NCBI GenBank assembly: GCA_010356995.1
Contig: ML996692.1
Coordinates: forward strand, 507,933-571,932
Length of the DNA stretch: 64,000 bases
Direction of reading: 5' to 3'
Origin: Trichodelitschia bisporula
Lineage: Eukaryota
The position numbers were made by a program, and so were the translations under genes. This document shows, in pieces, positions 1-64,000 of this stretch. Below the pieces are notes generated by a model. The model was not told the DNA's origin. It did no database searches and saw nothing but the letters and a program-made list of their open reading frames with translations. Numbering within the stretch: the first letter of the stretch is position 1; every line of letters begins with the position of its first letter.

Positions 1-176
1 TACCCCGCGCTTGAAATGGACACCACCCCGGCCACGGTACACTACGGTAGAGACAACTGATAAGGATTCGGCACCCTTGGCTCCCGACGCTGGCCCCGCC
101 GGCAGACCTCGTTAGTATTAGAACCCCGCCCTCCGACTGGCTACGGCTCAATCGGATCACCAATTCGCAGCGTCAT
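1..176 (-). CDS. Possible 5' end of an unidentified gene running off the left edge of the window
   Basis: ATG at 176 on the minus strand, a possible GTGATC donor and a perfect TACTAAC branch point followed by GCCAG. The spliced frame MTLRIASGAKGAESLSVVSTVVYRGRGGVHFKRGV stays open to the window edge. No family recognised. Confidence 0.3.
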
Positions 177-666
177 TTGGAAGTGTCAACCGTTATTTTC
201 GTAACAATAAATTTGTGAGCCGAAAAATCAGCAATTGCGGCGGAAGGAGATGTTGGCAAGTGGTCGAGAACTGAAGTCGTCGGAAGCCGTTGCAATGGTT
301 GGTGGATCCAGAATCACCCCATACTACTTCTCAAACGGCCACCTTGTGCTCTCGCTTCCTTCCTGCTGATGCCAATGTGTCCCAGTCCGTACGCATCCAC
401 TTCGATATGCTAACCTTAAGCAAAGAACGAACTCATGAGCACTCATCCAGATGTCAGCAAAATAAGCGGCCAGTTGATAACGCCAGAGTGTACCCGAATG
501 AAAAGTCCCAATTTATCTAGCCGCAAACAAAAGTCCACTCGCTAGTCGTGCCTCATGACTTTCCCGAAACCCAATCCATGCGGGGAAACCGTGTGAATTG
601 CCCAAAACGGCCTACTGATACAAAAGGGTACAGCAAATTCCACATTCTTGTCGACCCGTAATCCCT

Positions 667-1253
667 TTACTTGTATGCCGCCTGGTCTGGGGCGCCGGGG
701 GGAGGCGGAGCGCCGCCACCGCCGTAACCGGGCATCGGAATCTGGTCGCCATGTCCGCCCGTGACGTCCGGCCGGTACCTACAGAGCGTCAGCGCATCAA
801 TGAAATCCTGCCGACGTAGCCACATACTTGATGTCCTGCCAGAAGTTACAGATGGGGCACCCCACTTCTTTCCACGGCTTCAGGGAGAAGGGGATGAGCG
901 GCTAGTCAATGTGATCAGTGTTTATCGCAGCCATCACCTAAAGATGCCATACCACAAAGCAGAAGGTGAACCATTCCCTGCGCCATGTCAGTCGACCGGT
1001 CCTCATGTAACGCAGCAACCGCACACTCACCACCGCTTGTAAACGTGGGCGCTGATGTTGCCGCAGTTCTGGCACTGCACAGTGACATTTTCATACCCCT
1101 TCAGAGCAGAGGTAAAGGCTGCGGCAGTTAGAGGTCAAGTTGCGCGACCACTGGCTTCTGACGTACTGTGTGTTCCTAGCGACGCGCATTAGCTTGCTAC
1201 CTCACCACTGTGACATCATAACGCAGCTTACCACAAGTGAAGAAGAAGAACAT
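667..1253 (-). CDS. Small zinc-ribbon-domain protein (zinc_ribbon_15-like), 6 exons
   Basis: Manual splicing of 5 GT-AG introns gives MFFFFTCGTHTFTSALKGYENVTVQCQNCGNISAHVYKRWEWFTFCFVPLIPFSLKPWKEVGCPICNFWQDI...YRPDV...AAYK*. It has two CxxC pairs flanking WFTFCFxPxIP and a 9-nt microexon at 1167-1175. Not captured by the ORF track. Confidence 0.85.
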
Positions 1254-2198
1254 CTTGAAGGGACAGCACCGCAGATACTGTTCAGGTGAAGAGGGGTTTG
1301 AGAGCGGTAGATGGGGTTGATGAGAAGGTGGAGAGCGGGATTCAGTGCGGAGAGTGTACGATGTAACGCAAGTGAATTGCGCGGCAGTCGCGAGAATGCA
1401 ATGAAAGGCCAACCAACCAAGCCCAGCCAGCCAATGCGAAGGCCATCCAGCCCTGCCTGGCCGACAGCAATTGGGGCGCATGCAGCTTGGCTAGACCCTT
1501 GGCGTACGTGGCTGCTCATGAGCGAGAGCTGAATGGCAGAAAGTCATTGCCCCTCTCTCCAACAACTTGGCTAGGATGGATAGCAAGCACCTTTTAACCC
1601 CCCAAATAGTCTTTGCGGCGTATGCGTGTAGCACACACGTTCAAGGCTATGAAACACTCCTCCTGGTTACAACGTCCTCATGCCTAGTTCTAGTCCCAGA
1701 GTCATCAACCCCGTCTCAAGCGCAGTTGGGCAAAATCCAGAGGCACGATTTGACGCTCAAACGTGCATACCACGGCGGTCACGCGAGCCTGTGAGCAACG
1801 TCGGCCCAAGAGCCTCCCGTTCACGACTTCCGATGGAGTGGAAGTACATCGTAAACCGTAGACCATATGCGCACGCCAACATGGGAATCAATCAGTTTGT
1901 ATTATTATACATCAACTCCGCAGCATATATGTGTCCTACACGCAAAAGAAATTCAATGCAAGGTCCCACAGCTCCTGCTCATGTCGCATGATATGCAGTC
2001 CACATTACTCGTTTCGATCAAGAATACAGAAGAAACGAAGCGCATGCTAAATCTACACCGAATCAAATGTTGAACAATCGGCTTCTTGAGGGCATGGACA
2101 TCATCCGAAGACTCCGTCGTCAGAAAGGCGGGCAACACCCTCAAAACAGCTCATCATCACCTAGAGGTGATAGCAAGCGCCGGATCCACGCGTGAGGA

Positions 2199-2656
2199 TT
2201 ACTGAGTCTTGAACAGTAATATGGCGCAGTGACCGAGGTAGAAGTAGATGAAGTGCTTGGTTTCGTGCGTGACAAAGCTGCCGAAGTTGCGGCCGACAAT
2301 ACAATGCCAGGTGGCACCCTTACGCGTGTCGAACTGCATAAGAGGTCAATATCAACGGGATATATCAGCAAGAAATAGCAAACCTCTTTCTTGATGAACT
2401 GAGCAATGTCCTTCTCGATGTTGAACTTGCCCATGGCCTCTTGCGCTAGGGGAAGCATCAGCGACGTGACTATCAACAACAACATACGCAAAATACATAC
2501 CGACTTCGACAGCCTCGGCCTGCATCTCTTCCGTCATATCTACCGCTTTGATTTGGGCTATTAGAATATTAGCATGTAATACTTTTGGGTACACTCAGAT
2601 CACGATATCTTACCCTCGAGTTTGTCGGCCTCCTTCATAGGAGTATCTGCCGGCAT
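2199..2656 (-). CDS. DYN2: Cytoplasmic dynein light chain LC8 (DLC1/NudG), 4 exons
   Basis: Spliced product [98 protein letters not shown] carries the LC8 signature [16 protein letters not shown]. Confidence 0.97.
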
Positions 2657-2952
2657 TTTGAAAGTCGGATGTTATTGAAATTCGGGGGGGTGGGGGTGGA
2701 CTGCGATGTACACCAAAGTTGCCAGGCAGCTGTTTGTCAAAAGGAGAGAGACCTGGATTATGCGCAAAGAAGAGGAGAGAAGGGAGGTCAGTGGTTGCTT
2801 AAGATCTGCAGCCAACCCGTGAGCTTTTCTTCTCCTTTCGAGGACTCCCAGGGAAGGTGCCGCACCGTGTGCCTGGCGCTCTCCCAGGCGGGGCAAGCCA
2901 GGTGTGAACGGAGCTCCTTATCCTTGCAGGCTTGGCAGCAGGGCGGGACTCC

Positions 2953-2966
2953 AAAAAAATTTGATG
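2953..2966 (+). promoter_or_regulatory. RRPE-like element upstream of ribosome-biogenesis gene MRD1
   Basis: AAAAAAATTTGATG about 65 nt upstream of the MRD1 ATG resembles the AAAAWTTTT RRPE motif. It lies in the 373-bp divergent DYN2/MRD1 promoter. Confidence 0.35.
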
Positions 2967-3029
2967 CAACCTTTTGCAAACCCATCACATCCCAAATTCC
3001 CCAATCTGTCTCCTGCCTAAGTCATCAGG

Positions 3030-5765
3030 ATGGAGTCTTCCCGCATCTTCGTACGCAATCTGCCGCTGAGCATGAAAGAGGATGAGTTCAAGACTCACTT
3101 TGCTCAACAAGCCCCCATCACCGACGCAAAATTCATCGGACACAGGCGGATAGGATATATCGGCTACCGCACTCCCGAAGATGCTTCCAAAGCCGTGAAG
3201 TTCTTCAACAAGTCCTTCATTCGCATGTCCAGGATTGGCGTTGAGCTAGCTCGACCTGTAAGGTCTTCCTACCTTTCTATTGCCCGGGGGGAAACTGTTG
3301 CTAACACCCGCAGGTAGCCGACGGCTCCTTGAACACGAAGAAGCACGAACATGAAAAGGCCCAGATCCAGCAGCGATCTAAATCTGGAGCTGCATGTGTG
3401 GCAGAAAGCCCTCCGAATCCCTTGAAGCGCAAGCGGAATGTTGCCACAGAAGAACAGGACCCCCAACTTAAGGAGTATCTTGGTGTCATGCAAGCCCCCT
3501 CTAAGTCCAAAACATGGGCCAACGACATGATGGATGGCATAGATGAGGTTCAATCCACCACTGTACCGCTGGTACTCTCGGCCGAGGCCGGACCTGAAAG
3601 TGACGACGAGTACCAGACCGTGCCGAAGAAAGCGAAGCGGGCTGTCTCTGATGGAGAGGAAGAGGTCCCAGCGCAGTTGGCTGTACCGCAAAGAACCGAA
3701 ACTGCGGGAAACCGGGAACAGGCTACAGTAGAACAGCGGAAGCCGACTGATGAGACTGACGATGACTGGCTTCGGTCACGAACGAGCAGACTGCTCGATC
3801 TTGTGGACGAGGACGGTGAGCTGCCCGTGAGGGGTAAGCCTCTTGCTGAGCAATCTAATGAGTCTGCCGGGCCGATTGCCCAGACTGTGCAACCAGAAAC
3901 CGAAGCCGAAGAGGCGTCCGCCCCCACCAATGCCGATGAGGAGAAAATACGCGGCACTGCACGACTTTTCCTGCGTAACCTGCCGTATTCCGTTTCGGAA
4001 GATGACTTACGGGACAGGTTCTGCCTTTTTGGACAAGTTGAAGAGGTAGGAAGCTTCTTTCATTTATTCCCATACTTTCGTGATGAGCCCTGATAGGGAC
4101 AACTTATGCTTCGCAGTTGATGTTACCCAGGGAGAAAATTTTAGTAGATGCTTCTCATGTTCTGAATCCTATTTCACCATTCTGTCTTGCAGCTATCATG
4201 GATTTTCCACCACTGACATTGGATTAGGTTCACGTCCCCTTGGACAGCACTGGCAAGGCGAAGGGCTTTGCGTACATCCAGTTTGTTAGCGCCGAGCACG
4301 CCGTAGAGGCCTTCAACAGCATGGACGGCACCATATTCCAGGGCAGATTGCTCCACATACTGCCAGCAACGAAGAGGCGGGAAAACAAGCTCGACGAGTT
4401 TGAAGTTTCTAAACTGCCTGTTAAAGCGCAAAAGCAAATACGGCGCAAAGCTGAAGCGGCGTCATCGACATTCAACTGGAATGCCCTGTATATGAATGTG
4501 AGTTAATGGTGCCCTAAGACGGGCCGTACTAATGCAAGCAGGCCGATGCCGTCATGTCCTCAATATCATCTCGTCTCGGCATCGACAAATCGGAGCTGCT
4601 AGATGCAACGTCCTCGGATGCCGCCGTGAAGCAAGCCCTGGCCGAAACCCACATTATTCAAGAGTCGAAGAACTACTTTGCTGAGAATGGTGTAGATCTC
4701 GAAGCCTTCAAGGCCAAAAAGCGGGGCGACACGGCCATCCTGATAAAGAACTTCCCCTTTGGTACGACTCCCGACGAATTGAGGAAACTATTTGAGGAAC
4801 ATGGCACAATCACGCGGTTCTTGATGCCCCCAACGGGTACGATTGCCATTGTGGAGTTTGCTCAAGCACCTCAGGCGCGGTCTGCATTCAAGTCCTTGGC
4901 CTACCGTAAAATCAAAGACTCAATCCTCTTCCTTGAACCGGCGCCGAAGGACCTGTTCAGTGGCGCTCCCAAACCACAGGCTGTCGCTCCCCAAATTGAA
5001 TCAAGAACCGTGGCGCCCAAGCTGTCCACTACCGAGCTGCTGCAGCCCGAAGAAGAGGCTGCAGTCATCAATACGAGCACCCTCTTTGTCCGCAATCTCA
5101 ATTTCACCACCACAACCGACCGTCTCAAGGAGGTATTCTCACCGCTTGATGGGTTCCTGTCCGCTCAAGTCAAAACGAAGAAGGATGCGAAGAAGCCCGG
5201 TCAGATACTCAGCATGGGCTTTGGCTTCCTCGAATTCCGTACGAAGCAGCAAGCCCAAGCTGCCCTCGCTGCCATGGACGGCTGCGTTCTGGAAGGTCAC
5301 AAATTGGAAATCCGGGCGTCGCAAAAGGCTCTGGATGCGGCGGAGGAGCGCCGCAAGGACGACAAGGCTAAAGCCTCAGCTCGCCAAGGCACTAAGATCA
5401 TCATCAAAAATTTGCCCTTTGAGGCTTCAAAGAAGGAAGTCCGTGCGCTCTTCGGCGAATTCGGGCAACTTCGGTCGGTCAGAGTGCCGAAGAAGTTTGA
5501 CAGCTCAACCAGAGGCTTTGCTTTTGCAGAGTTTACGACTCCGCGTGAAGCTGCCAATGCAGTGGATGCACTCCGGAATACGCATTTGCTCGGTCGCAAA
5601 CTCGTGTTGGAGTTCGCTGCCACCGAGCCGGAAGACGCCGAAGCTGTCATCGAACAAATGCAGAAGAAGGTTGGCTCCCAGACTAACAAAATCATGGCGC
5701 AGAAACTCATGGGCACGGGCCGAAAGAAATTTAACGTTGCAGGAGATGGGCAGGAAGAAACATAG
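3030..5765 (+). CDS. MRD1: Multiple RNA-binding domain protein 1 (RBM19 ortholog; pre-rRNA processing), 4 exons
   Basis: N-terminus MESSRIFVRNLP and five RRMs (e.g. RLFLRNLPY, KGFAYIQF, TLFVRNLNF, SMGFGFLEF, KIIIKNLPF, RGFAFAEF), plus FNWNALYMN and HLLGRKLVLEFA. Introns at ~3258-3313, 4046-4227 and 4498-4541. Confidence 0.96.
4080..4165 (+). ncRNA. snR64: Intronic box C/D snoRNA, snR64/SNORD74-like (predicted guide for 25S Cm2337-equivalent)
   Basis: Lies inside the 182-nt MRD1 intron 2. Box C GTGATGA (4080-4086), guide GATAGGGACA (4092-4101) complementary to 25S ...UGUCCCUAUC..., degenerate D' CTTA (4103-4106), small TGC-TTC-GCA stem, C' TTGATGT (4117-4123), extra element TTTTAGTAGAT (4139-4149) and box D CTGA (4162-4165). 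Both antisense elements match yeast snR64 as recalled from memory. Confidence 0.85.
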
Positions 5766-6492
5766 TTGCAAGGGCGAAATCGAAAGTTCCGAGGTGGTTC
5801 TTGGCTCCTTGCTTCACCCTTTGTCGTTCATCCCCCGTGCGCGCTCCCTCAGTATTCAAGCAGGATTTCCGCTCTAAGGACCGATTCCTCGGCATGCAGA
5901 ATCCCTCCGCCAGGGATATCTTCACACCTCCTACGACACAAACCTCACATGCTCTCTCTCATCTGTCCCACGGTCGTCCTCCTTGAACATCCTCCCAGCA
6001 TTCCATATGTTCAAGGGAAGACAACCATTTGATTGCAAAATTCTCAACTTCACCCACCTTGAATTAAACAGTTTTTCTCGCTAGCGACCAATCTTTGCAC
6101 ATCTTGTAGTCGAGATGGCTAGGCCGGGCGCCCTTGCATGTAGAGCCTGAGTTCGAGGTCTTTGTAAGTACCACAGCTAGCATCAATGCGAACGATTATC
6201 ATGTGCTACTTCTCCGCAGTGGTGATGGTGTGTGGCTGAGTCCTGTTCCATGCCCTTGATACCGGCTTCATGTCCCAAGGAACGACCCTCCTACCTCGCC
6301 CTTCATACCATGATACATTGGTATAAACACTTCAGCATTCCCCAGGCCCACATTTCTCTCCCGGCCATTCCTTTCCTTTGAGTCCAACTCTTCTACGTTC
6401 CTTTCTCGCTTTACTCTGCGCGCATTGCGTTCCCTCCTCGAAAAATGCACATTCTCAGTCCAACCCCGCCTTCTTCTTCCGATCCACGAGCA

Positions 6493-8431
6493 ATGGATCA
6501 TCGCGTCCTGCCATCCAACGACCCCTCTCTGCCCGACCACCTCACTCTCCCCACCTCTGGCGTTCCGCAGCGCGTACTTCAGGAACGCAGTGGCAACCGG
6601 CAGGATGAGCTCGCACACAGCGAGCACCACATCAGAGAGATGAAGCAGTCTTCACACTCGTCCGAGAATGAGATCACATCCCATACCCGCCGGTCCACCA
6701 ACCCATTCTCGTTGCGTCATCGCAGCGAGGCTGACATTCTCGAAGAGACAAACCGCCTCTACAATGCTTGCATGGAAGTGCCAGAGTTCCGCGAGTATCG
6801 CCAGGGTCAGCAGTGCCGCCAGCGGGGGAGCAAGCAGCAAATATGGCCGGATAGGGTCGAGCTGGCGTTTATGCGAGGTATGCTCTTTCACCCAGCGTAG
6901 CAGAGGTCGGAGCCTGACGACAGCCAACAGCAATTGTCATCTATCCGCCCATCGGGAAGGGCAAGGTCCTCCTCCCTTTCGATGACAAGGGCCTAGGCCG
7001 CAACGAGCTCATCGCGGACGCCATCAAGAAATATTGCGGCGTAGATCGAAACCGCAAGCAAATCTCCAGCCATCTGCAAGTGTTGAAGACTAAGTTCAAA
7101 GACAACCAATACGGTTCGTTCTCCACTCGTCCTACGTCCCTCTCCTAACAGCCTCAGTGCTCTCCCGCCTCGGCAACCCCAATGAACGCTACTTCCGCAA
7201 AACCAAGCACCGCGCCTCAGGCGGGCGCTCCCGGCGCCCCATTCCTTCTTCCCCTCCCATCACCCCATCAGCGCCCCTCTACACCCCCTCCGACTTCCAA
7301 ATGTTCATCACCGACGCTTCGCACCCCGCAGACGCCCAGATAATCCACTACTTCACCTCCTTCCGCCCCTCCCCCCGCCAACCCGACCTCCACCTCCCCT
7401 CAAGCGCCCACCTCCCTTCCCTCCTCCCGCACCTCAGCCCCAACCTCACCACCCCCCCACCCCCCACCGCCCAAGTACTCTTCGCCCACGCCTCCCTCTC
7501 CCTCCCCCCCTTCCCCCTCCCTAAAGGCTCCACCTCCCTAGGCATCCAATTCGAGCTCGCACCCCACCCCTCCCTCTCCTCCTACACCGATTTCCGCGCC
7601 ACAGCCCGCTTCTCCCAAAACGGCCACCCGGAGCAGGATATCATGGCCCGCGTCGACCGCAACCCCAAACAACCCTCCCGCCTCGTCAACATCCACTTCG
7701 GGTCCGACTTCTGGGCTCGCCGCTTCATGGCCCGGGCAATGGGTCTCGCGGGCCGCCTTGCGTGCCGCGCCGATGGCGCCGCTCAGGCGCTGCACGAGGC
7801 TGTGGCTGCGCTTGGGGCGGTGCAGTGCCTCGAGGGCTTGCGCGACGGGGTGTGGGAGACGCTGTTGCTTGTGTACTGGCGCTTCGAGCTTGCGGAACCG
7901 GGGCGGAAGGGCGAGGCGAGCTGGCGGGGCGTGGTGTTCCGGGACAGCGGGGCGGCGGGTGCGGGGGCTGAGGGGGATAAACTGGAGCTCGATGAGTTGC
8001 CGGAGGGGTTTGAGTGTGAGCCTGGGGCGCAGTTTGCGGAGCTTAATTTTGATCCTGGGTTGGATGTTGTGGGCTTGGGGTTGCCGGGTGGGGAGGGGTT
8101 GTACGGGGTTGATATCCAGGGCGGGGATATGCAGTTGTATGATATGGAGCAGACGGGGTTGGAGGGTGGGGTGGAGTTGGATGGGTTTCCGGCGGGGGCG
8201 GAGGGGGGGGCTGAGGGGTATGATGGGCCATGGCAGGGGGGGTATGCGGCGCCGTATTTTGATACGGGACCTGTGGCAATGGAGCCGACGGGCGATGTAG
8301 GATTTGGGGAAGGGGGGAGTCAGCATCATCATGCTTTTGGCGGGGACGATCAGGGTTGTCATACCGGCGGGGAGATGCCGCAGGAGTTTATGGGGCAAAC
8401 TCTGCCGGGACTTGAGATGTCACAGGCATAG
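6493..8431 (+). CDS. TEA/ATTS-domain transcription factor (AbaA/Tec1 family), 3 exons
   Basis: TEA domain across intron 1: IWPDRVELAFMR|AIVIYPPIGKGK...GRNELIADAIKKYCGVDRNRKQISSHLQVLK. Introns 6878-6930 and 7114-7157. Acidic/Gly-rich C-terminus. TATAAA at 6322-6327. An upstream in-frame ATG at 6445 is also possible. Confidence 0.88.
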
Positions 8432-8662
8432 GCGCTAGAGATACCTCTTTTGTATTGTTTCTGGGAGGATTGTAGGACTAGGGATTGGAGCTACATTAAT
8501 ACAGTAATCGAGAGACTCGAAATCTTGTTCGCTTTGATGCAGAGGCCCGTCCTTATTCCAACGCTTCGTTCCGTAGCCATCCAATCATCTCTGTTTTACT
8601 CAAACCAGATGATATGGGAAAGCAGCTCGACCGTCATCGAGAAAGCCACCCTATGCGTGAAC

Positions 8663-10071
8663 TTAAATGAGAGGAGGCATGCCTTCACGCGCCATCCGCT
8701 CTTCGAGATCCTTCATGTACTTTTCGAGAAAGTCAAGGCACAACTTCGCACACGCTTCTTTGGCGGCCTTCTGGCCGTAGACATGACGGACAAGACCAAC
8801 CGGTCGGTCACCGTTGATCCAGTCGGTTTGCAGAAAGTAAGCACCACCGGAGTAGATGTGCCCATTCTCGGCAGTCATCTTAAACACCGGAGGGGGGATG
8901 CCACACTTCTGGCAGAAAGCTTCGTACACTCAGTTACACAATGTAAAGGCTGGGGGAGGGTTCTTGACTTACCTCTAAGCCTCTCCACACTAGTCCCGCT
9001 ATGAGGTACGACTCGAGAGATATAGACATTGTCATTGACAGGTGGTTTTGACTTTTTCGAGACATAATCGTCTCCCACATGACCTTGTTCCTTCAGCCAC
9101 ATCAGAGCCAGACGCGCTGCGTTCTGTCGAGCCTCCTTCTTCGTCTTGAACGGCTCCGTTTTGTCCCCAAATAAATCAGGAAAGTTACTGGCCCGGACTT
9201 CGGATGAGAATCTAGGACCGACGTTGTAATCCTGCCACACGGGGAGCGGGGCTCTGCTGGCCTGGCAGTACTCTAAACCTCTGTTAACTTCTGGGCATTT
9301 GGGGTATATCCCTCGTGTACATATGTACTTACCGACCAGTTTGCCCATCCAGTTCATGGTATCGGTGTTCTCAGACGAGCATGGTGATCCAGGATCATCT
9401 ACGATGCCTAGAGCTTCGAGTCCAATCTTCGCAACCGCCTCCTTGGCTTCCTTCTTGTTCTTCGCCAGTCCACCTGTGACTTCCCTCTCTCCTAACGTCA
9501 AGGAAGCTGTGAATCCGTCTCCTTGCGCTTCGAACTTGAAGTCTAGCGGCATTCCCTTCCTCTGTGCGATATGGTGCAATCTGACAACCGCCGACTCGTG
9601 TGCGATTTTCTTGAAGTAATCATTGGTCTCGGCCGGTGGCAAGCTCTTGAAGTATTCGACACCCTGCGTCGCAACTGCGCGCTTCGCATCCTTCTTGCCG
9701 CGGAACGGGCCAGGAGCGTTGAAGACCGTCCCCTCACCCAGCGTCAAGGACGCGCCGTAGACAACGCCCCCCAAAGCCGCATAGTCCACAGACCGCGTAG
9801 TTGTGTACTCAAAAACCGGGCGGATTCCACGACGATTCGTTATAGTAGTCAGCTCCGATACTGGATCCGCTGCACCTGGGGAGGCAGAGTCGCCGATCGG
9901 GATGGGCTCCGGGCCCTTGGGTTTATGAACCTCGTTGACGCTGACAGGAATGTCAGCTGACACATTGATAGATTTAGAAATGCGCTCGGCTTCCTTCTCC
10001 ACGAAGGTCTCGTACGCGTATTTCAAGCCTGGAATGCGGTGCTTAGCGGACGCATCGGTGGGGGTTGACAT
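8663..10071 (-). CDS. Protein with four tandem double-stranded RNA-binding motifs and no evident catalytic domain, 3 exons
   Basis: Four dsRBD-like units: DPVSELTT...KKDAKRAVA; SAVVRLHHIAQ...KKEAKEAVAKIGLEAL; NWMGKLVEYCQ...KKEARQNAARLAL; SVERLRAFCQK...QKAAKEACAKLCL. Introns 9273-9332 and 8920-8972. Confidence 0.85.
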
Positions 10072-11442
10072 GATGGTAGAGGAAGCGTTAAGAGTCAGTG
10101 GAGGCTGCTCTGCGCTTGAAGTGTCTGGGAACCGTCTGAGTTGGGCGTAAGAAGATACTGCAGAGGGTGGTGAAGTGGTTGCGGCAGAGTGGGGGTTGTG
10201 GGAGTGGGTGTGGTTTTCTAGGTGGGGTAGCTCGGAGCTGTGCGAGGACCACGAAGCTGGGCCCTCGAGTGGCTTCTTGGCTTTGGTGCGAAACGGCCGG
10301 CTAAAATGTACCCTCCTTCATGATGGGATGGAAGGTGTAGCAGTGCGTGGTGCAGAGTTGTTGTTGGAAGGGGGGGCGCGGAGGGGGGAAGGAGCGTAAC
10401 CTTAGTGGGGTTGACCGGAGATGGTTTTATGGGAATATATCTTGTTGGCCAGCCTCGCTCCGCCCCATAGCTGTTCCCCCGCATACCTATGCCTGCAGGC
10501 GCTAAGGCTAGAAGTATCTACAACATCAACTGTTCCAAGCATTCATATTTTGAGCATGTCTAGATGTATCGTGAGTTGATACGCTCACTGACTCATTCAG
10601 CAAGAAGTTCAATTCATCACTGTCAATCTGCGCAACCAAGCATGGACGGATCGGCTATGAATTGACCTCTAGGTCCAACGTCGACTCTGTCTCTCCTGAT
10701 GGCAAACAAACTCCTGACGGCCAAAAAGTAGATCAACCCGTCTTTCACCGCCATGACTTATTTCGGACGCGTGAGGGCTGTTTGCTGACAGTTACACCTG
10801 ATATCCTTTCCAACTCCGCGAAAATGAGGATTTAAACGTTACCAGTCACGACAGAACTTTCACCGTTGGGTTAACGGGCTGAGTTGGGAATTAGTATTAT
10901 TATTATCATCTAGACTACAGTATCTATGAAGCCACGCGCTGTGAAAGAATAAATGGTACAAGCCGCTTCCTGGTTATAGACTTACGGGTCCAGCTACATG
11001 TAAAACTTACAATATCTGGTATATTGTCAAACTGTTAAAACTGGGTTCCAGGCATGAATCGCGTGCTGTGGTTCATGGAGAGCCGTGCTCATAGGGGGGG
11101 GGGGGGGGGTGGCGTGGCCGGAGCCCCAGCGCTGGAATCCTAGACTTCTTGCGTCTGTTGACATTTGTGCAAAGTGGAAATGGTGCGCTGAGCCGCGGAT
11201 TGTGGATTTGAGTGCTCGCGGGGCCGGCTGAAGAGGGCAGAGTTGATCAAGCTTCCTGCGATGGCCGGCCGTAGTCAACTATCACCAATGCCGGATGAGT
11301 ATGCTAGCAGGGTAGTGGGGGGTTGTACGAATCCGAGGTTGAGACTGTTCATGTTATCGGGGGTTGTGTGAGTCGAAAGCGACAGTGTTCATGTCACGAG
11401 TAGCGGGGAAGGTGGGTTGTAAGAATGCGAAGGCAACGCTGC

Positions 11443-11748
11443 TCATGCTAGCAACGCTGCTCCTACCATACTAGGAACGTTCTTCATCGGCCTTGCGGCG
11501 CTCCTCTGTTGATTGGATTTCAGCTGATGCTGGTCGGTAAAAGCAGGGACCACTGTTGAGCCATCCGGAGTAGCTGTCGTAGACTCGTCATGCGTATCAG
11601 GCGGTATACCATTAGCTGGGGCGCTGGCCTTTCGCCAGGACTCCCTCAAGATTTTACGGATTTTACCCACGTGTGAGCCCTCAGACCGCCCCGGGGCACC
11701 AGAAGACGTAGCGGTCGGAGGCTGGGAGATTCCGAGAGGAAGTAGGGG
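11443..11748 (-). CDS. Candidate alternative terminal exon of the NAM8-like gene
   Basis: CCTAAC branch point, then CAACAG acceptor at 11749. The phase-0 frame PLLPLGISQPP...AALLA* (101 aa) is compatible with the phase-0 donor at 12744. Confidence 0.5.
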   Translation of the reverse strand, partial: PLLPLGISQPPTATSSGAPGRSEGSHVGKIRKILRESWRKASAPANGIPPDTHDESTTATPDGSTVVPAFTDQHQLKSNQQRSAARPMKNVPSMVGAALLA

Positions 11749-12696
11749 CTGTTGCACCTCGGCGTTAGGATTAAGCCAACTCATTCGAAAAGGTGCCTAG
11801 ATGGATTATGCTCCGCCAGTGTTTCTCTGGGAACTGCGCAACATTGTCAGCATAAGATGGAGGATGCTGAAGAGGGAGCGACGCAGAATACAAACGCTGC
11901 ATGGGATCTTGCGGCCATCGTATTTCGTGCGTAACGGTAGCCTGGATACCTAGTCTTTAGTAGCAAAGAAAGCGTTCACACGACATCCTGCAGAAAGTAT
12001 ACTTAGTCCAGCAGCCAAATTGGCCACCGTACATGCTTCAGCGCGCGTAAATCAATCCACACGACATACGGCAACGCAGTCAGGGAACATGGAATTTCAG
12101 AGGCAAACATACAAGACTGAGCAGCATCGGCTGGTGCAAAAATGCGGGATTAGTGAGCAAAACGCATTTGCATGAGGACATGGAAGACGCAACCCCGCAG
12201 TAAAAAGATATGCCAAACAGTACCCAGGCTTGACTCCGGCTTGACTCCGGCGAAACTGCAGCTAGCTAACCCCACGGCCCACACAAACCTAACGGACTAC
12301 GCCCGAGCTCCGTGCATCCGCGGTAAAAGAAGCTAGTTACAACAAACAAAAGGATCCTCCGTCGCTCAAACAAGTAGCGCTCGTGACCAGATTCGAAGTG
12401 GCCTGTGGAGCCGACTGTTGTACAAAAGCCGAATTTTTTCTAAGCCGCCGTAATTGCAATTGATAAACCCTTGATGGCAGAGGAAAAAGAAAGCAGTGAT
12501 TGACTGGTCAAGAATGGAATTGTGGGATGGGAAGGGGTAGACAGATGGGCTGTAACTTTTGCCGAAAGTCAAAGCAAGGAAAACTCCAGATAAATGTCCT
12601 GTCATAAACGCGTGCATCATTCATGAGACATACTCGCATTCCGTTAATGCTCAACGAACGAATGACCGCACAATGGATGAAGCAGTTTAGGAACGC

Positions 12697-14103
12697 TTAC
12701 TGCGCGGCGTTAGAGTAGCAGGCGGGGGATAGTGGAGAACTAACCTTCAGGGGAGCGTAGTTGCTGTACGCCGCGGGACCGGGCATAGCCATGTTGGGGT
12801 AAACCGGGGGGGGAGGGGCGGGCCGGTAGGGAGTGCCGGCAGGCCCAGAGTTGTTCTGGCTGCGGCCCCAGCTAAGGCGAACACGCGAGTTGCCGATCGG
12901 GTAGCCTTGCATCTGGTTGATGGCCATCTCAGCAGCATGGCGCTGGACGAACTGAACGAAGCCGCAACCCTTGCCAGGGGGAATCTTGACATAGGTGATC
13001 TCGCCGAATCCTTGGAAGAACGACCGCAGCTCGTCCTCCGTGACATAGCCAGAGAGACCGCCAACGAAGACGGTGGTATTGTTGGGATCCGTGAACTGGT
13101 TCATCGGCTGAGGGCTGCCGAAGAAGCCCATGGGCGGCGGACCCATGCTGTACATGCCCATGCCTTGAGGACCAGGCATCCCCATGGGAGCAGGGCCAGC
13201 AGCAGCATTGTTCTTGTTCTTTGGGGTTGCCATAGAGATGCGCATCGGCCTGTTGCCACAGTAGACACCCTGCATCTCATTCAAGGCACGCTGCTGCTCG
13301 CTCTCATCGGTAAAGCGAACGAAGCCGTATCCACGAGACATGCCCGAGAGCGGGTCAGACATGATCTTGGCCGACTTGCATGACGGATACTTGGCCTGGA
13401 ACAGCTGGTGGAGCACATGCTCCGTGACCTCAGGCCCAAGGTCACCGACAAAGATTGAAAACTCAGGGCCACGGTCATCACGGCTTATTCAATTAGCCGT
13501 CGCCTTTTTTTTTGGCGCAAAACTCACCTCCGGTCAGCAAGACCACCTCCCGACGCCCAGTTGAGCTTGAACGGCCGGTTCGAGTTAGGGATGGGAGATC
13601 CGTTGTAGGAGAGTGCCTTGGCGGCGGCAGCCGGAGAAGTGAAATCGACGAAGCAGTACCCGGCATTTGAGCTGCGCTTGGTTAGTCTTGCAAGGCGATG
13701 ATATGCGACCAAACTCACCCAGTGAACTTGTCGCGGATCATCTTGACGTTGACCTGCTCGCCAAAAGTGTACCACAGGTTGCGGATGAAGTTCTCATCGA
13801 TCCAAGGCTCCAGCTCGCCCATCCTAAGATTGGTCAGACGGGCAACTCGCGCATGCATCAGTCGACTTACCAGAGCGTCGTCTTCTCCCCCGACGCATTC
13901 TGGCCATCAGGGGACGGTCCACCGGGGACCTGCATGTTCTGCGGCGGATACTGGGGCACGCCCGGATCCATCATCTGGCCCATTTGGCCCATTTGGCCCA
14001 TCTGGCCCATCTGGCCCTGGGGGTTTTGGCCTTGCGCATTGCCCTCGTCCGGCATCGGCTGGCTCCCGTAGTAACCACCCTCATTGCCAGGATTGAAACT
14101 CAT
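12697..14103 (-). CDS. NAM8: NAM8/NGR1/Csx1 (TIA-1-related) triple-RRM mRNA-binding protein, 5 coding exons
   Basis: KTTLW|MGELEPW, NAGYCFVDF, FKLNWASGGG, SRGYGFVRF, DPNNTTVFVGGL, KGCGFVQF and RVRLSWGRSQ. The last intron (12700-12744; GTTAGT...CTAAC...CAG) is followed directly by TAA. Confidence 0.92.
13972..14016 (-). repeat. Coding 9-bp tandem repeat, (Gly-Gln-Met)x5
   Basis: Five copies of GGCCARATG in the low-complexity N-terminus of the NAM8-like protein. Confidence 0.9.
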
Positions 14104-14439
14104 TGTGATGACTTAAGCTGATAACGTTGGAATGGGGTTGACGGAATAGTTGTCAGATGAGATGGCTCAAGCCTGACGTCTGATGAAGAGATGAGCTGAC
14201 GATGCACCAAGACAGTCGCGCGCAAAGACGTACGGGAGTTGAAAAGAGGTATGAAGTTGGAAATCGCGGGTTCAGTGTCGCGCCGCGCACAGTGGTTGTA
14301 GAAGGCAAAGTGGGGCTCGAAAGGCGCTCGGAAACGGCAGCCGTAAACACCCGTTTAATGGCTCCTTTGCGCCAAATGTTGTAAAGAATGACGGCCGTGA
14401 GCTGTGAGAGAAACTGTCGTCGTAACGCAGCAGCAGAAC

Positions 14440-14858
14440 CTGCGGGCACCAGTCAGAAGGGCTGCGGTGAAAAGGTGCGAATGGACGGCGATATGCAAGG
14501 CGAGATAGCGATGAAAACACAACGCAACAACAACTCAATGATCGCGACGGCGAAGCATGCAGGAAGAATGAACCATTTGGGAAGAGGATGTGGGTGGGGA
14601 GGAGGGCACAACAACCGAGAGTCAGGCCGAAGAGAACGCGACTCATGACAAGATGAGAAGCAGTCGCGAACCACGCGCGCCGATGCAGCGGGATGCGCAT
14701 CAACGGCAGCGTTGCGCGATATCGGGAGACGAGACCGTGAAGCAGCATGCTTGCGACAGCAATGGAAGAAACATTGGGAAGACATTGAGGCGATGGGGAA
14801 ATAGTGAGGAGTGCCGGCGCATCTGAAGGATGGAGGGACGGCAGGGCTGGGGACTTAC
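14440..14858 (-). other. Probable 419-nt 5'-UTR intron of the NAM8-like gene
   Basis: Perfect GTAAGT donor at 14858, TCTGAC branch point and CGCAG acceptor at 14440, within a long pyrimidine-rich leader. Confidence 0.55.
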
Positions 14859-17800
14859 GGGATCGTCGGAAAGAGGCGCGACGGGTGTCGTGCGTCCTGT
14901 GTGGTGGGGTGGGGTGGGAGTAAAGAAGTTTTAAAGGTTGATCCTCAAGAAGAGTAAGAGACTAAGAAGAAGCCCGTCAAGACGAAAGAAGTTGAGTTTC
15001 GGAGAAGAGTGAGTGGGTTGGGGGGGGAGGGGGGGGAGAGGTGGTTGAACAACCTTGACGAGATGGAGGGTTTTGGTTGATGGAGGGTTTTTATGGCTGA
15101 AGGCAGGATCGGGCGTTAGTTAAAAGCGGCGAGTGGGGTGGGGGGGAGGAAAGTTCTCTCTCTGTGTGTGCGAGTTGTGTGGAAGAGAGATGGAAGGCGA
15201 GTTTAGAGGAGGGCGAGTACCGGGTAGGTAGGTGGGTTATGACTTTTGCCTTTCCCCTCATCCACCTAGGCGCGGCTTCAACACAAGCGAGTGAGGCGGC
15301 TTACTTAATCTAAGAGCAGCGGCTCAAGAGCGGGATGGATAACCGTGTTCTGGTGCAGGAAGAAACTGTGCCAGAAGACACTGTGCGGAAGGAGCTGAGG
15401 ATACCAAATAGAGATTATTGAGGAAAGCGGATGCTCTTTTTCTGGCGGGGCCTTCAATGGCTTCTTATATGCTCATGCAGTAGTGTAGAAAGAGAAAGTG
15501 AAGGTCCTGTCACCACGAACTATGGGATAGACCGACGCCGGAGACCGAAGTGTGCACGCGGGGTACCGTAGAGTATTTCGCAATGGTCGCGTACGCAGTA
15601 TACGCATACCACAGTACCCTTTATATCGGTCCCATCAGCGCAAGTGCAGGCAGTACGTAGTCGCACTCCGGTATGGTACTAGAACTACAGCCTACCGAAA
15701 GTCAAAGAGTTAAAGAGATATGGTAGAGCGATAAGCAGCAAATCAATGGTTCTCGACCGTACCACTTCCTATCGTACTATGATGGTCGAGGGCCAAAGGG
15801 AAGAGCACGCAGGTCGGGAAAAAGAAAATGAGGATTCGCGTCTGACCAATGTGCGAGGGTTGCCATGCATTCCCTACCACACCGTGTATGCAAGCAATAT
15901 GTCAAAACTCAGGCACGGGCAGATCTGGTGTCCCATCGGCCATCTCACCCGCCAGAAAGGACCCTGCTTTTTCTCAACTACTCCGAACAACTTTCTTCCT
16001 GTGATGCGACCTACCATCATCGCCACTGCCTTGCTTGCTTGAGCTATACGTATATCGTCCCTGATAGTTTCAGTTTGTTTGGGAGCCGGTGAACACCTCT
16101 TCCGCTCTCACATTCTTCACCACTGCATCCGTAAACATCGCTGCAAACCCTCCATTTAAACCGCCAACGCCGATGTGAAATCGCAGCAGACATGGGAGTG
16201 GTGGTATGGTATTTGGCTTCCTACTGCTGGCTTAAGCAAAAAACTAACTTGGGGCCCAGCTATGTTGTCGTCCCAGTTTCATAGGAGGCATCGCCTTTCA
16301 GTCTCGTCGCGTCCAAAGTTCACAGTCTAGGTGTTGAGGCTCTGGTGGCTCCTTCCCCCTCCATTTTCTCCGTGATGGCGTCATATCAGCGGGGTGTGCG
16401 TGGAATGCATATCTGCAGGACTGGTCGCCCTGTCACCTGCTTATTTTTAGGCTCCAATTGCCTGCTTTTTCCCGCTGCGGGCTTCTTCCTGCACGGAACG
16501 TCGAACCGTGGCTTCGAAACGCCTACCTAAACCGACAATCGTCTCCCAAGCTCCTTTCACCTTTCCTACGCGGTACTCAATGTCTATTGACCTCACAATT
16601 GTTCATCCCTTCCATCTCACCATCGATGGTGCGTAGATACCTGCCTCATTGACGCCTTCCGTGCGTCCTCCAGCGCATCGCCAGTGCCACAGAAACGCGT
16701 GAAAACCCTTTCAGCCCCGGTAGAACGCACCTTTCGTCCGAAGCTACGACGCTCAAGTACCAATCAATCAGCATCTTTCGCAACCCGTATCCAGTCAGAA
16801 CGGACTAGAAATAGAGGTGGGCGCACCGGCGGTGCGGTGCTTGCAGCCGGTAAGCTTCGACAATTTAGTGATGGGTACTCCTCGCACGACGTCGTGATCA
16901 AGCCCGATAGGGATCGATCAAAGCCCCACCGATCGCGTTCATATGATGGAAGTGCACTGCTAATCGGCGCACCCAGCTCTACTGTGCAATCAGATCTGTG
17001 ACGCCGGTGCCATTACCGCGGTGCATGCCCTACCACCAATGGCTAGCCAATGCCGCTGCACTCGCACCTTCCCACGATCGAAATCTCAATTTCAGATCTT
17101 ACGTGTCGTCTCTCGGATATCAAATCGCATATCGGCCAGCACCAACTACGCGCTACCCATCCTAGCGACTCCACTTTCGTCTCAACCTTTGTGGCCAATA
17201 GTGTCACACCCAGCCCTATCTTCAGCCTTGTTTGCGGAGACTGTTGGTGGCATCACTCAAGGGCTAGGCGACAAGTGGCTACCCGCGAAATAATCCCGTA
17301 GGCATTGACATCAGGACTTGAGTATATCGTTTGTGGCCTATGGCTCTAATACGTCTTCATAATACTGCTACTTACAGCTGGCGAGCGTCAAGTCCGGTGC
17401 TCTGATGTGGTTCCGCTGGCTCTCAGCTGCGTGAGCTAAAACGGACTCTCAGGAGTCAACTGATTAGCGCAGCGTGTACCCATTTTCGGCCTGTGAGCCG
17501 ACTTCCGGCGACAATTGGTAAAGCGTGACGGCGCCTTCGATCTTGATGGTAAGGTGGTTAAGATTGTTACAGTGGTTTAAGGTAGTTCTCACCGTCAAAT
17601 GGAATGCAGTATCGAGCGTACGTCAGTTGGCCGCACGGCTCGGACCACTGTCGTAGACTAATATGCCCCAGAAGATATCGGCGTCATCATTGCTCTCTGG
17701 TCCTTCGCAACTGTGGCTAAAGGTAAATCATGAGAGATTCTTCTACCCTGGCTGCATACGACTGAGCACAACCATTTCCAGCAAACCGTTGTATTCGCCA

Positions 17801-18319
17801 ACAGCTCATAGCGGCCCCCAGAACCTCGAATAGTCCCCCGAAGGATACGCGCGACCGTGTGATTCGCTTTGGTCTATGACGTGGGTCTATCAGACCTGTG
17901 GAATGCTGGTTGTCCGACCGGTATGGGCTCCGGCGAACACCACGGGACGCGGTGTCTCTCATTGCCGTGCGGTGGCAACGGACCATCATCTCACCGAGAG
18001 CACCGCTGCTGTCATGCTTGAATTGGTCGTGGAAGGTACGGCGGCCGAATAACAACGGCAGCGGGAGGACAGGATGCCGTTATGGTTGGAAAGGTATGGT
18101 GCGGACCATCTAACTTTAGGTTATCTCTGTCGCAAGTGAGAGCTGCTGCTAATCGGATACCCTCACGTCAGCAATCGTTGTTGCAGATTGGCTAGAATGG
18201 GATCTGATGGAGTATCTGTAAGCACTCAGCACGTTCAACGAAGCAGCGAGGAATTTTCAGTGATGTCAATATTTTGGTTATACGCATAGCGCCTCGCGCC
18301 ATGGTCGGCAGCTGCAAAG

Positions 18320-18931
18320 CTACTCGCCGAAGGTCTCGCGTCCCTGCTCGAAGACCTTGTCAAAGTCAAACTCGCCCCACCGGATCTCGGGGCTGAGGCC
18401 AGCAAACTTCCACACGCCGTCGACCTTCTTGTACCAGTGCTTGTTGGTGCTGTGGGCGTGGCCCTTGACCGCCACCTCTTTGCGGGACGCGTCGGTGTAC
18501 TTCTGGTGCGGTACGCGCAGCTGGTGCCAGCCAATGATCTCGGTGTCCGACACCTTCTCCCACCTGGTGCCACCGATGAAGTGCTGCGTCATGAGCAGGG
18601 GGTTGCCCAGCACGGCGGGGTCGGAGATCATCTTCAGGAACTCGTCAGCCGGCATGGCTTCCCAGAGCTTGTCGAGGAAGGAGCGGTAGTCGACCTGTGG
18701 GGCTTGAGTCAGCACCGGGGCGTCTCGTGGAGGTCAGCAGAGAGGTGGTGACTGACGCGAATGGTCGGGGCGATGCACTTGGACAGACGCTCCCAGTCCT
18801 TGCTGTCATAGCTATCTGCCCATTCGAAAACGGCAGACATGCAGCCCATCACCTCTAGTTTTCGTTAGAACCATGGTTAAGCAGGGGAGGATCAGGCGTT
18901 CCGCACCCTCAAAGGTAGGATACGTAGTCAT
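18320..18931 (-). CDS. SCD1: Scytalone dehydratase (DHN-melanin pathway), 3 exons
   Basis: [32 protein letters not shown]...|[16 protein letters not shown]...[13 protein letters not shown]...[10 protein letters not shown]...[34 protein letters not shown] on the minus strand near 19026-19031. Confidence 0.96.
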
Positions 18932-20856
18932 GATTGTATGTAGAGCTTCGAAAAAGGGTACAAGTGTTGAGAGAACGGGACCTGGTGAGAGCGGACCTGG
19001 AGGTCAGATGCCGGACCGACCAGCCTTTATACGCGGCGAGGCGTTCAGCGCCGACACCGACACCGACTCCCCCACCGCACCGTCCGTCACTGATCCCCAA
19101 ATAGAGACTTAGCCCAGCTGCAGCATGCACGTAGCTCGTATCACGTCGACCTCCCGCGCCTCTCACACGCCAAAACGACTCCGCAAAGGCCACCAGCGAC
19201 ACAGCCCGCAGCGCCCGGCCGCAAAGAAACCACAGATATGCAATTATGCGGGCTGCGGCCCCTCATGCATGCCACTTGTAAGGTCCCAGGGCCTGGCGCC
19301 CCGCGCCCAGCTTCGGCTCCCCGACCTCCACTCCCTGCACCCGCTCATGGTAGGGTAGTACAGTACTATTCTAGCCGCAAGAGGCTGGCAAGGCTTCGAC
19401 TCGTAACTGCAAGAACGGACGACGGTTCTCGGACTCGACTTGGGGCTTTGTTCCGACGTGACGGCTGCGTCCCGTTGATGAGTATGGATTCTATGAGGGG
19501 AGGGGAGCCCCGCGCTTACGCACCTCAAGTTACCCGTAGTGCTGAGCTTGAGTTTGGGTGGTTGGGCGAGGCACGGCGGGGGCGTGAGACATGCGGAGGT
19601 TTTTTCGACGCACACTCGTACACTGCGCGTGGAGTCTAGATTGTGTTGATGTGCACAGGTCTGGGCTGGCGACTTGCTCAAACACTTCACCCTCAACATA
19701 CGATGATAGTCCTGCCCCACCGGGCAGTAACGGGTAGTGCCGAAACCCTCAACTCCCTAGAACTTCTACAAACCACTTCTTCTATCCAGTATCAAGCAAA
19801 ACAGCCTATCAAAACACGGTTGCCAGCCTCTGGTCTCCAGATACACAACCGCCCCCCGCCCCCACCTTAACTGCACCTCGCCCGCCCCGCGCAGACGACG
19901 ACCGCGTCCGTGCCCTCATGCATAGCGGGGCTCGCCAAGCGTCCAACCCGCGCGGGGCCCCCACCAGCCCTCAGGGACCCGCGCTCAGGCAGACTGGTGT
20001 AACACCCCTCAGAGGATTGCGCACGCCCTCGACCTGCAAGGTACGAACTTGCTGATCCAGGGTCAGGTAACGACACTGGGCGTTTGATATCATGACGGAC
20101 CGAAGAGTCGTATCTCCGCCGTCAGCAGGTCGTGAGGCTTTACGAGGCTTACTTGTGTATCGAAGAGCCTGGGCAAGCAGGTGCGGGGTAACTAGAAGAG
20201 CGGTGGGCGATGCGGGGGGTTAGCTGTATGCGCGGTGTGTGTATGCGGGAAAAGAAATGGGCGATATGTGCTGTTCCGCGGATGGAAGGTGGACTTGGTT
20301 CCAGTGGATACCGGGTCAGAGGATAGGTTTCTTTTTTTCTGGCGAGATGTCTGAGGGGGTTGGGCATTTTTGAGGATGTCTCGGGTTCGTGGTGGAATTT
20401 GGTGAAGGGGCCTGGAGGAGGTCAGCGCGGGGCAATGCATGAGTCGCTGGATTGAGGCCATCTGCAAAGCGAAGCTTGTGGCGCATTTGGTACCCCGCTT
20501 CGATGATTGACTTTGCGTACAACTTGTTCTCCGTTGTAGTCGGAATAATCAACTCACTTCAGCATCATCGGGGTCGACCGGAAGTCATGGGACGACAATA
20601 CTGCAGCTCGCGACTGGCTTGCTCCGTGATATCATGGCGTCCGCTTCACAGTGCACACTTCGAAGGACTTATGTCTTTGATCTTCCGTTCAAATTTTCAT
20701 TACTTTTGCTTAGGCATCGGCGCATGAAGCTACCAGCATGCAGAACCACATTGACGACATGGCCCTTCCGGAAGATGCCGCATATACAAGCTCTGAGGCA
20801 CCATCAAGCTCTCCAACGCTTCATGGCTTCAAAGTCTCGGTAAATTCCGCTACAGA

Positions 20857-22015
20857 TCACTGGGTTCGTTAGCACGAGCTGTATTGACAGGGAAACTCAT
20901 ACTTGGTCCTTATCCAGATCAGCGATTTGCAGCACCGCCTTGCCGAAGTTCTTCCCCTGGAGCATGCCGACGAAGCCTTCAGCGGCGTTGTCGATGCCTT
21001 CCGTAACGCTCAACTTGGCCTTGAACGACCCATCCGCAATCCACTTCTGCACCTTCTCCTGGTGCTCCGCGGTATACTTGGGCCCCATGTCTGCGTCGCC
21101 CACGATAAAGCCCTGGATCTTGAGGCGCTTGCCGATGACTTGGGCAATGTTCCGAATCGGATATTGTTCACTGGGAGGCAGATTGTACTGCGAGATCATA
21201 CCCGAGACGACTTTCTACCAGTCAGAACTCCACTGATCCTGCTGCAGGAGCAACTTACCGATGCGTCCATGGGGGTTGAGAGCGTCAATGGCAGCTTCGA
21301 GGGTCTCGCCACCCACGTTCTCGTAGTAGATGTCGATGCCATTCGGCGCCAACCGCTTTAACGCATCCGCCGGCTTCTCTTTCTTGTAGTTGAAGGCGGC
21401 ATCAAAACCCAGGTCGTTCAGGATATACTCCACCTTCTTGTCATCGCCAACGCTCCCAATCACCGTGAGGCCTTCCCGCTTCGCAATTGCTCCGACGACC
21501 TGGCCAACGGCACCACTGGCAGCGCTGATGAAGATGGTTTCCCCCTTCTTGGGTTTGCCGATTTCATACAGAGATGAGAAAGCAGTAAGGCCGGGCATAC
21601 CGAGCGGCCCGATGAAAAGCTTCGGGTCCAGGTTATGGGGGTTCTCGAGCTTCTGCGAGCGGCTCGTGGGACCCTCCTCGAGGACCGAGTACTCTTCGGT
21701 ACCGACGCTGTCGCCGATAATGATGACGTCACCAGGCTGGAACTTTTCGGTGCCGGAATGGATGACCTTGGAGATAGTCCGATTGGTGAAGGGCTTCCCA
21801 AGCTCGAACGGTGGTGCGTACGACTTCGTGTCCGCTGCGCGCATGCGGCCGCGCTGGTACGGGTCGAAGGAGACATAGAAGTTCTTGACGATGAGGCCGC
21901 CTTTCGGTGCCGGTTGGTCGAGGTCGAACTCGCGCTTCTCGACGGCAATGTGCTCTCCCGGGACTGGGAAGCCGGTCGGGATCTTCTTGAAAATAAGGCC
22001 TTTGTTCTGAACCAT
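20857..22015 (-). CDS. NADP-dependent alkenal/leukotriene B4 12-hydroxydehydrogenase-type oxidoreductase (MDR, PGR-like)
   Basis: SFDPYQRGRM, LGMPGLTA, ETIFISAASGAVG, GIDIYYENVGG, GMISQYN and GMLQGKNFGKAVL. Intron 21211-21258. A last intron starts at 20902 with two possible acceptors, so the CDS ends at 20857, 20829, or 20897 if the intron is retained. Confidence 0.93.
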
Positions 22016-22873
22016 TTTGACGGGTGTAAAGTGGAGTTTGGGTGGTTTGCCGGATTCGGTGTCATGCGAAGGCTATTTATGCAAGGCTGCCAAAGGGTCG
22101 AGCGGAGTTGGATTTGTCACCCCCGGATTGCATCATCTATCTTGCCCATCCTTAGAACCGATTGCAATGCGCTGGTTGGACATGGGCAAGGCAGTGCGGG
22201 AAGCTTCTACAGTAAGTCAGCTTGCCGAGGCACAATGCTTCGATCAAGAGCTGTGGCCAGGATGCTCCAGGGACGAGCACCACTTCGATGTGAGCTCCAA
22301 ACAAGATCGTAGTTGAACATAGATGATAAAAGGCCTGATTACCAACGCAGTGCCTGGGCAACATTTAACAATAAGCCAGCCGGACATTGCGCAACGTAGA
22401 ACATCAATTGGATTGCACCATTCCATTTGCACGTATGATCGATTGATGTCCAGATGCTCCCAATGTGCGAGGAAATCTTCCTGGGCACCTGGTTCCGCTA
22501 TTGTGCGGGGTCAACTCCACTTCCATTATTAGTAATCCACACTGTACCGTAAGAAGTTTACAGGCCGGCTCGGAGCTCTTCACGCCCAATTGTTGCATTC
22601 ATCAGCATTTGGGACGACAATGAATGAGCACAACTCGGAGATGTTGAATCTAGGAGGTACCCCTTGTACGTCACTTCCACATGAAAGGGGACTTGCTCCT
22701 GCAGCTCCACAATGTACCCCGCCACCCGCCACATCCACTTTGCCAACGAGGCTCTGCTTATGCCATCAGCCCGTCTTGGCGATTCCGTCAGTTCAGCTCT
22801 CGGCCGACTTCACTTGTTGCATCCCTAGGGACGATAACCTCCATCTTCTCATAATTTCGTGAATCCGCTTACA

Positions 22874-23779
22874 ATGGCTCCCCAGGAGATACCTTCGGAG
22901 CCTCCTCCATCTTATGAATCTTCTGCTAAGCCATCGGCTGTTTCTGGGGCCGCTGGTGGACCTGCGAAGCCGGCGGGACCCCGCCCTCCCCTTCCCCTAA
23001 ACCTGCCTGCCTTGGTCAAGCTGAGGGGCAAACGAGTAATCCTGGCTTCTGCGTCACCTAGGAGACGCCAACTGCTGGCACAAGTGAGTCGGAAATCTGA
23101 TGTTGAGAGGGTCCAATGGTCTGACCCACGCAGATCGGCTTGAACAAAATCGAGGTTATCCCATCCAGCTTCGCTGAGGACTTCTCCAAATCCCTTTCAC
23201 CTTTCGAATATGTTGTGCAGACAGCGACGCAGAAGGCAATTTCTGTATACGAACAGGAGATTGACAATGAAGAGAAGGGTGACCCAGCGCTACTTATCGC
23301 CGCCGATACCGTAGTTGTGTCACACTACGGCGAAATCCTGGAGAAGCCACGCTCTGAAGTGGACCACCTGAGGATGTTAAAGATGCTGCGAGACACTGGT
23401 CCCCACAAAGTGTACACAGCTGTCGCCGTCATGGTACCGCTAGAAGGCGGTCAAAGCCCGGGTTACGCGCTGGAGACGCACGTTGAGGAGACATCTGTCA
23501 CCTTTGATTCGAATGGTGTGTCCTGTGTCCAGCAATTGATATATACTTATCCTACTAGTGACGGATGATCTCATCCTTGCGTACGTTCGGACCCGAGAAG
23601 GGGCGGACAAAGCAGGGGGCTATGGAATCCAAGGTCTCGGAGCCATTCTTATCGAGGGCATCAACGGCAGTTATGACTGCGTGGTTGGCCTTCCTCTCCG
23701 TGCCACCCTTCAACTCATCGAAAAGATCCTGACTCCGGATGAAGAAGGAGATATAGATGCGTTTGCCTTTGACGGCTGA
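22874..23779 (+). CDS. Maf/ASMTL-like nucleoside triphosphate pyrophosphatase, 3 exons
   Basis: RVILASASPRRRQLL, LLIAADTVV, ILEKP, ADKAGGYGIQG and CVVGLPL. Introns ~23084-23133 and ~23516-23557. Confidence 0.94.
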
Positions 23780-24575
23780 GCATTCCAACTGATGCGCAAT
23801 ACATTTGCGGCTTCGGTCGAACATGTGATGTATAAGCCTCGGAGCTGTACTCTACGAGTTGTGCCGCCATCATCCCCTCCACAACAAAATTTCGCCACGA
23901 AAATCGGGTTCAGGGGCGCCGGGAAAATATCACAAACTAAGGGAGGCAGATGGTGGGGTCACTTGATCCGAACGTGGAGGCGTTCCTCTCGATGCACAAA
24001 CGAGAAACATGTACTGGAGGAGGCTCGCTTTCCAAGCGAGATAGATACTGCTCAAGGTTAAAAAGCAGCGTATTCCCGTATCCCGCCTCTGTAAGGTGGC
24101 GGAAGCTTTGCAATAGGCAGGGGCTGGTCACGCGAGGTGCCTCCAAAGACATGAATATATGAGCGTGGACTCCTCCCACGGGCCTGACGCTGATATCGCT
24201 TTGCCGCTTGTTAGGTTTGCTGTGAATGGCGCTGCAGGGTAGAAGAATCGGATCGGGCCATACCTAGCGGAGATCCGAACAATACACCAAGCAAAATAAG
24301 GCTGGATTCAAAAAGCTCGGGCTGACTTCACTCGGAGATGGAAATAGTGGACAGTGAACTGCTATCATATTGCGGTGACGCTTCTGAAGCCTGCGGAAGG
24401 AACAAAGGTCATAAGCTAAACATCCAAGACTATCACTGTGAGCACGGCCGTTACGAGACAGACGGGGAGCGGGCAGAATCGGGGAATTGCAAAACTGACA
24501 AAGGGAAGCCACTGTTGTCCAGGCTCATATCTCTTCCCACGCATCATCATCCTGACCACGTTCTAGCCAGCAAAG

Positions 24576-26755
24576 TCACTTGCTAACTTCAACGAAGGGC
24601 TCGGACATGTATGTCTGCTCGCTGGGTGTGGTTTCAGGCGCCATCTCAGGCGCACTCATGTCGCCCCCGAGTTCCGAAATCCGCGCTCCCATCATGCTCA
24701 TATCCTCAAACCGGTGTCGCACTTTCTCCTCACTCGGCACAAATTTGCCGGCATTGTGCAATCCGCTGCCTTCATGCATGTGCGAAGCAGAGCCAGAGCC
24801 CAAGCCCAGACCGCCGTGCAGGAAGTCCACATCGGGAACGGAAATGCTGCTTGGCTCGAACAAATCGCCACCCGGAAGCGTCCTGTATTTGCGATAGAGA
24901 CGCTCCTCACGCATCACGGCGGTGGCGTCCACGAGGCAGAGAACGTCGTGCTGGGACTGTTAGCGTTTGTCACAAAACGAGGTCAGACAAAACATACAGA
25001 AGCCAGCCTGGGGTCTAGCGAGAAGTGGCCCGAAGGCAGGGCCTTGTATGAAAATCCAAGACGCTGCAGCTCCGCTTCCTCAACCCACTCGGGTCCTACG
25101 ATGAGGTACGCCTGTTCCCCTGGGTTCTTCTTCGGATCCCAGGCGGTATCCTGTGGCGTGTAGTCTTCCTTGAACCGGCGGACGTGAACAGGCAGTGCCC
25201 CGCAAAACCAGGTCTGACCAGACGCTGTGATGGTGTCAGCAGGCCGAAACTGAAAAACGTAAGGCTACTCACCATTGCCACGCATGTATACCGGCTTCCA
25301 TCCGTGCTGGCTGAGCGATTGGAGCAAGTTGTCCGGTCGGAAATGGAATGGCTTCCAGTGGTCTGCTACACCTTGACTAGGCGGGAAACGTCCAAGCCGG
25401 CGCCCGCGACAGATGGGAGGTAGTAGATCATTCGCCCTCCGCTCAGGCGATAGGGAGCGGTTCCGCTCAATTACGACGCGACGAGATCGGAACCTGTTGG
25501 TTTCATCTTCTTCGTCCTTCTTGAAGTCGTTCACGTCTCGCTCAAATGAAGAGTCTTCCACCTCGTCCTGTTCGAGCTGTTTCAAGGCTACATCGGGGAT
25601 TTCAACGGAGGTCCATCTGGCCAGGAGCCATTTCAGGAGCTTCTTTGCATCAATTGAGGAGAGTTTGTCATCGATGCGGAGTTTCCTCGTATGATCGAAG
25701 AGGAATTCCGGATCAAACATCCGTCTGTCATTGGTCCAGATGACATAATATTCCGGTTGATCCTAAACCGCCAAGTCAGTAACATACGGATAATTCTAGG
25801 AAAAGCTTTACCTTCTTCACAGCGTAGTCGGTGTTGAAGTACTCCAGAGTTCGTTGATCAACATAGTCTTTGTGGACCTTTATGAACGGGGTTTGGTCGA
25901 GCCTAGATCCAGGAGGCGGCGGCGGAATAGATCCGAAGTCATTGTCCCGATCAAAGAAGACCCTGTTGCGCACCGGTATGTCGATGGACTCTGTGTCGGC
26001 CTCAGATGATGCCGACGACGACGGGGGGGAGGTATCGGAGTCGGCTGCAACCTCCTTCGGCTCATCGAGCTCCTTGGGAAGCAGAAGGGAGGACAGCCAT
26101 TTATCAACATCCCCGTGTCTCTTCATTATCAAGTACGGTCGCCAAGGACCGAACCGGCCTGGTTCAAGCAGGAACTTGACCTCACGAAGTGCATTCCCAG
26201 CTGCCAATATAGAATTCGTTGCAGTACGCCGGACCATTTCATCCACGCTGTCGGGGCTGTTCCGGGTTAGACTGAGCTTTCAGAGAAGACCGGGTTCGCT
26301 CACCATGCCAAAGCCTTGCCAAATTCCAGTACGCCAGTGAAAAGGCGTACGCTTGCCGCCATGGACCGCGCATGTCTCACAACTCGAAACGACTCTTCGA
26401 TAACAGCAGGCCTTAGAGCCCTGCCTTCCCCCCCTTCGCGCTTCGCAAAGCCATCCAGCTCCGCACTCCCGCGGATCTGCTCAAGCACCTGAACGAACCG
26501 GCTGAGATCCGATGCAAAATCAGAAGTCAGGGCCGTGTACTCATTTGCCAGGATAGCAGCACTGAGCGTTTTGCCGGTGGATGCAATTGTGGCGAATGCA
26601 CTGCCAATCTCGGCATAGTCGTTAAGGATGTCGGTGTTGACGAGAATTCGGGAAGCTTTGAAGTGCCTCGTTGAAAGCTTCAAGAGTTCCGGCACAAGAT
26701 CAGCAAGCTGATGGGCAAGAAAAATGATCTGCTTAGTTTCATCCTGCGGAGCCAT
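24576..26755 (-). CDS. Conserved fungal hypothetical protein, 5 exons
   Basis: Four canonical introns join the ORF pieces in frame. Contains FIKVHKDYVDQRTLEYF...YYVIW...LFDHTRKLR (resembles a recurrent fungal motif, DUF8035-like from memory) and KPVYMRGN|ASGQTWFCG.LPVHV. Confidence 0.7.
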
Positions 26756-28196
26756 GATGATAGGACGTCAGACAATTTTCGGAAGAAGCACAGCAGGTCC
26801 AGCGGATGAGGGGAAGTGGTCAGTTATAAATCCCAGCACGAAGACGCATTTCCCGGCAAGCATCCTGGGAACACGAGCACTGCCTGCGAGCAACCTTCAA
26901 CTGCCTATGAAACATGGGTTGAGGCCCGGATGGGTGTCGTCCACCGGTGAGTCGCACTCCAATCACTACCGTCGACCGGAGACGTCCGCAGTAGGTGTGA
27001 TGCACGCGGCATCTGCCTGGGGAGGAGGGCTGAGGAGCATCGCGGCTGTGCAACGTGCCCCAGGATCCAGATCTTGAGACCAACTGCGTTGTGGGGGCGG
27101 ATTTGGCTGGCATGGTTGGCTCATTGCTTGGAGCGTCGCAGCTTCACCTATGTGGCATAAGGTTGTAGTCGTCAGCCAGCATTCGGTTTCAATCACTGAA
27201 TAGTAGGAAGACATTGAATTTGAGGGGCATGATGCCTTCGAGATTGATAGCTATCGTACTAGGCTGTCTGCTAGTGTCCATCGTGGTTGAGAAGGTGAGT
27301 CGGCCCGTTCAAGGCAGAAGAGCCGGGGTGACGCGATACCTCCTGGTTGACCGTTTCTTGGCAGCTCAGCCTCGCTTCTCTGGAGCTTTGAAGACTTAAG
27401 GATGCTGATACGACCTTAGGAGACGTAAAGTGTCAACTTTGTTCATGTTGCGGAGGTAACTTGATATCAACATCATTTGCAAACACTGCCTTCGGCCAGA
27501 ACTCACAGGTGTCTTACGTCTAAGTGATTGGGATCGAGGATCGTGAACCAGTTGAAGCAGAAGACGTGAGCAGAAAGAGTCAGGGTTGACACAAGAATTT
27601 GGGTCCTGGTCGGTGTGCCACGGGGATCACTCACGTCCCTTTCCATCTTGAGGTCTTTAAGAAAAGTCGAGATAAAGCTTTATGCGACAAGAGCTGCTTG
27701 TTTGAACAGTCACGAAGACGAGCAGGCGCGGAAGCTTAAGGGCTCGAAGCCTTAGAGCCAATTGCCAAAGAAGAGGATGAGCTGCCCAGCCCGGACACCG
27801 TTCACGGCCCCTGATGTCAAGGGCTTTCGTCTCCAGCAATCGTTTAATGGAGACTGCTCTGGGTGTTAGAGTCTGTGAGCTATGAGGTCCTCCAAGCTAT
27901 CAGTTCGATCTTGGAAGTTATAACTTTATATCCAGAGTATGTGTGCCGTTCCTGGACCTAATTGCTCTCCAAGCACTGATGAACTGTAACGTGCAGTCAC
28001 TGATGGGATATAAGCAGTTGGGATGTGCGAGGCAATGCTCAACTGAGCCGATCCACGGTAAGCTTCGATATGACAATTGATTCGAACGATTGGCACCCAT
28101 CGCTTCCAAGGCCAAGTCCAGTGGCTTCCAAAATGTTGGATCGCACTCTACAACGTACCGCTGAGGCAGAAACGCCAAAAAAAAGAGTTGTTTAAC

Positions 28197-28287
28197 CGAC
28201 AGTGACAGGACTCGAACCTGTGCGGCCGAAGCCATATGATTTCGATTAGATTCGAGTCATACCCATTAACCACTCTGGCACACTGCC
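28197..28287 (-). tRNA. tRNA-Ser(CGA) with 10-nt intron
   Basis: GGCAGTG/CACTGTC acceptor stem, A-box AGTGGTTAA, anticodon stem TATGA/TCATA with CT-CGA-A, intron TCTAATCGAA, long variable arm GGCTTCGGCC, T-loop GGTTCGAGTCC, discriminator G, and a T8 Pol III terminator at 28177-28184. Confidence 0.95.
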
Positions 28288-29641
28288 TTTCGTGTTGACT
28301 GTTAAAATAATTGGTCCCCTAAAACTGTTCTAAAAAAAACTCTCCGTGCTTAAGGAAACCATTGATTATTGCCTTATCAACTGGGAAGACCCGCTGTTCA
28401 TGAAATGAAGATACTACGACGCGGCTCTGTCGAACTTGGCACTGGAACGAGGTGTGGGGCGCATCAACTGGAACCCCGCCTGTGCATACTAAACCATCCC
28501 GAATCTGCGTTGACATGATATGGTACTTTCAAGGGCCCTGATCTTGCAGTTATCCGGTACTCATCTATGCTTTGTCTTCAACAAATGCAATAGAAACCCC
28601 AATGAACCTATGGAATCGATAAGAAGAGTTGTCGGACAGCGTTGGGTTGATTTCTTCGGACTCTCGAATTGTGAACTAAGCTATGATGTTTTGGAGTGCT
28701 TATGTGAATCCTTAGGACCTGAAAACCAAAGAAATGTTGCTGTGCCTAGGAAGATCAAACAGTTTGATGTTGCGCCCGGACACGTCGCGACTATCATGAA
28801 CGACCCAGAACCAACTTTTTGAAGCAATGCTCCTGCGACAGAGGCCTCATGCGATAGTACAACATCTTTGGTCACTAGTTCTAGAAGCACTGTGGATTTA
28901 CGCCAAACGGCCTGCCTAGTTAAGGAAGGCTATGAGACCCAGTTTGAGATGTTTCCTGAGGGAGTGAAGTAGCAGAAGCCAGGACTCTGTGGATCCTGTA
29001 AGGAGTTTGATACTCGTCCTAGTGGCGCTGTTCTGCTAGCCAAGAATGTGATACTGCGAGGCTACTGGAAATAATGGAGCTTTGAAGGGACCAAGAGACG
29101 AAAGGGGGAAGCTGGAACTATGTGGCCTGCTTTTCGCCGACGGTACGCTTCGCTACATACCATGGAGTTGTTCGTGCTGAAAGAAACCCAAGCTGCTGCC
29201 ATTCGAGAAGCATGAGCTGTACCTGCTCGGCTAGATTAGCAGACAGTTATCAATCCTGCAGAGTAGCTAAGCAAACGCGTCCCAGTGTGAGGGCATGATG
29301 CTGTGATGGCTACATCGCAAAACTACTGAGACGTCTTGCTTAGCATGTTTGACGGGAGTCAGATCTCAAATGCGTGGAGATTGCACGCCAACGGAGAGAG
29401 TTCAATGTATCGCTTGAAGACGCTCAGTTGTTGACCGTGGGCTGCAGCAGACGGTTATGTTTTGTCCAAGGTCCAAAACCTGGCCCCTGGAAGAATGCCA
29501 AGCCTCACGTCTTTCCCGGCCCAATTTCGCCGAATCCCGCCGTGAAAATGTAGCCAGGTCGAAGCTCAACCCCAACATCACGAGCGCAAGAAACCCCGTC
29601 ACCACACACACTCTTCAACTCGGGCAGGCGACCGATCCACA

Positions 29642-30368
29642 ATGTCCCTCACCGTTTCTCGCGCCATGCTGCGCCGACAGCAATTGGTGCTCCGCCGCGC
29701 CCCGTTCCGCAACGCCTCCTCCGATGCCGCCAGCGCAGCAAAAGAGAGAGCCGCTCAACTGCAGTCCAAGGCATCCGAGGGCCTTTCGCGCGTCACTTCA
29801 TCAGCCGGCGAGGCTATCAGCAAGTACGGTGCTGTTGCTGGCGATGCCATTGGGGCAGTTGGTGGTAGGACTGGTAGGTTACTTGGTTTCGTAGCGTGTA
29901 AGTTTGGCCGGTGACTTTGGGTGCATCAACCATCCCATGCAATGTTTGTGCAGAGAGCTGACAACACCTGTTACCTCAGCTCTTGTCCCCAAGACGATCC
30001 ACTACTCCAAAGTCGGCCTGGAGCTGGGCAAGCTGGTGTTTGAAGGTCAGAAGATGAGCCCACCGTAAGCCATCCCGAATTCACATATGTCGCCAGCTGA
30101 CGTTTCCAGGTCCATGCAAACCTTCCAGAACTACTTCCAACCGCTTCTGAACGGTATTCGGCAACCCGGCACCCTGCTCTCCTCCGCGTCTGCGATTTCC
30201 ATCCAGCCTTCGGCCATCCTTGCGCGTGTCCGTGGCCTGAGCACCCAGGAGCTGGCGACTTACGGTGTCATTGCCGCCGAGGTTATCGGCTTCTTCACGG
30301 TTGGAGAGATCATCGGGCGCATGAAGCTTGTTGGCTACCGGTCAAGTGCCCCGGCGCATGGCCACTGA
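29642..30368 (+). CDS. ATP20: Mitochondrial ATP synthase subunit g, 3 exons
   Basis: Arg-rich presequence, YYSKV-like IHYSKVGLELGKLVFEGQKMSPP, and AAEVIGFFTVGEIIGRMKLVGY. Confidence 0.95.
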
Positions 30369-30665
30369 TTAACGAGGGAAATGTAATTCGGATACACAGG
30401 CTTTTATGGGAACTTCAACTTGCACATAGAGTACCCGATAGGAGCGAATTGAGGTGTCTAAGCGTTGAAAGGGGCTTGTGAGGGACACAATGGAATCACG
30501 CATCACTGTCGAAAGCGCTCGGCTACTATTCGCCTGTATAAGTCTTATGGTCCTAGATTTCCTACTCTGTACAACAGCAATGGATTCCCGAGTCATTCTC
30601 TCTGTGCTTGTTTAGGAGCTGGAGAGCAGTTAGGTAGTGAATGCATCTTATGTGTAGGAGTGTAA

Positions 30666-32420
30666 CTATTTCAAGAAGTCAATCAGCGTGCTAAGCATAT
30701 CTTGAAAGCCCTGGGCTTCCTCATCTTCGTCGGTTTGGCCGTCCAGCTGCTCCTGCAACGTCACCCTGATATCATCGAGGGAGTCATCCGTCTCTGCCAG
30801 CTGCTTGATAATTGCGCGTTTTGCACCGTCATCCTCTGCCACAAGCCATGCAAGGATGGTGTTTGTGGTTTGCAAGCTGTATAAGCCCGCTTCTAGCTTT
30901 CTTGAGAGCCACTCCCCTTGCATCTCCTCCTGTCCCCCCACGTCAAGTGATGCCTTCTCTGTGGAGATCTGGCTTTCAACAGCAGCCATCTTCGACCTGT
31001 AACCCCTCCTTAAGGTCACCAACTTGCCAATCTTTTCATAGTCCTTCTCCATGAACTTGGCTAACGTCCGGATTCGTGCTGCCGAATCTCCTGGCAAGCA
31101 GCGAAGCAGAGCAGCATAGATTCCTAGCAGGTGTTCTGTCGAGGCGTCATCTTGCTTCTTCATGAACATTCCAAACACCGTCTTGAGGCCCTGGGCCTCA
31201 ACGAGCCGCTCGCACACTTCCGCGCCATGCGCGCCACCAACAGCATAATCCAGCATGCGCAGGGCCCTTGGTTTGCTCATCTTGCCTTCGCGGAGCATAA
31301 TGAGCGCAAGCTCAACGCCTTCAGCTTCGATAAATTTCGCCTTGCCCTCTGGCTCGTCAACCAGACACGTCAACGTATCAAACACGTTTTCAACGTATTC
31401 CTCCTCCGATGAGTCCTTCTGAGGGTCGCGGCGACGGTACGGGGCAAGGAGTTGAAGCAAGATATCGACGCCGTCAAGCTCTGTCAAAGCGCGACGGTTT
31501 GGTGTGCTGGTCTGGAGGAGAATGGCGAGGATTTCAGCGGCGTACTGCTTGTTTTGACTCAACGGGGACTCGAGCTTCTGAATTCGGCCGAGTGCCCATT
31601 GCAAGATGGCAGTGTCTTTCCCGATGCGCTCGCACAGTAATGGTTGGGAAGCTAGGGACTCGATAACGCTAAGGGAATGGTAAACACCGCTCCGGTCAGC
31701 TTCTTGCGACTCATCAAAGCGTGAGAAATTCTGCACAAGAAGACTGAGCAGGTCTGATTCGATAGCCGCGTTAACTATGGCGTCCCACTGTTGCTGTGTG
31801 GCTTGGACATCCTCGTCAATCAACTCGCTGATGATTTCGATGGCGTCGATAGCGATGTCCGTGTTTTCGTGCGCGAGCAATGAGACCAGAGACCCCATAC
31901 AGCCCAGGTTCGCAAATTCTTCATAGTGCTCCGGGTGCTCTGACAGGATAGAGAGCGCCTTGATGTCAGTGTCCAAGTCTGCCTCTGAAGCCATAAACTT
32001 TTGTGGATCATCCTCGTACTTGGCCCGCAGTTCGGCGTTCTTTGATATTCTCTTCTCGAAGCTCAGTACTAGCTTACGCAACCATAGCAGGTCGTATTTC
32101 TCTTCCACAAAGGTCTCTTCGCTATCCCGAGCATCGAGAAAGTCGAGTGCTGCTGAGGTACCTTTATCGATACCGCCGCCAAAGAAGCGACCGTCCTCAT
32201 CGTCATCTGGTCCGAACTCATCTTCACCGTCCGGAGGCAGTGCTGGGCCAGCTTCCGTGTCGTCATCAACATCTTCCACCGTCGCCCGACCTTTACCCTT
32301 GACGTCGCCGTTACTTGTGTGCTTCGCCGACTTGTAAAAGTGGCCAGGATCGTGAGAAACTTCGAGTTTACGCTTCGTCGGAAGGGTCGGCTTTTTGAAA
32401 ATCTCATCGATGCTCGTCAT
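30666..32420 (-). CDS. CTNNBL1: Beta-catenin-like protein 1 (CTNNBL1/DUF1716), Prp19/NTC-associated
   Basis: DGRFFGGG, FEKRISKNAELRAKYEDDPQKFMASEADLD, LLAHENTDIAI, EEEYVENVFD and FMEKDYEK. A 54-nt intron (32421-32474) lies immediately before the ATG. Confidence 0.93.
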   Translation of the reverse strand: MTSIDEIFKKPTLPTKRKLEVSHDPGHFYKSAKHTSNGDVKGKGRATVEDVDDDTEAGPALPPDGEDEFGPDDDEDGRFFGGGIDKGTSAALDFLDARDSEETFVEEKYDLLWLRKLVLSFEKRISKNAELRAKYEDDPQKFMASEADLDTDIKALSILSEHPEHYEEFANLGCMGSLVSLLAHENTDIAIDAIEIISELIDEDVQATQQQWDAIVNAAIESDLLSLLVQNFSRFDESQEADRSGVYHSLSVIESLASQPLLCERIGKDTAILQWALGRIQKLESPLSQNKQYAAEILAILLQTSTPNRRALTELDGVDILLQLLAPYRRRDPQKDSSEEEYVENVFDTLTCLVDEPEGKAKFIEAEGVELALIMLREGKMSKPRALRMLDYAVGGAHGAEVCERLVEAQGLKTVFGMFMKKQDDASTEHLLGIYAALLRCLPGDSAARIRTLAKFMEKDYEKIGKLVTLRRGYRSKMAAVESQISTEKASLDVGGQEEMQGEWLSRKLEAGLYSLQTTNTILAWLVAEDDGAKRAIIKQLAETDDSLDDIRVTLQEQLDGQTDEDEEAQGFQDMLSTLIDFLK

Positions 32421-32927
32421 CTGTGCATGATCATTAGCAGCCCGAGCAAATATGTTAGATGGGGATCGACGCACCTTGACGGACGGGCTATCAAGAAGAC
32501 GTACTGTGGCTCTGGATCAAGCGAGCGGTATTTGTGCGGGGTATAGAGAATTGAGCAGTTGATGCATGGGCTTTGCCAGCTCAATGTTAATGGTGGTTGG
32601 ACATTCGTCGACGCTGTCAGTCTTGTCTCCTAGAGGATTGCGACGAGAACGATGGCGCGCGTAAACCTTCCAGGTCTCTATGGAGTCCGTGCGCCATACG
32701 AGGCTCGCGCGGCCCGCTGTGTTGCGGGCCCTCATTGGAGCACGTGATTAGGCGTAGCGGCCTGGTACCGTGACGCGCCTCGAGCAATTATCAAGCCGTC
32801 CGTTTGCTACATTCACTTCTCCCCGAAAATACCACTCCACGTACTTGTACGAAGTTATCTCGAAATTTCATTTTCACACCTCCACAATTCGACTCAATAA
32901 TTACGGTTCCAACTTGTAGCTTCCAGT

Positions 32928-34900
32928 ATGGTGCCCTCACCAGCAGAGCGCGCCAAAGCTGAGGGTTCGCTCCACTTGAAGTGCGGGCATTATCGCAAGG
33001 CAGTAGACGCGCTCACGCGGGTAATCAGATGTTCCCGGCTGAAGTTTTGGTTATACTAATCTTTCCAGGGCCTGTCAGAAGGGCCAAACATGGCTCTTCT
33101 GACAATGAGGTGTAAAGCGTACAAGGAGTGGGGCAACTTCAAGGCAGCCTTGCTGGATGCGAAGGCCATGATCCAGCTACAACGAAGCGAACCGCATGTA
33201 TGGCGTAATGCTCTAATCCATGGAAAATGCTAACCAATATCAAGGGATACATCTATGCTGTCCAGCTGCTCGTCGAAATGCAGAGAGTAGATCCTGCCGT
33301 CGCGACATGTGCATTGGGTTTACGGGATGTTCCCGTCACCCATCATGGCTACAAAGTAGGTCTCTTGGTAACCTCCCGTTAATCCTGCAGCTAACAGCCA
33401 TAGCGTCTCGAGAAGCTTCGTGACTACATGAACGCGATGAGGCCGGTGGAATCGAAGTTGGGAGACCCCAGCGTGCACTTGCCGATGGAGCTCTTTCTCG
33501 AGGTTGTCAGCTACCTCGAATTCCACGAGATTGCGTAAGGCAATAACTCCTTCATTTGTCATTTGTCTAATTCTTTCAGATCATGCGTGCGCATTTCAGC
33601 ACGCTGGAGAGATGTGTTGTCCAGCGCACCCAATCTGTGGAGGGACTTGGACTTTCGGGCTGCTAGCAAGAAGCCCGTCAAGGCATCTTTTGTGTCCAGC
33701 GCGGTCCAAAATGCCGAGGGGACAGTCACGATCGCTAGACTTCGCAAGGTCTACGACGAAAGAATACTCCGCCTGATAGCCACAGTTTGCAAAGACCTTC
33801 GCACTATGGAACTTCACGAGGGGAGGTTCTCCGGTGAATCCGTCATCGAGTGCGCCCAGCTGGCGTATAGTTTGACAACCCTTCGTCTCAGTCGCAACGT
33901 CACGATCACGGTTAGGGATGTGACAAAGGTCTTCAAGTTCCGTCCGGCCATTGCCGTCGCTGAGTTTGGGGACGTCCAAACGGAGGCGACTGTTGCTAGG
34001 GCGACGTGGACGGCCATGCCGAATCTCCACACTTTGAGATTCGGCAATAATGTTTCTCCGGAGGATAACAACAGGTCCGCAAAGGCAAATCTCAACGGAG
34101 TTTCCCTAGTTAGTCTCTTTTATACGCCTATATACGCTCGGTACTAATGTAGCAGGATCGCCTCTTCCCTAGCACGCCCAACCTCAAGCATTTTTCCTTA
34201 GAGGGCTGGCAGTACTCACTCCCCACGAGTGTGAGCCTTGCTCACCTTCAACTCGATGCTCTTATCATCAAGCGATGCAACTTGAGGATAATTGATAACA
34301 TTCCGGCCACTCTTCGACGGCTTTCAGTTGTTCGCTGCGGCTTCCACCATCCGCCGTTATTTCGTCAAAATATGCCTTTCCTGGAGGACCTTGAAATTTC
34401 ACTCGTAAATTTCGATGCCGCAAACGCCGAAGCTCTCGTCTGCAACGCATTTCCTATATGGCAGGAGGCGGCTGTCCCGGCAGGTGCACCTTCCGTGATC
34501 TGGCGCTTCCACATCTCGGATTGTAGTTGGATGGGCATCAACCAGCTGAAGAACATGCTGCGTTCAGAGCGAGTTCTTCAGGCGCAAGACATATCCTTGA
34601 GAAATACGTCCATCGACGATGGAGGCCTGCAGAGCGTGATAAGTATGCATCAGGCCTTCGTCTTCGCATCGACAGCGCTGATCTTGTCTAGGGCTCATGC
34701 CGAATCTGCGACGGCTGGATCTTACAGATACAAAAATCACTGGGTCATCTGTGGGGAAAGTCCTGTTGGCCATTCCGAACCTCCAGTTCCTTGATGTGTC
34801 GCATTGCAGCGGGATAAGCTCCGAAACGCTGGAGTGGGCGCGGAGGCGGTGCCCGGTGGTCAGGCATCATCCACCGGGCCACTCATCGAGCCGCCGATAG
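32928..34900 (+). CDS. TPR / F-box / LRR protein (Pof3/Dia2-like SCF substrate adaptor), 7 exons
   Basis: N-terminal TPR (KAALLDAKAMIQL..|GYIYA), F-box (DPSVHLPMELFLEVVSYL...SCVRISARWR...LWRDLDF) and C-terminal LRRs (MPNLRRLDLTDTKITG..V...PNLQFLDVSHCSGIS). Six GT-AG introns. Confidence 0.85.
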
Positions 34901-35842
34901 TGGGGAGATTAGTGATAGCCATTGCCTCTGTTCATCTCGCGCCGTGGTGGGTGGCATATGTCACGATATTGCTACGGGAGCTGTAATATATTCGGGCTAA
35001 TGTAGCCCTTCAAGTGAAATGTACAGTACTGCCTGAGATGCTGGATATCCATCAAGGTACAATGCACTACCGTACGAACGATATCGGACTTGCCTCCAAG
35101 CGGGATTGTAACAGCTTCTGTGCGTGTAGTTCTACGGATGTACTCGGTATGTAATCCGATGTTAGTTGTTCGTCGTATGTACCTCCGGACGGCACGCGAA
35201 TCAGAGGCCGACGTTGCCATGGTATCCAAGCCAGGCGTGCCAGGATAGTGACGTCTCGAAGTCTGGGCAGTCCCGTGCTGAGGAACAGGGGGGGGAGGGT
35301 TTGCGCCCTCCCCTAAATTTCGAGCACAACCCTAGGTCAGGACCTGAGAAAACATCCGCCGCGGGAAAATCGTGTCTACCATCCCAAGTCGCCCCTTCAC
35401 CCTTCGGCAACCTCGCATCATTTCTTCTATACCCGCTCTGCCCAACCACTTTGTTGCTGGTTTCTGGAAAGGACTCGTGTGCGACCGGATCCATCGAGGA
35501 AGCCCGTTTGGTCCCGGAAAGGAACTTGCCGCCTTTCTCTGTCCACTTTCAGCGCAGCCTTTGACTTGCGACGACCATCGCGCGAGTATCCTTCCATCAT
35601 TAAAAGCTCGCCGACCGGGGCTATTGTTACTTCAGTTCTGCTCCTTTGGCCACGGCGACCCTCGCTTTTTGCTTCCTGGTCTGTGGACGCGTCGCCCAAC
35701 ACATCGCGACACAGGTGTGGCCATAGCCCACCCTCGTATGGACTAGGCGTTTGGCCAACGTGCGAATACGATATAATTGGAGCCGCAAGCTCAGGTGGAC
35801 AGATAAGATTTTGTGTTGCCGCAGTTCCAGCTCGACATTTCG

Positions 35843-38800
35843 ATGTCGAAACGCGGCGCGAATGACTACCTCACGAAGGATGGTCCAGCGCAAAACAACG
35901 GGATGAGTAGCGAGGAGGCTCCGCAGCGCGCCACTGCAGCGCAGCTGGCGCAAAGAAAGTAAGTAGATTCCGGAGGGACTGGCTTGGATGCAGAGTTCCC
36001 TGACAAGTGTTCCGTAATAGAATAAAGACCTTGAAAGGGAGAAAAGCCCCTCTCAACGCTGGACAACGATCCGCACCGGCCACGATGGGCAATTTCGCCG
36101 CTACTCCTTCGTTCGGATTTGGCGCGACCCAGCCGTCCCAGGCACAGGCGCCGGCGCCGGCCTTTGGTGGCTTTGGCGGGTTTGGGGGTTCGGCTACAGG
36201 GACGTTTGGGGCTACGGCACAAAGCTTCCCGCCTACGAACGGTGCTCCAACGACTGGAGCGCCGTCGTCGAACAACTCTTTCGGAGGGTTTGGCAGCAAC
36301 AACACCTCTGGTGCCTTCAACTTCGCCCCGCCGTCGGGTGGCTTCACATTTTCATCGGGTGGAAACAATCCCTTTGCGAAGGCTCCAGAACCAGCCCCAG
36401 CTGCGAACGGCTTCAGTGGAAGTATCTTCAACTTCAGCGCTGCGAGTCAGCAAACCTCCGCTCCTCCTACAGCAAGCATGTTTTCATCAACCGCTCCTAC
36501 GCAGGGTTCAGCAGCATCCACACCTGCAGTAAACTTCTTTGGCCAGACAAGCAGTGCAGCGCCAGTCTTCGGTTCGGGCCTTACACAGGCAAATAAGCCA
36601 GTAGAAACTCCCAGCTTCGGGGGGCTTTTTGGTCAACCAGCGAAACGGGAGCCTTTGAAGCCGATGTTCAATCAGGCAGACGATGATGCGATGCATATAT
36701 CGCCGGATAACTCGCCGATGGGTAAAGGACCTTCGAGACCCGCTTCGGGATTGTTCAAGTTTGGAAGCCCAAAGACCGCGGATGTTCAGAAAGAGAAGCC
36801 GGGGGCTGCAGAGCCATCGACAACGACGCCAGCACCGGCCTCAGGCTTGTCCAAGTTCGCGAACCAGTCTTCAAATACTGAGGCCGAGAAGCAAACAAGC
36901 ATGGCGGATACATCGACACCGGCGCTGGCAACAAAGCCGAATCTGTTTGCGGCGTTCGCTGCAGCATCGCCCTCTGCGCCTCCGGAGGGTGCGAAATCAC
37001 CAGAGAAGAAGTTCAACCTTTTCGCCGGGCTCAAGTCTCAAGCCCCTTCGACTGATGCTACGAAGCTCACTGGGGAGACGGCCAGCCCCTTTGCCGCATT
37101 CAAGCCAAGCGCGCAAACGGCACCGCCGACGGAAATACCGACCAAAAAGGTGCAGCCGCCTGCTCAGCCGCTACAGACGCCCAAGGAGCAACCGCTGTTC
37201 GGCTTCTTGGCCACCAGTGATGACGGAAAGGAAAAGATGGCCGGCGGAAAAGTCACTGCTCGGCCGGAGTCAGACGCACTAGCTGGTGGGAGCAGAATTG
37301 AATCGCAATCAACTCCGGCAGCATCTCTTTTCAAGTTCGCGCCCACTTTCCCTGCACCGTCTTCTAATCAGGAACCCGCAACACCACAGCAACAACAACC
37401 TGCGCCGGCAAACCCACCAACGGCGACATCCGCATTTTCATCAGCATTTACCCCGAAACCTTTCTTTTCTCCTGCCATGCCAACCCAAGCCGCCTTTACC
37501 TCAATTCCTGCGAATCAAAATCAGGAACCTCCCACCTCAACTCCACGTGCTGCGCCGGTCAGCACTGCTCCGGTCACAGCCGCTCCCCCCCCGAAGGCCC
37601 TTGACGTTGAAGCCGGCATGGACTACCACATCGACGTTGCCCCATCAAGTGCGGAGCAGGAAGCGCGCATGAGGGCCCTCGGTTTCCTCCCACCTTCACA
37701 GCGCACGGGCTTGAAATCGAAATGGCTCACCGAAGAGATCCGCAAGAACTTCCTCAGAGAAGAATCCATCCCTAAGCCTCCGCCAGGCGCGTCGGAAGAA
37801 CGAGTACAGTTTTGGAATCGCGACAAGAAGATTGAGTGTCTCAACGTCACTCTTAAGCAATTCTTTGACGAACAGGACGTCAAGAATCGCAACTTCCGAC
37901 GGAAGAACCTGATTCCACTGCTCGCCAACTACATCACAATGTTCGAGGAATTAACTTCACCGATTAGCGGACCCTACGCCGACACCTTTCTCAAATACGG
38001 AGAAGTCGAGGGGCCTCGCCGGTTTGCTGACGGCACCGCCGAGAACACAAAGCGTGACCGCGAGGAAGACGGCGAAGAAGACAGCGCCAAGCGTGTGAAG
38101 TCATCAATATCTCTTGCGCCTCCAGCTCGTGGTCGTTCCGGGGGTCAAACCAAGACCGACCCCTCTGGTAGCCCAGCGTCCAAGTCGGTCAACATCTTCG
38201 GCACGCAGATGACTCCTACGCCTTCCGCGCTTAGCACTCCCTCGTCGACGTTCCAATTCACGGCGCCTACGCCTTCCACTGTGCCCAACGCTGACGCCCC
38301 GGGAGTCAACGCGGAGATGAATAAGAGCATCACAGCTGCGCTTGAGAAGTTCAAAGCGGAAGCCCAGGAGAAAATCGCCGCTCTTGAGGCGGCGCAGAAA
38401 AAGATAACGGAAAGGTGTGAGGAGACTGTCAATCGGTACAAGGCTGAGACCCTCGAGGCGAGGGCTGGAGAGCAGCGCGCGCTGCAGGCTGCCCAAGAAA
38501 AGCTGCCTGCCCTTCAGTCGGAAAAGAAAGAGCCCGAAACAGGGCAATATCAGCATGCAGCCATCACCAGCATCGAGCAAGCCAACAACGAAGGGAATCT
38601 GGCACCTCCGAGCTTCAGTGGGTCGATTGGTTCCCGTGGACCCAGCCGGGATACTTCTGTGGGTGCAGCTAGCTCTATCTTCGACAGCTATAAGCCTGGG
38701 ACGCCCATTCAGATTGGTGCCAACAACATCTTTGGCGGCCTCGCTTCCAGCAAAGATGATGCGAAGGGCATGGACAATCAGGACGATAAGGACGATGATA

Positions 38801-39723
38801 AGGCAAGCGATTCAGAAAAGCCGAGCCTCTTCTCTCGCATAAGCGGTCCCGCCGGAGGTAGCAAGAATGCCTCTGGGCAAGCCCAACGGTTTGGAAGCGC
38901 GACTCCGACCAACGGTTTTGGGCAGCTGGCACCGTCGTCACCATTCACCTTCAAGAACTTTACCAACTCGTCTACCAAAGGGTTTGGCGCCCCCAGCTCG
39001 GATAATGGCAACAACCGGCCGGACGAAACTCAGACCTTGGAGATCAAGTCGCCTGTGCCATCAAAGCCGTCTCACATGCTCACCCGCGACAATGAAAAGC
39101 CTTCGACGTCGTCTCTCTTCTCATTTGCCCCGCCCCCGACCAGTAATTCTACCCCTGTCCCCACGCTGTTCAGCTTCGGTGGTCCATCGAGCTTCACCGC
39201 TCCACGGCCTGACAGCAACGCGGCCACATCCCTTACTCCGTTTAGCTTCACTCCAGCGTCTAATTCTGCCGCTGGGTCGAGGAGTGCCAACGGGTCTACG
39301 GCTGCCCGAAGTCCTTCGCCATCCGGTGAGGGTTCGGAGGGTAACGGCTCCGACGGTGAGCCTGCCGGGGTCGATGCCCTTTTCGAAGAGGACATCAAGG
39401 GCCACGAGGTGCTCTTCGAACCCGAAGTCTGCAAAGCACTGAAGTTTGAGGGTGGGAAGTACGAACTGAAGGGAGTCGGCCCGATCATCGTCCGACGCAA
39501 CGAAGAGTCAAAGGCCGGAAGCATTCTCATGAGGACTGAAGGTAACGGCAAAGTCGTTCTCAACACAAGGCTCGTGAGCACTACCAACTACAAGGTGAAC
39601 GGGAAGCGCGTCATTCTCCCTGTAGCAACTTCCGGTGGTGGTCTGGAGACTTGGTGCATCACATTCACCGATGCGGCGAACGTGCAGGCCCTTGCGGATG
39701 CGTGCCAGTCGGGCAAGCAATGA
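35843..39723 (+). CDS. NUP2: Nucleoporin Nup2/Nup50 (NUP50 N-terminal domain, FG/FxF repeats, C-terminal RanBP1 domain), 2 exons
   Basis: Exon 1 MSKRGANDYLTKD...PQRATAAQLAQRK|IKTLK with intron 35959-36020. Many FG/FSF repeats and a C-terminal RanBD (KGVGPI...ILMRTEGNGKVVLN). Confidence 0.88.
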
Positions 39724-40750
39724 GTTTTTCATCCACTGGTTTATCTGCATACCCAACGGTTTCCCTAATCATCATCGAGCGGCGTCTTGAAATTCGTGGG
39801 GATTTTGCATGGAACGGGATTTCGCGGGAGAACATGGGAGGGGATGGGGTCCTGTGTGTACCATAATCGATTGTATTTGTTTAGCCATGGTGTCATGTTT
39901 CCTGCATTGACAGGCGTTTGCTTTTTTCCTTACTGTCGAGATATCCAAGCAGAAGGGTGACGATGATTGTGATCCCCACTGCAGCTGTATCGGCGGTACT
40001 CAAAATAAGCTAGACAAGATTCTAGTCTCTGATGGAAGTTGAGTGAAAGCAGTTGAGATACGTACTTATCTTGTCTTTCTGCGACGACTATGCTATGCAC
40101 AGCTGGCGACTTCGCTGCTTTGCAACTGTGAGCATTTGGATATCGCCACCCGCTTGCATGGGCTTGCATTGATATGCTGCACTTGCATGGTTTATATAAG
40201 CAAGCCCCTTCCTTGTGGTATGTCGTCGAGTGTTGCAGCCTTTTGTTTTGCTGCCTGTTGATGCGTCGTTGCCTGTTGACTTTGCTTGGGGGTTCTGCTG
40301 TCGCCTTCTTTCCCATATTACTGCGCCACTGTTGGTTCGCCTGCAACCTTGACCGGCTGTTGTGAAAGGGGCGGGCGAAGAAACTCACAACTCGCGCCCG
40401 CCTTTCTGTGTGACTCCATCCTGGCCCAGTGTTGCCTTGCGCAGCTCCTTCTTTCCTCTTTCCGTCTCTTTTTTGTGTTTTTCTTTAGGGTATAAAAAAC
40501 GCTGCACCAGACAATAATACTCGTACCTTCTGCAGTCTACGGTTGCGCCTGCCAGTAGTGCAGGCAACCTTAACCTCAACCCATCACCCATCACCTGCAA
40601 CACCAAAAAGCCGGGCAACCACCCACCCAAATCCCAACATTCGCATGCTCACCCTCCTCATCAACAGCTGGTCATCTTCAAGGCTCTCTTGGTCATAGTT
40701 TTCTTCTACATTGCTTACCCAGCCTTTCTCCCCTATCGTCATCGTTCGCA

Positions 40751-42676
40751 ATGGCTACCCCGCCGCCTCCATCACAAGTAGGGTCTGCATTGCTGCAAGG
40801 CAATCATATGCCCGGCATCACGTCAGATGCAATGCCTCTCCACCCGCTGAGATCTGGGTACAACCTCGCCATGTACATAGTTAAGAACGTACTGGGGCTT
40901 GATCCGTCCATTGTCATCAATCTCAGCATCGCTCTCGCCGCGATAACGACATTCGGTCGCTACATCAAAAATTACGTCCACAGATTTCTGGTCCAGACAA
41001 TAATCTCCCAAGTGCATATTCACGAGGACGATGCGCTCTATCAGTACGTCATGAAGTGGATGACTGACCGCCATCTTGAGCGTAAGGTGTTCCGCTCCGT
41101 CAAAGCGAACACCATGGCCAAGGTCACGGTTGAAGATGACGAGGCCGCCTTCGCTGCCATGACCAAAACGAAGCTTGACATGGACAAGCCCATCAGCTAC
41201 CGCACTATGATCGGCCGCTCACCAATCCGGTTCCAACCCCATTCTATGTCACATATCTTCATCCATCGTCGCAACATCTTCATTTTCCGCCATGGTGTGC
41301 GGTCCATCCCCGTAACCGGCCACCCGCTGATGGCAATGGGCCCGCGCGGGAATGCCTTCCGCAACTCCGGCGAGATCACCATCGAAGTTCTATCCCGCTC
41401 GCTAGCCCCCATCAAGGCCCTTCTTGAAGAAGCCCAGACGTATTTCCTCGACAAGGCCATCCACACGACTACCATCTTCCGCGGCACCGGTGGCATGTGG
41501 ATGCGCATCTCATCGCGTCCTAGCCGCGGTATCGACACCGTCATCCTTGAGAAGGCGAAGAAGCAAGCCCTCCTTCGTGACATTAACGAATACCTCCATC
41601 CGAACACGCGGCGCTGGTATGCGAACCAGGGCATCCCGTACCGGCGCGGCTATCTTTTCTCTGGCCCGCCAGGTACAGGCAAAACCAGTCTGACATCCGC
41701 CATTGCTGGCGTCTTCGGCTTGGACATCTATTATCTCTCGCTTCTTGATCAGTTCGTGACGGAAGAACTCTTCGTGCGACTGTTCTCCACCGTGCCCTCG
41801 CGCTGCATCGTGCTGCTTGAAGACATCGATTCCGCGGGCCTGAAGCGCGAAAAGCCCAACAAGAGAAGAAAGGACTACCAAGGCCAGCAGCGCATCACGC
41901 TGTCCGGTCTCCTCAACGCCATCGACGGCGTCTCCTCCTCCGAAGGCCGCATCCTCGTGATGACCACCAACCACCCGGAAGCCCTGGACCCTGCCCTCAT
42001 TCGCCCAGGCCGCATAGACATGCACGTTGCATTCGCCCTTCCGCACCGCCCCGAGATGGAGGAAATGTTCTGCCGCATGTACCGCGGACTGACCGACAAA
42101 GCCGAGGAGCGCAGCAAGGCGCTCACCGGGACGGCTGTCGCGACTTCCGAGGACGGCGCTGCGGAGCCCGAGGCCGCGTCCGAGAGCAAGGGCAAGGCCG
42201 AGGCTGAGGCTGAGGCCGAGAAGAAAGCTTCGCACATCCCTGCTCTCTGCGGCTTCCGTCCCGCTCCCCCACCCCCCAGTTCGGAGGAACTGCAGGCGCT
42301 GGCGGTTGCGTTCGCGCAGGCACTGCCCGAGGGGAAGCTCAGTTTGGCTGCGATACAGGGCTACCTGCTGAAGCATAAGGGCGATCCCCGCGAGGCGAGC
42401 AAGAACGCGGGCGCGTGGTGGGAGAGTGAAGAGGCGGATCGGATTGCGAAGGAGGAGGAAGAGGCGCGGGCTGAGGCAGAGGAGAAGAAGGCGGCGCAGA
42501 GGAGTGAGGCTAATGGAAAGGAGAAAAAGGACGGGGATGAGGGTGTCAATGGCGTCAGTGAGGGGAGTGGGAGCGAAACAAGCGATGATGCCAGCGCCAT
42601 TGACAGTATCAACTTCCGTAACCCTGGCATGTTCCCTATACCGATACCGCGCACCGCGGACATGGCAATGGGGTAG
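40751..42676 (+). CDS. BCS1-like AAA+ ATPase (intronless)
   Basis: N-terminal TM segment and BCS1_N-like region, WYANQGIPYRRGYLFSGPPGTGKTS (Walker A), IVLLEDID (Walker B), LSGLLNAIDG and TTNHPEALDPALIRPGRID. TATAAAA at 40491. Confidence 0.92.
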   Translation: MATPPPPSQVGSALLQGNHMPGITSDAMPLHPLRSGYNLAMYIVKNVLGLDPSIVINLSIALAAITTFGRYIKNYVHRFLVQTIISQVHIHEDDALYQYVMKWMTDRHLERKVFRSVKANTMAKVTVEDDEAAFAAMTKTKLDMDKPISYRTMIGRSPIRFQPHSMSHIFIHRRNIFIFRHGVRSIPVTGHPLMAMGPRGNAFRNSGEITIEVLSRSLAPIKALLEEAQTYFLDKAIHTTTIFRGTGGMWMRISSRPSRGIDTVILEKAKKQALLRDINEYLHPNTRRWYANQGIPYRRGYLFSGPPGTGKTSLTSAIAGVFGLDIYYLSLLDQFVTEELFVRLFSTVPSRCIVLLEDIDSAGLKREKPNKRRKDYQGQQRITLSGLLNAIDGVSSSEGRILVMTTNHPEALDPALIRPGRIDMHVAFALPHRPEMEEMFCRMYRGLTDKAEERSKALTGTAVATSEDGAAEPEAASESKGKAEAEAEAEKKASHIPALCGFRPAPPPPSSEELQALAVAFAQALPEGKLSLAAIQGYLLKHKGDPREASKNAGAWWESEEADRIAKEEEEARAEAEEKKAAQRSEANGKEKKDGDEGVNGVSEGSGSETSDDASAIDSINFRNPGMFPIPIPRTADMAMG

Positions 42677-43647
42677 GGACGGATTTTGAACTTATCAGCG
42701 TCTCTCCTTAGCCTTCGCTGACGTTACTAGTCCTAGTACCTTGACGTCCATGATGCAGCGTCTCGGCGAGGATCTTCGTCGATCCAGCGAGCATTGAGAC
42801 TCACGCTTTCCGCTATTCATATTATGTCAGCATAGGGTGCGCAGCGGGCGTTTCTTGCGGTTCGGATAGCTTTGCTGCCGGGAAATAGATACGGACTCGT
42901 CGGCAGGGTGATTTGCACTGCCGGGCAATGAAGGATGGCGTCGTGATGTCGTGATGTCGTGATGTTGTACGTTGTCCCTTAAACCGGGTCCACGGGCTCA
43001 TTCGGATGTACCCGGCGCTACATCCGGTGGGTCCGCACGCGGGCCGGGGCCTAGGGTGGGCCTGGCTCCCTATCATCGTTCACGACTCGTGACTACGCGA
43101 GACAACCCACGGCCTCAGACATTCATGCCTCTCGCAATTAGAGGGAAGCCAAAGATTCATGAGTGTTACAAGCGAGCGAGCGCAATATCTTGGTCTATCC
43201 TTTGAGGCGCCGTTCTACATTATCGTCTCTTCCGGTGCTTGTGAGCTCGTATCAGTTGGTGCTTTCACCAGATCCCCGAGGGATGGGTCAATGATCTGGG
43301 TCTTCGACCAGAGACTGGCATCCAAGATCATCGACCCACCCGTGCAGTCCAAATTGTTGAAAAGCTGATTACCAGACATGACGTCAGATCTATCAAGCCA
43401 TAACCGAAACCACGACAACACCAATGCAACGAACAACCAGCACCAACGAGCAAAAGACGCCGCATAACCCTCTGCCCAAAGCCCAATACAAAAAGAATGT
43501 ACCCAGTTTTCCCAACCACACATGCACCGAATGCAATGAACGTCTCTGATCCCAGCACGCAAATACAAAAAGTGTAGTCCCTAAACGTACTAAGAACGCC
43601 GCCTAAATCCACCCCATGATTACTCCACTACACACTAGATCTTGGTC

Positions 43648-45434
43648 CTAACCAAGTCTCGGCCACATTTTCCCCACTACTTTCCGCCACACCGGCGCCC
43701 TCGCTGCCTCCGCCTCGAGCATCCGCTCCCGTATCTCGGCACCTTGGGCCCGCAGTGCCGCTGCGCTATCCGGGGGCGCGAGCGAAGTACCACCTGAGGA
43801 AGGCGGCCGCACGCGCACCGGCGCCGGCACCTCCGTCGTAGGCAGAACGGGGGCAACGGCGCCCGTGCCGGCGCCGGAGGAAGACCGGACCACGGAGCGG
43901 GGAAAGCGTAAAACCTCGCGAATGCTGGGCGGGTCGTGCGGGTGCAGGTTGCGGCGCATGCGGCGGAGGAGGCGCTCGCGGCGCACCATGGCGTTGGTGA
44001 TGGGGGGCGAGTAGTCGGCTGGCAGGACGGAGAGCTTGCACATGGGGCAGAGGGAGGAGTTTTGCCGGAGGAAGGGGTCAATGCATTCCGGGTGGAAGAT
44101 GTGGTGGCAGGGGAGTTCGCGGATGCGGGTTTCGTAGGGGGTGAAGTCGTCGAGGCAGATGGCGCAGGTGGGTTGGGAGAAGGGGGCGGGGTGGGGGGGG
44201 AGTTCTTTGGAGGGTTCGGAGAGAGGGGGGTCGGCTGGGGGGAGGGGTGAGGGTTGGGAGGCGATTGGGTTGGTAGGGCTGTTGGGGTTGTTGGGGTTGG
44301 AGCTTGGAGCTTCGGGCTTGCTGGAGGGAGGCTCGAGGGGGGCGGGTGATGACGTGGGAGGAGAAGATTGAGTGGAGGTATCGGAAGAGGACTTGGGAAC
44401 TGCGTTGTCAGATACAAAGGTGTATAGAGGCATTTGCTGCAGGACACTGGCTGGGACGGTGACTCTCCGAATGCCTAGCGCCTCGATGTCAACCTCGCCG
44501 CTGATTACCCGACGTCGTAGGGCTTCTCGTCGTTTACGTTGAAGCCATTGCAGGAAAAAGGATGTGACGGCGATTATCATAATGAGTATGCCCAAGACGA
44601 TGAGTAAGAACACCCAGAGGCTGGGGAGACTGTTATGTCCAGCTGTTCACGGTCAGAAGCGAACCCGATGGAGGAGGGACTGGAAGCTCGGCTTACAAAC
44701 TTCAACCTCCGCCGCCAGCCGGATGTACGACCTGGGATCGATGTGCTGTGAAAGTATTTCTCCATTAGGCATATTGGTGACATTATCCGAGTAGTAGGCA
44801 AGGTTCTGCATTATAAGTCCACCGGTGGAACCAGAAATAGCAAAGACGGGATACCGATATGTTGTCTTCCACCGCCCCCCATCCCCAATGCTCCATCGCG
44901 CATTGTTGGCCAGAGGCGGGATAGCGGTGCTGTTGTCGGGCAGGTAGAAGATAAAAGTTTTGACGGGATCCATCTGGGCGGCGGCCATATACGCAAGAGT
45001 GCAGCTGGGATTTATCCATGGTGCAAGGGCGATAAGGTTGATGCTGTTGGTATCTGGGAGATTTACTCTGCGTGTGGCATTTACTGGAATTAGCCCGGCC
45101 GCTTCCGGGCATTGGCCGCGGTGCAGAGTGGGTACGTAGAGGAGGCCATCCAAATCCTCGCCGGGACTTGATGCGGTGGTGGAGAGGGTTCGGATCTTGC
45201 TGTTTTCTTGGAGGGAGAATGACAATGATGTCTACACCGACGGTTAGCAGGCAGACGAGACCAGCGGGACGGGGAATAAGCACATCTACTGGCTTAAAGT
45301 TTTCTTGCAGGATGCCAAAGTAGCCCGGGTCCGGGAAGGATAAAGTTAAGACGGTAAGACCTAGAGCAGCTGTGATGCCGATTGAATCAGACATGTCGGC
45401 ACATTAAGGTACGCAAGAGAGCCGACGTACTCAT
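43648..45434 (-). CDS. Single-TM RING-H2 E3 ligase with PA-like lumenal region, 4 exons
   Basis: 4-nt first coding exon ATGA (45431-45434), GLLYVP, IALAPW, TM LPSLWVFLLIVLGIL..., and RING-H2 CAICLDDF...RELPCHHIFHPECID...CPMC. Confidence 0.88.
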
Positions 45435-46892
45435 GGCTGCTCAGACCATTGTTGACGACGCGGTCAACGCATGTATGAGGGGCGGATCGCGTGTCGGATT
45501 CAAAGGTGGCTGGGCGATTCGGGGAAGTCAAGGATTTCAATACGGCAAGCAAGGAGGGCGCAAAACGATAGCGTGCGAGTTGCGAGGTTGAAAAGGATGA
45601 ATAAGGTTGGGAAGAGGAGATGGGACTAAGAGGACAAGCGATAAGGATGCGGATGAGATGGGAGATGGGGGGAGAGGATGTGGGTAGGATGAAGTCAAGG
45701 GCGGCTGTGGTGTGGTATGGTGGGCAGGCGGTTCGGGGGCTTTGGGGGGCGTTTGGAGGGTATGGGTATGGCATGCAGTGGGGAGGGCTCAGTTCTAGTG
45801 GATTTGCTAGGGTGTGCGTGGATCACAAAGGCTACTCATCCTATTAGGGAGGAGAAGAAGGGAGGGGTTGGGAGGCAGGGCGAGGATTGGGAACGGGGAG
45901 CGGGTGAATTTGGAGACGGAGCGAGGGGGAGCGAAGGGGGGGAGGGGGGAGAGCGAGGCCAGCAGAATGGACTTTTGGAATCGAATTGGGGCTGGGAACA
46001 GGAGATGTGAAGGGCTGGAACTCTTTGGGGAAGTTTTGACACGAAGATTGAGGTGTAGGAGGAGAGCCTGGGGTCCCGAGTCGACAACATGATGATCAAA
46101 GCACCACACGCTTCGAGTGTGTCCGCTTCTTTTCTCCCTCTCCTCGTCCCCTTCAAGATCAGCACCTCGAGGGAACGAGGATAGAGAGGAGACAATGGAT
46201 GAACAACAAGAGAGAGGTTATGAAGATCTGAATATAAAAGAAAGCCTTTGATGCCGAGCCGGGTACGGCCAACCCAAGCGAAGGACACCGTACATCCGTA
46301 AAAGCTTGTTATCCCCCCCGTGCCCCCAATTCTCCCCTCACCCCCCCCCCCCCCCCCCAGATCGTCCACTCACCACCAACTCTCGGAGAAGCCAGACGCC
46401 ATCCATCCCGTCTCGCGTCTCCACCCACGCAACCGCACCCCCTCCCCTTCCTTTAATTCCATCCAACCAAGAGGAAGCAACAGCAACAGCAGATCCAAAA
46501 GCCTCTTCGAAACGGTAGATACCAAGGTATCTACCCGCCTTGGCTCATGAAGCTTAGCATCAACCTTCTTGCTCTTGCCATCAGCCGCAAAAGCGTGACT
46601 ACCCAAGAGGACTGTGGCTTGCCTTCTGAACTGCAGGCGCGGCGGCAACCTGTTGATTCAGACGACACGCTTCTCTCTCTCCCCCACCTTTCCATCGCCC
46701 ATCTACCTCCGTATACCATCTCATCTCCTGGCCGTGATCCCGTACCGTCGCATCTCATCGCAACCCATTCCCTTCGTCTTTGCCACTTGTTTACGTCCCG
46801 TCAGCTCTCGTGCACATTTTCGCAATCCCCAGCAACCCCTACGGCACCCAACCCACAGTAACCCCCAAGCGTCCGTTCGTCCGCCCGTCGCA

Positions 46893-49059
46893 ATGCCGAC
46901 GCCTGCGCCTGGCAAGGGCAAAGGCAAGGCGGCGCGTCCCCAACAGCAAGACGTGTCTGCACAGGCTCCTCGTCGCTCGCGCAGCCGTAACTCAACACCA
47001 GTGTCGGCCAGCTCCACCTCCCACACGGTCGAAACCAACCCTCCATACATTACCACTTCGCTGACTTCAGGCCCCGTCCTCTCCAACAGCCCCGTCGAGG
47101 ACATCTTCGACGCGTACAGCAAGGCAGCGGGCAGCCCTCCCTCTGCTGGCGCTCTTCGCCTCATCACCGAAAATGTCAAGTCTCAGCTCCTTGGCACTGT
47201 CAAGCCGCGCATCGATACTTGCGAACGCCTAATCCGGGAATTGCACATGCGGAGGAAAGAGCGAACCGAGCGCGACCGTCAGCGGGAAAGAATGGCCCGC
47301 GACGCTGAGGAACGCCGGCTCACCAAGGCAAGAGCAACCCCGCGAAAGAAGGACCGCGAAGAAATGGCGCGCCCGCTGGCGGTCGGTGCGCACGGTGTCG
47401 CCCGTCAGGATGGTGTTGACCTCCACAAAGGTGCGCATCAAACTCATTCTTATTTCTGTCACCCCGCTCGGCGGCCCTCCGTGCGTGCACATGCCGACTG
47501 GCACTGTGCTTTCCCCGCATTGCTTCGCCTTATTTCCTCACCTACCTCTTTTGCCCTACTGCCTTCTCGGCGTACTGTGTCTCGGTGCACGAGCGCGCCG
47601 TACCGCTCGACGCCGTCGTTATATCTTTCTGCGAGCTCCATGGAGCTGTGCTACAATGTCAACATGCCGAGAAATCTATGATTCCCACAACACCAAGCTG
47701 ATTCCCGTAGCAGAGACTACATCTTCCTCAATATCATCGCCCTCGTCGCAACCACCTGCGTCCACCACAGATACAATAAAGCCTGGCGCGTCGCCAACTT
47801 CACCAATGACTCCTCATCAGCCTCCACCGGCTCCCACCATTCCACAGTACCAGATCTTCGGGGACGATCCGACAGCGTTCCCCGACCCGACCATTTACGA
47901 GATTCGCCCCATCACACCGGGTATGACGGAGGAGGAGAAGAAGGAGATCCTCGGGGTCTCCTCATACCCCGCCTCAAACCTCCACCATCTCACGCCGGGC
48001 ATCCCGCCGAATCGCGACTTCAGCAATGCTAAGCCGATGAACCAAGTCAACGCGCAGACGTTCCATAATTACGTGGAACCTTTCATTCGTCCCCTGACCG
48101 AGGAAGATCGCGCCTTTCTCCTTGAGCGTGGTGACCGAACCAAAGCCTTCGTGATGCCGAAGCGCGGCCGCCACTACAAGGAGGTCTGGGCGGAGGAAGA
48201 TGGGGGAATGGCGGTTGACTTCAACTTGGACAAACTGCCTGCGAATGTAGCTCGAGGAGATGGCATTGAAGCCATGGATGACGCAGCGGCTGAAACGGAC
48301 GAGCTCTCTGCTGGTCCTATGGTTGCGCGTCTGTTGGCTACCCTTCGCTCGGATCCCTTCTCCACGAACACCAACGATGCTGTCAACGGTGACGCGATGG
48401 ACATTGACGGCGAAACACAGCCTACCCCGCAACCCGGTGATGCCAAGGCTGAAGTCCCCGCCACAGCTTTCCCTGAGGCGACTTGGAAGAATGCACCTCC
48501 GGTCCCGCGCCAAGACTATGAATCCCTGGACGACCGCGTCATGGCTGAGCTCCGCAACATGGGCTTCCTCGGACCTTCAGACACGCCTGACTACGACAGT
48601 GGGGCTGACGATGAAGTTGCTGCGCGCCTGCGCTTCCTGCAAGAGGAGCTTCGCCGTGTCTCCATCATCAATGGCGCTCGCAAGGCCCGTGTCTTGGAAG
48701 TCGCTGATGGCTGGATGGCCGCCCAGGAGTACCAGACCATTGCGGACGACCTCGACAACCAGCTCAATCAAGCCTACCTGAAGCGCAACCGGAATATCGG
48801 CAAGAAGACCAAGCAGGTCAAGCGGCCGGGTGGTGCCGGCGGCGGCAGCCATCCCATCGGCGTGGCGCGTCCCGGCGGTCATGGCGTCGGCGAGCCCATC
48901 CGCAACCTCATGGATCGGCGCGACAAGTGGAATGGCTGGATTGGCCCCGTGGTCAACTACGGCAAGGTTGGCATTCCTTCTGAGACGCTGTTCGACGATG
49001 GAACCATGAAGAAGCTGGAGGCTCGGGAGCAGGAGAGCTGGGGTGAAGGCGAAGAATAG
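46893..49059 (+). CDS. NGG1: SAGA/ADA histone acetyltransferase subunit Ngg1/Ada3, 2 exons
   Basis: RPLAVGAHGVARQDG, FPDPTIYEI, PPNRDFSNAKP.NQV, RPLTEED.AFL, DDEVAARLR.LQEEL and QEYQTIADDLDNQLNQAYLKR. 280-nt intron 47431-47710 with a NAGNAG acceptor. Confidence 0.93.
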
Positions 49060-49367
49060 ATGGATGGGCGCTCACGTGGAGTTATTACGGAGTTTCGGGT
49101 GGAAAAACAGGACTCGGACGTTTATGGCGGTTTAACCTAGTTTCGGTGACCAGCAGCTGCTGTATGTCTCATGATTGCACTCAGTCCTAGTTCTGTCCGG
49201 TCCCTGCATGCGGCCGTAACAAGAATACCAGTCACTTTATAAAGCTTTGAGTTGAGAGTGTCCGTGAAGATTGAGATGGAGGTGAGCAGTATCATCTATG
49301 AACTTAGAGCCGTATTTCGTAGTGCGTATCTTGTAGCGCACACAAGCACGCTCCACATTCCGCATCC

Positions 49368-51025
49368 TTACCTGACAGGAATAGCCCGACACCAAAGCGG
49401 GCCCTTGTCCCACATTATGAAGATCTTCTGATCAGCCCAGTTCTCGCTCTCCGGGCAAAGCTCCAGATCAAAGTTCCACAGAACTTTCGATAAAATGATG
49501 CGGATCTCATGATACGCCATGCTGCGCAGTATTAGCCACATCCTCGATCCCCCAGAAGGATCAAAAACTCACTTCTTCCCCAGACACACCCGCGGCCCTA
49601 GCGAAAACGGCTGCAACGCCGCGCGCATGTCGTGCGCATACGCGCCCCCTCCCCCCTCTTCCCCGCTCAACCACCGCTCCGGCGCAAACACTCCCGCGTT
49701 CCTAAAGTTGCCCTCGTTGCGATACGCCGCCAGGTGCGTGACCATAACCGCCGCGCCCCCGGGCACCCAGACCCCGTCGACAGCCGCGCCGCCCACGGGC
49801 ACGATACGCGGCAGCCCGTTGGACACGGGGGGGAACATGCGGAGGCCTTCTTCGATGCAGGCGTGCAGGTACTTCAGGTGCTGGAGGCGCTCGATGGAAA
49901 TATCCGCCTCCACAGGGAATGCGGTCCGGATTTCGGCGACGAGGCGGGCGAGGGCGGGCGGGTTGCGGAGAAGGTGGTAGGTTAGGCCGCTGAGGAGCGT
50001 GGCGGTGGTTTCGGTGCCGGCGATCATGAAGAGGTTGGCGTTGGTGTACATTTCCTTCAAGGGCAGGGTGGGTCCCGTGCCGTCTTTGTTCTCCGCCAGC
50101 ACGAGGCCCCAGATATCCGGCCGGGCGTCCGTCTTGGCCAAGCGCCGATCGACGCGCTCGCTGCTGAAGCGGCCGTGCTGCCGCCGCTTCTCATCGATGG
50201 ACGCGGGCATGCAGCGCACGAGCAGCGGTTCGACGTAGGGGACGTAGCGCATGGCCATGAGATAAGCGCCGAAGCGGAACGAGGCGAACATATTCGCGAC
50301 CCAGGGGTGGTACTCGTTGTCGCGGAGCAGGTTGAGCGGTTCGCCGAAGGTGAGGTCGCCCATGATGTCGAAGGTGGTGAAGTTGTACATGGTGACCATA
50401 TTGACACGGGCATCCGCTTTGCCCGCCTTCGCGGCGGCAGCGACATTGCGCAGGCGCTGCACGAGCAGGTCGACGTATGTCAGGAATAGGGGCTCCTGCT
50501 GCTTGAGTGCCCTATCTGAAAACGCATTCGAGAAGATGCGCCGGATGCGACTGTGGTCCTCGGGCGTGGCGCGGATGATGTCCGGCACGTGGGCGAATTC
50601 GTCGCCAGCAGGCACGGAGTAGAACTTGGGGGATTTGACGAAGGCTGGTTGTCCGCCTTTGCGGTAGCCGTAGATATCCTTGAAGGCGCCGCCGCCGGCG
50701 AAGCTGAGCTCTCCCGGCGAGATGCGGACCACATTGCCGTATTTCTGGTGCAGGGCTGTTATCCAATGTTGCGCTGTTCCATCGGTGGTGTGCTTAATCA
50801 TCGGCCAAAAAGTTCCGCGGGCGAGAATAGGGCCGGGGAAGGAGCGAAGGGGGTGAAGGGTGAGATTGTAGACGATCTTTAGAAGGTAAAGAGCCGGTCC
50901 CTACAAGACTTGAGCGAGCTGTCGCGGATGCAACTTTGTGTGATACTCACCAGGAAAAGCATCAGAGCAACGAGCTGCCCCGTAGGGAGGCTCACCAAAC
51001 CGTCAATTACATTGCTGATAGCCAT
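49368..51025 (-). CDS. Cytochrome P450 (CYP65/Tri11-like), 3 exons
   Basis: HPLRSFPGP, KYGNVVRISPGELSF, FTTFDIMGDLTFGE, AGTETT, EEGLR, PERW and heme motif FSLGPRVCLG|N. Confidence 0.93.
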
Positions 51026-52101
51026 GGTGTGCTTCACGCGGGATCGTGGTGTTTGGATGAAGTCGCGGCGCCTGCGGTATTTCTATTGAAATGTACACCT
51101 ATTATCTGCTGCACAATCAAGATTAACAGCGATCCCCTGGTCCTTGGATATCTTCCATAGTGTGCGATCACCAGCACCCAAATCTGTGGCTCAGCCAGTG
51201 CAGAAACGCCAGGCTGCAAGCTCCCGGTTCCCGAGCCCTTTCCGAGTGCCTGCAAATTAAAAACGTTCGTCCGGGCGCAAAAAATAGACCAATCGGACTG
51301 GGAGCCATCTTCATCGATTTCGGATACAAACTTAGTTCCCGAAGTTGATCGCCTTTGGGACCGGCAACGCGAGAATCCGGGGAATGGTAATATCAATGTG
51401 ACTCTATGTGGGTGAAGCTCTGGCTCTCAAATGGGCGGCTATCTGTGTCCCGAGTCTAAGCACAATATATTTGCCTGTTTGGAGAGCTTTGACCAGAGGT
51501 TTAAGAGACAGAGAGACGGACAGCTGTCTGGAGGCGTCAGACGTCGTTTGATCGAACCCAGGATGAGATATATCACGTGATGGGAAGAAAGCTGGTCGAC
51601 CTAGGTAAGTTCGGATGGACATGAAGTCGCTTGACCACCCAATGGCACGGAGATGTTCGTGCTGATAGTGTTATATCAGCGCGCTTGAACTTAAGCATCG
51701 TAGTGTTGAGAAAAGACTTCACTACGAACAGCCTGAGGGCCTTTGTGTTGAATCCAGGGAAGTTTGAGATCCTCAAAGGGAGAACTGAAAGAACATAGCA
51801 GCACGGGCGGAGACCGTGAGGAGATGCTCAAGTATCTGCGCCGGAAGTCTGAGATATATATGGTGCACAGCGACCAAAGGTGAAGCGAGGCGGAAGAACG
51901 TTGAGAAATGTTGACCATTCTGAGCGGTGATTTTAGATATCGCCCTATCTTGGTTTTCGGCTCTCCAAGGATCCAGCATTCGATACATCCGTAGTTCGCT
52001 CCATATCTGACTGGCTCTCTCGCTCATCATAGCCAGCCACTGCCTTAGCTGGTAAACCACAAGGTCTTAGTCCACTCACACCGACTCGAGGGATGCTCGT
52101 T

Positions 52102-52139
52102 CGTAGAGCTCACCCATCGCCGTAGAGCTCACACATCGC
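52102..52139. repeat. 19-bp direct tandem duplication
   Basis: CGTAGAGCTCACCCATCGC followed by CGTAGAGCTCACACATCGC (1 mismatch). Confidence 0.8.
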
Positions 52140-52270
52140 CATCTCCCTCGTAAGGGAGTCGTAGGTGAACCATGCAGTATACGTAGCAGCAATGACCCTG
52201 GTATTATCTCTTCCATGCACGATATGACTGCATATCAACCGGAAGTAGAAGGGTCGACTCTGGACCGTAG

Positions 52271-52576
52271 TTATGTTGAAGGCGCATCGTCGATATCTGC
52301 TCCATGCCGCACAGTTTGCACCTTGCGATACTCCTGCTCCAGTGCTCGCTGCATGTCAAAGTCCAACTGGCGCTCCTTTCTCAACCTCTGCTGCTCCATG
52401 TCGCGGATGACGCCGGCGTGCATTGCCTAAGGACGGATTAACATCTTGACTGCAGGGGAACGGGACACCCAGAAACACACCGCTCGTTCGGCCTTTTGTC
52501 CATAATGCACAGAGAACACAATGGCGATGGCGGATAGACTGGTTACTGCTAATGTGATTTTTGATGCGGCTGACAT
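52271..52576 (-). CDS. PET117: Cytochrome c oxidase assembly factor Pet117, 2 exons
   Basis: MSAASKITLAVTSL...VHYGQKAERA|AMHAGVIRDMEQQRLRKERQLDFDMQRALEQEYRKVQTV. Confidence 0.93.
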
Positions 52577-52797
52577 GGTGGTTGCTGTCACTGTCACAAA
52601 GCAAGTCCAAATTTCTGCATGAAGTCGACATTCAAGTCTCGTCCAATGATCAAGCTGCTGCTGCGCGAGAGAGGTGTGGTCAGTGCTCCAGCTGCAGCTC
52701 TTGGCTGTCTGCGCTTGGCAGGTCAATGCGCCATCATAGACGCCGATAACGACGAAGTTGCAACAGCTGCAAAAGTAAAGCTCGCTTAGGAATCAAT

Positions 52798-53405
52798 ATG
52801 GTAAGCTAGACTTCTAAAACGCTTCAAGAGATGTTGCTAATGCTGAGTCGTAGTCTGCTCAAAATTCTGCGGGCATCCAGACGCTGCTCGACGTGCGTAT
52901 AGCCTCCAATCTGCTTCTGCCTTGAGCGTCAACTTACAGACCATCAGGCTGAGCGGGATGCTCAAAAGATTGTGCAGAAGGGTGAGTGAGAGGCGACATG
53001 CAGCCTTGGTCTATTCAATCTAATCTGTACCAGCACGCGAATGTACGCCTTAACCCATAACCCTCTGCTCCCCGGCTTCGCCTAATGGCATGCAGATCGG
53101 ACAAAAAAGGTCAAGGAAGCTCGCTCCCAGGCTCAGAATGAGATAGAGGAGTATCGGGCGAAGAAAGAAGAAGAGTTTAAGGCTTTTGAGCGCAAGGTGT
53201 GTCTTCTTACCGGATGGGCCAACTTCGACTGACCATCAACGTACAGCACACCAGCGGCAACAAGAAGATGGAAGAGGATGCCAACGCGGAGACGGAGAAG
53301 AAGCTGAAGGAGATCAAGCAAATTGGAGGCTCCAAGGGCAGCAAGGTCATTGACGATTTGCTGAAGGCTGTCTTGGACGTCAAGGCGGAGCCGCTCAGGA
53401 CCTAA
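52798..53405 (+). CDS. VMA10: V-ATPase V1 subunit G, 6 exons
   Basis: ATG|SAQNSAGIQTLLD|AERDAQKIVQK|ARE|YRTKKVKEARSQAQNEIEEYR...|HTSGNKKMEEDA. ATG-only first coding exon and a 9-nt microexon at 53034-53042. Confidence 0.95.
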
Positions 53406-56400
53406 GAGCCGACATCGCTAAAGTAATCAAGCTTGGGACTGTTGATGCAATCGTTGACGCGCGTTTAGCTTTATGCTTGGACATCAGCTCGCAAAGCCTT
53501 TCTGTGCTGGAGCTTCGGAGCGTCTCTGCCTTGCCGCACTGCAGGCGTTGAATCATGAGATGGGGTTAAACAAGCGCACATGTATCACGCATTCAAACCC
53601 CGCCCCCGAGCTATTTCCATTTTGCGCAAGTGCAGGAGAGAGTGCTCTCTTCACAAAGTGATGCAAAGGCTCCACATCTTTTAATTTAAGCCGGTGCGTA
53701 CTGGGCGCGCGCCTTACATGAATACTGCTTTCCCCTGGCAAGGCTTGCATCAAGAGTATGCGACATATTCCTTTATTCTCCCGCGCCGCAGCCTGGCCAC
53801 CAGTCACCAGCGCATCTGGCAGCTACCTGGAACTGTCAAGCAAGGTTTGAGGGCCCGGAAACGCCGAACGCCTGTTCGGTGCGAGGGGGAGGCAACTTTC
53901 TTCTAACAAGGCGTGGTGGTCCTTGAGCGTTTTCCTATCCGATGTAAATCTCCAGCTCCGTACCATGATGCGTAAGCATCCACCATACTTTTATAGCCGC
54001 CGAGTCATCGCATGATCTCACATCATGTGTGTGCATATTGACCGTTTGATGTAGGTTCGTACATGCGGGTTTGCAAATAGCCATAGAAAAATCATATCCC
54101 ATTTCGGATTTTGTCCATGATGGAGCCTTGGAAGCTGGCGATCAAAAAGCTTAAATCAAATGGGCAAGAACACCTCAGCCGAAGAAAGTACGGGGGAGAT
54201 ATCAAATTTTCGCATTATGGTGCTGAGGGACCCTCAGTCTGGATGTTGCAGCCAGCCGCATCGTGGCAACGCACACCTGAATCAGTGTCGAGAAGCCACA
54301 GGAAGTACCACGATCTGGTCTGAGCTGGTGGAAGCGGCGGCCCGATGGGCTCATGCTACATCTGATGAAAGCTCACGGGCCAGATCCAAATGTCTAACCC
54401 CACATCGCTGTTCTCCCCCGTACTCTGCATTCCAAACGCGAAATATGTGTCTGGACAAGATGAAGGATAAAATTTAAGCTCTGTGGCATCTAGCAGCTCA
54501 CCTGCGATGAACTTCGCCTCCAAATGTGAGACGTTGCCTGTACTCGTACAGCCCGCAACCCACCATCGTGCTCCTGAGCGGTACCACCAAATTCCTGGCC
54601 TGTGATTCACCCCCTTAGCCGGCTTTTGATTGGAGCACTTGGAGTGACATTTCGCACGGTTCGCATCCCCCACATTCTATTCCTTCTTCAACTGGACTTT
54701 ATGGATGGCTTCGTTGTTCTCCGATTGCCTCTTGCGTGAGGACAGTACGTGAAACTGGAGTTTGTGTATCCCTTCAAAACGGCTACCGCCCCAGCACGGA
54801 TGATGCACCATCTTGAGCTCAACCCCCGAAAGTGAAACGGAAGTTGGACGGAAGGAAATACCGGAAGCGAGTGGGCAGGCAGAGGGCCTAGGAAGCGATG
54901 GGCTTGGTTCGACACGATGAACTCCCAGGTGCTCCGCGGCCAGTCCCTTTGGGTTTTCATCCCGCTCCCAGCCCAACCCCCACCCCACTCAGGCCGACTT
55001 TGAGGACCTGTGATCAGGCAGCAGCTGAAAGGGCACACGGCCCGACGACCCAGTTGGCAACTTCTTTGACAACCCCGGCGCCCCTTCCACCCGAAACTGT
55101 CACTCGAATTTGGTTTGAAGCCGGACAGCATCGACACTCTCGCACATGAGACCGGAAAGCCAACAGCCCTCGCCCCTGGCACAAACAAGCGGATGGCGGC
55201 TATAATCCCAGCATCGCCTCCGCCAGCATCAAACAGTGCGCTTATGCAAGTCGCTGCGATTTCTTGGTGGGGCCGTGATGTTGGCTGTGGGGTGAGCGGC
55301 GGCGCGTTAATCATCGTCGCCGTATCGAGTACGTGATGCGGGGACAGCCTGCTTCTCGTCCTCTGACAGCACACCCTTCGTCCCCGACGTCCTCCTCGCG
55401 ATCGTCAAATGGCTCAAATGTCGCGATTACGGGGACAACAGGCCAAGGCCGCCAAGTTGAGAGCTCTCTCGCACAATTTTCGAACCCACAGCAGCCCAAG
55501 GCAGGAGAATCCCCCGCCTCTAGTGAGGGTCGAGTGATTGATTCTGATTGCAAGATTCCTAGACAGGTTAGCTCCACATTGCGTGGCCGGCCCCCCGCCG
55601 TGCGTCTCGGCACATAACGCTGCGCAATGCATCTTACATGCCGGTCAGAGTCCCTTTACTGCCGGCCACCCCAGCTGTTCCAATATCGGCCTGGCTTCCA
55701 TCATTGCTACTGGTGACAAAATTGACTGCTATCATGCAGAAACCTGCCGCAGGGAACTAGGGGACAATGGCCTGACAGCTCCTGCCACGTCCGTCTTGCG
55801 CTCGCTTTTTAGGGGTTCGAGGCGTCTGCTATCCGAGCCCAGTGGAAGCGCTCGGAAGGGCGGAGAGTCGGAGGAGCTAAGCGACAGCGGTTGGGGTACC
55901 ATGCGGTTGATTTCCCTAGTCAACATTCTGACGAACGGCGGTGGGCGGTAAAATGATGGCCGCGCGGACAGCTTCCTCTGCTGGCAAGGCGTTTCCTTCT
56001 GACAGGCCACTCCTAAATGTACATCGGATGGTTGTACGCACAGCCTGATGCATGAGCTTGCATAAGTTGCGGAACCAGCAACGGTAAGGAGGCTTCGCCG
56101 GGAGATCGAGTTGTCTTGACTTTCTTTGTCCAGGTACGGGATTGGGCGAGGCTGGCAGCCGTTGAGAGCCGAGCCAACGACTGCCGAAGTATTGTTACAC
56201 ATGCCTGTTGTGCAGTTTTATCGCCAGTGGTCCATAGGCGAAACTCAATGGAGAGAGGCCATCGCTTCGCACAAAAGGTCTTCGCCAGAACAGCTTCGGT
56301 ACTGTGTCCGACGGTGCAAGTGCCTATATCCTCTAGAAAGACTCAACCGTTAACAGAATACCGGAAATTCGCATCGCTCATCCACATGGAGGAACAGTAA

Positions 56401-59400
56401 TAATCCAGGGAAAGCAGCATGAGGGAACAACAGCAGACAGGAGCAGACAATACCACACAATAAATCTGGCTTTCTTATATGTTGAGACAACACACAGTTA
56501 CAGAGACTCCACCGAAAGACTTCCAAGTAACACGCTTCTCCTTACACGGAGGATAGAATGCTAAAGCAAGGTGCAGATATTTTTAGATGAGAAAAGGAGA
56601 TTTCGACAAAGAGATCTCACCTTTAAGTTTTGAACCTTTCTCCGACCGTTGCCCATGTGTGTAGACGACACAACGACCCTTTCTTCTCGGACCGTGGGAA
56701 ACGTTCCCTTTCCAGCCGAATATATGAATGCAGTACATAAGACAGTTTCTCCTGACATTGTCTTTTGCGGCCCTGGAAAGGCCGCTGTCGGACGACATAT
56801 ACTTCAAGCGAGGCTTTTACCGGAAGAGGGGCAGGCTGCTAGGCCTCAACTCCCGAGTGTTACCACACCCGGATAAAGAAGGCGTGACCTCGACACAAGA
56901 CCACCTCAACCGTCGGAACCAGATACCAAAGGACGAGGCCCACTTCACGAAGAGCCGGGTCCCAAACTGCCAGTCGGCTCTTCTTTGGGACTCTGCGGCG
57001 CCTCCAACGGCAGGTGGCTGGCTCTGCCGGCGAGCGCCAAGCAGAGTTGCAGTTTCTTCCCAAGTGGTGCTAGCTTGTAGCGCGGTAACTGCGGTTCCAA
57101 ATATTCCATACATATGTATGTGCCTACATCCTCCTACTGCGATCGCAGATCGGAATCGTGGACCGGGAATTGGATGGTGTGGTGCGTCTCGCCAAATCCG
57201 TCAGCCATCTGCTGGCAAGACGTGGGAATGGCTGACTCCTCACATGAAGCCAGGCCATCTCCGCGTTGGTGCTCATACCGTACAGCATGCACGCAAGCCG
57301 GCCGCGCTCGGCTTCAAGCCAGCCCTACGCACCCTCACTTGGATGTAGCCGGACGAAAAGGGAATTGTGTCGTGGCATCCAGGACAGCCCGGGATCCAGT
57401 CGGGCGGAGCCGCATTGGCTGGCATGGATGTTGACAAACGTACACCCAACAGGTACCGGAGGTACGATTCGGGATTGTGGGGTGGATGGGACGAGTGGCA
57501 GCGGCCGTGTTGGTGGTGGCTCCAAGCCATAACGTGGTGTTCATTCTGAACCTTTTCCAGTCGCTTCGTCTCGGTCCTGCCTCCGATTGGCAGCCACGAG
57601 GCTCAATTCCGTATACAAGCGCTATTGCACAGCTTAAACACGCTGTCTTAGAATCACGCGATGCTGCAGGTCGACAATACGGAGGCAATGCCGAGAGCGA
57701 GTGGGACGACCAGACGCGTTAGCCGGATGGTGTGTCGGAACTCAACGTCGACGGCTTCTCGCAAGCAACTAACTCGGCCAGTGATGATGGTGATGAGATA
57801 CCGCAACGTAGTTATTGCGATAGGATGAAGGAGATGAGGTGGATGTACGCGTCTGCTGCTTGCTTGGAGGTCTGGATACCACAACAGGCCTGAGCTGGCC
57901 CTACCCAAGTCAGAGTAGGTACACCAGGCAGGTACGTACCGGAGGCTGAAGTTCGATCTACTGTATAATCATGACATACGAGACGAAGAGAAGGCGATAG
58001 CCAGATAGAGATGCCCCAGCGGGACATGAGAGTTGTTCATTTCGACGATTGCGTTTGTGCCACAAGTCACTTTGAAGGAGAACAGTGCCTAATTTTTCCT
58101 GCTAGATCCCTCGCCAGGTAGCGGCACCTCAAAGTCGTGTCAGTCACGTGGCATTACGGGTTCACCTCAGAGACAGCGATTGTAGGCCGCTCTTCTGAGC
58201 TTGCACGTAGATAGGATTACCACGCGCTCCCTGAAAGGCCTTCCTGCATTCAGACTCTTCAAGGAAGGAGATTGTGCGTCTATGACGTAGGCGCGCCACG
58301 GCCGATTTGAGGCACAGCATACAACCATACAACGTAGTGGCCGAACATGGCTCCACTAAGACGAAGCTGCTCAGCTTTACAGCCGTCAGTTACATTGTGC
58401 CGAGCGCTCCCGCATAAGTGAAGACACATTGGCCTTCAGCTCTCATATCCGGTCATGCTTACGCATCTGGCAATTCGATCCCCGCCGTCAGGCGCCCAAC
58501 GATAGAAAGAATGGCTGTCATCGAGTCTGCGCATTGTCCTATGCCGTTCAACCGGTCTCCTTCCACTCCTGCTTTCGCATGGCGAAGCGAACACCGCCAT
58601 GCAGTGACTGTCTACATAGAACGTGCTTACAACCAGGCTGTCGGTTCGGCAGGCCAGTCAAAACGGGCATCCTTTCTGCAAAGGACCTTAGGCTAAAACA
58701 TTCTCGCGCAGAAACACCGCAAAAATTCCTCCCCGGCGTTTACCGCGCCTGAACGGGTTCTAATCGCACGTCGAGAAGTCTATTAGGTTGCACAACATCG
58801 GCCAAGAGCGCGCCTTTCGCGGCGTGTTAGCTACAAGCGACCAACGACCCAATCTGCAATCAATGGCATACGTACACTCTTTTAAAGTTGCCCAAATAGG
58901 GTTGCGCCGTAAATACGATTTGAAATTTTGTCCCGTCCCGCAGCCACGTTTTACTGCCGTAAAATCGCTTATGAATCGGCCTATGTCGTTGCGGCCGACC
59001 ATGCTTGGTCTGCTTCCCGCCGGATCTCGGCCAGGTCAACCGAATTGTGGTACATGGGGATGACACGTCCAGCTCTCGTCAGCCTCGCCTGGCCGATTAA
59101 GGTGGCCCGATGGCGGACATCAGTGCGTCGCAAGCAATCCGGCATGGAATTGAATGCACCTTTGGCCTTCCAAGTGCCATCCCGCCTTTCTGCGCCAGCG
59201 CTTGCAGTTGCGCCCAATATTCGAATGGTCAAAACTAGATGCCAATGCTGCCCGGGCCTTTGTTGATTGGCACCTAACCGGCCATTCGCGTCTCCCTCCG
59301 CAGCCTAATCTTACTGGCTCGGGAGCGGGAGGGCGTTGAATAGCGGGCCGCTCCGTTGCTTTCCTACCTTAGTTCGCCACCCTGACTTCGTAACGAAGTA

Positions 59401-62400
59401 AATGTCTTTGGAGGGAGGGTGCGATATCCGTGCTTCATACCATTATATCCTGTCATCAGTAGGAAGAGGTTAAACAAACTTCTATGAGACGTCAAAATAA
59501 GGTTGCCGGGCAGGTGTGGTACAACGTGAAACAAAGAACACTGTTCCCTTTTTTCCGCTCGGACGTCCGGCTCTGCTTGAGCGACGCACTATCCTTACTT
59601 CCGGTCGCATATTGCACCTCACCCCAAAAAAAAGAACGAGCCAATGGCCCATCAAGCTTGGTTTGGATTAGTATCAGTATTCTATCCGAAGCCATAGGCG
59701 GAATACTCTGAGAGTATGTCGTTGGTCGCCCGAGACGTTCCAATGAATCAATGACAACTATTAGCTTAAGGTGGTTCTGTCTCCATCTAGAATCCCCTTA
59801 AATGCTGAAGGCGATTTCTGGTACGCAGCAATGGAGGGATCCACGCGTCGAGTACGCTATGGCTGAACGATAATCACATACCGGTAGGAGGTCCAGCAGA
59901 ATCCCCTACTTACTTGGCAGTAATGAAGCTAACTGGCATTCGAATGCAATATGTCCTAGAACTAGCACCTAATTCGTTCCAAGGGCATAACCAAACGGTG
60001 ACTTGCATCGGGACGGGGAAAAGGTTCCGATTGACAACTATCACCCCAGTAGTCACCTGCAAGGTGCCTATCGAGGGCTATGCTTCATGGCCCCCTAGCA
60101 AGCACCGTCATGAGCTGTCGAAAAACTCATATGTGCCCCTGAGCCTTGGGTTCTTAGCAGTCTTCAATCGTATATGCGTGAAATGTACTCAGTTAAACTT
60201 CGCGGAGCTGATGCAGAAAGCGAACAGAAAACAATTCCATTTGTACCGTCAAAAATGAAGGCACCACCCAAACCAAGCTATCATGATGACCCCGATGTCT
60301 GAGAGGGGTGAATTTTTTTCGCATTGTTCCCGGGATTCAGATCAGTGTGCAGGAGGATGTGTGCGGACCGATGTCAGAGGGCGCAAGGCTTGCGTTTACG
60401 ACAGGCTCGGCAGCCAGACAAGAATGCGCGACCGGATGCATGAGGCTAAGGCCAAAGTTGGGATTAAGCGCTACGCGCTCTTCTGCATCGCGCAGGCAGT
60501 GGGCGTACGAAGTCATACTATATCGACCTACTCAGAGAAAGGAAAAGAGGAAAAAGGAACCATGACCCTAGCAGATGACGATGAATGCAGGCCGAGTGTG
60601 TCGAGTACGAAGTAGAGAAAAAAGCAGACAATGTCCCTAAGCGCATTCCCCATGAGCTTACACGAGTGGCGTTTCGAAGTTCGACGTGGTACCCTTGCCC
60701 TAAAAGATGCAGAAAGGCTTCCCGTCTCTTACCGTAGACGACAGTGTGCTTTTGTCGACACTCTAGATCCAGGACTTGTGGTGCCGTGGCACAGGGTTGG
60801 CCCTTGAAGGGTCAAGGCCCCGAGGGTGGTGGAGGCCAGCCACAGATCCCGCACGGGAGAGCCGCCCAGAGGCCGGCTAGGACAGTCCTTGATCAGCAAG
60901 GCTCGAGAGATGTAAGTTGTGGATGGCTTGTGGTGAATCGAGGAAGGAACGACTGGCCATCGGCCGGGGTACGGGTACCCGTAGTCTCTGAGCATAAGCG
61001 CACTGCAATGTCGATTTGTGATCACGGTCTAGGAGTTCGACAGACCGCTAGAGGGGCAATTCATCCTACGGGAGCGAGGACCGCAAGTGCTCGAGGTACC
61101 AGTAGCACCGGAGAGGAGGCAATGAGATGCTTCATTCGCCTTACAAACGGCAAGGGGGCGATCCAAGAGGCCTGCACGGATACGTAACGCGCGGGTTTAG
61201 CACCCCACCTTTCCAGCTGGTCGCCGAGCTCGATCACCATCGCGATACCGGTACGCTAAGTACGGTAGCAAACCCACAGATGCAGTAAACGACTCTTTCG
61301 GTAGACGTTAGCGGCCAAGTGATGGAGGCGCTCGATACCGTATGCGGCATTTCGGGGAGGTGATAAGTACGTGCCTTTGGCCTCAAGGCCAAGATGACGA
61401 CCTGGTCCCATATGGTGCGCATCGGACGTACATGCACGAATAGTAGGTCGTCTACCAGATGCAGCTGTGGGATGCAAGTTTTTTGTGCCTCTTCCTGTTG
61501 CTCTGCGACTTGCTGTCACCGCGCTTGCTGCTGCTCAATCCAGTCAAAGCAACCGGTTGAGGTTGGACGAAGATTCTGGCCGAGTCGATCGCCTTGTCAT
61601 GTCAAGGCAAAATAAGGCAGAAGCACGTTCCGTTTCTCCGTACCAGTAAGGAATGATGAGAAGTGGCAGTCGACGGTTGTTTGAAGGACGATGTTACACA
61701 TGTTATACATAGAAAGCGATTTACGGAGTACAGAATCAGAACTAGAGGCGATTGTGAAGATTTTCGCATTATGTTATCGGACACGGTCGGGGACTTAGGG
61801 CAAGTGCTTGGCAACTTCGGCTTCGGCGGAGGAAGGAGGAGCGAGGGCGATACCTGGAGCGACTCCCGTCCAAGCTGTCCGGGAGCCTGGTTCACCCCGG
61901 GTAATAGACAAATTCCCGCCCCCAGCCCCGGCTCGTGCTGGGGGTTCTCGCGCTGCTGCTGCTCGACTAATCCGGGACCTCAATGGCAGGCCCGTCAGTA
62001 CATGGCGCGAGACGTAATCTTCCTCACTTAAAGAAAAGAATCCATCAAGATGGCATCATTCCTATGGTAGCTGATCTTCCAGCGTCATACCTCTGCAAAT
62101 ATTGAGCTCTGATGCATATCGGCAACGAATCTCAATTGAGGACTGTCCTTGTTACGGTAACCGCTGGCTGTCAGCATGCGCAATGCTCGCAACGGCCCGT
62201 GGATGGCAGTTCGGCGAATTCCCTGGCCTTGTCATTATTCGTCGGCACCCCAATCTTTCCATCCCCGCGCACGTGCGGTGCGACACCTATTTGGCTTCCA
62301 GATACTGGACCACAACTGTGAGCTTAGGCTCCCGTTAGGTACCGGTACATCATTCGCGGCGTTCTGCGTCTGGGCCTCACGATCGGCGGACAAAGCATCA

Positions 62401-64000
62401 CACGCACAGCGGTCGGGCAGCTCTACGCCTCCTCTGGTCTCCTGGAAAGTTGCTGATCAGGACATTGTGCGACTTCTCGTGCCAGAGTACATGGCCAGGC
62501 GGGCCTGGAATGGCAGAGAATATGTACGTGTCACTTGTGACTTGCGAGCGGTAAAAGGTGGCGGGGCTTATTGGCCCGGTGGCCTGAGAAATCGTCGAAT
62601 GCTTTGCGGTTTCGCCGTCGTTGTCTAGCCGCTCCAGCAAAGTGGAGCGCCGCCGCTAAGATACGGTAGGTGGGTGCTTGGCGGCGGGAAGCTTCTCATG
62701 GTGAGGCGAGGAAGATTGGGATTGATGAAGTCGGGTAGGTCAGAAAAATAGTCCTCAATTGGGGGTGGGGGGGAGTCTGGACGTAAGCAAGGTGGAACGA
62801 TTGAGCATTGTGGTTATATCCTCCGAAAGGGGGTTAGGAGCTGCGAGCGGATCGCTCACGAGCTTGATGATGATGTTGATATCTTTGGTGCGGAAGAAGG
62901 GCCGAGGAAAGAGCGAGACTTCGCGCATTCGAATATGCAGCTATGATCTGGATAAGGAAGACGTTCCCATTTTCCGCTGGAAGGGATAAAGACCATCTCA
63001 TGTAAAGATGCCCTGAAATCGGGAATGTCGCGGTTTTTGGAGACTATTGACCGTCAAGAGCGCAGCTTGAGCTTAAGGACCGGGTGGTGCGCAATTTCAT
63101 GACTTTACCCCGGGTATGGAAGCGCAGAGTGGACAATGAGGCCCGACCGGGAGCCCCCCGCGCGGCAAGGTGGTAGCTCCTTTCGCAAAGTCACCAAAAT
63201 ATCCATTTATCTTCATGCTCTCGGCGGCGCATAGGCGCTTCGTTCACGTACACTGGCAAGGAAGGCGCCTGGAGGTGACTGGGATGTGTAATCGAGCGTC
63301 GCCAGATGGATGAGATCCTCGAGATTGGGAGACAATTCGCGCCTTTCTAACTATCCGCTCCTTTGACACCGGACTCGACAAGTTGGAGAGGAAGCGACGG
63401 GCGGCGGGGAGCCTAGAGGTAGAGACAGCAGGTTCGACGGGGCGGAGATAGAGTGGCGTCGAAGATGTGCTAACAGTCGACTTGCTAACAAGTCGCTTTT
63501 CCGTACGGCCACAGTGTTCTGCTAATTCCCCTCTTTTTAATAGCCACTTGGTGTATTGAAGCCGTGATCCGTCCTCGCCGAGTCCAAAATCTTCGAGCAC
63601 GGCTCCTCTGACTGCTCTCCACTATTCCCTGAATCCTGTCTCCAAGTGCGGAAAGAGGAGCAGAGGATAGCCGCCAGCCGCCATTCGCAGCGGGATCTTT
63701 CTGTCGGCAGAGGCGGGAAGCGACTAAACGAGGTTGCTGGACCGCTACAATGAGGTCCGGAACATGAGATGTTGCTCCTGGGCGCTAGGAGCGGAGTCCA
63801 TGGGATGGTACTGGTTAGGGACCTGCTTGCACTTAACCTCGCATTCAGTAAAAGCACTCGTCTCGTGCTGTTGGCGTGCTTTACGGCCTGGTAACATCCA
63901 CGACCCCGCATATGCCCATTCGTCCATCTGCCTTTGGCATCGAAGCAAAAAAATCCGCAACAAGGTAGTTTAGCAGCCAAGCTTCAATAGAAAAGCAGCA

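Follow-up and report, generated by a model that had tools for sequence, protein, structure and literature searches.

How the end of one RNA-binding protein is decided, and whether it has one C-terminus or two, is the question raised by a minus-strand gene of Trichodelitschia bisporula that we analysed within a 64,000-nt stretch of contig ML996692.1 (the window). The last coding exon ends in AAG and runs into the donor GTTAGT (first intron base 12744), from which the RNA can be joined to a CAG at 12700 that stands directly before a TAA; about 1 kb further downstream, a second acceptor ending at 11749 opens onto a long reading frame. The original prediction, all coordinates of which held in a sequence and ORF check, took this for a single phase-0 donor serving either acceptor, and hence for an alternative terminal exon or 3'-UTR switch, possibly autoregulatory.

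A single Nam8/RrmA/Csx1 gene with four coding exons

The gene encodes a three-RRM protein and is the single Nam8/RrmA/Csx1 orthologue in the T. bisporula genome, the next-best match in its own genome being only 30% identical. Read from the sequence together with RNA-type contigs, it comprises four coding exons (1221 nt, 407 codons) and ends in ...APLK. Exon 1 (13871-14103, minus strand like all parts of the gene) starts with the ATG at 14103 and specifies a Q/G/M/P-rich leader, exon 2 (13719-13823) begins RRM1, exon 3 (13528-13671) holds its remainder, and exon 4 (12745-13483) carries RRM2, RRM3 and a Pro-rich end with AAG as the final codon. Pfam found two RRMs in exon 4, RRM1 was recognised in the translation, and three RRM stretches were present in four homologues. 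The family is further identified by the tandem RRM1-RRM2 plus an RRM3 that is preceded by a conserved linker. Exon 4 shares 78-86% identity with the best 120 of 2165 homologues, among which the species-named entries are all filamentous ascomycetes; the close homologues P0116, P0111 and P0117 carry family names, and some read Csx1 or "regulation of arginine catabolism". With a profile of 36 long-form relatives, yeast Nam8 was the sole PDB match at E≤1e-30 (5e-100), while a search that used the low-complexity N-terminal exon as query gave no matches. By family, the T. bisporula protein may associate with the U1 snRNP or control mRNA stability.

The RNA-type data consist of two runs (X1 and X2) from one sample, available as contigs over 10300-15400 and not registered as RNA. 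As these contigs skip seven GT-AG introns, the runs behave as spliced RNA. Three of the introns lie in the 5' UTR: one of 208 nt (15097-15304, GTAAGC...CTTCAG; joint 15096/15305 in X1 only), one of 419 nt (14440-14858, joint in X1 and X2) and one of 54 nt (14180-14233, joint 14179/14234 in contigs).

Removal of a 45-nt intron ends the protein and builds a second donor

The proximal half of the original prediction is borne out by RNA. A 45-nt intron (12700-12744, GTTAGT...TCTAAC...CAG) is spliced out in both X1 and X2 (joint 12699/12745), and a short form that stops after Lys407 is made in this fungus. This intron sits inside another donor: the final G of exon 4 (G12745) doubles as G1 of a split external donor, and TAAGC (12695-12699), which begins with the stop codon of the short form, rebuilds GTAAGC with it. 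According to the accessible text of PMC9024468, what defines a [D1,2] stwintron is an external donor whose G1 is separated from its U2RWGY by an internal intron. In the window, both the position of the internal intron (G12745 / GTTAGT...CAG / TAAGC) and the rebuilding of the donor by its excision agree with this definition, and the same nested arrangement recurs in nine tail-bearing orthologous loci. In those nine loci a reading frame is restored by an external branch point with its acceptor; the candidates in the window would give unrelated tails of 34 or 10 residues.

Downstream of the rebuilt donor, the counterpart of the external intron (11749-12699) is kept as the first part of a long 3' UTR. 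One X1 contig of 3261 nt carries the proximal joint and then matches 12699-11111 throughout, with neither gap nor difference, although separate molecules can be merged in a contig. Because this contig crosses the distal open reading frame, that frame lies, under the same caveat, within the unspliced 3' UTR of the stop form, which speaks against the 3'-UTR or terminal-exon switch that had been proposed and against a short form that ends ahead of the distal exon. No joint into 11748 or 11833 is listed in the X1 and X2 contigs of this one sample; since contigs lose minor forms, a missing joint is no evidence that the form is absent. Coverage in X2 does not reach below 12119 and X1 ends at 11111 beside a C16 run, neither of which is evidence for absence or for a 3' end.

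The distance from G12745 to 11749 is 997 nt, with further acceptor candidates at 912 nt (11834) and 975 nt (11771); the external introns of the orthologous loci L043, L039, L046 and L049 are 922-988 nt long. A conserved non-coding motif, GGCGGCTTAGA (12441-12451), forms part of a longer common block (~12456-12408) that matches L043, L039 and L037 in blastn at E 0.002-0.007, and to which a block in L025 is related. The pattern GGCGRCYTAGA occurs in seven of 89 loci, namely the window's own (L001), L037, L039, L043, L046, L049 and one unrelated locus. We saw no inverted repeat that the window has in common with four orthologous introns and so do not claim conserved pairing. Rfam returned no credible family over 10300-15600 (one match, E 0.62).

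Related loci enter a distal tail exon in phase 2

By hand count, about 56 of 120 near-length homologues stop at the same Lys or Gln, and about 59 run on with a Val that reads the intron's own GT. A second form, seen among 120 longer homologues, has Asn in place of Lys, followed by a conserved tail of ~70 residues that also occurs in Lipomyces, Saitoella and Pneumocystis proteins. We built an HMM from 25 such tails and ran it on 4114 open segments downstream of RRM3, the survey covering 80 metagenome loci plus the window. It matched 36 of the 80 loci at E<1e-6, and a DNA model recovered the same 36 as well as L037, which is cut by a contig end. The tail is a distal coding exon, 0.26-1.0 kb downstream, in 22 loci (representing about a dozen distinct sequences and not independent cases), and is contiguous with RRM3 in 15; 43 loci gave no tail match, many of them short or spliced contigs and several with 5 kb of flank.

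At the Lys codon, all 22 distal-exon loci retain a donor. It is simple in 13, AA/GTAGTT, letters that also spell Lys-stop, and split in nine, AA/G-(short intron)-TAAGC or TAAGG. The acceptor AG/T C is invariant in ten aligned distal-exon loci and leaves one base to complete a codon, so the exon is entered in phase 2; the sole phase-2 donor has as its first base the G of the last Lys codon, and AA/Y yields Asn at the joint. The prediction of two C-termini, one with the stop and one with a distal exon, holds for the gene family, as 22 of 80 loci show, but its mechanism is not the conserved one, in which the donor starts with the G of the Lys codon and is used in phase 2. Conservation of the window's own distal frame (PLLPLG) and of its phase-0 entry, as the phase-0 model would require, is not borne out, given phase 2 in ten of ten aligned loci and a best tblastn E value of 1.7 for the PLLPLG peptide in the 80 orthologous loci.

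Use of the second splice was seen for the simple-donor type in one genome/protein pair: P0138 agrees with the L023 exon in 241 of 242 residues, the one exception being a K-to-N change at the joint, and from there on it reads as the translation of the L023 distal exon. For nested-donor loci, among which no exact genome/transcript pair was found, the second splice can be deduced from the phase. This deduction is backed by Asn-entry tails that have genome-type relatives reading K-V: P0172 (94% identical to P0162), P0046 and the transcript contig L051; the tails of L051, P0046, P0172, P0174, P0175 and P0177 are unrelated to the ancestral one. A transcript origin of the long-form proteins is suggested by an uninterrupted ORF on a short contig. 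Of 19 loci that lack the tail and have 1.2 kb or more of downstream sequence, ~9 have lost the donor-like TAAG and 10 keep it (hand count); as ten tail-less loci still have them, donor-like letters alone prove nothing, and conservation of TAAG may in part reflect stop context.

Distal acceptors and open frames in the window

A scan below 12700 found four branch-point/AG pairs (12131, 11834, 11749 and 11574). The pair at 11749-11769 (CCTAAC at 11769, CAG ending at 11749) is present as predicted, and its CAG/C CCC TAC fits the orthologous exon-start signature AG/Y CCN YAY. It is followed in phase with the 12744 donor by 101 open codons (11748-11446) up to a TGA at 11445-11443; the entire frame measures 117 codons from stop to stop (11443-11796), with an ATG at 11784, and it has no significant homology to the tail. 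Used in phase 2, as in the orthologues, the same acceptor would instead give Asn-Pro-Tyr..., 34 residues that replace the last Lys (11646-11748, stop 11648-11646), and hhalign showed no likeness of this frame to the conserved tail beyond the first three residues. An alternative branch point and acceptor at 11834-11851 (GCTGAC...CAG/T) would add a 10-residue phase-2 tail ending at a TAA (11808-11806), and a putative 18-nt micro-exon (12113-12130), with ACTAAT...CAG upstream and GTATGT downstream, is unspliced in the contigs; both are read from the sequence alone.

What made the distal acceptor look special in the original prediction was its phase and the size of the frame behind it, and both are common by chance. 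One acceptor in three would be in phase anyway, 100 codons or more are found in 24 of 70 stop-to-stop frames listed between 8000 and 18000 (hand count), and a 133-codon sense frame (ORF 14453-14854) lies wholly within the spliced-out 419-nt intron of the 5' UTR. The match to the orthologous exon start, missed in the original prediction, does favour the acceptor, but the orthologues use it in phase 2 and not in phase 0. AGYCCNYAY has 13 matches on both strands of the window (128 kb) against 13.7 expected by chance, and a match in the expected zone of ~170 nt has a chance of ~2%, for a pattern picked after viewing the loci. Codon use proved uninformative, the hand-counted share of codons ending in A being 19 of 101 in the distal frame, 8 of 40 at the start of the L043 tail and 2 of 40 at the start of exon 4.

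Is the distal frame a relic of the tail exon?

By position, the window ORF is likely to descend from the tail exon; by sequence, this descent is unproven, because the HMM search was blank, the hhalign, blastp and DNA-model scores are non-significant and the signature at the tail's end is missing. A Pro-Pro-x-Ala...Ala-Pro-Gly stretch of the PLLPLG frame is in register with the tail when DNA or protein is aligned, a weak and non-significant likeness. The best of four DNA-model matches in 10900-12700 (11779-11667, E 0.061) falls on this frame and places the ancestral AG/T on AA/T at 11772-11770, a dead acceptor; over the whole window the same match has E 2.2 and ranks 13th of 42. The tail HMM found no match at E≤10 over 12870-5000, and comparisons of the window ORF with the tail gave E 0.27 in hhalign and 0.23 and 0.42 in blastp, none of them significant. 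The C-terminal signature of the tail (a helix ending R-L/M-E/D-A..R-G...S-V/I-F/Y) is absent from all three window frames. Among 1.84 billion proteins, the PLLPLG peptide matched only one, a repetitive protein of 3875 residues. The ESM Atlas returned no usable match for the distal ORF nor for a conserved tail; a blank there is uninformative.

A short motif resembling the tail's end occurs in the third frame near 11590, and alignments of this segment disagree. A Pfam match of the distal ORF to SseB (E 0.007, under the cut-off) was taken as chance. Two decayed and rearranged Nrap/Utp22 coding pieces (11044-11223, plus strand; 75-76% identity to G000:C10) lie antisense in the far 3' UTR. The distal ORF was considered as antisense of this Utp22 relic and the idea was dropped, given that the significant match ends at 11223 and none other occurs in 11260-11900.

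A proposed two-step switch and its alternatives

The explanation we favour, on which we would place an even bet, is that the Nam8/RrmA gene inherited a switch in which stop codon and donor are the same letters, and that in T. bisporula the second exon has decayed, leaving the second step vestigial or unproductive. In the first step, seen in RNA here, the 45-nt intron is taken out and AAG is joined to TAAGC, which ends the protein at Lys407 and builds the donor G/UAAGC. In the second, the spliceosome would commit to the rebuilt donor and remove an external intron of 0.26-1 kb; AA/Y would then encode Asn, the stop would be gone and the conserved tail of ~70 residues gained. Failing such commitment, the intron would be retained as a long 3' UTR. 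The ORF from 11748 would be the eroded tail exon, bereft of its C-terminal signature and of its phase-2 entry. The external-intron distance, the common intronic motif and the exon-start signature all fit the orthologous position and thereby support a vestigial switch. The mRNA seen is the short form, and loss of the tail is common, the 43 of 80 loci without a match including some with 5 kb of downstream sequence besides many short or spliced contigs. Counting against decay is a frame of 109 codons that is open at the homologous site and has about the length of the L043 tail (112 residues), which a back-of-envelope stop rate would put at ~2% under neutral decay. Also counting against this explanation, yeast residues 455-523 are dispensable and the ascomycete and yeast tails could not be aligned.

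The two-step route might still be active in this fungus, leading in phase 2 from G/UAAGC to 11748 (34-residue tail, Asn-Pro-Tyr) or to 11833 (10 residues), its purpose being a change of C-terminus or, whichever peptide results, a 3' UTR that is ~1 kb shorter. Its GTAAGC donor is intact, the 11749 acceptor bears the orthologous signature at the orthologous distance (the ~2% chance for a post hoc pattern given above), intronic motifs are conserved, and other lineages have Asn-entry tails unlike the ancestral one; since the phase-2 frame departs from the tail after three residues and the contig of the stop form shows no break there, we nevertheless regard an active route as doubtful. Still less probable is the join on which the original prediction was built, namely one-step removal from 12744 to 11749 with the G left exonic, which in phase 0 would give a protein of 508 residues and by which this lineage might have regained the ancestral frame once an indel had occurred or an acceptor been lost. 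This is the sole canonical route into the frame that is in register with the tail, that frame is open for 109 codons, and the two best sense-strand matches of 122 homologue tails fall on it (P0146, E 0.001; P0152, E 0.002; the target in each case being 2.3 kb long, with no correction for 122 queries); one-step removal with the G exonic is known for [D1,2] stwintrons, as the accessible text of PMC9024468 has it. Yet phase 0 is used in none of the ten aligned orthologous loci, the join would have to bypass the strong branch point and acceptor that lie only 45 nt from the donor and are spliced in RNA, the tail signature is absent, and the peptide has no relative beyond the tblastn and repetitive-protein matches mentioned. 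The phase-0 join is unsupported; the contigs list no such joint, but this type of data loses minor forms.

Of the same low probability is complete loss of the tail exon, whereby ORF, branch point and AG would be products of chance in a 3' UTR of 1.6 kb and the 45-nt intron an ordinary last intron. Every unbiased homology test was non-significant, long non-coding frames are common in 8000-18000, and the far UTR has absorbed foreign sequence in the form of the Utp22 pieces. Against chance, position, signature, length and register converge on one stretch of 330 nt, and the loci closest by the intronic motif all retain the tail exon. Lower again we rate a broader proposal, that a Pezizomycotina-wide stop-codon donor, conditional on the nested intron, picks a tail-bearing, U1-tuned or a tail-less, mRNA-stability protein under Nam8 control, and that the window has been rewired such that one-step skipping of the whole stwintron reaches a diverged ancestral frame.

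Relation to stwintrons and to Nam8 function

The favoured two-step switch resembles the [D1,2] stwintrons of Pezizomycotina, in which excision of an internal U2 intron between G1 and U2RWGY likewise builds the donor. It would differ from them in that the rebuilt donor spells a stop codon and the Nam8/RrmA intermediate is already a complete mRNA, which makes the second step optional and lets it set the C-terminus; besides, the same switch occurs in Tuber-like loci that have no internal intron. A stwintron in alternative splicing is described in the accessible part of PMC6616335.

Genes for RNA-binding proteins are known for alternative terminal exons and regulated intron retention. The present case shares with these one gene with two C-termini and plausible feedback control; in contrast to alternative terminal exons, it would require neither a separate terminal exon nor a choice of poly(A) site, as the short form's own 3' UTR contains the distal exon. 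At the family level, the sequences suggest stwintron-based alternative splicing with a finished mRNA as intermediate. A stop-codon/donor switch in Nam8/RrmA was not described in the full-text literature searched, and subscription papers and stwintron supplements could list the gene; the accessible text of PMC5639578 mentions neither RrmA, nor Nam8, nor a stop codon.

For yeast, the available text of PMC5648754 reports that, within the U1 snRNP, a Prp39 helix and Nam8's own C-terminal tail lie over the beta-sheet face of RRM3, and that Nam8 assists U1 on weak splice sites. A tail covering RRM3 and a role at weak sites make a tail-on/tail-off switch with feedback plausible: the tail may tune whether RRM3 is placed in the U1 snRNP or is free for a role in mRNA stability, and Nam8, by helping U1 onto weak donors, may bias the second step itself. 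S. cerevisiae Nam8 has three RRMs in common with the long-form profile of which it is the sole strong PDB match, but alignment ends after RRM3 and the attempt to align the ascomycete tail with the yeast tail failed. The AlphaFold model of the long form P0124 (pTM 0.28) has only a helix of moderate confidence at 435-456 (pLDDT about 55-67), whose packing on RRM3 would be hypothetical, and the top Foldseek match, the yeast E complex chain 6n7p_F (51% identity), is uninformative on the tail. Complementation in yeast, as given in the accessible part of PMC3082912, found the C-terminal residues cited above (455-523) dispensable and 401-454 essential; the same source remarks that many fungi encode a Nam8 of ~400 residues that lacks the C-terminal domain. 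In at least some species, these ~400-residue forms appear to be one isoform of a gene whose tail is in a hidden exon, which would partly explain that remark. Aspergillus nidulans RrmA and S. pombe Csx1 belong to the same family by the names of close homologues and, according to the accessible text of PMC4282371, control transcript stability under nitrogen and oxidative stress; that text holds neither "intron" nor "splic" and describes no tail isoform.

Most Nam8/RrmA proteins of filamentous ascomycetes are annotated as tail-less forms of ~400 residues or as running on into the last intron, and the comparison shows that many of their genes hide the ancestral tail in a distal exon, behind a donor that is also their stop codon. 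The stwintron would thereby gain a regulatory job, its intermediate being a finished mRNA. It also becomes possible to test directly why the same protein has been described as part of U1 and, elsewhere, as a factor in mRNA stability. In T. bisporula itself the gain is smaller, as this lineage has apparently been caught in the course of losing or rewiring the second step.

Untranslated regions of the Nam8/RrmA gene

This minus-strand gene has two non-coding blocks in common with external introns or 3' UTRs of orthologues, one at window 12456-12408 (GGCGGCTTAGA...TGTACAACAG) and another at about 12345-12315 (GTTGTA.CTAGCTT). Rfam returned no match for either block, and both are candidate splicing-control or protein-binding sites. 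Besides, the 3' UTR holds several well-formed splice signals (window 12633, 12130-12113, 11987-11950 and 11834). The GTATGT at 12633 is likewise found soon after the stop codon in the compared loci L043 and L039, and the segments 12130-12113 and 11987-11950 are possible micro-exons of 18 and 38 nt, respectively; none of these signals was spliced in the RNA-type contigs. Within window 15304-14180, the 5' UTR contains three introns of 208, 419 and 54 nt, the first of which was found in one run only and at lower depth, suggesting alternative starts for the gene.

In the group of loci L037, L039 and L043, the tail exon extends about 40 codons beyond its usual end, and that of L043 (112 residues) comes near the 109 codons of the window frame, counted from 11772. 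The distal ORF ends in a stop codon that is spanned by a perfect 12-nt direct repeat (window 11433-11462). The far 3' UTR carries, in antisense orientation, two pieces of Nrap/Utp22 coding sequence (window 11044-11223), 75-76% identical to positions 2394-2651 of L089, from the genome's own Nrap/Utp22 gene (G000:C10), and in swapped order. An RNA-type contig of run X1 spans these pieces as far as 11111, and a weak, non-significant similarity may extend to about 11490. The downstream neighbour (window 8875-10317, minus strand) encodes motifs for binding double-stranded RNA, which Pfam dsrm matches in two stretches (E 7e-14).

Fate of the proposed switch among relatives

The switch, in which removal of the internal intron builds the stop codon and the external donor, is lost by independent ways: through a Lys codon AAA, which leaves no G for the rebuilt donor (L070, L074), a Gln-stop end without intron (L071-L079, L081, L083, L085), or an internal intron of the GC-AG type with TAAAC behind it (L088). 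Elsewhere, Alternaria/Curvularia-like proteins (P0157, P0172, P0174, P0175, P0177) and one transcript (locus L051) carry Asn-entry tails that bear no relation to the ancestral tail. The second splice thus seems to persist while the exon content gets replaced.

Follow-up and report, generated by a model that had tools for sequence, protein, structure and literature searches.

The closest described case of dual targeting through neighbouring splice sites is the MDH2 gene of Yarrowia lipolytica (YALI0E14190g), whose last intron has two 3′ splice sites separated by only 4 nt, so that the protein ends in either PAN or AKI (Kabran et al., 2012, PMC3372373). That study counted the two transcripts, at 1181 versus 648 reads, and localised each of the proteins. 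Differential splicing likewise creates cryptic PTS1 signals in the GAPDH of U. maydis and the PGK of A. nidulans (Freitag et al., 2012, as cited in PMC3798809 and PMC4207609). As summarised there, an alternatively spliced transcript gives a cytosolic, housekeeping-type enzyme a PTS1 extension, and the extended protein is the minor form. Another route is read-through of the stop codon in a UGA CU context, reported among others for the aldehyde reductase Art1 of U. maydis (Stiebler et al., 2014, PMC4207609).

Here we describe a reductase gene of Trichodelitschia bisporula whose last intron offers two closely spaced acceptors. It lies in a 64-kb stretch of DNA (64,000 nucleotides, hereafter the window). 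In both genes the two acceptors are near neighbours, and which of them is used would determine, through a change of frame, how the protein ends, with the upstream acceptor giving no signal and the downstream acceptor a weak, non-SKL PTS1 (AKI in Yarrowia and, as a candidate, PRL in T. bisporula). Both products are redox enzymes, although they belong to different enzyme families and to fungi of different classes, and the acceptors are separated by 10 nt in T. bisporula (CAG at 20860, TAG at 20850) rather than 4 nt. Furthermore, both forms are known for MDH2 whereas only the upstream form was seen in the T. bisporula contigs, and in T. bisporula, unlike in MDH2, the stop codon directly follows the upstream acceptor, so that the last exon is non-coding. 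The GAPDH and PGK cases follow the same scheme as the one proposed here, but these enzymes are glycolytic and their targeting is described as shown experimentally. Art1, as reported, shares with the reductase a PTS1 hidden just past the stop codon and a small extended share (proposed in T. bisporula), but it is read through at TGA CT, while the T. bisporula gene has TGA T and carries its signal in the +1 frame. A single narrow literature search found no published account of an alkenal reductase with a hidden peroxisomal isoform. Our analysis makes an MDH2-like switch, in which the distal acceptor would yield a functional, PRL-tagged peroxisomal isoform, a tentative reading with chances only a shade below even; if real, it would join the kind of switch known from MDH2.

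The reductase gene and its terminal intron

The translation of exon 1 (P0002) is 100% identical to the deposited T. bisporula protein P0003, and contigs from X1 and X2 cover this exon. Searches of exon 1 against Pfam returned the domain pair ADH_N_2 (PF16884, 5.3e-18) and ADH_zinc_N (PF00107, 1.6e-15), both above the curated cut-offs, and comparison with the PDB gave 29 sequences at E <= 1e-20, with the alignment spanning residues 2-349 in the best matches. The best of these were a ketone/zingerone synthase (4.3e-78) and the Arabidopsis 2-alkenal reductase (1.4e-73), plant 2-alkenal and double-bond reductases falling between 1e-73 and 1e-78. These matches place the product in the MDR superfamily as an NADPH alkenal/one double-bond reductase (PTGR1 / AER type), which upholds the identity given in the original prediction. 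The fold family and the domain pair are common to the fungal protein, the plant NADPH 2-alkenal and double-bond reductases and the animal PTGR1/LTB4 12-hydroxydehydrogenase (PDB 2j3h, 6eow, 4hfj, 1v3t and others). The plant and animal enzymes match over the full length; the substrates of the fungal enzyme are predicted ones. Splice-dependent targeting of these plant and animal relatives was not found in a single narrow search of the literature.

The features of the gene are collected in Table 1. Every element on which the original prediction was founded, namely the end of the open reading frame, the GCTAAC motif, the two acceptors, the RNLPRL frame and the DQV end upon intron retention, was recovered at its position when the minus strand was read. 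We take GCTAAC to be the branch site on the strength of the fungal consensus. The prediction had also argued that intron 1 must bypass a branch-proximal TAG, and this was borne out by the contigs, which skip the TAG 7 nt past the branch A (ending at 21215) and use the AAG at +11 (ending at 21211). An intron at the same position as intron 1 is found in the ortholog locus L002.

Table 1. Features of the reductase gene in the window (coordinates on the forward strand; all features are on the minus strand)
Feature	Coordinates	Strand	Description
Exon 1	21259..22015	(-)	Start ATG at 22015; 252 codons plus first base of a split Val codon
Intron 1	21211..21258	(-)	48 nt, GTAAGT...CTGAC...; joint 21210/21259 in X1, X2 and X3
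Exon 2	20903..21210	(-)	C-terminal ...ADLDKDQ, CAA at 20905-20903; from translation and contigs
Terminal intron	20860..20902	(-)	43 nt, phase 0, between last sense codon CAA and stop codon; proximal acceptor CAG ends at 20860
Donor GTATGA	20897..20902	(-)	Retained intron would read GTA TGA, giving ...DQV and stop
Putative branch-point motif GCTAAC	20868..20873	(-)	Branch A at 20869; proximal AG 9 nt away, distal AG 19 nt
TGA stop of main spliced mRNA	20857..20859	(-)	First codon of last exon, directly after proximal CAG
Candidate distal acceptor TAG	20850..20852	(-)	53-nt intron; known from sequence
Short frame past distal acceptor	20829..20849	(-)	CGG AAT TTA CCG AGA CTT TGA = RNLPRL and stop; +1 frame relative to main stop

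The open reading frame with the terminal intron retained (20897..21214, minus strand) ends in DQV, and the deposited 356-aa protein ends in DKDQV, as though it were unspliced. Having overlooked the terminal intron, the deposited model thus carries one residue too many, as the original prediction had expected of a standard annotation; this holds whichever isoforms are made.

Acceptor choice in the transcript contigs

A joint between 20859 and 20903, which skips 43 nt, occurs in one transcript contig each of X1 and X2. The X1 contig has a depth of 104.8 and extends for 255+ letters on either side of the joint, and the X2 contig has a depth of 327.3 with 30 letters on its short side. The skipped segment has CT..AC ends on the plus strand, corresponding to GT..AG on the strand of the gene. 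X1 and X2 are two runs of one sample from one study and are not recorded as RNA, so that the transcript nature of the contigs was judged from their splice joints. The contigs carrying the 20859/20903 joint also lack intron 1 and the intron at 23084-23133 of the neighbouring plus-strand gene; the removal of two other introns identifies them as RNA and provides an internal control for the terminal joint. X2 has no contig over 20412-20829 and the X3 contig ends before the 3′ end of the gene, and neither gap was used as evidence. These observations establish that the 43-nt intron next to the stop codon exists and is spliced, and that the proximal CAG is its main acceptor. The dominant mRNA therefore encodes a main product ending in DKDQ, with no targeting signal, and the last exon supplies only the stop codon.

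The position of the proximal CAG, 9 nt from the branch A, recurs in the verified intron at 23084-23133 and in the terminal intron of L002. At a distance shared with that verified intron, the CAG would be a normal first choice. The joint expected from the distal acceptor (20849/20903) was found in none of the 12 contigs examined, a count that cannot show its absence since contigs drop rare variants. Nevertheless, the X1 and X2 contigs pass unbroken through the proximal joint at 20903, which argues that the distal form is minor at most in that sample. The data thus fit a dominant cytosolic form, beside which a PRL-tagged form could be no more than minor. The original prediction had asked for both junctions and proposed that splicing toggles the enzyme between cytosol and peroxisome; the proximal junction and its spliced product are confirmed, while the distal junction did not appear and the word "toggles" goes beyond what is known.

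An alternative reading is that this is an ordinary constitutive intron placed before a stop codon, where only the DKDQ end matters, the PRL frame arose by chance and splicing at the distal TAG, if it happens, is noise without a selected function. It accounts for the proximal joint being the only one seen, and for a CAG placed relative to the branch A just as in the verified neighbouring intron. We consider this a distinct possibility, although we would not expect it to hold, and the signal content of the distal frame and the orthologs described below bear on it from both sides.

It is very improbable, in our judgement, that the choice between splicing and retention is what counts, with mRNAs encoding DQ and DQV ends differing in their 3′ UTR and hence in stability or translation. 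Both the spliced and the unspliced form would be productive, and the X2 contig breaks off 30 letters beyond the joint, precisely the point at which an unspliced path would join again if, as we assume, the assembler used a word size of 31. Against this, no X1 or X2 contig covering the intron was found, and only one residue distinguishes the two proteins. Folding of the RNA around the terminal intron is also unremarkable (MFE of -36 kcal/mol, z = -1.55, with 13 of 200 shuffles as good).

The distal frame as a candidate PTS1

The proximal acceptor leads straight into TGA, and the frame behind the distal one ends in PRL, which fits the PTS1 search pattern published in PMC4207609 at the level of the tripeptide. 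The tail of the distal form would carry an Arg at -6, with acidic residues farther upstream. Support for PRL as a PTS1 variant, as the original prediction had it, comes from the Histoplasma catalase CatP, whose terminal PRL brings mNG into peroxisomal puncta while part of the signal stays cytosolic (PMC13343957). According to the same source, the SKI end of the Ogataea polymorpha catalase likewise gives partial import, and none of the other Pex5-dependent proteins it lists for Histoplasma ends in PRL. PRL is thus an accepted but weak PTS1 variant. These are the very tripeptides found in the distal frames of the window (PRL) and of orthologs (SKI), and since both give partial import they would suit dual localisation; in the two catalases, as described, they form the regular C-termini of dedicated peroxisomal enzymes, whereas here they would be optional extensions.

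We then asked how often such a frame arises by chance, using the pattern set beforehand by PMC4207609. On both strands of the window, 11 of 8155 AGs (0.13%) precede a frame of at most 20 codons that ends in a listed PTS1; if only AGs with 3-20 codons behind them are counted, the proportion is 11/2869 (0.38%). The true chance level rises to a few percent because several frames and many tripeptides would have been acceptable. A listed PTS1 behind a given AG being expected at only 0.13-0.4%, the frame does not sit easily with the view that an ordinary intron is followed by PRL through coincidence. Read-through of the stop codon was considered as another means of reaching a hidden signal and rejected: the frames past the TGA end in LKP when spliced and WRA when unspliced, neither of which is a PTS1, and the context is TGA T rather than the TGA CT of the published rule (PMC4207609, as given there). 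As the distal signal sits in the +1 frame, splicing would be needed to reach it.

The switch we propose would operate as follows. A minority of splicing events would bypass the CAG, which lies 9 nt after the branch A, in favour of the TAG 10 nt downstream, and the resulting +1 shift would carry translation past the TGA to add six residues ending in the weak PTS1 PRL. Through Pex5, a small part of the enzyme would then enter peroxisomes, where it might reduce reactive 2-alkenals arising beside H2O2-producing lipid oxidation. If the distal site is used, a reductase that detoxifies lipid aldehydes would join the short list of enzymes dual-targeted by near-adjacent splice sites, and NADPH-dependent alkenal reduction would be placed inside fungal peroxisomes.

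The stop-adjacent intron and PTS1 ends among orthologs

The layout with a stop codon directly behind the proximal acceptor was found at the DNA level in 4 of 30 fungal loci examined, which represent three distinct sequences: L002/L003, with TAG then TGA, and L020 and L021, each with TAG then TAA. The loci come from a metagenome scan from which L031-L080 (<=47% identity to the query) were left out, and the ortholog set is without a close relative of T. bisporula. In addition, a V-led tail past exon 2 was present in 37 of 120 exon-2-sized open reading frames from unspliced contigs (three of the 37 doubtful), mostly V-S, V-R, V-C or V-G, as GT donors predict. A donor directly after the last codon is thus common in the orthogroup, and an intron exactly before the stop codon recurs widely. 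A last exon that opens with the stop codon, and so encodes no protein, can point to a hidden signal at the C-terminus, a pattern for which gene-model pipelines could search.

In L002/L003 the +1 frame reads ENLKESKI (8 codons) and can be reached from AGs 4 and 13 nt past the proximal acceptor, so that the first two acceptors are 4 nt apart, as reported for MDH2, with SKI downstream in place of AKI. In L002 the distal frame (NLKES...) also resembles the end of exon 2 (DLEKES). The tail of P0361 ends in ETAKNSKI, equal in length to the L002/L003 frame and identical to it in 5 of 8 residues, and annotated proteins of four Bipolaris species end in KESKI or NESKI while sister sequences end in KES, here at the protein level only; XP_007704472.1, for example, has the KESKI end and EMD85550.1 the KES end. 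In exon 2 these three SKI lineages share only 77-80% identity, and they probably represent one inherited event rather than three. Overall, 3 of 8 readable +1 frames have a PTS1-like end, namely those of the window (PRL), L002/L003 and P0361 (both SKI), a count in which SKI, which lies outside the PMC4207609 pattern, was added to the PTS1-like set after being seen. The other five have none (L020 and L021 at the DNA level; P0384, P0393 and P0323 as protein tails), the splice layout of these three and of P0361 being deduced by back-translating the tails. The original prediction had proposed to look for such a signal in the distal frames of orthologs; one is present in L002/L003 and P0361, with the annotated Bipolaris ends adding support, and lacking in the remaining five frames.

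These frames cut both ways for the view that the intron is constitutive and PRL a coincidence. L020 and L021, and by back-translation P0384, P0393 and P0323, share the layout with no PTS1-like alternative, as that view would have it. By contrast, untranslated sequence would not be expected to stay readable, and yet SKI is kept in the same +1 frame across the diverged lineages. An ancestral PTS1 switch through this intron that is now unused in T. bisporula, its PRL frame decaying, would also account for the distal joint going unseen, and an orthogroup that displays all states (hard-wired PTS1, SKI in the +1 frame, and the layout with no PTS1) fits repeated gain and loss. Decay does not predict an intact PTS1 in a 6-codon frame directly behind a good YAG acceptor, however, and by eye the PRL frame has no clear similarity to the L002 SKI frame, so that their sequences do not demonstrate a shared origin of the two tails. 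We consider such a relic improbable.

For the switch we favour, it is tempting to extend the argument beyond T. bisporula. The module would predate this species, as the shared layout of an intron followed by an immediate stop suggests; a diverged group would have retained the 8-codon +1 frame ending in SKI, others would have hard-wired SKL, AKL or SRL, and others would have none. The stop-adjacent intron would then be a targeting module of long standing, shared across the orthogroup by the alkenal reductases of Dothideomycetes, with a weak PTS1 (SKI or PRL) in a +1-frame exon and acceptor choice setting the peroxisomal share, and with lineages hard-wiring, keeping or losing the switch. The likeness within L002 hints that the module might have arisen, and the intron with it, when the segment encoding the C-terminus was duplicated in tandem. 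In this full form the scenario is speculative, and we regard it as unlikely.

The distribution of direct PTS1 ends belongs to the close orthogroup. In the wider family, sampled as 150 representatives at 50% identity, direct PTS1 ends were present in 3 of the 117 that have the C-terminal GK motif (one AKL and two doubtful VKL). The wider family therefore gives no support, and by sequence PTS1 is confined to the close orthogroup. Many orthologs stop directly with no signal (78 of the 83 open reading frames lacking a V-led tail, and loci such as L001), in keeping with an ordinary intron in T. bisporula. Others in the same orthogroup end directly in SKL, AKL, SKI or SRL (L014-L016, P0070, P0091, P0359, P0376, P0377, P0381 and P0402), and those with SKL, AKL or SRL point, against that reading, to repeated selection for peroxisomal placement. 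The two of them included in a quick ortholog tree, P0070 (AKL) and P0091 (SKL), are placed among orthologs with non-PTS1 ends.

Reductase gene and terminal intron

Exon 1 of the reductase matches the Pfam domains ADH_N_2 (5.3e-18) and ADH_zinc_N (1.6e-15), and the protein's nearest relatives of solved structure are the 2-alkenal and double-bond reductases of plants (E 1e-73 to 1e-78) and prostaglandin reductase 1 of animals. By homology, then, the predicted name, NADPH alkenal reductase, is a reasonable one. The sequence agrees at 100% identity with P0003, a 356-residue 'NAD(P)-binding protein' from Trichodelitschia bisporula. All the positions and readings that the original prediction gave at the terminal intron were correct when the sequence was read again.

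Features of the reductase gene and its neighbours
Feature	Position	Strand	Basis
Scytalone dehydratase gene (melanin pathway)	~18323-18733		Pfam 6.2e-69
Distal acceptor TAG (candidate), then six-codon frame RNLPRL	ends 20850; stop 20831-20829	-	sequence
Proximal acceptor CAG, TGA directly behind	ends 20860	-	sequence
Terminal intron of reductase, GT..AG	20860-20902	-	skipped in X1, X2 contigs
Branch motif GCTAAC	20873-20868	-	sequence
Donor of terminal intron, GTATGA	20902-20897	-	sequence
Reductase exon 2, end GCT GAT CTG GAT AAG GAC CAA	21210 to 20903	-	sequence
Reductase intron 1, 48 nt	21258-21211	-	skipped in X1, X2, X3 contigs
Reductase exon 1	22015 (ATG) to 21259	-	ORF read from sequence
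Maf-like gene intron, 50 nt, verified	23084-23133	+	skipped in X1, X2 contigs
Maf-like gene	23134-23568	+	3.4e-20

The sequencing runs X1 and X2 derive from one sample of one study, every piece being at least 99% alike, and neither is recorded as RNA. Their contigs omit three GT..AG segments (the terminal intron, intron 1 and the intron of the Maf-like gene), and are therefore transcript assemblies. Since they skip the terminal intron, the main reductase mRNA joins CAA directly to TGA, giving a product of 355 residues with the C terminus DKDQ, and we are almost certain that this intron is real. The deposited 356-residue model ends in DKDQV instead, because GTA TGA (20897-20902) was read off unspliced DNA. 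Intron 1 does skip a branch-proximal TAG as proposed, its joint ignoring the TAG at 7 nt and taking an AAG 11 nt past the branch A. The terminal intron and the intron of the Maf-like neighbour are both spliced at an acceptor 9 nt past the branch A, which makes the proximal CAG a normal first choice. A low-depth contig from X3, a run from another study (organism B, 2024), spans the intron 1 joint (21069-21371) with zero differences from the window, and X3 also contains pieces just 90-95% alike to it; T. bisporula or a very close relative is present in the X3 sample.

The scytalone dehydratase gene, on the minus strand, and the Maf-like gene, on the plus strand, flank the reductase, one on each side. 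The X1 contig extends about 850 nt beyond the reductase stop, reaching 20010, and a separate high-depth X2 contig covers 19524-20411, its end at 19524 being loose. Between 19524 and 20859 no convincing ORF was seen, and the transcript there may be a long reductase 3' UTR merged with the intron-bearing 5' UTR of the same-strand downstream scytalone dehydratase gene.

Distal acceptor and PRL ending

The constitutive-looking splice observed here removes 43 nt and leaves an enzyme without a signal. If splicing now and then took the TAG that lies 10 nt downstream, it would append RNLPRL, whose weak -PRL peroxisomal signal (PTS1) would route a minor part of the enzyme into peroxisomes via Pex5. The corresponding joint, 20903->20849, is absent from all 12 aligned contigs (4 from X1, 3 from X2, 5 from X3), and the main X1 and X2 contigs cross the end of exon 2 unbroken, so the distal form is no major species in the X1/X2 sample. 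This absence is compatible with a distal form at a few percent, the level at which read-through isoforms operate; that the switch is a relic whose use has ceased appears improbable. Read-through itself was rejected as a route to the signal, because the frames behind the stop carry no PTS1. Local RNA structure near the terminal intron was unremarkable.

We asked how often chance would produce this ending. The window has 8155 AGs, and with the PTS1 tripeptide pattern printed in PMC4207609, which includes PRL, 11 of them (0.13%) have behind them a frame of at most 20 codons with a matching end, or 11 of 2869 (0.38%) when 3-20 codons lie behind the AG. Counting multiple AGs, read-through frames and a looser tripeptide list, a fair estimate of chance is roughly one percent to a few percent. 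An ordinary intron that happens to adjoin the stop, with PRL behind it by coincidence, is a serious, if lesser, contender, and we hold the production of a functional PRL-tagged isoform to be close to an even call. According to excerpts of PMC13343957, the -PRL tripeptide of Histoplasma CatP carries mNG into peroxisomes with some remaining cytosolic, is likened to the weak -SKI of Ogataea catalase, and occurs in none of the other Pex5-dependent proteins identified in Histoplasma. The proposed mechanism is the same as that proved for Yarrowia MDH2, in which acceptors 4 nt apart, rather than 10 nt, yield PAN or AKI ends (PMC3372373, in excerpt); U. maydis GAPDH and A. nidulans PGK are listed as examples of the same kind (PMC3798809, in excerpt). 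If confirmed, the PRL isoform would be a further case of known splice-operated targeting.

Terminal introns and C termini of orthologs

A metagenome scan gave 80 loci, and DNA was compared for the 30 fungal ones (L001-L030). L002 and L003, identical across the region compared and with intron 1 positioned as in the window, share with L020 and L021 a terminal intron that has a stop immediately behind its acceptor; in L014-L016 the coding sequence itself closes with SKL or AKL, L013 is a version of L020 that lacks the terminal intron, and the remaining loci have a plain stop. The related L013 and L020 differ by exact presence or absence of the intron, their post-stop sequence being otherwise alike. 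In L002, AGs 4 and 13 nt past the proximal acceptor open the short +1 frame past the main stop, which ends in NLKESKI or ESKI; no PTS1-like alternative was present in the +1 frame read from the DNA of L020 and L021. The protein P0361, translated across its putative intron, ends in ...TNTLSETAKNSKI, and back-translation suggests that T-N represents the branch motif and L-S-E the acceptor followed by TGA. Its inferred +1 frame, ETAKNSKI, has the length of that of L002 with 5/8 residues identical. The x-S-E signature recurs in P0384, P0393 and P0323, whose inferred +1 frames (ERIRG, EN and EYG) contain no signal.

Altogether, a PTS1-like +1 frame occurs in three of eight readable lineages: the window (PRL), L002/L003 (SKI) and P0361 (SKI). 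The expectation that distal frames of orthologs would be PTS1-like was thus borne out in L002/L003 and P0361 and failed in L020, L021, P0384, P0393 and P0323. Exon 2 identity is 77-80% among L002, P0361 and B. sorokiniana and 68-71% between each of these and the window; the SKI cases probably go back to a single inherited state that was retained across considerable divergence, and the PRL tail is a sequence separate from theirs.

Four annotated Bipolaris species end in KESKI or NESKI (357 residues), and the KES end (355 residues) is found in B. maydis and in a transcript-length contig closest to B. oryzae (7 differences), the two forms being interleaved on the tree. Such a pattern is what one intron with two acceptors would give; a simple nonsense difference may also account for it. 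Both versions occur full-length on 1.4-1.5 kb contigs, probably transcripts (P0056, P0123-P0133).

Among the best 120 relatives of exon 1, about one-third of them exon-1-only fragments, C termini are usually QIADLEKE, EKDQ, EKDA and similar, and three are PTS1-like (AKL, SKL, SKI). A second survey took 120 ORFs of exon-2 size from contigs that are mostly unspliced; of these, 37 (3 of them doubtful) carry a V-led tail (V-S, V-R, V-C, V-G) past the conserved end, as expected of a translated GT donor, and 5 of the 83 others end directly in a PTS1 (SKL, AKL twice, SKI, SRL). Both a donor right behind the last codon and a hard-wired PTS1 are therefore common in the orthogroup. On a quick tree of 90 rows (length 340-372, C-terminal motif present; six outgroup rows long-branched), AKL and SKL orthologs are nested among non-PTS1 orthologs. 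A wider possibility is that an old splice-operated targeting module is common to the whole orthogroup.

At L002 (2792-2885), N-L-K-E-S in the distal +1 frame is similar to the D-L-E-K-E-S that closes exon 2, at the protein and base levels, which may be a trace of a tandem duplication that made the terminal intron. The ortholog at L005 (~1216-1222; protein P0028) ends in EKDQA, with GCATGA in place of the GTATGA of the window; a single C/T change between a coded Ala plus stop and a working splice donor hints at a possible route of donor gain or loss. L012 and L018 have a strong donor-like GTAAGC or GTGAGT 1-4 nt past the stop codon, which may mark an intron within the 3' UTR, its register slightly shifted.
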